Shown: positions 1 through 29,686 of the stretch, in pieces
Layout: the number at the start of each line of letters is the position of its first letter
How positions within the stretch are numbered: the first letter of the stretch is position 1
From: Candidatus Micrarchaeota archaeon
Lineage (GTDB): Archaea; Micrarchaeota; Micrarchaeia; Norongarragalinales; Norongarragalinaceae
Direction of reading: 5' to 3'
Length of the DNA stretch: 29,686 nucleotides
Assembly: GCA_037444485.1 (NCBI GenBank)
Contig: JBBIMI010000011.1
Location: forward strand, 1-29,686
Notes under the pieces: model-generated
What the model was told of the DNA's origin: nothing
Databases searched by the model: none
What the model saw: only the letters and a program-made list of their open reading frames with translations
Translations under genes and position numbers: made by a program

Positions 1-126
1 TTCACAGGAGCGCGGGCGACGCCGACTTGGAAACAGTCGCGCGTTACGTGCGCGAGGATAACGACGCCCGCCAGCGCAAGCTGGCAGCATGCTAGAAATC
101 CTACGCCTTTAGGCGTAGGTTATTTA
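1..126 (+). mobile_element. Miniature IS200/IS605-like non-coding element, copy A (3' part; cut by window start)
   Basis: GCCAGCGCAAGC..GGCAGCA motif, then perfect hairpin CCTACGCCT-TT-AGGCGTAGG (100-119) and GGTTATTTA; the same motifs recur in copies at 900, 10338 and 21900. Confidence 0.7.
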
Positions 127-257
127 AAGTTTAAATTTAAAGCATAAATTTAACTATTCGAAATTCTGTTGGTGATGAAATTCTAATAACTAACTCGACT
201 GCCTTCAAAAAAGCTCAAAAAAAGCTCAAAAACAAGCTTTGGAAGGATGACTGGAAA

Positions 258-872
258 TTGGTTTTGCATTCTACTCGCATTTTTCTCGCGTTAGTTGCAG
301 CAGTAAACATTGCTGGCTTCGCGTTCGGTTTGTGGTACTATGCGCCGCAATTAGCGCGCGCGAATCCAGCTTTTTGGGTTTTCATTCTTGACAGTCCTTT
401 AAGCGTGCTGTTCGCCGCGCTTGCCTTCGCGCTCGCGCTGCGCGGCGTGCGAAACTCGCTCTTGAATTTTTTGGCTGGCGCGAGTTGTTTCAAGTACGGT
501 TTTTGGACGTTGTTTGTGTTGCTTTATTTCAGAGAATTTTTCTTTTCCCCTGAAAACGCGGTTCTTTACGCGGCGATGTTCGCCACGCACTTTGGAATGG
601 TGGTTCAAGGCTTGTTCTTCGCGGGTTTAAACAAGCCGACTGCCGCGCTAGGCGTGGTTGGAGCATGGCTTTTCGCAAACGATTTCTTTGATTACGTGCT
701 CGGCACGCGCGCGGTGCTGCCAGACGTTCCCGAAAAAATTTTCATTACCGCGCTTTTCTCAACAGCGTTGACCGCGTTTTCAATCGCGTTGTTTTGTTTT
801 CTTGCGTGGCGCAAGGCGAACGTTTTCGCAGCTAACAGTTTTCTAACGCGCGTGCGAGATTTCCTCGCGTGA
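258..872 (+). CDS. DUF1405 (YpjA-like) integral membrane protein
   Basis: Multi-TM ORF with N..G..FG.WYY..QL, W.F..DSP, KYG.W, H..M and NDF.DY motifs typical of DUF1405; TTG start. Confidence 0.8.
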   Translation: MVLHSTRIFLALVAAVNIAGFAFGLWYYAPQLARANPAFWVFILDSPLSVLFAALAFALALRGVRNSLLNFLAGASCFKYGFWTLFVLLYFREFFFSPENAVLYAAMFATHFGMVVQGLFFAGLNKPTAALGVVGAWLFANDFFDYVLGTRAVLPDVPEKIFITALFSTALTAFSIALFCFLAWRKANVFAANSFLTRVRDFLA

Positions 873-899
873 AAAAACGCCGGACGCGCGTTTTTTAAT

Positions 900-1102
900 G
901 CGTTTGGTTGAGAAATCCACGAGTTCAGTTGCGAGACGCATCAACTCTAATGTTCGTTAATGCTAGTAATTGTTTCGCTTCGCTTGTTTGCCGGTTTTTT
1001 GTAGGTGCAGCGTTTCGCGCGCATTACGCGCGCTGATGGCGGCGCCAGCCGCCAAGCCCGGCAGCGTGCAGGAATCCAGCGCCTTTAAGCGTAGGTTGTT
1101 TA
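900..1102 (+). mobile_element. Miniature IS200/IS605-like non-coding element, copy B (full length)
   Basis: Preceded by TTTAAT; degenerate left hairpin GGTTGAGAAATCCACGAGTTCAGTTGCGAGACGCATCAACT; internal TAATTGTTTCGCTT and GCCGGTTTTTTGTAGG; right hairpin CAGCGCCTTTAAGCGTAGG then TTGTTTA. Confidence 0.75.
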
Positions 1103-1129
1103 ACTAAAAATGCTTTAATAAGCGAGACG

Positions 1130-1410
1130 CTTAACAAAAAAAATAATAAAATAATTTAAACGTGTTAAAAATTTTTTTAAAATAAAAATGAAAAAAAAAT
1201 AAAAAAAATAAAAACAAAATAATAAAAAATAAAAATAATTCTAAAAATTATGGTTAAAAAATTTTGAAAAATAAAAACAAAAAAATAACAAAAAACGAAA
1301 AATTGGTTAAAAGAAATTGGTTTAAAAAATTTGGCATGTTTTAAAAAATTTGGCGCGATTAAAAAAATTTCGTGAATTGCGGTGAATTTAAATTACGGTG
1401 AATTTTAATT
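1130..1410. repeat. A-rich low-complexity intergenic tract with degenerate tandem duplications
   Basis: Runs of AAAAT/AAAAC; repeated AAATT(T)GG units; duplicated CGGTGAATTT(A/T)AATT just before the next start codon. Confidence 0.8.
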
Positions 1411-2284
1411 GTTTTTTTCATTGAAAAACTTTTTGCGTGGTTTGACGTTCGCAACAGCTTTGTTGCTCGCAGGCTGTGTAACTCAACCGCAGCCTGTTAC
1501 AACGCCTTCGCCGAGAGTCGAGGAATCGCTAGCACCCACATTCACGGCGACTGCAACTTCAACTTTAACAACGTCTATTGCAGCGGCAAGCGTGCAACCA
1601 CTACCAAAACGTTTTCAAACTAGTGACGGCGTGATTATCGCAGCTGATTATTATGCGCGAGCTTCAAAAAAAGGAGTCGTGCTGCTGCACATGCTTGGAC
1701 GCACGAAAAGCGATTGGCGTGATTTCGCCTCTTCGCTGCACTCGCATGGTTTTGCAGTGCTCGCAATCGACTTGCGGGGTCACGGCGAAAGCACTCGCGC
1801 TTCGGATGGTAGGACGCTGGCTTGGCCTGACTTTAACGAAAACGATTTTAGAAACATGGTTTTCGACGTTGCAGCTGCAAAAAAATTTTTTGTAGAGCAA
1901 GGAGTTGATTCAATCGCGTTCGTTGGTGCGAGCATTGGCGCGAACGTCGCGTTGAACGCGGCAGCTCAAGACGCGAGCGTGCGTGCGGTAGCGTTGTTGT
2001 CGCCTGGCTTGAATTACCGGGGCGTCACCACCAAGCAAGCAATGCGTGACTACGTGGAAAGCAAAACGCGTCCCGTATTCATCGCAGCTAGCGAAGACGA
2101 TTCAGCAAGCGCAGCGGCATCACGCGAGTTATGCGAGATTGCACGCGCGACTGCCGGCGGGGCTGCTGGCGCGAGCGCGTGTGAACTCGTTGTTTTCAAA
2201 AATGCTGGTCACGGTACGAATATGTTTGTCGTAGAGCCGAGCTTGCGCGTTTCGCTGCTCGACTGGCTAGAAAAAGTTGTTTAA
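1409..2284 (+). CDS. Alpha/beta-fold hydrolase, probable lipoprotein
   Basis: Lipobox LLAGC, P/T/S linker, VVLLH, IDLRGHGES, nucleophile elbow GASIG, candidate Asp (SEDD) and His (GHG) of the triad; GGTGA RBS plus TTG start. Confidence 0.85.
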   Translation: MFFSLKNFLRGLTFATALLLAGCVTQPQPVTTPSPRVEESLAPTFTATATSTLTTSIAAASVQPLPKRFQTSDGVIIAADYYARASKKGVVLLHMLGRTKSDWRDFASSLHSHGFAVLAIDLRGHGESTRASDGRTLAWPDFNENDFRNMVFDVAAAKKFFVEQGVDSIAFVGASIGANVALNAAAQDASVRAVALLSPGLNYRGVTTKQAMRDYVESKTRPVFIAASEDDSASAAASRELCEIARATAGGAAGASACELVVFKNAGHGTNMFVVEPSLRVSLLDWLEKVV

Positions 2285-2493
2285 ACAAAAGTTATTTAAA
2301 TGCTGGCTTGAAAAAAATTGTTGAAGTAAAAAATTTTGGTAAAAATTGAAGTAAAAAATTCGAGCGTTAAAATAAGCGAAGCAAGCATTTAAATTTTCTT
2401 GTTTTCTTGTTTTTTTTGTTTTTCTTGGTTTTTTGAATTTTTTTCATTAATTTTTTTGTTATGGTTGTTTAAAAGAAAAAGGTGGTTTGGATT

Positions 2494-3195
2494 ATGGAGC
2501 AAATCAAATTTTTGGGAGTAAGCATAATAATTGCTGCATTGATTCTCGGCGGAGCGCTGATTTACTCTACAAGCGTGCGGCAAGCAGCAACACTGCCGTC
2601 AACGCCTACGCCGTTAGTCACGAGCACCGCCACGTTACAAGCAACAGCACCGTCGCCTTCACGCAATTTCGACTTGTCCGGCAAAATGCCGCGCGGAAGC
2701 GCGAACGCGCAGATTACCGTGATTGAATTCGGTGACTTTCAGTGCCCGTTTTGCGGACGCGTTAAGCCGACAGTAGACAAACTGCTTTCAGACTATCAAA
2801 ACAAAATCAAGTTTTACTATTTTCACTTTCCTTTAGATTTTCACGAGTTCGCGCAGAAGTCAGCGGAAGCAAGCGAGTGCGCGGCCGTGCAAGGAAAATT
2901 CTGGGAGTACCACGACGTTCTCTTCGCGAACCAAAACGCGCTTGACGTCGCGAGCTTGAAGAATTACGCGAAGCAACTGGACTTGGATTCTGGGAAGTTT
3001 GACTCTTGCCTTGACTCTGGTTCGATGGCTGGCAAAGTGCAGGCAGACGTGCAGCAAGGCATAAAAGCAAGAGTAACTGGAACGCCTAGTTTCTTTATTA
3101 ACGGCGTTCAAGTGTGTGGAGCACAGCCTTACGCCGCGTTCAAGCAAGTTGTCGACGCGCTTCTCGCAGGCCAGCGTCCGAACGACGTTTGCTGA
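2494..3195 (+). CDS. DsbA-family thiol-disulfide oxidoreductase with N-terminal membrane anchor
   Basis: EFGDFQCPFC, HFPL, GKFWEYHD.LF, GTPSFFING; ATG 2494 lies 8 nt after AGGTGG (track start 2482). Confidence 0.9.
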   Translation: MEQIKFLGVSIIIAALILGGALIYSTSVRQAATLPSTPTPLVTSTATLQATAPSPSRNFDLSGKMPRGSANAQITVIEFGDFQCPFCGRVKPTVDKLLSDYQNKIKFYYFHFPLDFHEFAQKSAEASECAAVQGKFWEYHDVLFANQNALDVASLKNYAKQLDLDSGKFDSCLDSGSMAGKVQADVQQGIKARVTGTPSFFINGVQVCGAQPYAAFKQVVDALLAGQRPNDVC

Positions 3196-3354
3196 AGTTT
3201 CTGTACTTTTTTGAACTTTTTAGTTTTTTAGCAGGTTTTTAGATAATTTTCAAGAATGCTTGCGAGTTGCCTGTAAATCGCTCGAATCGCTTGGCGGATT
3301 GTCTAGAATAGATCGTCTAGAATAATATTTTTTCCTAGCAGTTACGAACTTTTT

Positions 3355-3594
3355 TCAAGCGAGTCCGAGGGCTTTCTTGAGGGCGGGCTTGTTGAAGCCG
3401 ACTATAATTTGGCCGTCGACGTCTATTACTGGCACACCCATTTGCCCGCTTTTCTCAATCATTTCTTCTGCCGCTTTTTCGTTTGTTGAAACATCAATTT
3501 CATCGTACGCGATTCCGTTCGACTTCAAAAAGTCTTTAGTCATTACGCAGTAAGGACAAGTTGGAGTGCTGTAAACGATTACTTTCTTCACCAT
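3355..3594 (-). CDS. Glutaredoxin-like protein (YruB/NrdH type)
   Basis: VYSTPTCPYC, GQMGVPVI, IVGF; ATG at 3594 follows GGAGGTGG RBS. Confidence 0.92.
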   Translation of the reverse strand: MVKKVIVYSTPTCPYCVMTKDFLKSNGIAYDEIDVSTNEKAAEEMIEKSGQMGVPVIDVDGQIIVGFNKPALKKALGLA

Positions 3595-3733
3595 CTTATT
3601 CCCACCTCCAGCAATCAAGCAAACGGTTTAAAGCAAATAAAGCAAAAAAAATGAGGAATGCAAAAAAATACGAGGAATTATAGTGGCGCGATGGTTTTTA
3701 AAACCTTGTTTTTCCTACTAAATTTGATTTCGC

Positions 3734-6700
3734 ATGCAGACGAGAGTACTACAAGCGCTACAAGCAGCGCAAGAAGTGCCAGAAGCGTCGAAAGCGCCGG
3801 AAGCACCGCAAGCGTCGAAAGCGCCGCGAACGTTGCGAGCGCTGTTCGCCGCGCTTGTTTTTCTCGCTTTTTTTTCGCTTGCAGCGCTAGTTGCGCAAAG
3901 CGTGCAAGCGCTTTCTTTCAGTGAATACTCGTTTCTCTATGAAACTCCGAGCGCAAGCTCGTGGCAGTACTTGTTTTACGCGAAGTCGTGTAAAGGTTTT
4001 CTAAAGCAATCGTTTGAACCGCCTGCGATTCTCGTTCAAAGTAAAGAGTACGCGCCCGCGCTCGCTGCAGTGCTGGCAGCGCGGGACGCATTGCGTGAAG
4101 CGGCTGTCTTCGCGTCCTTGCAAAAGCTTTCACTCGACTGGCTTAACTATATTTACTATAATTGGTTTTCTTACTTGTGTTTTTCTCGCGGCGTCAGCGC
4201 GCTTGCGAGCGCTGAAGCTGCGGTGACAGCGTCTTTCGCGCCGCTTGACGAGTCGATTGCGAGCTTAGAATTCGCGTCTTCGAGCGAGTATACTGGAAGC
4301 GCTGGAGGGGTTTTAAACGAGTTGCGTGAAGCGTTTGAAGACGTGCGCGCGCGGCGAAGCGATGGGAACGGTTTCGGCAAGAAGTTTATTGCGAGCGTGA
4401 ATCTAGCGAACGGGGTTTCGAAGGCGTTCGCGTTCGCCAGCGCTTCAAGCAGCGATTTGTTTAACTCTGTGGATTCGCTCGCGGGACGGGAGTCTTTCTT
4501 GAAGGAGTCCATCGCATTGCGCGAGCGCGTTGTTGAAGCGCTTGAATCGCTTTACGCTGAAAACTATGCGTTGGAGCGTGACTTTAACGCGCGGTTGACT
4601 GCGGCGAAACGCATTCTCGACGAAGCGCGGAATGAAAAGCTTTACCTCGTCGGGACTGGCGCGTTTCAACTCGTTGGAGCCGGCAGCGTTTTGTCTTCAG
4701 AGTATAAAGTGGCTTCTTTCGAGGAAGAACTCGAAGACGCGCTTGCGCTTGTCGAAGACGCGCAGGCCCTTGAACGCGATGCGAGCGCGGCGCTCGCGCG
4801 TAAACGACGGGGTTTTCTTGCTGAAAGCATTTTGTTGTTGCGTGAAGCGGTTTCGAAAACTGTTAGTGCAAAGCAATCGCTTGACGGCGTTATGGAGAAA
4901 AGCGTTTTTCTAGAGAACGCATTGCGCGAGCGCGTGTTACGCGAACAACAAAACCTGCGCAACGCGATTGACGCGATTCGCGTAAGCAATCCTTACGCTG
5001 CTGCACGGGCTGAAGCATTTTTCGAAAAAGATTACGCTGCTTTGACGCAAGCCATTCGCACGCGGGGCGAGAGAATCGCGTTTTTCTTGAGTGAAGCCAC
5101 CGAGTTAATCGAATTGCAGAAGACGGCGTTTTCGTCGCAGGCGGGCGTGACGCAGGAAAAACAAGCGCTTTCAGGCGAAATCGCGTCCCTCAAGCGTTTG
5201 ATTGCGGATGCTGAGAAGGACGAGCTTGAACTTGATTACGAGAAACAGCGGCTTGCAGCAATAGAGGCGGCTGTCAAGCAATTAGGTGACGACGCGCAAA
5301 GCGCAGAGTCGCTCGCAGTGTTAAAGAAAGACTTGCAGGAATTGCGTGAAGGAGTTATAGCTCAAGCAGTGGAAAAATACTCGCTCGTATTAACGGATTA
5401 CTTTGCGCGCGTCAAGACTTTCGAAGAACTGCTCTCGCAGAAAGAGCAACTCGAATTTGCCGGAATCAATAAGTTTTTTGACGCGTTCGGGCAGCCGCGC
5501 GTGGCGGAATCGATAGGAAGCTTGAAGGGCGTGAAAAATTCGCTTGAGAAACTCATCGCGTCAATAGAACTCTCGCTTCCAGCATTATTGAAGAAAAGCT
5601 TGGAGGAAAACGCGCGCGTTACGGTGGAATTCGCGCAAGTAGAGTTAGACAAGCCTACCCGCGTCGTGCTGCGCGCAGAGTTCACCAACGTTTTACCTTA
5701 CTCTTACGACAAGCAGCTTATCTTGCAGACGAGGGAAATAAAAGATTTTCTGGCAGACTTAGAGAACGTGAAAGTGCTGAAAAAAAGCTTTGGGTTAAGC
5801 ATTTCACGCGAAGGCGTTCTATTAAACAAACTCGATAAAGAAGAGAATTACTTCATTGAACTCGAAAAGAACGTGATTATTGCTGAAAAGACCGGGGTTA
5901 CAGAACAAACTATTTCCGCATCCGAATCGCACGCAGTAAAACGTGAAAGCGTTTTCTTCAACCTCCACCCCCAGTTGCCGGCCCGCGTTTTTGTGTTAGT
6001 GAAACGCAGTCTCGCGTTTCCAGCCGAACTCACGCGCGTCGACTCGAACATTCTTGAAGCGCGCGCAGAGCGCGAAGCCGGCGGAACAACAGTAACGCTA
6101 CTCGTTTCAGCTGATTCAGGCCAGAACAAGGCAGGGTTCGAGTACGAAGTGCGCAACCCTGTCATAGTAACGCGTTCAGTGAAAACAAGCGGAAACTCGG
6201 TTGAATTAAATTATTCTTTCACTTCCTCTCACGCCGGGCTTTCGCTCGAGTCTGTCGAATTAAACGTTTTCGAAACGCTTAACTGCAGCGTGAAAAAAAT
6301 TTCCATAATCACAGCAATGCCTTACAAAACCAGTCAAGAAAACGGCTTTCTAGCAATTAGCTTCAAATCGGAGAAAATATCGCAGTACTCGAGCGAAACA
6401 GCTCTAGTGCGAATAGAGTGTGACTCGCTTGAACAAGCTGCTCGCGCAAAGCTGGAGGAACTGCGGCGACTACTCGCACAACTTGAAATCGCGGCCGAAG
6501 ACAAGACAATAATAGAAGCAAAGCTTTCGGCAGCAGAAACAGCGATAAGCAAAGAAAATTACGCTGACGCAATGCGGTTGCTGTTTGAAGCAGAAGATTT
6601 GATTCGCGTCGCGCAACAAAAAATGCTCGAGAAACAACAACTTGCGCGCGAAGCAGAACTCGCATTGAATTCTTCAATACTGTTGACTGCACAGCTCCAC

Positions 6701-7708
6701 AATGCTTCAACCGCACTCCTCGCGAAAGGCAACGTCGCGCAAGCGAACTCGCTGCTTGAAGTCGTCAAAGAAGCTGAAGCAATAATCGCGCGCGGCCGCC
6801 AATTGATTGCAGCCGGCGATTACGCAACCGCGCTCTCAGAACTCGGCGCACTTAACACGCGCCTCTCAACTGCACTAGAGGATTACGCTCGCGCAGAACT
6901 AGAACGCTTGCTTAAAGAATGCGGCGAAGCCGACAAATCAAGCGAAGCGTGCAGTGCGCAGGCACGCGAAGAACTACGGAAGGCTGCTGGCTTGATTGCG
7001 GCAAACGCTTTTCTCGACGCTTTCGACTCGCTCGCGCAAGCGGAAAAACTCTTGACGCAGTCTGCAAGCGAGTTTGAAGGCGAGAGGACTGCGAAGAGAA
7101 ATTTGATGCAGTCGTACCCGCAATTCAAGCAAGGCGTGCAAGACGCGCTCGCAGCGTTCGACGACGCGTTCAGCGTTCCGCAAGAGCTTGTTGGCGAGCG
7201 GCGAAAGAGTTTGTTGTTTCAAGAAGGCAACGTCGCGAAAACGAAGGTGGAGCGGTTGCTGAAGAAACTCGACGACGCTTGGACGGCTTTCGAAACCGGC
7301 GACGAGGCTTTCGGAAAGTATTCACTCGCGTTTTTGAATGAATCGCTCTACTCGCTCGCGGCGCTTCGCGGCGTGCTAGAAGAAAAAACTACTGCAATCA
7401 AGCTCGACGCAGAGCGCGAGCTCTCGACGGCGCGCGCGAGAGTAAAACAATTCGGTAATGATGTGACGCGCCAAGCATTGGAACGCGCTGAAAACGCTTT
7501 CGCCGAAAACAAATTTTTCACCGCGTTCGTAATCGCTAGCGAAGTGAACCGCGCGTTGGTTGGAGTGCCGTCCGCAGGCGTTGCAGAAGAACAAGCTGAA
7601 ACATGGAAGCTCATTCTCGCAATCGCTGGACTAACAATTTTGTTTGCGCTCGCGTACTTCATTGTCTTGCGCGACAAGACGCCGAAAAAGAAAAAACTGT
7701 TCGACTAA
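3734..7708 (+). CDS. Large (1324 aa) secreted, C-terminally anchored helical protein of unknown function
   Basis: N-terminal hydrophobic signal-like segment, long Ala/Glu/Leu helical regions, central beta-rich region, C-terminal TM followed by KKKK. Confidence 0.85.
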   Translation: MQTRVLQALQAAQEVPEASKAPEAPQASKAPRTLRALFAALVFLAFFSLAALVAQSVQALSFSEYSFLYETPSASSWQYLFYAKSCKGFLKQSFEPPAILVQSKEYAPALAAVLAARDALREAAVFASLQKLSLDWLNYIYYNWFSYLCFSRGVSALASAEAAVTASFAPLDESIASLEFASSSEYTGSAGGVLNELREAFEDVRARRSDGNGFGKKFIASVNLANGVSKAFAFASASSSDLFNSVDSLAGRESFLKESIALRERVVEALESLYAENYALERDFNARLTAAKRILDEARNEKLYLVGTGAFQLVGAGSVLSSEYKVASFEEELEDALALVEDAQALERDASAALARKRRGFLAESILLLREAVSKTVSAKQSLDGVMEKSVFLENALRERVLREQQNLRNAIDAIRVSNPYAAARAEAFFEKDYAALTQAIRTRGERIAFFLSEATELIELQKTAFSSQAGVTQEKQALSGEIASLKRLIADAEKDELELDYEKQRLAAIEAAVKQLGDDAQSAESLAVLKKDLQELREGVIAQAVEKYSLVLTDYFARVKTFEELLSQKEQLEFAGINKFFDAFGQPRVAESIGSLKGVKNSLEKLIASIELSLPALLKKSLEENARVTVEFAQVELDKPTRVVLRAEFTNVLPYSYDKQLILQTREIKDFLADLENVKVLKKSFGLSISREGVLLNKLDKEENYFIELEKNVIIAEKTGVTEQTISASESHAVKRESVFFNLHPQLPARVFVLVKRSLAFPAELTRVDSNILEARAEREAGGTTVTLLVSADSGQNKAGFEYEVRNPVIVTRSVKTSGNSVELNYSFTSSHAGLSLESVELNVFETLNCSVKKISIITAMPYKTSQENGFLAISFKSEKISQYSSETALVRIECDSLEQAARAKLEELRRLLAQLEIAAEDKTIIEAKLSAAETAISKENYADAMRLLFEAEDLIRVAQQKMLEKQQLAREAELALNSSILLTAQLHNASTALLAKGNVAQANSLLEVVKEAEAIIARGRQLIAAGDYATALSELGALNTRLSTALEDYARAELERLLKECGEADKSSEACSAQAREELRKAAGLIAANAFLDAFDSLAQAEKLLTQSASEFEGERTAKRNLMQSYPQFKQGVQDALAAFDDAFSVPQELVGERRKSLLFQEGNVAKTKVERLLKKLDDAWTAFETGDEAFGKYSLAFLNESLYSLAALRGVLEEKTTAIKLDAERELSTARARVKQFGNDVTRQALERAENAFAENKFFTAFVIASEVNRALVGVPSAGVAEEQAETWKLILAIAGLTILFALAYFIVLRDKTPKKKKLFD

Positions 7709-7912
7709 TTGCTGACTAAATTGATTATTTTTTTCTTTCTTGTTTTTTTCTTTCTTGTTTTTCTTGTTTTTTTTGTTTTTTGTTTTTTTCTTGGTTTTTT
7801 TCTTTTTTTCTTTCCTGTAACCGCTAAACAACGCGCAAAACGTTTTTAAACCCGTTCGTTTCTCTTTTTACTTACTTTCAATTCCATTTTTTTCGAGAAA
7901 GCAGGTGGGAAG

Positions 7913-8194
7913 ATGTACGGCGAGGTTAACCGAGAAATTGCGGAAGAGGAAGAGTACGAGCTTGAAGACGCGGATTACTTGGAGGAACAAGAGTTTGAGG
8001 ACGAGTACGAGGACAAGCAAGGCGAATCAACTGCACCCAGCTCGCGTGAACACCCGCTTGAAGAAAAACTCGAGCAAGCGCAAACAAGAGCGCGCGCGGC
8101 GCGAGCGCGCAAGCGAAGAAAACCGCGTGAAAAAAAGCGTGGAAAAAAGCGTGGAAAAAAGCGTGGAAAAAAGCGTGGAAAAAGCACGCGGTGA
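7913..8194 (+). CDS. Small charge-segregated hypothetical protein (acidic N-half, KKRG-repeat basic tail)
   Basis: ATG preceded by strong CAGGTGG RBS; 93-aa ORF; 12-bp repeats keep the frame. Confidence 0.55.
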   Translation: MYGEVNREIAEEEEYELEDADYLEEQEFEDEYEDKQGESTAPSSREHPLEEKLEQAQTRARAARARKRRKPREKKRGKKRGKKRGKKRGKSTR

Positions 8195-8236
8195 AACGCG
8201 CTGCAAAACACGCTGTAAAACGCGTTGCAAAACGCG
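8125..8236 (+). repeat. Two adjacent 12-bp tandem repeat tracts
   Basis: GCGTGGAAAAAA x~5 (8125-8185) and AAACRCGYTGYA x~3.5 (8194-8236). Confidence 0.9.
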
Positions 8237-8309
8237 GGAAGCGTGTTGGAAAGAGAGGAAAACTCTAAGGAAACGCTAGTTGAATCGCGAATCGCACTTG
8301 CCTTTCTCT

Positions 8310-8476
8310 TTCTAACTTGCTTTTTTCTTTTTTTTTCTTCTTGTTGCTTTTTTCTTTTTCTTTTTTCTTTTCGGTTTTTTCTTTTTTTTCTGTTGCTTTT
8401 TCTTTTTTCTTTCTTTTTCTTTTTCTTTTTTTCTTTCTTCTTCTTCTTTTTCTCTCCCTATTTTTTTCTCTCCCTA
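8310..8476. repeat. Pyrimidine-rich low-complexity tract between convergent genes
   Basis: Almost only T/C on + strand; may act as an archaeal T-tract terminator. Confidence 0.75.
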
Positions 8477-10132
8477 TTATTTTTCGCCTTTCTTGACGGT
8501 TAGTTCAAAACCAGCTGTCGGCATTTCAATCCCAAATTTTTCGAGCACTTCGGGCGAGAACTCGCCTACGAAACCCAAGCGCTCGCCCTTCGCAGCTTCG
8601 CCAGCGAACACAGCAGCGCAACGTCCTTCAATAAAGTGTGGGTGGCTCGCTTTTTCGATTACTATGTTTTGACCAATCGCACGCGCGGTTATCGCTAGGA
8701 CGCTTGCGGCTTCACTTAAACCTGTTTCTGAATGCGCTGTAACTGCACTTGCCTGTAAGTCGGTGCGCGTGCGCGTTTCAGTCCGCGCGTCTTTCACGAC
8801 GACTTCGCCTACTTCGAAAAACTTTTGGGGGTACGCGTGCCGCGTGTTTTTGCCAAGCGTTTCAAGCAAGCCAGGCAAGAGCGAGCCGCGTAACGCCGAG
8901 TACTCTTCGCTCACTGGATTGCGTATTCTCACGATTTCGCGCTCGCTTTTCGCGCGCCGCGCTTTCTCTTCATTCGTAAGCACGTAAGAACTCACTTCAA
9001 GAAAACCAGCGCCCGTCAACGCGTCACGGATTTTTTCGACTAGTTCGGAATTCATGCTAAAACCTCCCTTCGTAAACACTTGCGGCTTCACGGGTTCGAA
9101 AGCATTGTAACCGTAGCCAAGCGCTACTTCTTCAATCAAGTCGATTGAGTGCAGCACGTCAGCGCGGTAACGCGGAATCTCGACTTCGACTAGCGTGCCT
9201 TTGCGCCGCGCGTTGAGCCGTTGCCTGCGCAGGCAGTCGACGACTTGCGCGGGCTTGAGAGTAAGTCCTAGAGTGTGATTGCATTGTGTGACGCTTAACA
9301 ACATTTTTTCGGGCCTCGCATCCGGGCAAACGGTTTTCTTGCCGAATGCATCAATTACGGTGACTGAGTGAATGCGTGCGCCTTCGTCGCTGAAGTGGTT
9401 GCATAACACGTTCAACGCTACGTTGCATGCTTCGAAATCAGTTCCAGTAACGTCAAGAAACAATGATGTCGTTTCTTCGGTGACTGCTGTCAGCCTGCCA
9501 TTGATTATCGGCGGAAAGGAAACCACGTTCCCTCGCGCGTCGAGAATAATCGGGTACCGCTCGAATCCTTTGAGCGTGAACGCGTACTCCCAGCCTTTAG
9601 GAGTGTCGCGCAGAATCTGTTCTAAATCCATTTTCCTGTCTTCGCCGAGGGGCACGAACTCTATTTCTTTCGGCATCACTGCCTTGTACGTCAACGGAAA
9701 CGCGATGGGTGCAGCGTCGTGAATCCCGATTGCAACGCGCTTGCGCCTGCGGCCATGCGTGAGCGTCAGTTTTTCCTGCAGTTGCATCAACTCTGCAATG
9801 TCTTCACTTGAAAAACGCAGGTTAGTCGCGAGCGCGCCGAGTACGATGGGGCGAACTCCGAAAACGCTTTTCTCAACACGAATGAATGCGGGGCTAGCGC
9901 GGATTTTCAGTTTTGGCGCGCCGAGTCGCACGCGCGTAAAACCGTTAACCGCGCGGGCGACGCCGGTCCTGCTCAGCAAATCAGGACGGTCGCTAGTTAT
10001 TTCGAGCGAGATAGCGTCGCCCTCGACAACATTAATGCTTGCCTTCACTTGCGGTAGTACTTCGAAGAGTTTTTGCTCGCTGCAGCGCGTGTGCGCTAAA
10101 AGCCATTTTTTGCTTACAGTGATTGAAACCAA
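8477..10132 (-). CDS. pheT: Phenylalanine--tRNA ligase beta subunit (archaeal/eukaryal type)
   Basis: EIT.DRPDLLS..G.AR, LQEKL...HGR.R..VAIG.HD, SFPPIING, IPRYRADVLH.IDLIEEVA..YGY, NP.SEEY...R.SLLPGL. Confidence 0.96.
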   Translation of the reverse strand: MVSITVSKKWLLAHTRCSEQKLFEVLPQVKASINVVEGDAISLEITSDRPDLLSRTGVARAVNGFTRVRLGAPKLKIRASPAFIRVEKSVFGVRPIVLGALATNLRFSSEDIAELMQLQEKLTLTHGRRRKRVAIGIHDAAPIAFPLTYKAVMPKEIEFVPLGEDRKMDLEQILRDTPKGWEYAFTLKGFERYPIILDARGNVVSFPPIINGRLTAVTEETTSLFLDVTGTDFEACNVALNVLCNHFSDEGARIHSVTVIDAFGKKTVCPDARPEKMLLSVTQCNHTLGLTLKPAQVVDCLRRQRLNARRKGTLVEVEIPRYRADVLHSIDLIEEVALGYGYNAFEPVKPQVFTKGGFSMNSELVEKIRDALTGAGFLEVSSYVLTNEEKARRAKSEREIVRIRNPVSEEYSALRGSLLPGLLETLGKNTRHAYPQKFFEVGEVVVKDARTETRTRTDLQASAVTAHSETGLSEAASVLAITARAIGQNIVIEKASHPHFIEGRCAAVFAGEAAKGERLGFVGEFSPEVLEKFGIEMPTAGFELTVKKGEK

Positions 10133-10337
10133 GGCTACTCCCTTTTTCTTTTAAATCTTCTTCAAAACCCAACTGCTTTTTTTCTTGTTTCTATTTATTC
10201 AATTTCATTATTCAATCAATCTTTTCAATCCAATCCGATTTTTTCAAGGCTTTCAAGGTTTAAATCTTTTTTTTCAAGAAAATTATTTGAAAAATTATTT
10301 TATTTGAAAAATTATTTAATGTGTTTGGTTATTTAAT

Positions 10338-10521
10338 GTGTTTGGTTGAGAATTCCGCGAGTTCAGTCGCGGGATGAATCAACCTTAATGCTCGTTAATG
10401 CTCGTAATTGTTTCGCTTGACTTGCTTGCCGGTTTTTGTAGGCGCCGTGCTGATAATGACTCACGCCAGCGCAAGCCGGGCAACATACTGAAATCCTACG
10501 CCTAAAGGCGTAGGTTGCTTA
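10338..10521 (+). mobile_element. Miniature IS200/IS605-like non-coding element, copy C (best-preserved ends)
   Basis: TTTAAT then GTGTTT GGTTGA GAATT CCGCGA-GTTCAG-TCGCGG GATGAA TCAACC (nested stems); right hairpin CCTACGCCT-AA-AGGCGTAGG then TTGCTTA. Confidence 0.78.
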
Positions 10522-10528
10522 ATTTTCA

Positions 10529-11032
10529 TTAATCTTCATTAATTTCCAAGAATTTTTTTAATTCTTGAACGTGTTCGTTTGCTTTGAATGCTTGAAATAC
10601 ATAAATCCTATTTAGTTCTTCTTTAGTTAAACTTCTTTCAACATTTCTTTTTTTGAAGTAGTTTTCGAATGCTTTTGCAATAGCTTCCTTGGTTTTAAAC
10701 TGGTGTAACGTGGTTGGAATTATTATTTTCACGTGACTGCTTTCAGTGCTTGAGAGAATCAAGTGCATGATTTCAATTAAATCAGTGATTCTGCAGCCTT
10801 CAGCTGTAGACAACCCGAGTGAAACCGCTTTATAATCTTTTATTTGTCCACTCTCGATGAAGGCCTTAACTTCATTCATCTTGTCTAGAGTCATGACGCT
10901 GTGCTTCAACTGGTGTAAGTAAATGCTTCCGTGCTGCACCTCGCCTTGTTTAAGGATTTCCTTGACTACCGACGGTATTTTTACGGCCAAAATCTTTCCT
11001 TTTTCTTCACTGCTCTCGTAAAACTCTACCAC
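10529..11032 (-). CDS. Hypothetical protein, possible degenerate receiver-like fold
   Basis: 167-aa AT-rich ORF with GTG start; alternating beta/alpha pattern (YKAVSLG, KIIIPTT). Confidence 0.6.
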   Translation of the reverse strand: MVEFYESSEEKGKILAVKIPSVVKEILKQGEVQHGSIYLHQLKHSVMTLDKMNEVKAFIESGQIKDYKAVSLGLSTAEGCRITDLIEIMHLILSSTESSHVKIIIPTTLHQFKTKEAIAKAFENYFKKRNVERSLTKEELNRIYVFQAFKANEHVQELKKFLEINED

Positions 11033-11110
11033 AAACCATTACCTGCTTCACTCGCTTGACTCGCTTCCCGTTTTTTTTTGCAGGCTTGTTTCCCTCATTT
11101 TTTGTTTTTT

Positions 11111-12589
11111 TCACCACTTGTTTTTCAAGAGTTCCAAGTCTTGAGTGAACAAGTCGCGAATGTCTTCAAGTCCAAGCGCGAGCATCGCGAGCCTGTCTAT
11201 TCCTAAGCCCCAAGCGAGGACCGGAACGTTGACGCGCAACGCGCTCAACATTTCAGGTCTAAACATTCCAGCCCCGCCCACCTCAGCCCAACCGCGTTCC
11301 GGAATGTTGACGTGCATTTCAACGCTTGGTTCAGTGAACGGAAAGTACGTGGGCGCGAAGCGAACTCCGTCTTCACGCGCGCCGAAAATCTCGATTGCGA
11401 AGTCCTTCAAGTAGCCAAGCAAGTCGCGGAAAGTCATTCGCTCGTCCGCCACTATGCCTTCGCATTGGTTGAACTCGATGAAGTGCTTCCAATCAATTTC
11501 GTCAGGCCTAAACACACGTCCTATGGAGAACAAGCGCAAGGGCGGCTTCAAGCCTTTCGCGAGTTCGCGCGCGCTGACAGCCGTCGTTTGAGAGCGGAGA
11601 ACTAGTCGCGCCGCGATTTCTGGGTCCCACTTGTACTTCCATCCCTTGCTTCCAGCTAGTCCCCGCTCGTGCGCTGCGCGCACTCGCTCTAGAAGCTCTG
11701 CGTCTAGAATCTCGCCGCGCGCTGGGTCTTCAACTTGAAACACGTCGTGAATTTCGCGCGCCGGGTGGTCTTGAGCCATGAACAACGCGTCCATGTTCCA
11801 GAATTCTAGTTCAACTAGCGGGCCGTGAACTTCTTGAAAACCGAGGCCAACGAGTTTTTCTTTTATTTTCTTTAAAAACTCGATGTAAGCGTGTTTCTTG
11901 CCGAACCAAATCGGCGCGATCGCTGTGCTCACGTCGTACTCGCGGAATTTCTTGCCGCGCCAAGAACCGTCGCGCAACATTTGTGGAGTGAGTTGGTTTA
12001 CGAACAACGCTTCCTTGCTTGACTCTGCGAGCGCGCGCTCGCCTTTCTGCGTTATGTTCAGCAAAACGTTTTTTTCAATCGTGGTTTGAATGAGTTTGCG
12101 TGTTTTCAAGTCGTTCAGCGTGCTAGCATCGAGTGAAAGCGCGTTTTTTTCAACGCGTTTTCCAGCGAGTTGTTTTAAAGCGCGTTCGACAGGGCTTTCC
12201 TTGCTTTCAAGGGGCGTGATGACCGTGCGGCCGCTTGTTTTCTCTACTGAAACCCAGCCGAAGCGGATAGCCCACTGTAATGCAACGTGTTTTTCTGCTT
12301 CGCTTAATTCAGCGAGCAGAACCGCGTCTTCAAGCGTCATGGGCGCGTCGAGAACGTCACGCAGTCTGCGTTCTGGAGTGCCGCGTTTGGCGTAATCGCT
12401 TCCTTCGCGCGTTAGTTCGACGAGTTCGCGTGTTTCGCGTTTGACTTCAGCGAAACCATTCATTTCAAGCGTTACTGCCGCGCTCATCAAACTCGAGTAG
12501 GGAACCGTGGTTTTCTCGCTTAACTCGCGCGCTTCCAACGCGCCGTGTTTTTGCAGCGCGCGCAGAATCTTTTCTTCGATTGGAGTCAT
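11111..12589 (-). CDS. pheS: Phenylalanine--tRNA ligase alpha subunit (archaeal type with N-terminal winged-helix extension)
   Basis: FWNMDALFMAQDHPARE.HD.F, LRSQTT, GRVFR, EFNQCEG, YFPFTEPS.E, GAGMFRPE, AWGLGIDRLAM. Confidence 0.97.
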   Translation of the reverse strand: MTPIEEKILRALQKHGALEARELSEKTTVPYSSLMSAAVTLEMNGFAEVKRETRELVELTREGSDYAKRGTPERRLRDVLDAPMTLEDAVLLAELSEAEKHVALQWAIRFGWVSVEKTSGRTVITPLESKESPVERALKQLAGKRVEKNALSLDASTLNDLKTRKLIQTTIEKNVLLNITQKGERALAESSKEALFVNQLTPQMLRDGSWRGKKFREYDVSTAIAPIWFGKKHAYIEFLKKIKEKLVGLGFQEVHGPLVELEFWNMDALFMAQDHPAREIHDVFQVEDPARGEILDAELLERVRAAHERGLAGSKGWKYKWDPEIAARLVLRSQTTAVSARELAKGLKPPLRLFSIGRVFRPDEIDWKHFIEFNQCEGIVADERMTFRDLLGYLKDFAIEIFGAREDGVRFAPTYFPFTEPSVEMHVNIPERGWAEVGGAGMFRPEMLSALRVNVPVLAWGLGIDRLAMLALGLEDIRDLFTQDLELLKNKW

Positions 12590-12794
12590 GCTTTTTTTCC
12601 TTCCATGCTTGCAATCAATTGCAATTGAAGTATCTCAAGTATGTAAATTGAAAAGTTTTTTTTCAGTGTTTTCAGTGCTAAGTTTTTTTCAGTGCTTAGA
12701 ATTAGGTTGAATTAGGTTAAAAAGATTGATGGGTTTTGCTGCGTTTGTGTTTTTGTGCTGGGCGCGTTGATTATTGCATCAAATTCCTCTAAAC

Positions 12795-12917
12795 TCAATT
12801 GTTTTTTACGGTCGTGCTGTGAAAAGAATTCCTCGCCCACTACTGGTGCATCAAATACATTGGCGAATGGGTTTGTGTGACGAGCGCATAGTTAATGTGG
12901 TTGACTTCGCGAGACAT
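12795..12917 (-). pseudogene. 5' remnant of a probable DNA methyltransferase gene
   Basis: GGTGG RBS plus ATG; translates MSREVNHINYALVTQTHSPMYLMHQ*WAR, resembling the H.PMYLMHK(Y/W)WARK N-terminal motif of amino-methyltransferases; TAG at 12840-12842, then sequence decays. Confidence 0.6.
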
Positions 12918-13022
12918 TAGTTTTCCCACCAAACTGCGAAAAGAATAGCGTTTTAACTAAATTCATTTAAATAAAGTTTTTAAGCGTTGGGAGAGTAGCC
13001 TGCCGGTGGAATTCAAATGGGT

Positions 13023-13517
13023 TTAGAGCTTGTACCCGATTTTTTTGAGAAAGTCTTTCCGCCACGCCTTGTCTTCCGCGCCTTCCACGCCCAAAGGCGT
13101 TTCGCCGTCAATCACGCCGAGAACGCCGCGTCCTTGCGGAGTTTCAGCGATTATTGCCTGGACGCGGTTGGCTGTCGCGCAGTAGACAGCGCAAACTTCG
13201 CTGACTGCCTTAATGCGGTTCAGCACGTTGACTGGAAAACCGTTGCGCAAGAGCACAACGAAAACGTGTCCGCAGCCGAGGCGCTGAGCGTTTTCGATAG
13301 CTGCTTTCGTGAGTTCGTCGTCATTTCCTTCGAAACGCACGAGCCGCTTGCCACTTGACTCGTTGAAAGCAATGCCGAACTTGAGGGAAGGCGAAGATTC
13401 CGCAAGCGTTTCATGCAAGTCGCTAACGCTTTTAATGAAATGCGTTTGACCGACTATAACGTTCGCGTCTTTAGGTAAAACTAGTTCAACTATTTTCAAC
13501 TCGATTTCTCCAGCCAC
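13023..13517 (-). CDS. Adenosine-specific kinase family protein (DUF355/PAE2307-like)
   Basis: NVIVGQTHFIK.V.D, FGIAF.E.SG.RLVR.EGND..L, GH.F, CATAN, GRGVLGVIDG..P.GVE, R..L..IGYK; GTG at 13517 follows GAGGTG. Confidence 0.9.
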   Translation of the reverse strand: MAGEIELKIVELVLPKDANVIVGQTHFIKSVSDLHETLAESSPSLKFGIAFNESSGKRLVRFEGNDDELTKAAIENAQRLGCGHVFVVLLRNGFPVNVLNRIKAVSEVCAVYCATANRVQAIIAETPQGRGVLGVIDGETPLGVEGAEDKAWRKDFLKKIGYKL

Positions 13518-13536
13518 AAAAACACCTCTAAAAAAT

Positions 13537-13938
13537 TCAGTGTTTTCGTTTTCGCGCGCCGGCTTTCCGCTCACGTTCAGCGCGTAGAATTGCGCGGGGC
13601 TTCAATTCGCCGTTGTGCGACAATTCGATTTCGCTGTGGATGTAAGTGCGGAGCACGAAAACAAGTGTTGCCAGCGCGGCGAAAATGAGGAACGACTGGA
13701 TTGCTAATGCGGTTGCGCTTCCGCCAAGCATGCCCCAAACGCCTGCAAGGGTTGAAAAGCCTAAGAGTAGGGTGACCGCAATTATGCTTGGCAGGGAACG
13801 GGATTCATACTCGCCTTTGTATGCGACTACCGCGTAAATGATTGCGATGGGCGTGAGTATTACTGACAGGATTTGAAAAAGTTGTGTGAACAGTGAAACA
13901 TCGATTGCAAAAACCATTTTTTTTCTTTCAACCCCCAT
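13537..13938 (-). CDS. Small multi-pass membrane protein
   Basis: Three hydrophobic segments and a basic tail; alternative ATG at 13917. Confidence 0.7.
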   Translation of the reverse strand: MGVERKKMVFAIDVSLFTQLFQILSVILTPIAIIYAVVAYKGEYESRSLPSIIAVTLLLGFSTLAGVWGMLGGSATALAIQSFLIFAALATLVFVLRTYIHSEIELSHNGELKPRAILRAERERKAGARKRKH

Positions 13939-14018
13939 GAAAATAATTTTTCTGCTTCTATTTTAAAAACAAGCGTTTTTAGCTTCTCCTCTGCTTCTTC
14001 TCTTTAAGTGTCTCCTCT

Positions 14019-14732
14019 TTAAGCGCTCGAATTGCTCGGCGCGAGTGCGTCTAACAATTCGTTCAACCCGATGCGTTCCCAACCACTCGTGCGCGTGAGC
14101 GTCACGTTTCTCGCCAGCGCGTTCAACGAAGTCACTCTTTTTTTGAGTGACTTGCGTTCAGCTTCGCTGGAGAGAATCTTTTGCAAGCGCCCTTTCCTAC
14201 GCGCAGCCAAGTCTATCTTGTTGAGTGCGATGGTTAGCGGCAGTCCAGTAGCAACGTTCGCTAAACCCCCTAACGCTTTCACGAACTTTAAGCAATCATC
14301 GTTTAAGCCATCATCGCCATCGCCAGCAAAACCGGAGTCGAAAACTAGGACTAGCTTGTCGAAAAAACTGGACGTGAATTCACGCGCGCTTGGAGAAGTA
14401 AAGAATGATGGTGAGGCGTTCGAGTCGAAAATCGCTAGTTTGACGCCTTCGCGTTTAGCTTGAGCCAGCGTGCTGCGGAATGCTTTATCTTCAAGCAATC
14501 GTTTTGAAAAAATTTTTTCGAGTGCGCGGCCGGGGTTTTTCTCTTCAGAGGCTTCCTGTCCGGCTTTAGTCTTGCGCACGTCGAAGAACGGCTGGGTTTT
14601 CAGCGTTTTTGCGGTAGCGTCTAGATTGAATTCAAGCGTGGTGACTCCTTGCTTGTTCGCGTGGCTCGCCAGCGCGTGCGCGAGCGTGGTTTTTCCAACG
14701 CCAAGCTCGCCGTAAAACAAGATTTTCAGCAA
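14019..14732 (-). CDS. Divergent GPN-loop-like P-loop GTPase
   Basis: Walker A GELGVGKTT, NLD, FDVR, G4 LNKID, G5-like TSG...IGL; lacks the canonical GPN and DTPGQ motifs. Confidence 0.75.
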   Translation of the reverse strand: MLKILFYGELGVGKTTLAHALASHANKQGVTTLEFNLDATAKTLKTQPFFDVRKTKAGQEASEEKNPGRALEKIFSKRLLEDKAFRSTLAQAKREGVKLAIFDSNASPSFFTSPSAREFTSSFFDKLVLVFDSGFAGDGDDGLNDDCLKFVKALGGLANVATGLPLTIALNKIDLAARRKGRLQKILSSEAERKSLKKRVTSLNALARNVTLTRTSGWERIGLNELLDALAPSNSSA

Positions 14733-14924
14733 CTTGACGAAAACCCCCCTTCATCGGCAGTCAAAAAGTTAACCAGTCATCACCAGTCATCGTTACACAT
14801 CATTACAATTAAAGTGTGGTTTTAAATAAATAACGCTTTGCTTTTTGCTTTTTTGTCAGCTTCCAAAAAGTTTTTCAAAACCACTAGCCCACTAGCCGGC
14901 CCAGTGCGAAGAAGCGCGTGAAGA

Positions 14925-14995
14925 ATGCGCGTGGAGAGAGATAACAAATAGCTGAGCGTCAAGCCCCGCCGAGAGCTCGCGGACGGGTTGTTCAC
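14925..14995 (+). mobile_element. Solitary IS200/IS605-like right-end relic of a second family
   Basis: CAAGCCCCGCC...GGACGGGTTGTTCAC: imperfect GC hairpin ending in TTCAC, with GCGCGTGGAG upstream. Confidence 0.4.
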
Positions 14996-15376
14996 TTTCT
15001 TTTTTTAAACGCGTAAATCGGGGCGACGTGCTTCCTGTCGAACCAGTAGATAAACCACGCGAAGGCGAGGAAAGCGATTATCGTCACGCCGTGGTCTAAC
15101 GCGCGGTAGTTCACTCTCTTTGGAAAAACGTTAACGTTGAATTAAAAAACAGCGTGCAAGAAGCGGAAAACAGCTATTGAAACAAACCTTGCTGTAACTA
15201 CTTGCTGTAACTAAAGCCAACGCTTTCGCAAACTCGCCTTTCGACTTTTCTTTAAATGGTTGCTAGAATGAAGATTGGAATAATGAAACTGGAATAATGA
15301 AGACTGGAATAAGTATAACGAGAAACGCGAGCGCGAGCAAGTGCACCATAAACTCGTTGAACAATATTAATTGCAT
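14992..15376 (-). pseudogene. Disrupted small multi-TM membrane protein
   Basis: Fragments join as MQLILFNEFMVHLLALAFLVILIPVF..KEKSKGEFAKALALVTA..VSIAVFRFLHAVF*FNVNVFPKRVNYRALDHGVTIIAFLAFAWFIYWFDRKH..KKRK; broken by 13-15 bp tandem duplications and a TAA. Confidence 0.55.
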
Positions 15377-15585
15377 CGTAATAGTTTCAGCAACTCTTTT
15401 AAAAAAACATTTTTCGAAACCCTGAAAAACACAGAAAACTAAAAAAACACAACTAAAAAAACACAAAAACCAAAAACCGTAAAAATCCAGCAAAGGCGCG
15501 ATTTAAAATTTAAAAATCGAGCCGCCTTTAACCTAACTAAATTCGATAAAACACTTGAAATAGCTTGGAATCAAGGTGTTTTCGT

Positions 15586-16014
15586 TTGGCTGTTGTTGAA
15601 GACGAGGAAATCGCTGAAATACTGCAAAACGCGAAAACGATAGCAGTAGTCGGCTGCTCGCGCGATCCAGCAAAGCCAGCACACGAAGTGCCGAAGTACT
15701 TGCAAGCGCACGGTTACAAAATCATTCCAGTAAATCCTTTCGCGGACGAAATTCTGGGAGAAAAAGCGTTCAAAACGCTTTCGGAAGTGAAGCGAAAGAA
15801 ACAAAGAATTGATGTTGTTGAAGTCTTTCGTCCAAACGCGGAATGCGTGCAAGTCGCGCGCGAGGCGGTCGCGCTCGACCCGAAGCCGAAAGTTTTTTGG
15901 ATGCAGTTGGGAATAGACAACGCTGAAGCGGCAAAGTTGTGTGAAGAACACCAAGTGAAAGTAGTGGCGAATAAGTGCATGATGGTCGAACACAAGCGCC
16001 TAATAAAAAAATAA
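15586..16014 (+). CDS. CoA-binding protein (YccU-like)
   Basis: TIAVVGCS..P.KP...V..YL...GY.IIPVNP, IDVV.VFR, WMQLG, CMMVEH; TTG 15586 follows AAGGTG. Confidence 0.92.
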   Translation: MAVVEDEEIAEILQNAKTIAVVGCSRDPAKPAHEVPKYLQAHGYKIIPVNPFADEILGEKAFKTLSEVKRKKQRIDVVEVFRPNAECVQVAREAVALDPKPKVFWMQLGIDNAEAAKLCEEHQVKVVANKCMMVEHKRLIKK

Positions 16015-16060
16015 CCCTAACAAAAAAAAGAAGCGGTAAAAAATAACGTGGTTAAAAAAC

Positions 16061-17296
16061 GTGGTTTCCGTGAAATTCGTTCAAAGGCGTGAACTCGCGC
16101 CTTTCGCCACCTTCCAACCATCGAAAAACCAGCCTGTCCACAACTGGTTTTACTTCAAGGAAGCCTTCTCGCCTGAACTCGTGCGGGTGCTGTTGAAGGA
16201 ATTAGAGCTTGAAGAACCCGTTCTCGACCCATTCTGCGGAATAGGCACCACTCTCTTGACGTGCAAAGAATCAGGCTTGAATTCAATCGGGTTTGACGTG
16301 AATCCCCTCGCGGTTTTCGCGTCGCGCGTGAAATGCGCTGATTATAAATTGCTGGACTTGAAGCAAGCGGCCGACTTCGTGCTTCGCGCCAAGTGGCGCA
16401 AGCCGAGTTGGAAATGGCGTTTTGAATTGTTTCCGCCGTCCCGCGCGTTCCCGAAAGGCAGTTTCGAGGAAGCGCTTTTCTTGCGCGAGAAAATCAACGA
16501 AATCAGCGACGAGAAAGCCCGCGACTTCCTGTTGCTCGCATTGGTGAGCGTGATTCCGGAAGCGAGTTGGACGCTCAAGGACGGCGGCGTGCTTAAGCTC
16601 GCGAAAAGAAAACGCGTTCCGCCGTTGCGGCAGGCGTTCGAACGCAAGCTTTTGAGAATGCTGCGCGACGTCGCGTCGCACGCAATTTCAGGACCAACAC
16701 CTGTTGTTGAAGAGGGTGATGCGCGAGCTTTACCGCTGGAAGACGAATCAATTGGTGGAATCGTGACTTCGCCTCCTTACTTGAACAACGTTGATTACAC
16801 GAAAGTATACGGGTTAGAGTTAAGCTTGTTGTTCGACGAGCAGACAATAAAACACGCGCGTGCGCGTTCGCTGCATTCCTTCATAAGCGCGGATTACAAG
16901 CAGCTGGAAAACGCGCCTGTCGTCAAAACCGTTTTAAAGAAAATCTTGGAAGAAAACCAGCGCGTCCGCGAAAGCTGTGAAAGCAGCGAAAGCGGTGCGG
17001 GTGGCGTGCGTGGCTTGCCTTTAGTTGTAAGCGCTTACTTCAGTGATTTGCTGCTCGTGCTTCAAGAATTGTTCCGCGTTTTGAAGCCTGGCGCGAGCGC
17101 GGGCTTCGTGGTGAGCAACGCTGTGCTTCCAGAACTAGTGGTGAACGTGGACGAGTGCGTGGGACTCGCGAGTGAAGAAATCGGCTTTAAGGTGAGCGCG
17201 TGGGTTTGCGGAGAGCGTTCAGCGCGTGTGAACGCGCGCGGAATTCCGAGAGAACAGCTAGTGCGCGAGAGCGTCGTAGTCCTACGCAAGGCTTAA
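16061..17296 (+). CDS. DNA amino-methyltransferase, probably N4-cytosine; no cognate endonuclease adjacent
   Basis: PVHNWFYFKEAFS, SAM-binding LDPFCGIGTT, GFDVNP, GDAR, catalytic VTSPPY, RVLKPG, RES at the C-terminus. Confidence 0.88.
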   Translation: MVSVKFVQRRELAPFATFQPSKNQPVHNWFYFKEAFSPELVRVLLKELELEEPVLDPFCGIGTTLLTCKESGLNSIGFDVNPLAVFASRVKCADYKLLDLKQAADFVLRAKWRKPSWKWRFELFPPSRAFPKGSFEEALFLREKINEISDEKARDFLLLALVSVIPEASWTLKDGGVLKLAKRKRVPPLRQAFERKLLRMLRDVASHAISGPTPVVEEGDARALPLEDESIGGIVTSPPYLNNVDYTKVYGLELSLLFDEQTIKHARARSLHSFISADYKQLENAPVVKTVLKKILEENQRVRESCESSESGAGGVRGLPLVVSAYFSDLLLVLQELFRVLKPGASAGFVVSNAVLPELVVNVDECVGLASEEIGFKVSAWVCGERSARVNARGIPREQLVRESVVVLRKA

Positions 17297-17692
17297 TTTT
17301 TTTTAATTCAAAAATCTTTTTAGAGCAAGTGGTCTTACTTTGTTCCTAGCCTTCATTTTTCTTAGTTTTCATCTTTGATTATTTTTTTGATTATTTTTCA
17401 GCTTTGGTTAACCACTAAACCAACTGCAAAGAAACGTGCGCAAAACGTGCGCAACGCCAGCGATCTCTAGAAGACAGCAACACCAAAAAACGAACCAGTC
17501 AAAAAATCAAATTTTTCGTTAAGTTGACTTGTTTTCAATTAAAAAGTACTTTATTTTATTGGATAACTTTAACTGGAAGATAATTTATTTAAACGGTCTC
17601 GCCATTTTATTAAAGCGATTGAATTGACGCCCAAGAATTTGACCAAGAATTTAAAGAATTTGAATTTGAAGTTCAAGATATTGTTTTCCAGG

Positions 17693-18613
17693 ATGCTGTT
17701 TTTTCTCGCCTTACTCTTTTTCACGCTTATTTTTTCTTTAAACCCCGCGAGAGCAGCGAATTACTCTAACGCTTACGCGCCTGACTTGTGTTTGACTAGC
17801 GCGCAAGCGAGTGCTTACAACTGCACGATGGTAGGCGTCTGCGGAACTTGGGGCTTGAATCGTTATTATTGCCCGCTTTCTCCCGCGCCTTCACAGGAAA
17901 TAGTGGTAAGCGACTTAACGCAGACTATTGAAACAACGCATTGGAAGATGATTAAGGCTTTAAATGGAGTACGCGGATTCGTTACCGAAATCTACGCCGA
18001 CCACTTAGGATTTGCTTTTTACGACTTGAACCCGATGTTTGTGTCTTTCACTGAATCGGCGAGAGAGGGTGACGTGCTTTCTTACGCTGGCGCGACTTTC
18101 AAGATAAACAAAATTTATCCCAACCCGTATGCGCCCTCGCTTTACTTGGCTGAAATCACTGTAAACACGAGCGTCACACCCACAACACAACCAACTCCAA
18201 CGCCTTCACCTTCAATCTCGCCCTCGCCAGCTCCAACGCCTTCCCCAACTCTAACGCCTTCCCCTAGTCTTCAGCCTTCTCCAAGCACTTCCCCAACAAT
18301 AGCGCCTTCCGCAACAATCGTGATAATCGGAAGCGTGAATCCAACTCCGCCCCTGCAGCAGCTTGGAGACGAGTGCTCTAAAAACGATCGACGCGTGATA
18401 AATCAAATCCCGTCTTACTGCAAGCGCGGAAAATGGGTTCCGCAACTCGCGGCCGGAAGTTACTGCGCGAACGGCTTCGAATGCGAGAGCGGACGCTGCG
18501 AGAACAACGCTTGCACTGTTCCGGAAGAGAACGCGCCTCCGCAAAACTTTCTTGACACTTTCTTGCGCGCTGTCGCAAACTTCTTCCGCTCACTCTTCGG
18601 AATAGGCTCTTAA
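17693..18613 (+). CDS. Secreted surface protein with Pro/Ser/Thr linker and Cys-rich module
   Basis: Signal peptide ending ARA-A, (PT/PS)n linker, C...F.C.SGRC....C module, amphipathic C-terminal FLRAVANFFRSLFG; start uncertain (track 17624). Confidence 0.8.
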   Translation: MLFFLALLFFTLIFSLNPARAANYSNAYAPDLCLTSAQASAYNCTMVGVCGTWGLNRYYCPLSPAPSQEIVVSDLTQTIETTHWKMIKALNGVRGFVTEIYADHLGFAFYDLNPMFVSFTESAREGDVLSYAGATFKINKIYPNPYAPSLYLAEITVNTSVTPTTQPTPTPSPSISPSPAPTPSPTLTPSPSLQPSPSTSPTIAPSATIVIIGSVNPTPPLQQLGDECSKNDRRVINQIPSYCKRGKWVPQLAAGSYCANGFECESGRCENNACTVPEENAPPQNFLDTFLRAVANFFRSLFGIGS

Positions 18614-18699
18614 CCAACGAAAAACTTTAATCTAATCAGCTTTAATCGGTTTGATGCGCACGCTTGAATTAAAAAAGAGAACAGAAGAGAGAAGGAGAA

Positions 18700-18949
18700 G
18701 AACGCTTTAAAAGCGCGTTCGACTCGTTGTATTCCACCGTCTTACTTTTACGTTCTGCGCGACAACAGCGCCAATCGCGGCGAGAATCGCGACAATGAAG
18801 TCCGTGCAGCCCCTACAAAAACTAACAAATAACTAAAGCGAAAAAGTAAAGCGAAAAATAATTGGCAAACAACTGAAGCGAAACAATTAAGGCTGATTTA
18901 TCAGTGGTTCATCCATTGCCTGAATGCAACGGGTTTCTCAACCAAACGT
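18700..18949 (-). mobile_element. Miniature IS200/IS605-like element, copy D (decayed)
   Basis: Minus strand TTTAAT ACGTTTGGTTGAGAAACC, TAATTGTTTCGCTT, TTTTTGTAGG; right hairpin only vestigial (ACGCTTTAAAAGCG near 18702), so that boundary is uncertain. Confidence 0.6.
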
Positions 18950-19111
18950 ATTAAACATTAAATTTTAAACATTAAATTATTAAATTAAATTATTAATTAA
19001 ATTGTTAAACAACTCTTGTGCTTTATCTTGTGCTTTAACTAGCAACAACCAACAAAACAAGGTTTGTTAGTTTAAGAATCTTATTAAACGAGTTTCAACT
19101 TAATTTAGTTC

Positions 19112-19717
19112 ATGTTCTTCAACAAGAGAGAATACCAGGCGGAAGCCGGCGGTGTTGATGAAAAAAAACTTGAAGACTTGTTCAAGCAAGCCGTGCAGCG
19201 GGGCGCGGTCCTCGCGCTATACCACTTCGACGCGCACGGCAAAGACCCTGAAGCAGTTAAAAACACTTTGATTGAATTCGTGTCACGTTTGAGTGCAGAG
19301 CAGGGAGTGCTTTATTGTAAGGGCGAAATCGAGGCAGCCATCGAGCGCGAAGGAATGTTTTCGTGCGCTAGCGAAGTCAAGATTCTCGCAGAAAACTTAA
19401 ACGTTCTCTTGAATCTCGCGCTGCGTTACGGACCAATCGCGATTGAAGTCCTTGAACCAACCGAAATTCGTTTAGACGTTCAAGAAATACAGAACCTGTT
19501 GCTTGACGCTAGTCAAACTAGTCAAGATTACGCGAATTATATTCTCGAAAAACTCATGAAGCCTGAAGATTACGTGGTGCTTCAACAAAAACTCGCCCGC
19601 CGCGCGGAACTAGGCAAACAATTGAAAGAAAAACACGAGAAAAGCGGGAAACAACAACCTAAAATTGAAGAAACGCGAACGCCGCAAGAAACGCCGCAAG
19701 AAACGCGAACGCCGTAA
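19112..19717 (+). CDS. Hypothetical protein resembling a conserved uncharacterised archaeal family
   Basis: 201-aa ORF with host-like codon style; G...E.V...L, EV, L.YGP.AIEVLEP..I pattern; C-terminal ETRTPQ/ETPQ repeats. Confidence 0.75.
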   Translation: MFFNKREYQAEAGGVDEKKLEDLFKQAVQRGAVLALYHFDAHGKDPEAVKNTLIEFVSRLSAEQGVLYCKGEIEAAIEREGMFSCASEVKILAENLNVLLNLALRYGPIAIEVLEPTEIRLDVQEIQNLLLDASQTSQDYANYILEKLMKPEDYVVLQQKLARRAELGKQLKEKHEKSGKQQPKIEETRTPQETPQETRTP

Positions 19718-19841
19718 AATCGAAAAACTGGTTTTTCCAATTTTTAACGAGAATGAAAACCAATTTTTTCGTAAAAAACCACAAAAAAGCGAAACGCTGA
19801 CGAAAACCCGCTGTCGAAAACCAGAGCGTGAGGTTAAAGTA

Positions 19842-20381
19842 TTGGCTGAAAAAACATTGGTTGAAACAAACAAGGTTCTTGAAGCGATTCGAAAACGCAG
19901 AAGCATTCGCGCCTTCAAAAACAAGCCCTTGCCTCGCCAAGCAGTGAACGAGTTAAAGCAAGCAATCAAGTGGGCGCCAAGCGCAGGCAACCTGCAATCA
20001 ACGTTCCACTACCTTGTTTTCGACGCGCGCAAGCGCGAGCAACTCGCTCGCGCTGCGTTCGACCAAGATTTTATTATGCAAGCGCCGCTTGCTGTAGTTG
20101 CGTGCGCGGATTTCAACGCAATACGCAAGTACGGCAAGCGCGGACGCGAGTTATACGTTTTCCTCGACTGCGGAATCGCGATTCAAAACTTGTTGCTCGC
20201 AGCTTTCGCGCAAGGCCTCGGCAGCGTTGTTGTAGGTGCTTTCGATGAAGACCGCGTGCGCGAGATTCTCGAGATTCCCGAGCGTTTGAAGCCTGTCGCG
20301 ATAATTCCAATAGGTTTTCCCAGCGAGTCGCCGCAACCGCCGGAACGCAAGAGTGAAGAGAAAATGTTTAAAGAAGTTTAA
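19842..20381 (+). CDS. Nitroreductase family protein
   Basis: I..RRSIR.F, APSAGNLQ, DCGIA.QNLLLAA...GLGS..VGAF, PIGFP; TTG 19842 follows GAGGT (track start 19665 is over-extended). Confidence 0.92.
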   Translation: MAEKTLVETNKVLEAIRKRRSIRAFKNKPLPRQAVNELKQAIKWAPSAGNLQSTFHYLVFDARKREQLARAAFDQDFIMQAPLAVVACADFNAIRKYGKRGRELYVFLDCGIAIQNLLLAAFAQGLGSVVVGAFDEDRVREILEIPERLKPVAIIPIGFPSESPQPPERKSEEKMFKEV

Positions 20382-20516
20382 CTAGTTGACTTAAACTCTT
20401 AGTTGGCTTGAAATCTTTTTTTTCAAGTAAAAGGTTGAACAAAAAGCGTTGTTTTTAAGCCCTGCAAGGCAAGTTAAAAACTGGTTATAAAAACTGGTTA
20501 TAAAAAGGCGATTGAA

Positions 20517-20951
20517 ATGAGTGCTGACTCGTTGCCGATTGTTTTCGCGATCGTCTTGATTTCAGCTTTACTGCTTTTCGGCTGCGTCACGCAACCTCAA
20601 CAGCAAGGACGCGAAAATAAAATGAATCAATTAAATCAAACAGTTACGCTGGCAGTTACGCTGGTGCCTCCGAGTGCAAGCCTGCGTCCGCACGCAACAA
20701 CGCCGTCTCCGTACCCAACTGCTTTTCCGTCTGTTTCTCCAACGCCTTTCCTCGAGTGCGCGAAAGACTCTGACTGCATCGTGAGCGGATGTAATAACGA
20801 AATCTGCGCGAAGCAGTCTTACTCTTCAGTTTGCATAGCAAGGCCGGAGTTCGAGTGCTTGAAACTCACTTCATGCGGGTGCAGCAACGGCCGCTGCGGC
20901 TGGAAGCAGAACGACGCTTACGCCGCTTGCTTGAAAACCAAAACAAGTTGA
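20517..20951 (+). CDS. Lipoprotein with eight-cysteine-cluster domain
   Basis: Lipobox LLFGC, P/T linker, C..DSDC..SGC..EIC......VC......CL....CGC.NGRC.W. Confidence 0.8.
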   Translation: MSADSLPIVFAIVLISALLLFGCVTQPQQQGRENKMNQLNQTVTLAVTLVPPSASLRPHATTPSPYPTAFPSVSPTPFLECAKDSDCIVSGCNNEICAKQSYSSVCIARPEFECLKLTSCGCSNGRCGWKQNDAYAACLKTKTS

Positions 20952-20998
20952 AGGCATAGATTAAAAAAAATTTGAAAGGAAAATTGAAAGCGGTTGAA

Positions 20999-21874
20999 AT
21001 GGAGGAAAAAATAACGTTAGACTTGAATTCTTTTAAAGCGTTAGCCAGCGAAACGCGAGTGCACATTCTAAAGAAACTCGGCGGACGACGCGCTACAGCC
21101 AGTGAACTCGCGAGTTCGCTTGAAATCAGCGTTCAAGCTGCAAGCGAGCACCTCGAGAAGATGCGCGCAGCCGGGCTCGTTGCCCGCGTGTCGCGAGAGG
21201 AGGAACCGCCGCGCAAGTGGGTTTACTACGAGTTGACTGACAAGGGCCGCGCGTTGCTGCAGCCCGAGTCAACAAAAAAAATTTGGGTGCTTCTAAGCGC
21301 CAGCATTCTAGCGATTGCAGCCGGCTTTTCGCGCATTCTGCTAGACGTTTTCTCGCCTCGCGTGACGCTAACTCCAAGTGGTTCGAATGGCTTCAGTGAT
21401 TACGGCGTTAACAAGCTTGCTGTAAACAGTGTTGAAGGCATTCAAAAAATTGTGGAAGCAACCGCGAGAGCAGTTGAAGCGGCAGGCGGACAAGCTGCAG
21501 CTAGCGTAACGCCTGTTTTAAAAACGTTCGCGGCTTCCCCCACGCCACGGTTTATGGGCGTTGAATCCGGAATCAGTGGGGTTGCGAACGTGACGGCAAA
21601 CGCGAGCAATGCGAGCGTGAATGTTGTTGCAAGCGCGGTTGCGAGCGTGCAGCCCTCAACGCAGTTCATTCAAGCTGGAGCGCAAGCAACGCAGGGAATA
21701 CAAATCGCGCAGGGAGCGCAAGCAGTGCAAGCCGCGCAAGCCGCGCAGGCTGTTCACGCGGCTGGCGGAATCGCGTTAAACAGTTTCGAGCTCTTGTTAA
21801 TTGTTTTCGGCGCGCTTGCGTTAGGCGCGAGCGTAATGCTTTTAGCGCGCGCAAGGCAGCGGAAAGCATTATAA
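20999..21874 (+). CDS. Membrane-anchored ArsR-type winged-helix regulator
   Basis: FKALASETR..ILK.L, SELA, EHL..M..AGLV, KWVYYELT.KG, then two TM segments flanking an Ala/Gln/Ser-rich loop. Confidence 0.85.
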   Translation: MEEKITLDLNSFKALASETRVHILKKLGGRRATASELASSLEISVQAASEHLEKMRAAGLVARVSREEEPPRKWVYYELTDKGRALLQPESTKKIWVLLSASILAIAAGFSRILLDVFSPRVTLTPSGSNGFSDYGVNKLAVNSVEGIQKIVEATARAVEAAGGQAAASVTPVLKTFAASPTPRFMGVESGISGVANVTANASNASVNVVASAVASVQPSTQFIQAGAQATQGIQIAQGAQAVQAAQAAQAVHAAGGIALNSFELLLIVFGALALGASVMLLARARQRKAL

Positions 21875-21899
21875 AAAATTTGTTACGATTTATTACGAC

Positions 21900-22144
21900 T
21901 AAATAACTTACGCCTAAAGGCGTAGGATTCCAGCACGCTGCCCGGCTTGCGTTGGCTAGCGCAACTATCAGCGCGCGTAACGCGCGCGAAACGCGGCGTT
22001 AAGGCTCGCGCCGCCTGCGCGAATGAAGCCAGCGCGCCCCCTACAAAAATTGAAGCAAAAAATTGAAGCAAAACAATTTGAAGCGAAACAATTAGTGGTT
22101 GATTCGTCCCGCAACTGAACTCGCGGAATTTGTCAGTCAAACGC
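21900..22144 (-). mobile_element. Miniature IS200/IS605-like element, copy E (full length, inverted)
   Basis: Reverse complement reads TTTAAT GCGTTTGACTGACAAATTCCGCGAGTTCAGTTGCGGGACGAATCAACC ... GCAAGCCGGGCAGCGTGCTGGAATCCTACGCCTTTAGGCGTAAGTTATTTA. Confidence 0.78.
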
Positions 22145-22250
22145 ATTAAAAAAAGGCTTTTTAAAAAAACTTTTTGTTTTTAGAGGGATTATTCTAAAGG
22201 CGTTTAAGCATCGCAAACGATTATAAACCTTTTTTACTAAAAAAAGATTA

Positions 22251-22646
22251 ATGGTTGAAGAAAAGATAGAAAAAATAGAAAAGATTAAAGTCGCGTTGCT
22301 TGAAGACGATGAGTTACTCGCGCGCGTGATTAAAGACTATCTTGAAATGAATGGCTTTCAAGTTTTCCACTCGCCGGAAGGCACGGGCGCGTGGTTGGAA
22401 GAGTTGAAGAAGGAGGGCGTCAAAAATTTTTTGCTTGACGTTGAACAAAAAAACCAACCGCTTGGAATAATATTCGCTGAAAAAATCAAGAAAAACGAAG
22501 AAATAAAGAATCCTAAAATAATTTTAATGAGTGGTTCGCCGGAACACGAAGAAAAAGCAAAGCAAATGGGGCACCCGTTCGTCTCCAAACCGTTTTTTCC
22601 CGAGTCTTTAATTGAGCTACTTAATCAACACTTCAAGAAAAAATAA
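22251..22646 (+). CDS. Single-domain response regulator (CheY-like receiver)
   Basis: LLEDD, phosphoacceptor LLD, ILMSG, KPF all present. Confidence 0.88.
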   Translation: MVEEKIEKIEKIKVALLEDDELLARVIKDYLEMNGFQVFHSPEGTGAWLEELKKEGVKNFLLDVEQKNQPLGIIFAEKIKKNEEIKNPKIILMSGSPEHEEKAKQMGHPFVSKPFFPESLIELLNQHFKKK

Positions 22647-22920
22647 ACAAAAAAAACGAGGAAAGAATAACCTATTGCAGTATTGCAGTGTTTTACGCAA
22701 TTTTTTTTCGTTTGCTGGCGGTAGTGCGAGAAAAACGCGTTGGTTTTTTCGCCAATATTTTTGTGTTAAGTTCTTATCGTTTTTTTCGCGTTGGTTTTCA
22801 AACTGTTTTCACGTTTTCAAATTGTTTTTTTTTACAACTGTTTACAGCCGTGACGCGGGCTTGCTTCACGCAGCGGGCTTGCGTGCGGGCTTGCGTTAAT
22901 GCCGGCCTGCTGGCCTCGCG

Positions 22921-24258
22921 TTACAAAACGCTGAAATAGTTTTTTATTTCAAAGTCCGTAACGTGCTTGTTAAACCTCGCGCATTCTATCCTCTTGTTTT
23001 CCACGAATTTTTTGAACACGTGTTCCGGAAGCGTTTTCCGCACGAGCTCGCTTTCCTCGAAAAGTTCAAGCGCTTTTTCCAGTGAAGGCGAGAGTTCTTC
23101 AACCAACAATTTTTTTCTTTCTGACTCGGCCGCGTGAAAAACGTTTTTCTCCATTCGCGGCGGAGGAATTAATTTTTCTTTGATTCCCTGTATTCCAGCA
23201 GCGTGAATCAAACTCATTGCTAAGTAAGGATTGCAGGCTGGGTCTGGGCTTCTCAACTCTATTCTCGTCGCTTTTTCTTTTCCTTTCTGGTATTCTGGAA
23301 TCCTCACGTAAGCCGACCTGTTCCTAGTTCCCCAAACGAGGTACGTTGGAGCTTCAAAGCCAGGGCAAAGCCGCTTGAAAGAATTAACCCATTGGTTTAA
23401 CCCAACCTGAATTTCTTTCCCGTATTTTATTAATCCAGCAACGTAAGACTCTCCAGTTTTGCTTAAACCTTTTTTTTCTTCATCGAAAAACAAGTTGTTA
23501 TCATTCCTCCAAAGCGAAATATGTAAGTGCATGCCGCTGCCGTTGATTCCAGCTATCGGCTTCGGCATGAAGGAAGCGTAAAACCCTAGTTTTCTCGCTA
23601 CTTTTTTCACTACGTACTTGCTTAAAACCACTGCGTCAGCCATTTTCAAAGCGTCGTCGAAAAGCAAGTCTATCTCGTGTTGGCTTGGCGAAACCTCGTG
23701 GTGGTCGAACTCTGTGCTTACCCCCATTTCGTTAAGCATTAACTGCGCTTCTTTTCTCACCTCTCCGCACAATCCAGACCTAAAGTAACCGCCTTGGTCA
23801 GTATGCGAAGGGTTTTCGTCGTTCTTGAAAACAAAGAATTCGAGTTCAACGCCGACTTTAAGCGTTCCGAAACCCGCGTGTTTTTTAACAGTGTTTTCAA
23901 GCAACGCTCGAGTATCACCCTCGAAAGGCGTCTTGTCCGGCTTGTACACTCCGCCGAAGACTATTGCTTCCCTCCAAGTTTTTTCCGAAGCCTTGTACTC
24001 CCAAGGCAAGATTTTTAACGTATTCAAGTCAGGACGGAATACTAAGTCGCTTTCTTCTATTCTAGCGAAGCCTTCAACTGAAGAACCGTCAAACCCTTTC
24101 CCTTCATCAATCAAACTATCGATTTCGCGAATCGGGATAGTAAAGTCAATCATTCTCCCGAGTACGTCTACAAATACGGGTCTAACGAATTTCACGTTCT
24201 CTTTTTCAAGGCGCTGTAAAACCTTGTTTTTTTCGATTGTTTTCCTCGCTTTCCCTAT
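22921..24258 (-). CDS. glnA: Glutamine synthetase type I
   Basis: FDGSS.EGF.RIEESD, G.ELEFF, HHEV...QHEID, FMPKP..G.NGSGMH.H.SL, RL.PGFEAP, NRSA.VRIP, RIELRSPDP.CNPY; start extended from track GTG 24195 to a proposed ATA at 24258. Confidence 0.95.
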   Translation of the reverse strand: MGKARKTIEKNKVLQRLEKENVKFVRPVFVDVLGRMIDFTIPIREIDSLIDEGKGFDGSSVEGFARIEESDLVFRPDLNTLKILPWEYKASEKTWREAIVFGGVYKPDKTPFEGDTRALLENTVKKHAGFGTLKVGVELEFFVFKNDENPSHTDQGGYFRSGLCGEVRKEAQLMLNEMGVSTEFDHHEVSPSQHEIDLLFDDALKMADAVVLSKYVVKKVARKLGFYASFMPKPIAGINGSGMHLHISLWRNDNNLFFDEEKKGLSKTGESYVAGLIKYGKEIQVGLNQWVNSFKRLCPGFEAPTYLVWGTRNRSAYVRIPEYQKGKEKATRIELRSPDPACNPYLAMSLIHAAGIQGIKEKLIPPPRMEKNVFHAAESERKKLLVEELSPSLEKALELFEESELVRKTLPEHVFKKFVENKRIECARFNKHVTDFEIKNYFSVL

Positions 24259-24557
24259 AACGCCACACCCTCAAATCAAATAAAAAAACAAGAATCGAAT
24301 AAAAAACAAGATAAAACGCTGTTGTTTAATAACTTTTCTCTAACATAACTTTTCTTTAAAATAACGCCTTTGCTAATAAAAGGGTTTTGGTAGCAGGTCA
24401 AGAGAGCAAGTTCCTGACTTTAAGATTTTTAACAACTTTTTTTTCTTTTCTTTCTTTCCTTTAACAACTTCTCCATTTCCTCTAACAACTTTTTTTCTCC
24501 CCCATTTTTTTTCTTCAACCTAACTCTTTTCCCAGCCCGCCATTAACTCTAATCCTG

Positions 24558-24660
24558 ACTCGAAACCAAGAAACCAGGAGACCTCGAAACTAAGACCCCG
24601 CTTCAAAACCAAGAACCCGCCTCGAAACCAAGAGACCTCGAAACCGAGAGATTAGAAACG
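24558..24660 (+). repeat. Degenerate tandem array of a CTCGAAACCAAGA-like unit
   Basis: About 5-6 imperfect copies with irregular period in the divergent glnA/SPFH spacer. Confidence 0.75.
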
Positions 24661-24705
24661 TTTTTAAAGCCCGTTCGAACACAAAAAATACTTGGTGGTT
24701 TTTGT

Positions 24706-25542
24706 ATGCACCGCGAAGTAGTAATTTTCTTTACGATTATCGCTGGCGTGTTGGCGTTGTTTTACGGGCTTGTTTTCGTCTTGAAGCTTCCGCTGCCCTT
24801 AGTGTTCGCAGTTCTAGCGGCAATAGTGTTTGCTGCTTACTTTTTTCCGCGTTTCGAAGAATTCAAGGAGTACGAGCGGGGCATTGTTTTCCGGTTAGGC
24901 AAGTTTGACCGCGTTGTGGGACCGGGTTGGATTCCGTTGTTTGGACGCGTTGAAGACGTGGTGCGCGTTGACTTGCGGACTCAAACAATTGACATCGAGC
25001 CGCAGGAAGTGATTACTAAAGACGAAATCAAGGTGAAGGTTGACGCTATAGTTTACTGGCAGGTGGTAAACCCGCGGAAGGTAGTGATTGAAGTCAAGGA
25101 CGTGAAGAACGCGGTCAAGCAAGTGATTTACTCAAACATCCGCGAGGCGGTTTCGAAACTCTCGGTCACCGAACTCTTGACGCATACGGACGAAATCAAC
25201 GCGCAGTTGCAGGAAGTGCTCGAGCAGGTGGCGCACGATTGGGGCGTGCGCGTGACGCGCGTCGAGATTCAGCGAGTTGAACTTCCGCCGCTGTTGGTTG
25301 AAGCAAACCAAAAGCGCAAGGCAGCCGAGGAATTCAAGCTGAAGCTCGAAACGGAAGCGCGCGCGAGGCAAATCGCGCTCGAAATTTTGAACGAGGCGGC
25401 GAGCAAGCTGAGCGACGAAACCATGGCTTACCTCTATCTGGACGCGTTGAAGCGCGTGGGCGAAGGCAAGAGCACGAAAATCGTCGTGCCGCTCGAACTC
25501 ACGAAACTCGTTCAAGCGCTTGCGGACAAGACGGGAATCTAA
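24706..25542 (+). CDS. SPFH / band 7 (stomatin-like) membrane protein
   Basis: N-terminal TMs, EYERGIVFRLG, GPG, VDLR, QEVITKD...VKVDA.VY, WGV.V.RVEI. Confidence 0.92.
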   Translation: MHREVVIFFTIIAGVLALFYGLVFVLKLPLPLVFAVLAAIVFAAYFFPRFEEFKEYERGIVFRLGKFDRVVGPGWIPLFGRVEDVVRVDLRTQTIDIEPQEVITKDEIKVKVDAIVYWQVVNPRKVVIEVKDVKNAVKQVIYSNIREAVSKLSVTELLTHTDEINAQLQEVLEQVAHDWGVRVTRVEIQRVELPPLLVEANQKRKAAEEFKLKLETEARARQIALEILNEAASKLSDETMAYLYLDALKRVGEGKSTKIVVPLELTKLVQALADKTGI

Positions 25543-25577
25543 AAAACAAAAAAAGGGAAGGGTAGTGTTTCAAGTAA

Positions 25578-26573
25578 ATGCAGATTGTGATTAACGATTA
25601 CGGCGTATTTTTTGGTAAGAAAGGCGAAGTTTTTCAACTGAAAAAACCTGACGCGGAAGCTGAAGAAATTGCTGCCGAGCAAGTGAGTCAGGTAGTTATC
25701 GCGTCTCCAGCGACTGTTTCTTACGATGCGGTAAAACTCGCTATCGAGAAGGACGTTGACATAGTTTACTTGGATTGGCGTGGAATGCCGATAGCTCGAA
25801 TTTTTCCCTGCAAACTCGGTGGAACTACCCTGACGCGAAGAAAGCAATTAGAGGCTTACGAGACGGAAAAAGGCGCGGTTCTCGCGAAAACGATGGTCGG
25901 CGCCAAAATACTGAATCAAGCTTTTTTCTTGAAGTCTCTGGGAAAAAGCAGGAAAAACAAGTTGTTTTACGAGAATGCCGAAGCTATTCTAAAGTGCGAG
26001 AAGAAAATTGATTTTCTAAGCAAGAATATAGATTCCTTTAGGCAAGAGCTTTTGGGCATAGAGGGAAACTGCGCCAGCATCTACTTCAATTCTTTATCGG
26101 CAATTCTTCCTTTTAGTGGAAGGAATCAGGACGGCACCGACGCAGTAAACGTGTTCTTGAACTACGGCTACGGAATACTGTATTCCGAGATAGAGAAAGC
26201 ATGCATCTTAGCCGGCTTGGATCCTTACCTAGGCTTTTTCCATACAGATAGGTACGGCAAGCCCTCGATGGTTTTAGACTTGATTGAAGGCTTTCGCCCA
26301 ATAATAGTAGACCGCGCGATAGTCACGTTGTTCATTCAAAAGCAGGTTGACGAATCTTGTTTCGAAGAAGCGGAAGACGAAATTGGAAAAAGGTTGAGTA
26401 AGAGTGGTAGGGAAAAAATAATCAAGCAGGTTATGGAACGCTTGCACTCGAAAATAGTTTTTGAGGGAAAAAAGCTCGAGCTTCAAGGCATAATTTTGAA
26501 GCAGGCGCGAGCGATAGCGAAAAGCTTGTTGGATGATTCGTTCGAATTCAAGCCATTCATTTACAAGTGGTAG
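25578..26573 (+). CDS. cas1: CRISPR-associated integrase Cas1
   Basis: LLGIEG..A..YF, D..N..LNYGY..L, GLDPY.GF.H, LDL.E.FRP..VD; catalytic E/H/acidic residues present. Confidence 0.97.
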   Translation: MQIVINDYGVFFGKKGEVFQLKKPDAEAEEIAAEQVSQVVIASPATVSYDAVKLAIEKDVDIVYLDWRGMPIARIFPCKLGGTTLTRRKQLEAYETEKGAVLAKTMVGAKILNQAFFLKSLGKSRKNKLFYENAEAILKCEKKIDFLSKNIDSFRQELLGIEGNCASIYFNSLSAILPFSGRNQDGTDAVNVFLNYGYGILYSEIEKACILAGLDPYLGFFHTDRYGKPSMVLDLIEGFRPIIVDRAIVTLFIQKQVDESCFEEAEDEIGKRLSKSGREKIIKQVMERLHSKIVFEGKKLELQGIILKQARAIAKSLLDDSFEFKPFIYKW

Positions 26574-26585
26574 GGTAGTAAGAGA

Positions 26586-26864
26586 ATGTATTGGGTTATT
26601 TACGACATTAGCGAAAACAAAGTGCGTTCCAAAATCGTTAGGTTGTGCAAGAACTTCGGCTTGAGGAGAGTGCAGAAAAGCGCGTTTCTCGGATTGCTTT
26701 CGAAAAACAAGGCGGAAATGCTTTACGAGAAAAGCAAGGAAGTCCTCGAAGAAAGCGACTGCGTTTTCTTTCTTCCAGCTTGCAGAGAGTGCTTCAAAAG
26801 CAAGATAATCGCTGGAGAATTCGATGAAGATAAGTTCAAAGAGAAGGATTTCGTGGTGGTTTGA
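26586..26864 (+). CDS. cas2: CRISPR-associated protein Cas2
   Basis: VIYDIS..K.R, G..RVQKSAF.G; 92 aa; follows cas1. Confidence 0.96.
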   Translation: MYWVIYDISENKVRSKIVRLCKNFGLRRVQKSAFLGLLSKNKAEMLYEKSKEVLEESDCVFFLPACRECFKSKIIAGEFDEDKFKEKDFVVV

Positions 26865-27488
26865 ATGAATCGAAACGGCGTTTTGTCGATGAAGGACGTA
26901 ATGAATTTCGAGTACTGTCCTAGAATAATTTATTTCGAGCACGTCTTGCGGGAACCGCAAGAGACGACTATAAAAGAATTCGCTGGCAGGGAGAAAGACA
27001 AAGCGTACACGCCGTATTCCAAGCGGCTTAAGATAATCAAGCGTGAAAAGCCGCTGAAAGCAGAGCAGAAGACTGAATTGCCGGCGTTGGAGCGGAAGTA
27101 CAAGGTTTGGCTGTATTCGAGGGAAAAAAATTTTCAGACGGTTTTAGACTGCTTATTGTTTAACAATGAAGAAAAGAAGGCTTTTCCTTTGCAGTTTAAG
27201 AATACTTTCACGCCCGAAATTGTTTTTCGCACCCAAAAGTTGCAATTGTACGGCGAAGCGTCGCTCGTAAAAGAATTGCTTTGTTTTGACGTTCCAGCTG
27301 GTTTCTTGAAGTTTTTGAAGTCGGGCGATTGCATTAAAATACCTATTTGCGCTTATGGTTTAGAATGGTTTGAAGGCGTCTTGAGTGACGTAAGCAATAT
27401 AATTGAAGAGGAATGCTTGCCTGAACCGACGCCTCACAAGAAACGATGCGTTGACTGCTGCTTCAAAAAACAATGCTTGAGGACGTAA
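26865..27488 (+). CDS. cas4: CRISPR-associated protein Cas4 (atypical nuclease motifs)
   Basis: YCPR N-terminal Cys plus C..C.F...C C-terminal Fe-S ligands; abuts cas2 (TGA ATG); motifs D95, Q110-x-K112. Confidence 0.92.
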   Translation: MNRNGVLSMKDVMNFEYCPRIIYFEHVLREPQETTIKEFAGREKDKAYTPYSKRLKIIKREKPLKAEQKTELPALERKYKVWLYSREKNFQTVLDCLLFNNEEKKAFPLQFKNTFTPEIVFRTQKLQLYGEASLVKELLCFDVPAGFLKFLKSGDCIKIPICAYGLEWFEGVLSDVSNIIEEECLPEPTPHKKRCVDCCFKKQCLRT

Positions 27489-27507
27489 AGAAAGAGAGGT
27501 CATTTAA

Positions 27508-29217
27508 TTGGTTAGAAAGAGGAATGCGCAAGCAAAACAGATAAAATTATCCATTAAACTACGTTTTAAACCAAACCCAGAACAAGCAAAAGGAATATTG
27601 AAGTATCTTGAAAATTATAAACACATTTTTAACGTGGCGTCTAAGCGCATAAGTGAAATCAGGAGTCCATGGGCAGACATAGACGCGCAGATAAATTGCG
27701 ATAAGTGCAAAATAGAGAGTCCTAGAAATAATAAACAAAATTTGCGCACAGGGGAAAAAAGATGCCCAAAATGCTATAATTATGAATTCGGCAATCAATT
27801 CATACGAAAACTTGTTTTGCCTTCTCGTAGAAAGTCGGATATCACTAAACCCGTAGATCGGATCTTGCGGTTGACACCACAAAAGCTTGATTATTACGCG
27901 TTAGTCGATCACGCAATAAACCACTACGAATCATTTAAAGAACAGATTAAACAGCGAAAGAGAGTGCTTAAGAGATTCCGACTGAGATTGAACAGGTTTG
28001 AACAAATTTTAGAGGGTATAGGCTCGCCAAAGGTTGTAGAAATACTGCCTACTGGAAAAAAAAGGGTTTCTCGTTATCAGCTCAGAGAAAACTTTGAAAA
28101 AGGATTCAAAAGAGGTTACACTTTAAATGAATTGCAAAATAAAGTAATTAGCCTGAACGAAGATATAGAACGCAAGCAAAAGTCACTCAAAAGAAGCGCA
28201 ACACCACAACTCAAAAAGTTAATCGCAAAATTGTGGCAGGGTAAAGCAAAATTCGATTTTTCACAAGAGTCAGCACCGCGTTTGAGTCTAGAAATTGGTG
28301 GAGAAAAGTATGAAGACATGCCGATCGTTGTTAAGGACATTGTAAGCGAGACGAGTAGGAAGAGGGTTGAAGATGCACTTTCCACTATAAAGGAAGAATA
28401 CTTCAAAAACAAAGAAATTTCAGAATATGCTTACTTCTTTGCAAAACCGTCGCGAAAAAATCTTTCAGAAAGAGAGAAAACCCCAAGCAATTATGAATTT
28501 TATCTTCAATACACTTTTACGCCCAAAATCGAAGAAGAGTATATCCCTGAAACAGTTTTGGGTATAGATCTTGGAATAAAACATCCAGTTGTTTATTCTC
28601 TAGAAAAATTGCCAACATCTCCATCTCAGAAACCTATAGAAGTAAAGTTTGATCCAAGACCTGAAAATGTTCGGGGGGCAGATGTTATAAAAAAATTTCT
28701 AGAAAAAAAGAACCGAAGAGGAAACTATTTGTGGCGAATAGCGCCACGCAATAGAAAGGGAGAAGGCATTAAAAGAAAAAGTAATCGCCTTAAGTCGCTT
28801 CGTTCGATAACGAATTATGAGAATTGGTTTTTTCACAACATTTCAAAAAATTTGGTTAATTTAGCAAAATCAAAAAAAGCGCTTATAGCTATGGAAAATC
28901 TCGAAGGGATACGGCGCCGCATCCGGTATACGGGTAAGGAAAACCGTAGAGTGTTGTCGCTATTTACGCAAAAAAAGCTTCGAGATCTAATTAAATATAA
29001 AGCAAAACTGGCTGGTGTGCCATTCATTGAAGTACCGCCCGCTGAAACGAGCAAAAGGTGCTATGTCTGCGAAAAAGAAGGTGAAAGACCATACGAAGGA
29101 AATAGTGAACTATTTCACTGCAAAGAGTGCAATAAGACATTCAATGCGAACTATAATGCGAGCCGCAACATAGCAGCAAAAGGTTTTAAAATCTGGTCAG
29201 TACATAACAAGAAATAG
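27508..29217 (+). CDS. cas12f: Type V-F miniature effector Cas12f2 (Cas14b-like), 569 aa
   Basis: RuvC-I GIDLG (D354), RuvC-II AMENL (E463), YKAK..GV....VPP..TSK.C..C / C..C zinc finger, RuvC-III NANYNASRNIA; N-terminal CxxC..CxxC; segments I recall from Cas14b proteins (RGY.L, YAY..F.LQYT, F..KKL.DL..YKA, RP..GNS.LF.C); context of cas1/2/4 plus array; GAGGT RBS plus TTG. Confidence 0.92.
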   Translation: MVRKRNAQAKQIKLSIKLRFKPNPEQAKGILKYLENYKHIFNVASKRISEIRSPWADIDAQINCDKCKIESPRNNKQNLRTGEKRCPKCYNYEFGNQFIRKLVLPSRRKSDITKPVDRILRLTPQKLDYYALVDHAINHYESFKEQIKQRKRVLKRFRLRLNRFEQILEGIGSPKVVEILPTGKKRVSRYQLRENFEKGFKRGYTLNELQNKVISLNEDIERKQKSLKRSATPQLKKLIAKLWQGKAKFDFSQESAPRLSLEIGGEKYEDMPIVVKDIVSETSRKRVEDALSTIKEEYFKNKEISEYAYFFAKPSRKNLSEREKTPSNYEFYLQYTFTPKIEEEYIPETVLGIDLGIKHPVVYSLEKLPTSPSQKPIEVKFDPRPENVRGADVIKKFLEKKNRRGNYLWRIAPRNRKGEGIKRKSNRLKSLRSITNYENWFFHNISKNLVNLAKSKKALIAMENLEGIRRRIRYTGKENRRVLSLFTQKKLRDLIKYKAKLAGVPFIEVPPAETSKRCYVCEKEGERPYEGNSELFHCKECNKTFNANYNASRNIAAKGFKIWSVHNKK

Positions 29218-29219
29218 GC

Positions 29220-29240
29220 AAACTTGACCTTGTCAAGTTT
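29220..29240 (+). terminator. Perfect 9-bp inverted repeat right after the effector stop (terminator or processing hairpin)
   Basis: AAACTTGAC-CTT-GTCAAGTTT. Confidence 0.45.
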
Positions 29241-29254
29241 TCGGCTTAGTTATA

Positions 29255-29480
29255 CTCACTTTGTGAGGTCTAGTCAAGAGCAATCTTCGGACCCTACTTA
29301 GACTAGACGACCTCCACTGCAGAGGTCAAGGCTGTGAAAAACAGTCTGCATGGGCGCAATGATAAGCTTAGGGCCAGCGTAAGCTGCTACCGAAAGCGTC
29401 CCTAAAGGAACGTTAAGAGAAATTTTCTCTAAACGTGGACGCGCCCAATCCTAGTTAAGGTTCAACCAGCTCCGCAAGTA
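29255..29480 (+). ncRNA. Putative tracrRNA of the Cas12f2 system
   Basis: Dense hairpins, including GNRA-loop stems, plus anti-repeat 29447-29478 matching the repeat reverse complement ungapped at 20/32 and a separate TGCAT at 29347-29351; ends approximate. Confidence 0.78.
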
Positions 29481-29578
29481 TTTATTAATGAGTTTGTAAA
29501 AATGCCAGTTACATTAAATCACCTTCTAAACAACCGTTCTTAGGCTTCCGTTAGTCGAAAGGAGAAATTTTTTTGCCT
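29481..29578 (+). promoter_or_regulatory. CRISPR leader
   Basis: Non-coding ~100 bp between the anti-repeat and the first repeat; AT-rich with TTTATTAA TATA-like box. Confidence 0.6.
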
Positions 29579-29686
29579 GTTGCGGCGCGCGAATAAACGA
29601 GACTAGGAATGCAACATAAATTCCAGTTTTCCTTTGGAAATCTCGTTTTCAAGTTGCGGCGCGCGAATAAACGAGACTAGGAATGC
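29579..29686 (+). CRISPR. Start of CRISPR array: 37-bp repeat GTTGCGGCGCGCGAATAAACGAGACTAGGAATGCAAC, one 37-bp spacer, second repeat cut by window end
   Basis: Repeat 29579-29615, spacer 29616-29652, identical repeat 29653-29686 (34 nt visible); GTTGC...GCAAC termini and GGAATGCAAC 3' end typical of archaeal Cas14 repeats. Confidence 0.93.

Follow-up and report, generated by a model that had tools for sequence, protein, structure and literature searches.

The window analysed here, a stretch of 29,686 nucleotides that is the entire contig C11 of an archaeon with a ~0.96-Mb genome, carries a CRISPR-Cas locus in which cas1, cas2, cas4 and a gene for a 569-aa Cas12f2-like effector form four intact, co-oriented open reading frames on the plus strand (25578-29217). 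Intergenic gaps within this operon are 12, 0 and 19 nt, in agreement with the four tightly packed, co-oriented genes of a preliminary description of this DNA. The effector gene is followed by a 361-nt structured intergenic region and a CRISPR array, and the features of the locus are as follows:

25578-26573, plus strand: cas1 (331 aa; Pfam Cas_Cas1 246.4 bits, TIGR00287 266.9 bits)
26586-26864, plus strand: cas2 (92 aa; Pfam CRISPR_Cas2 63.9 bits, TIGR01573 49.9 bits)
26865-27488, plus strand: cas4, divergent (207 aa; TIGR00372 63 bits, PADLOC Cas4b 80.8 bits)
27508-29217, plus strand: cas12f2-like effector (569 aa, TTG start; NCBIfam CRISPR_Cas12f2 267.6 bits)
29149-29151, plus strand: codon AAC for N548, which a 19-sequence alignment places opposite the third catalytic Asp of RuvC
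29220-29240, plus strand: 9-bp hairpin followed by TTTT, directly past the effector stop codon (MFE structure)
29245-29478, plus strand: putative tracrRNA, with tentative ends
29255-29267, plus strand: hairpin within the putative tracrRNA
29309-29327, plus strand: UGCA-loop hairpin within the putative tracrRNA
29351-29357 paired with 29441-29447, plus strand: long-range helix within the putative tracrRNA
29446-29478, plus strand: anti-repeat within the putative tracrRNA
29480-29578, plus strand: A+T-rich leader with TATA-like ATTTATTAAT at 29480-29489 (alignment A3)
29579-29615, plus strand: CRISPR repeat 1 (37 nt), 3' end TAGGAATGCAAC
29616-29652, plus strand: spacer 1 (37 nt)
29653-29686, plus strand: first 34 nt of CRISPR repeat 2, identical to repeat 1 over these 34 nt

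The order cas1-cas2-cas4-effector-RNA region-array, as it had been read initially, recurs in four other Cas12f2 loci (L003, L006, L020 and L089), each with a downstream array on the same strand. A scan of genome contigs with a generic RuvC-III pattern returned mostly TnpB loci; L003, L004, L006, L020, L025 and L078 alone were of use. PheRS alpha, PheRS beta and glutamine synthetase are the housekeeping neighbours of the locus in a Pfam scan of the window, and the array, cas1 and a TnpB-family gene each occur once only in the genome. G+C content is 0.36-0.43 in the cas genes versus about 0.46-0.49 in the contigs. The distribution is patchy: close relatives of the effector were found in none of 67 genomes of the same order and, with this query, in none of 400 sampled genomes of the same phylum, many genomes in both sets being incomplete; any Cas12f2-like match at E ≤ 1e-25 was present in 1 of the 400. 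The locus is very likely a chromosomal type V-F2-like CRISPR-Cas system of adaptive immunity in a small-genome archaeon, and it was probably acquired horizontally.

The adaptation genes are of recognizable families. Cas1 matches TIGR00287 over its full length (cut-off 71.7 bits), and Cas4, which scores 63 bits against a cut-off of 65 for TIGR00372, matches the PADLOC Cas4b model end to end. This Cas4 retains four Cys, has a QxK nuclease motif and shows 39-45% identity with its counterparts at three other Cas12f2 loci, with which it has Q110-x-K112 in common; it has no PDB sequence match at E ≤ 1.

The effector covers positions 1-522 of the 524 in the NCBIfam CRISPR_Cas12f2 model (NF049972), with a score under the curated cut-off (267.6 versus 450 bits), and reaches 228 bits with the PADLOC 'Cas14b' model. 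Its closest relative, P0002, scores 303.9 bits with the Cas12f2 profile, and among 17 canonical relatives 9 pass (about 480-695 bits) and 8 are also under the cut-off. Identity to the canonical relatives is 21-29%, and P0002 alone reaches 54%; the effector is remote from every characterised protein, and the label 'divergent' given initially was apt. Metagenome-contig scans with a two-protein alignment, or with P0002 alone, recovered no relative, and a word-indexed search with the C-terminal 140 residues against shorter proteins gave just one unrelated 41% match. Phylogenetic placement was obtained from a quick IQ-TREE run of 45 rows (short search, SH-aLRT support alone, some long branches), for which rows P0040 and P0042 had been mislabelled. 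Here the window protein pairs with P0002 in a clade (SH-aLRT 100) on a long stem branch (1.35 changes per column), nested in Cas12f2-like sets of 15 rows (SH-aLRT 95) and 22 rows (96) that both contain profile-passing Cas12f2 proteins, and 20 TnpB-like rows grouping together split from the Cas12f2-like clade at SH-aLRT 98. The tree is moderate evidence that the effector belongs with Cas12f2-like proteins and not with TnpB. The Cas12f HMM search and phylogeny that had been suggested for this locus both point to Cas12f2, and with the gene order they agree on the type V-F (Cas14b-like) assignment made in the preliminary description. An AF2 model of the effector (pLDDT 83) was compared with the PDB by Foldseek; Cas12f1 complexes occupy all of the first 10 ranks (probability 1.00, E = 1.7e-14 to 1e-10, modest global TM-scores of 0.36-0.46 on the query) and TnpB comes up at rank 40. 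Two proposed insertions proved to be ordinary variable linkers in the 19-sequence alignment: KPSRKNLSEREKTPSN lies in a variable-length linker in which some relatives are longer, and EKLPTSPSQKP is also present in the closest relative. The sole segment without a counterpart in any relative comprises ~10 residues near 384-393, modelled with pLDDT < 50.

Immediately downstream of the effector gene, the hairpin at 29220-29240 is a possible end of the cas transcript; a pattern scan also flagged it, but on the minus strand. The stretch 29218-29470 has a predicted fold of -88.8 kcal/mol, a stability that none of 200 shuffled versions attains (z = -4.84), which upholds the earlier report of a structured RNA region; the opposite strand of this region folds about equally well (z = -4.26). 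A tracrRNA between the effector gene and the array is plausible, with its strand and ends placed by prediction. This part of the initial reading is supported only in part: the fold is strong, and the putative tracrRNA lies where four relatives have their anti-repeat block. The repeat:anti-repeat duplex (-25.6 kcal/mol) is matched by 109 of 500 shuffled repeats and so is not significant, for which reason duplex energy was dropped as stand-alone evidence for the anti-repeat, and a 6x6 matrix of repeat/anti-repeat energies across loci is not clearly diagonal. An nhmmer search with five relatives on the tracr region gave E values of 0.87 and 1, with matches within or beside the intergenic region, and nothing in the window attains the gathering score of an Rfam family. 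Two other samples carry the tracr region at ~95% conservation; one ~95% identical copy, from another study's sample, has one compensatory pair, two wobble-preserving changes, seven changes at unpaired positions and one breaking change. TTGCA hairpins of six relatives were misaligned by MAFFT. A block of A/T comparable to the leader occupies the same position in the five relatives of alignment A3, and the leader may act as a promoter; the promoter scan covers only sigma-70 sites.

The assembled array amounts to 1.9 repeat units with one full repeat only, a stub because the contig ends there. Of the identical 37-bp repeats first described, the identity stands over 34 nt and a single repeat is complete. 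Extension of the contig, once envisaged as a way to recover the full array, did not succeed, as the matching Logan contig, from what is probably the source sample, breaks off within repeat 1; a lack of cover beyond 29635 is no evidence either way. None of the other 57 contigs holds further copies of the repeat, and k-mer matches on C4 and C5, considered as other arrays, are plain tandem repeats. Spacer 1 has no second genomic copy at ≤ 3 mismatches and no exact match in viral contigs. Repeats of six other Cas12f2 loci end in the same ...GCAAC 3' tail: the tail AGGAATGCAAC is common to the window repeat and those of L003, L004, L006, L020 and L025, and the L089 repeat, which ends AGATGCAAC, is identical to the window repeat at 29 of 37 positions (by eye). 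The resemblance to the Un1Cas12f1 repeat remarked on previously is also seen here: compared by eye with the portion of an engineered Un1Cas12f1 guide that derives from the repeat, as printed in a preprint, the window repeat agrees at 26 of 37 positions.

The effector has two zinc-finger Cys quartets and a RuvC triad of D354, E463 and N548, and an intact D-E-D triad is absent. Position 548 is Asp in 17/17 canonical relatives and Asn in the window protein and P0002, and it aligns to the Asp of the NAD motif in two solved TnpB/Cas12f chains. Across the 111 motif-bearing proteins among 156 collected, this position is Asp in 107, Asn in 3 (the window protein, P0002 and the fragment P0061) and His in 1. 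All six known sequences of this rare lineage read NAN, spanning 54% identity and at least three data sources, and an independent Logan contig has 0 differences over 28600-29608, the N548 codon included. The RuvC half has 34 columns on which 14 or more of the 17 relatives agree, and among these the clade departs at I504V and D548N only; D548N is the sole non-conservative departure from family-conserved residues in the RuvC half. D354, E463, H443, T514-S515, both Cys quartets and the remaining RuvC-III motif are retained. Family-conserved columns unchanged in the clade number 46 of 57; the family-invariant K19 and H192 are also replaced. The clade-specific acidic residue E513 adjoins the invariant T514-S515 and is absent in the NAN-bearing fragment P0061. 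The initial statement that the window holds all parts needed for reconstitution had overlooked this Asn; with N548 in place of Asp, complete parts for reconstituting a nuclease cannot be assumed.

Homology and layout suggest how the system would operate. Cas1-Cas2-Cas4 would insert new 37-nt spacers beside the leader, the A+T-rich leader would drive transcription of the array, a tracrRNA from the 361-nt region between effector gene and array would pair with the repeat, and the 569-aa Cas12f2-like protein would find complementary DNA with the tracrRNA:crRNA dual RNA. With a substitution at one of its three DNA-cutting residues, the effector may bind rather than cut its targets, and stable RNA-guided binding would then block transcription or replication, as in Cas12m and Cas12c. 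Our preferred reading, at even odds, is that the effector is cleavage-impaired and protects mainly by binding, not by canonical Cas12f2 double-strand cleavage. In E. coli RuvC, Asp-to-Asn and Glu-to-Gln mutants bind junctions without cleaving them. Against the binding-based reading, a single catalytic residue is changed, and to an amide still able to touch a metal ion. Type V systems have lost RuvC activity repeatedly, and in V-C and V-M interference nonetheless proceeds through binding (PMC12669027; PMC11013384). No natural Asp-to-Asn or dead Cas12f2 was found in literature searches or in passages of four publications (PMC12669027, PMC10910872, PMC10606334, PMC7229846), whose supplements may list some. 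A stronger proposal, which falls slightly short of an even prospect, is that these proteins represent a natural cleavage-dead D-E-N Cas12f2 lineage with a full adaptation module, tracrRNA and array and purely binding-based immunity; in small-genome archaea, spacer-acquiring immunity of this sort would then have come about through one change, that of the catalytic Asp, in an otherwise fully conserved nuclease domain.

Alternatively, the effector could be an ordinary competent V-F2 nuclease in which Asn supports metal-dependent cleavage and which works like characterised Cas12f2, perhaps with an altered metal preference or rate, or with help from E513. This is a serious rival, though less likely than not, and several properties of the protein speak for it. 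The RuvC half is the best-conserved part within the lineage (64.6% versus 46.8% identity between the window protein and P0002), a pattern equally compatible with a functional active site and with a structural function. The other catalytic and zinc-binding residues listed above are kept, the adaptation module is complete and accompanied by an array, and the clade-specific E513 beside the invariant TS might compensate for the lost Asp; P0061, however, carries NAN without E513, and the retention of Asp in 17/17 canonical and 107/111 motif-bearing relatives speaks against this alternative. In some enzymes of the RNase H fold, Asn or His is accepted at the corresponding site. The catalytic residue known to have been relocated is the Glu and not the third-position Asp, which also tells against this alternative. 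Single-site DED changes are known to yield false 'dead' calls and were deliberately excluded by the authors of one study because the catalytic residue may sit at another position, the relocated residue being described as 'one of the catalytic residues'; according to the same source, mutating any one of the three RuvC residues abolishes activity (PMC10705468).

A decaying or non-functional locus, in which catalysis has been lost and the shortness of the array stems from loss and not from the assembly, is improbable. It would accommodate the 1.9 repeats seen, the scores of Cas4 and the effector under their curated cut-offs, and a related copy in another sample that departs from the effector gene at 29158 and carries a stop codon in frame upstream. 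All four open reading frames are nevertheless intact, the Asn persists at 54% identity with no change in 46 of 57 family-conserved columns, the tracr region is conserved in two other samples, and the array stops with the contig, as the Logan contig likewise ends inside the first repeat. That the gene encodes a TnpB carried by a transposon, or a domesticated regulator of the TldR type, and merely lies beside cas genes is scarcely credible: the closest relative is named 'IS605 OrfB family transposase' in its sources and a TnpB subfamily model scores 114.7 bits (cut-off 100), but IS200_TnpB and IS607_TnpB reach only 32.7 bits (cut-off 425) and 28.2 bits (cut-off 350), the Cas12f2 model is matched end to end, the clade nests in Cas12f2-like proteins from which the TnpB-like rows are split, no transposase family was detected in the Pfam scan of the window, and the gene, the only one of the TnpB family in the genome, lies between cas4 and the array as in four other V-F2 loci.

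No CRISPR effectors in use are smaller than the Cas12f proteins, and for the Cas12f2 branch neither the PDB sequence search nor Foldseek returned a solved structure. Only three Cas12f2 members are characterised (PMC7229846), and the locus contributes a further lineage, at about 70% divergence from these three, together with its guide-RNA region and a repeat-spacer unit. Interest centres on the Asp-to-Asn replacement that the lineage conserves in its cleavage site. If Asn kills cleavage, binding-based immunity would have arisen independently once more in type V, here alongside a complete module for spacer acquisition, and the effector would provide a natural 'dCas12f' of 569 aa, usable as it stands. 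If it does not, the Cas12 RuvC triad tolerates Asn, which bears on sequence-based screens for 'dead' nucleases.

Comparison with known systems places the locus closest to Cas12f2/Cas14b. Mi1Cas12f2 (Cas14b4), Mi2Cas12f2 and AuCas12f2 cut double-stranded DNA beside a T-rich PAM with tracrRNA:crRNA (PMC7229846). Likenesses to this group are the end-to-end profile match, the gene order, both zinc-finger quartets, the small-genome archaeal host and the 37-nt repeat with a GCAAC-type 3' tail; the window effector differs in its score (267.6 bits, whereas profile-passing canonical members reach 480-695), in its long stem branch, in reading NAN at RuvC-III where canonical proteins read NAD, and in the replacement of K19 and H192. 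Un1Cas12f1 (Cas14a1) and the solved Cas12f1 proteins provide the best structural matches, and a tracr hairpin loop of the window holds UGCA, just as the printed scaffold and the Cas12f2 relatives have TTGCA, but these proteins are of subtype V-F1 and in sequence resemble the window effector in the RuvC half only or not at all; no Un1Cas12f1 entry (7c7l, 7l48) came up at E ≤ 0.01 when the PDB was searched by sequence. Cas12m (V-M) and Cas12c (V-C) serve as a proposed working analogy only, for binding-based defence (PMC11013384; PMC12669027). In contrast to these, the window effector has a replaced catalytic residue and its locus a full cas1-cas2-cas4 set; V-M and V-C profiles are not among the best NCBIfam or PADLOC matches of the effector, and a Cas12m chain matches it weakly in the PDB sequence search (residues 480-561, E = 1.6e-4). 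TldRs are likewise TnpB-family proteins with an altered DED motif (PMC10705468), but the window effector has a single residue changed and an intact zinc ribbon, and TldRs, unlike the window locus, are without linkage to cas1-cas2-cas4 and arrays. Whether or not the Asn kills cleavage, the locus is a known kind of system and not a new one.

The window carries four co-oriented ORFs in 25578-29217, separated by gaps of 12, 0 and 19 nt, and the catalytic site of the last of them departs from the canonical Cas12f2 pattern:

First of the four ORFs, + strand: Cas1 (TIGR00287, 266.9 bits)
Second ORF, + strand: Cas2 (Pfam, 63.9 bits)
26865-27488, + strand: divergent Cas4 (TIGR00372 at 63 bits, below its cut-off of 65; end-to-end PADLOC Cas4b match at 80.8 bits)
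27508-29217, fourth ORF, + strand: TnpB/Cas12-family protein of 569 aa, the effector (profile searches)
29149-29151, + strand: AAC codon of effector residue N548 (19-sequence alignment)

The packed genes, structured region and repeats of the preliminary description are real on ORF, profile, folding and repeat evidence. The order cas1-cas2-cas4-cas12f2 also occurs in four compared loci, L003 (Pacearchaeota MAG), L006 (Hadarchaeales), L020 (gammaproteobacterial MAG) and L089 (a genome of the window's class), where cas1 encodes ~327-329 aa where complete, cas2 94-107, cas4 191-203 and cas12f2 544-585 aa. We note that all five Cas4 proteins adjoining Cas12f2 genes (window 26865-27488, L003:5412-5987, L006:5342-5923, L020:4673-5269 and, by eye, L089:686-1297) have Q-x-K at the site of the E-x-K of Cas4/RecB nucleases, the window protein having D95, Q110 and K112 at the nuclease motif. 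All four Fe-S cysteines are present in the window and L006 proteins and are mostly gone in those of L003 and L020.

The NCBIfam Cas12f2 model aligns effector residues 15-562 with positions 1-522 of its 524 and scores 267.6 bits, short of its curated cut-off of 450 bits, and the PADLOC 'Cas14b' model matches end to end at 228 bits; the match to a general TnpB subfamily model (114.7 bits) is confined to the C-terminal part. An exhaustive HMMER search over 1.84 billion cluster representatives returned only four proteins at E <= 1e-30, the closest relative P0002 (554 aa, 54% identity) and three others at ~30%, followed by ~17 full-length relatives with 21-29% identity to the effector, of which 9/17 pass the Cas12f2 cut-off (482-695 bits) and 8/17 fail it. 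In a quick maximum-likelihood tree of 45 rows (effector, P0002, the 17 relatives plus 5 further long ones, and 21 TnpB-like proteins), where support is moderate because the search was short, the effector and P0002 pair with SH-aLRT 100, their common stem is long (1.35 changes per column), and they are nested in sets with profile-passing Cas12f2 proteins (SH-aLRT 95 and 96). Twenty TnpB-like rows group together, split from the effector clade at SH-aLRT 98, and P0040 and P0042, classed by length beforehand, fall opposite to their class. The Cas12f2-like part of the tree also holds a tight, long-stemmed clade (P0030, P0040, P0045, P0092 and P0119; 434-627 aa, 4/5 at 569-627 aa) with the motif IDADLNAAR(V/T)I in RuvC-III and a Cas12f2 profile match in the C-terminal half only. 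An AlphaFold2 model built from the 19-sequence alignment (mean pLDDT 83, pTM 0.72) has as its best Foldseek PDB matches Cas12f1-guide-DNA complexes (8dzj, 8j12, 8j3r, 8hr5 and others), with TnpB first at rank 40; sequence and Foldseek searches found no Cas12f2 structure in the PDB copy used. On these results the effector neither clusters with TnpB nor is near-identical to a characterised protein, in line with the divergent orthologue proposed in the preliminary description.

Among the 19 aligned sequences (effector, P0002 and 17 canonical relatives), the zinc quartets C64, C67, C86, C89 and C518, C521, C538, C541 are invariant or near-invariant, as are D354 (RuvC-I), E463 (RuvC-II) and N546, N550, A551, N554 and I555 (RuvC-III). 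The third catalytic position is Asp in 17/17 canonical relatives and Asn in the effector (N548) and P0002; in HMMER alignments with two solved chains, N548 falls on the Asp of their 'NAD'. The motif is recognisable in 111 of 156 proteins compared (D 107, N 3, H 1), the N-bearing ones being the effector, P0002 and P0061, a fragment of 94 aa with 53% identity over 80 residues. Since NAN is read in 6/6 sequences of the lineage, cluster members included, and a Logan contig assembled independently matches 28600-29608 with 0 differences, the Asn is a lineage trait and not an assembly error. The clade retains 46 of the 57 columns conserved in at least 14/17 canonical relatives, and in the RuvC half, with 34 such columns, it departs just at I504V and D548N; judged from this alignment, the Asp-to-Asn change is surgical. 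The nine other departures all lie in the N-terminal half and include K19 and H192 (17/17 in canonical relatives). Effector and P0002 are 64.6% identical in the RuvC half and 46.8% in the N-terminal half. The lineage replacements K19R (27562-27564), R176V (28033-28035) and H192L (28081-28083) affect residues constant in 16-17/17 canonical relatives; recognition of the PAM or guide may be altered as well. The available portions of the literature, including PMC12669027, PMC10910872, PMC10606334, PMC7229846 and PMC10705468, contain no account of a Cas12f2 lineage with Asn here, and supplements may list such variants.

By homology and layout, we infer an adaptive immune locus. Cas1-Cas2 with Cas4 would acquire spacers, an A+T-rich leader (29480-29578) would drive array transcription, an intergenic putative tracrRNA would pair with the repeat, and DNA would be the effector's target. 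Within the leader, a TATA-like block lines up with similar ones in five relatives. As described in the portions available, the dsDNA targets of canonical Cas12f2 proteins are cut beside T-rich PAMs (PMC7229846). RuvC has been inactivated repeatedly in type V, and V-C and V-M interference persists through binding (PMC12669027; PMC11013384). For this reason we favour, at about an even chance and from sequence comparison, an effector that would be impaired in cleavage and protect by binding. The main rival, a distinct possibility, is that Asn still supports catalysis: single-site changes yield spurious 'dead' calls and were left out for that reason in PMC10705468, going by its available sections, and here a single residue is changed in a pocket whose remainder is under clear constraint. 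Also on its side, the clade-specific E513 adjoins the invariant T514-S515, although P0061 lacks E513. In E. coli RuvC, mutating Asp to Asn gives a cleavage-defective enzyme, while Asn or His in the equivalent place is tolerated by some RNase H-fold enzymes. Decay of the locus is improbable, given its intact ORFs and an Asn retained across 54% identity. A transposon TnpB is scarcely credible against the Cas12f2 profile match, the tree placement and the status of the gene as the genome's lone TnpB-family member.

The 361 nt between effector gene and array are strongly structured: 29218-29470 folds with z = -4.84 (0/200 shuffles fold as well), and folding of the opposite strand is about equally strong (z = -4.26). 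Alignment with five relatives reveals two common blocks in the same order, a hairpin with TTGCA in its loop (CUGCA in the window, 29309-29327) and CCAAT...TAGT (window 29446-29456), the latter being the cognate anti-repeat in the compared loci L004, L025, L006 and L020. Pairing in the window is bipartite, with ~7 bp between 29449-29455 and repeat positions 24-30 and 6 bp between 29472-29477 and positions 2-7; 109/500 shuffled repeats reach the cognate duplex energy, and an nhmmer search based on the corresponding regions of the relatives gives E ~1. Run X2, from a different study, contains a 909-nt contig ~95% identical to window 29158-29541, and a further contig of 151 nt spans 29457-29604. 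Within 29218-29480 the variant differs by 12 substitutions: a compensatory pair at 29257/29265 accounts for two (C-G to A-U, pair probability 0.99), another two leave pairing intact through G-U, on the + strand only, seven affect unpaired positions and one breaks a terminal pair. Both of its 2-nt insertions lie in loops. Three substitutions fall inside the proposed anti-repeat core, and the variant sequence stops short of the matching repeat positions. The strong fold, the shared blocks, the bipartite pairing and most of the variant's substitutions speak for a tracrRNA; the shuffled-repeat energies, the nhmmer result, the opposite-strand fold and the three core substitutions are neutral or speak against it. 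A putative tracrRNA on the + strand is probable. Upstream of 29158, a point 60 nt ahead of the effector's stop codon, the X2 contig (depth 3.1) has unlike sequence with an in-frame stop and may be an effector-less tracr-leader module, a recombination joint or a low-depth chimera.

From 29579 the array has a first repeat and a spacer, each of 37 nt, and then an identical second repeat of which 34 nt precede the contig end, and the other 57 contigs of the genome hold no further repeat copies. The repeats are thus identical, as first described, but the 'array' is a stub cut by assembly, with one full repeat. In L003, L004, L006, L020, L025 and L089 an array of 37-nt repeats follows the effector gene on the same strand, at a distance of 285-430 nt; the repeat 3' end is AGGAATGCAAC in 5/6 of these loci, AGATGCAAC in L089 and TAGGAATGCAAC in the window. 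By eye, the window repeat is identical to that of L089 at 29/37 positions and, at 26/37, to the portion of an engineered Un1Cas12f1 guide that derives from the repeat, as given in the available part of bioRxiv 10.1101/2022.10.20.513037; with this guide, not the native repeat, as comparator, the 28/37 of the preliminary description looks about right. The single spacer has no self match in the genome and no exact viral match. A second contig in run X1, the likely source sample, is record 2, which is 6520 nt long (depth 22 vs 10) and absent from the binned genome; it has one repeat copy (35/37 positions) at its 47-83, followed by ~6.4 kb of other sequence, and may represent a degenerate terminal repeat with trailer, belonging to the window's array or to that of a related strain.

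The window is a complete contig (C11, 29,686 nt) of a 961,727-nt genome in 58 contigs (estimated completeness 95%), whose SSU rRNA gene is archaeal, the archaeal model being best in clan comparison; kin genomes of the same order span 0.4-1.6 Mb. Judging by its genome size and by the hosts named for related loci, the host is probably an archaeon of the DPANN type. The 16S rRNA match (G000:C12:21763-24721) covers model positions 1-1478 in 2,959 nt of DNA, so the gene bears a ~1.5 kb insert, as intron(s) or insertion(s). Housekeeping genes (for PheRS alpha, PheRS beta, glutamine synthetase and an SPFH protein) neighbour the locus, a CRISPR array, cas1 and a TnpB-family gene are each found nowhere else in the genome, the G+C of the locus is 0.36-0.43 against ~0.46-0.49 for the rest, and its distribution among kin genomes is patchy, which together point to horizontal acquisition into the chromosome. 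Tandem repeats of ~60 and 73 nt near contig ends (G000:C5:45397-45574 and G000:C4:388-533) were rejected as CRISPR arrays because they lack unique spacers. Elsewhere in the window, the largest gene is a 1,324-aa ORF (3734-7708, + strand) with no Pfam match at E <= 1e-5, and 24545-24654, between the glutamine synthetase and SPFH genes, holds imperfect short direct repeats in which CTCGAAACCAAGA-like units are abundant (families D1 and D2).

The claim of a locus with all components stands for a real, complete-looking V-F2-type locus, but its array is truncated and it bears a rare, conserved catalytic-site change that the preliminary description overlooked. We take the locus to descend from and work like type V-F2. 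It fails two strict V-F2 tests, the curated Cas12f2 profile cut-off and the D-E-D triad, and is therefore a divergent Cas12f2-like variant and not a plain member. With other Cas12f2 loci the window shares the gene order and the same-strand downstream array of 37-nt repeats, whereas at the third RuvC catalytic position canonical Cas12f2 has Asp and the window effector has Asn.

Follow-up and report, generated by a model that had tools for sequence, protein, structure and literature searches.

Does a miniature CRISPR effector still cut DNA when its RuvC site carries an asparagine where its family has the third catalytic aspartate, or does it act on invaders mainly by binding them? The question is raised by a contig of 29,686 nucleotides from a small-genome archaeon, which we analysed at its full length (the window). 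Altered RuvC sites in Cas12f are already described, as are the binding-only effectors Cas12c, Cas12m and dCas12f. The effector considered here lacks an intact D-E-D RuvC triad, having D354, E463 and N548, and the original prediction proposed it as a candidate nuclease-attenuated Cas12f2.

The locus and the family of its effector

The effector gene starts with TTG and runs without interruption. Directly upstream are cas1, cas2 and cas4, all full length by their profile matches, and an array begins 361 nt downstream (Table 1). Adaptation genes and an array thus stand beside the effector, as predicted. The contig ends 469 bases 3' of the effector gene, inside the array.

Table 1. Features of the CRISPR locus, with positions in the window
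Feature	Positions	Strand	Basis or remark
cas1	25578..26573	+	PF01867 Cas_Cas1, E 4.3e-73, profile 2-281 of 283
cas2	26586..26864	+	PF09827 CRISPR_Cas2, E 1.6e-17
cas4	26865..27488	+	TIGR00372 cas4, E 3e-17 (63 bits, cutoff 65); PADLOC Cas4b, E 3.3e-23; weak Pfam match
cas12f2-like effector gene	27508..29217	+	569 aa, RuvC triad D354-E463-N548
N-terminal zinc finger, C64 C67 ... C86 C89	27697..27774	+	Cys columns common to most full-length relatives
RuvC-I Asp codon GAT (D354)	28567..28569	+	D in 24/24 rows
RuvC-II Glu codon GAA (E463)	28894..28896	+	E in 24/24 rows
TNB zinc ribbon, C518 C521 ... C538 C541, with conserved R527	29059..29130	+	PF07282
RuvC-III position, AAC = Asn548 (family: Asp)	29149..29151	+	Alignments, homologue records, Logan contig
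Structured non-coding region, tracrRNA candidate and array leader	29218..29578	+	Folding; lies between effector gene and array
CRISPR repeat 1 (37 nt)	29579..29615	+	Repeat search
Spacer (37 nt)	29616..29652	+	Flanked by two repeat copies
CRISPR repeat 2, cut by contig end	29653..29686	+	Window is the whole contig (C11)

Profile searches point to Cas12f2. The protein matches NF049972 (CRISPR_Cas12f2) with E 2.2e-79, residues 15-562 covering profile positions 1-522 of 524, and the PADLOC Cas14b model end to end (E 4.6e-68); the TNB domain is recognised by PF07282 (E 6.8e-17). The AF2 model has a pLDDT of 89, and its best fold matches are AsCas12f, CnCas12f and Un1Cas12f1. In a tree built by a quick method from 33 rows, TnpB outgroup rows among them, the window protein (P0001) pairs with a homologue, P0002, with an SH-aLRT of 100. 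The stem of this pair is long, at 1.51 changes per column, and the pair falls inside a 17-row clade (SH-aLRT 99) that includes Mi1Cas12f2 and is separate from the TnpB outgroup rows. The tree and the end-to-end profile matches support the predicted Cas12f2 assignment, with an NF049972 score of 267.6 bits that lies under the curated cutoff of 450, against 586.7 for Mi1Cas12f2.

The closest characterised comparison is with the Micrarchaeota V-F2 effectors Mi1Cas12f2 (Cas14b4, OIO21000.1) and Mi2Cas12f2 (Cas14b17), which match the same family profile. They are of similar length (544-586 aa), share the N-terminal zinc finger and the TNB zinc ribbon, and have a locus with cas1, cas2 and cas4 according to PMC7229846, which also describes how they cleave dsDNA after position 21 at targets flanked by T-rich PAMs. 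They differ from the window protein in being just 25-26% identical to it and in keeping the RuvC-III Asp.

The rest of the catalytic apparatus is in place. D354 and E463 are intact, the frame is open, and both zinc fingers are kept, with all eight cysteines unchanged between P0001 and P0002; each of these points had been predicted. Across an alignment of 150 rows, the RuvC-I column holds D in 126 of 129 non-gap rows, the RuvC-II column E in 137 of 150 and the R527 column R in 129 of 150, and the TNB Cys columns show little or no variation. The protein is not truncated at its C-terminus. Among the catalytic residues, the RuvC-III Asp alone is altered.

Asparagine at the RuvC-III position

Codon 548 gives FNANYNASRNIA. 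HMMER aligns N548 opposite the RuvC-III Asp of solved TnpB and AsCas12f chains ('naNynasrnia' versus 'naDrnasfnia' and 'naDynaarnia'), confirming that Asn replaces the catalytic Asp. That column holds D in all 22 other rows of a 24-row full-length alignment and, in the 150-row alignment, 146 D, 3 N and 1 H. Asn is therefore rare at this position and no chance feature of the family. These counts are taken from alignments in preference to motif patterns. The patterns suggested S, E, K and A at RuvC-III in some proteins (for example P0031 and P0039), which we rejected as matches elsewhere in those sequences.

The original prediction warned that the Asn might be a sequencing artefact or mark a function lost only recently, and neither caveat was borne out. 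P0002, 54% identical and the only close homologue found, has the same motif, KTFNANYNASRNIAAKG. All five protein records of the P0001 and P0002 clusters carry N; they were drawn from NCBI, Logan, JGI/IMG and ENA, with a one-residue variant of the window protein among them. A Logan contig from run X1 (3067 nt, depth 10.2) spans 27400-29608 and agrees at 29149, differing at 27954 and 27964 only, although it may stem from the source sample and hence not be independent. Run X4 contributed no matching contig. Because the Asn is common to two lineages just 54% identical, we exclude both error and recent loss. We found nothing in these records and contigs in favour of a sequencing or assembly error at 29149, and give that reading practically no credence.

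A decaying or useless gene, in which the Asn marks loss of function on the way to pseudogenisation, is also highly improbable. In favour of this reading, the catalytic codon differs by one transition, GAC to AAC. Counter to it, the frame is open across 569 codons, two lineages separated by 0.91 changes per column share the Asn, and the surrounding motif is the same in both. The nuclease half is as conserved as in D-bearing relatives: P0001 and P0002 are 64% identical in the C-terminal (RuvC/TNB) half and 47% in the N-terminal half, a ratio of 1.35, and ten D-bearing pairs give ratios of 0.94-1.60. Identity in the RuvC-III helix (81%) and in the TNB domain (68%) is at the upper end of what D-bearing pairs show. 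Of the 25 columns with a family-wide conservation of 90% or more, P0001 and P0002 retain 23 and depart from two, by K19R and D548N. With N in both lineages and the nuclease half conserved as in D-bearing pairs, the sequences indicate that the Asp-to-Asn change is fixed in a small lineage.

Searches for further members of this lineage gave little else. A word-indexed search of 5.8 billion proteins returned no close relative besides P0002, and residues 440-569, run against shorter proteins, returned one match, a TnpB fragment with the D-type motif (P0169). HMMER found 2406 matches among 1.84 billion representatives, and among the best 150 only P0002 and a 94-aa fragment, P0061, have Asn. Scanning metagenome_contigs and genome_contigs for peptide patterns brought no confirmed relative, and a degenerate DNA pattern for N-A-N-Y-N-A-x-x-N-I-A hit 0 loci in genome_contigs. 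In metagenome_contigs the same pattern matched two loci, which we set aside as a high-GC TnpB-like gene with frame breaks, unrelated to Cas12f2. Among 40 relatives of the source genome, three gave matches, all about 30% identical and partial. In passages of PMC7229846, PMC10691335, PMC13472631, PMC6509639 and PMC10606334, we found no Cas12f2 lineage with Asn at RuvC-III; the figures and large data tables of PMC10691335 might list one.

The intergenic RNA, the array and a possible regulatory role

The tracrRNA candidate fared less evenly. Region 29218-29480 folds to -91.6 kcal/mol (z -5.03), an energy that none of 200 shuffles equalled, near-identical pieces of the intergenic region recur in contigs of runs X2 and X3, and a possible split anti-repeat lies at 29449-29477. 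This RNA is strongly structured and recurs in other samples. The prediction is half supported, since the best duplex with the repeat, at -25.6 kcal/mol, does not surpass those of shuffled repeats (-23.7 +/- 2.7, minimum -32.0; not significant). No Rfam family was matched in the window.

The visible array consists of one full repeat, one spacer and a second repeat. No further repeat copy was present in the 58-contig assembly at up to three mismatches. The spacer had no exact match in viral_contigs and, at up to three mismatches, occurred nowhere else in the 95%-complete genome.

The lack of a second spacer match in that genome weighs against one reading of the locus, that the effector, in the manner of TldR or dCas12f, binds chromosomal promoters under RNA guidance and represses or activates them. 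Naturally inactivated relatives of Cas12f and TnpB do act in this way, according to PMC13472631 and PMC10691335. Like the window protein, dCas12f-sigmaE and TldR are Cas12f or TnpB scaffolds with altered RuvC sites. The cases described there are, however, bacterial, with a truncated C-terminal RuvC or several mutated catalytic residues, whereas the window protein is full length with one conservative change. They are also linked to sigma factor or HTH genes and mostly without arrays and adaptation genes; the window effector has both of the latter, and no sigma factor or HTH gene adjoins it, its upstream neighbours being cas4, cas2 and cas1. We did not count the protein among dCas12f or TldR, its RuvC being full length with one altered residue and cas1-cas2-cas4 and an array being present. 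A role as a host-gene regulator is very unlikely, and among nickase, slow nuclease and TldR-like repressor of host genes, the last has the least support.

Cleavage, binding and what the change may mean

Since the Asp-to-Asn change is fixed in the lineage, cleavage of DNA by the enzyme is probably poor or altered. We tentatively propose, with somewhat less than even confidence, that the chromosome of this small-genome archaeon carries a functioning type V-F2 (Cas14b-like) CRISPR locus with an attenuated effector dominated by binding. Such an effector is plausible. In this lineage the RuvC-III Asp, the third metal-binding carboxylate, was replaced by Asn, and the replacement has probably been maintained under purifying selection. 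The effector would still assemble with its guide RNA and form PAM-dependent R-loops on dsDNA. With two carboxylates and an amide oxygen, the second Mg2+ may be held poorly, and DNA hydrolysis would then be strongly slowed, leaving slow cutting or nicking, possibly dependent on Mn2+. Interference would come mostly from complexes that stay bound for long and keep the invader from being transcribed or replicated, as described for Cas12c and Cas12m.

The mode proposed is that of Cas12m (V-M) and Cas12c (V-C), in which CRISPR-guided DNA binding serves as interference without target cleavage. The DED triad of Cas12c stays intact and serves in processing pre-crRNA. Cas12m and Cas12c are larger and belong to separate Cas12 lineages, and we saw no kinship with the window protein outside the RuvC core (Cas12m4a, E 1.6e-4). 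PMC10691335 describes immunity by binding only for Cas12m, and altered catalytic sites in branches of Cas12f. The supplement of Karvelis 2020 (PMC7229846) lists Un1Cas12f1 D510A among its protein constructs.

That D354, E463, R527 and 23 of the 25 conserved columns are kept argues that the active site still matters. A nuclease that is slow or altered accounts for this retention no less well than a protein that only binds. D354, E463 and R527 would be unneeded for pure binding, and two lineages are weak evidence either way.

Alternatively, the enzyme may be a fully competent nuclease, in which the carbonyl oxygen of Asn548 ligates the metal, or a nearby acid such as the lineage-specific Glu513 substitutes, and which cuts like other Cas12f2 proteins, weakly in vitro. 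In other nuclease folds, Asn normally serves among the ligands of Mg2+. The conservation of D354, E463, R527 and the TNB zinc ribbon, and of the nuclease half to the degree seen in D-bearing pairs, is in line with this. E513, just before the invariant Thr514-Ser515, is present in both N lineages, and that position is mostly Y or G in the other 22 full-length relatives. Counter to a substituting Glu, an acid stands in the 513 column in 11 of 150 rows, nine of them with the normal Asp, which indicates that Glu513 is not tied to Asn; P0061, the other Asn-bearing fragment, has Phe there. Counter to full competence in general, Asp-to-Asn at metal ligands of RNase H-fold nucleases is usually crippling, lowering activity by orders of magnitude. 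Conversion of Asn548 to Asp by deamidation was considered as well; Asn-Tyr at the start of a helix is not known as a deamidation hot spot.

Published work bears on this reading too. Native Mi1Cas12f2 itself gave a 'slight increase' of cleavage signal only (Karvelis 2020, bioRxiv 10.1101/654897). According to PMC10691335, conserved specific replacements in TnpB and Cas12 active sites often mean that nuclease activity is retained; rearranged TnpB sites are known, one with an alternative Glu, RuvX has its catalytic Glu in beta-5, and the largest branch with an altered RuvC-III, a D-to-H change, is judged probably active. The RIIIr-# branches of TnpB (Altae-Tran et al. 2023), such as RIIIr-4 with Asp-to-His, resemble the window protein in that the RuvC-III Asp has been exchanged throughout a lineage while the remaining site is kept, and their authors read these replacements as probably retained, altered activity (PMC10691335). 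They are, however, TnpB branches rather than Cas12f2, and RIIIr-4 also lacks the C4 zinc finger; the main text of that paper, figures and data tables aside, mentions no Asn variant or Cas12f2, and its SI text no Asn. A normally cutting enzyme is a serious alternative, though a less likely one than the attenuated effector. Should it cut normally, the Cas12 RuvC site would tolerate an amide at the third ligand, which would bear on sequence-based predictions of 'dead' effectors in genome surveys.

If instead the Asn silences or slows cleavage, as the attenuated effector that we propose would have it, the locus offers a natural, selection-tested nickase or DNA-binding protein of very small size, together with the guide RNA that belongs to it, and cleavage-independent adaptive immunity would have arisen also within the miniature archaeal V-F2 systems. 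It is conceivable, if rather unlikely, that the 569-aa protein is a natural 'dCas12f2' with adaptation retained, with cleavage given up and immunity in small-genome (DPANN-like) archaea provided by binding alone while spacers continue to be acquired. Such a binding-only system, if real, would be smaller than any other of its kind and the first one known from archaea, and a single residue, N548 to D, would toggle between binder and cutter.

Asparagine at the RuvC-III position

The window's 569-aa effector (P0001) is matched best, and end to end, by the NCBIfam profile CRISPR_Cas12f2 (E 2.2e-79; 267.6 bits, short of the curated 450 bits), and the PADLOC 'Cas14b' model also recognizes it (E 4.6e-68). 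The structures closest to its AlphaFold2 model (150 sequences; pLDDT 89, pTM 0.84; residues 501-569 at least 92) are AsCas12f, CnCas12f, OsCas12f, SpCas12f1 and Un1Cas12f1. Codon 548 is AAC (29149-29151), giving FNANYNASRNIA, and HMMER alignments place N548 opposite the RuvC-III Asp of solved TnpB and AsCas12f chains. When 24 full-length relatives were aligned, this column was Asp in all 22 rows other than P0001 and its homologue P0002; across the best 150 of 2406 matches it was Asp in 146, Asn in three and His in one. Invariant among the 24 rows are G352, D354, E463, T514, S515, C518, C521, C538, N550 and A551. The original prediction that Asn replaces the RuvC-III Asp is thus borne out, and Asn548 is confirmed not to be a chance feature. 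The His belongs to P0084, a 234-aa TnpB-like fragment (NAHRNAARNI) that recalls an Asp-to-His branch described in PMC10691335.

A sequencing error or recent loss of function had also been considered possible; neither was upheld. P0002 (554 aa, 54% identity), the sole close homologue among 5.8 billion clustered proteins searched, carries the identical stretch KTFNANYNASRNIAAKG, and Asn occurs in all five records of the two clusters (from NCBI, Logan, JGI/IMG and ENA), one being the window protein with a single-residue difference. A Logan contig from sequencing run X1 (3067 nt, depth 10.2) spans 27400-29608 with just two differences, at 27954 and 27964; because it may derive from the source sample, it is not counted as independent. 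Given these conservation data, we regard an assembly or sequencing error as vanishingly improbable and a decaying gene, with Asn as a loss of function, as very unlikely.

A 33-row tree built by a quick method joins P0001 with P0002 (support 100). Their stem is long, at 1.51 changes per column, and the two fall within a 17-row clade (support 99) that includes Mi1Cas12f2 (OIO21000.1, Cas14b4, our P0016). We interpret this placement to indicate that the window lineage is a divergent Cas12f2 in which a single Asp-to-Asn event was fixed. Mi1Cas12f2 and Mi2Cas12f2 (RLG21245.1, from the cluster of P0052) retain the Asp that P0001 has exchanged for Asn; both are reported to cut dsDNA after protospacer position 21, with T-rich PAMs adjoining (PMC7229846). 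Another Asn at this position, in the stretch INANYNAAVNIA, comes from P0061, a single 94-aa JGI record that groups with the Asp-bearing P0015 (62% identity, support 91, same tree). This could be a further, independent change from Asp to Asn within Cas12f2, or an error.

P0001 differs from P0002 by a 10-residue insertion, PENVRGADVI (residues 384-393, window 28657-28686), between RuvC-I and RuvC-II in a low-confidence model stretch (381-430, pLDDT 57-68). A motif scan alone also met a high-GC TnpB-like gene, unrelated to the window's lineage, on metagenome contigs L007 (about 5001-6093, minus strand) and L008 (1636-2653, plus strand). It carries a NANYNA motif, its reading frame is broken in places, and the peptides QPTGAIAF and TGNNSA recur in tandem.

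Locus and guide RNA region

The genome (0.96 Mb, 58 contigs, 95% complete) carries the effector beside an adaptation module (table); the window is the entire contig C11. The locus is chromosomal, since housekeeping genes occur on the remainder of the contig, among them both phenylalanyl-tRNA synthetase subunits, glutamine synthetase, an adenosine-specific kinase (PF04008) and an ATP_bind_1 family protein (PF03029). Together with the size of the genome, they suggest a DPANN-like archaeon. No further repeat copies were found elsewhere in the 58-contig assembly at up to three mismatches, and the visible spacer matched nothing else in the genome and had no exact counterpart among viral contigs. 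A 6520-nt contig of X1, at depth 22 (twice that of the window contig), holds one copy like the repeat with two letters changed and unrelated flanks.

Features of the window
Feature	Position	Strand	Details
ORF, 1324 aa	3734-7708	+	no Pfam family at E 1e-5
imperfect direct repeats	24545-24654		clustered, type CTCGAAACCAAGA.ACC, upstream of SPFH/Band 7 gene
cas1	25578-26573	+	PF01867, E 4.3e-73; upstream of effector gene
cas2	26586-26864	+	PF09827, E 1.6e-17; upstream of effector gene
cas4	26865-27488	+	TIGR00372, E 3e-17; PADLOC Cas4b, E 3.3e-23; upstream of effector gene
cas12f2-like effector gene	27508..29217	+	TTG start, 569 aa, uninterrupted
non-coding stretch			361 nt, 3' of effector gene, before array
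CRISPR repeat	29579-29615		37 nt; then 37-nt spacer and second repeat cut by contig end

A folding energy of -91.6 kcal/mol (z -5.03; none of 200 shuffles as good) was obtained for 29218-29480, which matched no Rfam family. Copies of 29158-29541 and 29223-29604 with few changes occur in contigs of two other samples, and their indels cluster at 29374-29414. Run X2, from a different study of sediment, contributes a 909-nt contig matching 29158-29541 (15 letters changed, 4 gaps), and X3 two short pieces within 29158-29604. Sequence before 29158 in the X2 contig is unlike the window; the tracr-like region therefore moves, or is maintained, separately from this exact effector gene. A split anti-repeat is possible, pairing 29449-29456 with repeat positions 22-29 and 29470-29477 with positions 2-8; the best duplex with the repeat (-25.6 kcal/mol) was no better than with shuffled repeats (-23.7 +/- 2.7).

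Constraint and mode of action

Identity between P0001 and P0002 is 47% in the N-terminal half and 64% in the C-terminal RuvC/TNB half, a ratio of 1.35, compared with 0.94-1.60 in ten Asp-bearing pairs; the TNB (68%) and RuvC-III helix (81%) reach the upper end of the values that those ten show. The pair retains 23 of 25 columns conserved at 90% or more in the other 22 full-length relatives (exceptions K19R and D548N) and, at an 80% threshold, 36 of 40; it falls inside the range of other pairs, in which 0-12 columns are broken. The conserved TNB arginine, R527 (R in 129/150 rows), is retained. These identity ratios and conserved columns show that the effector is under constraint and its nuclease domain unrelaxed. 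Retention of D354 (RuvC-I) and E463 (RuvC-II), across only two lineages, hints faintly at continued catalysis.

We tentatively favour a functional effector in which Asn would strongly slow DNA cleavage and stable R-loop binding would be the main basis of interference, with slow nicking or Mn2+-dependent cutting perhaps retained. We lean this way because Asp-to-Asn changes at metal ligands of RNase H-fold nucleases are usually costly and because Cas12c is a precedent for binding-based interference. Cas12m is another such precedent (PMC10691335).

The main rival, that the RuvC site still works well despite Asn, seems to us somewhat less likely. The rest of the P0001 site is all retained, and it has been argued that conserved, specific replacements such as the RuvC-III Asp-to-His change of the TnpB branch RIIIr-4 often mark retained activity (PMC10691335). 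Some TnpB sites have a compensating alternative Glu, and that of RuvX lies in beta-5 (PMC10691335). Among the 24 full-length rows, four acidic residues of the RuvC half (E366, E438, E513 and E534) occur in P0001 and P0002 alone, and E513 directly precedes the invariant T514-S515, after model strand 506-509. E513 could conceivably compensate for the lost Asp; against this, the column is acidic in 11 of 150 rows, nine with the normal Asp, and is Phe in P0061. A host regulator resembling TldR or dCas12f is improbable and would fit poorly here: TldR and dCas12f proteins carry truncations or several mutations, and most no longer have an array or adaptation genes (PMC13472631).

Altered catalytic sites in Cas12f branches (PMC10691335) and naturally dead Cas12f homologues (PMC13472631) have been described. 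In the literature searched, including the text of the census PMC10691335, no Cas12f2 lineage with RuvC-III Asn beside an adaptation module was described. The value of the Asn548 lineage lies in the clean one-residue contrast that it offers between wild type and N548D.
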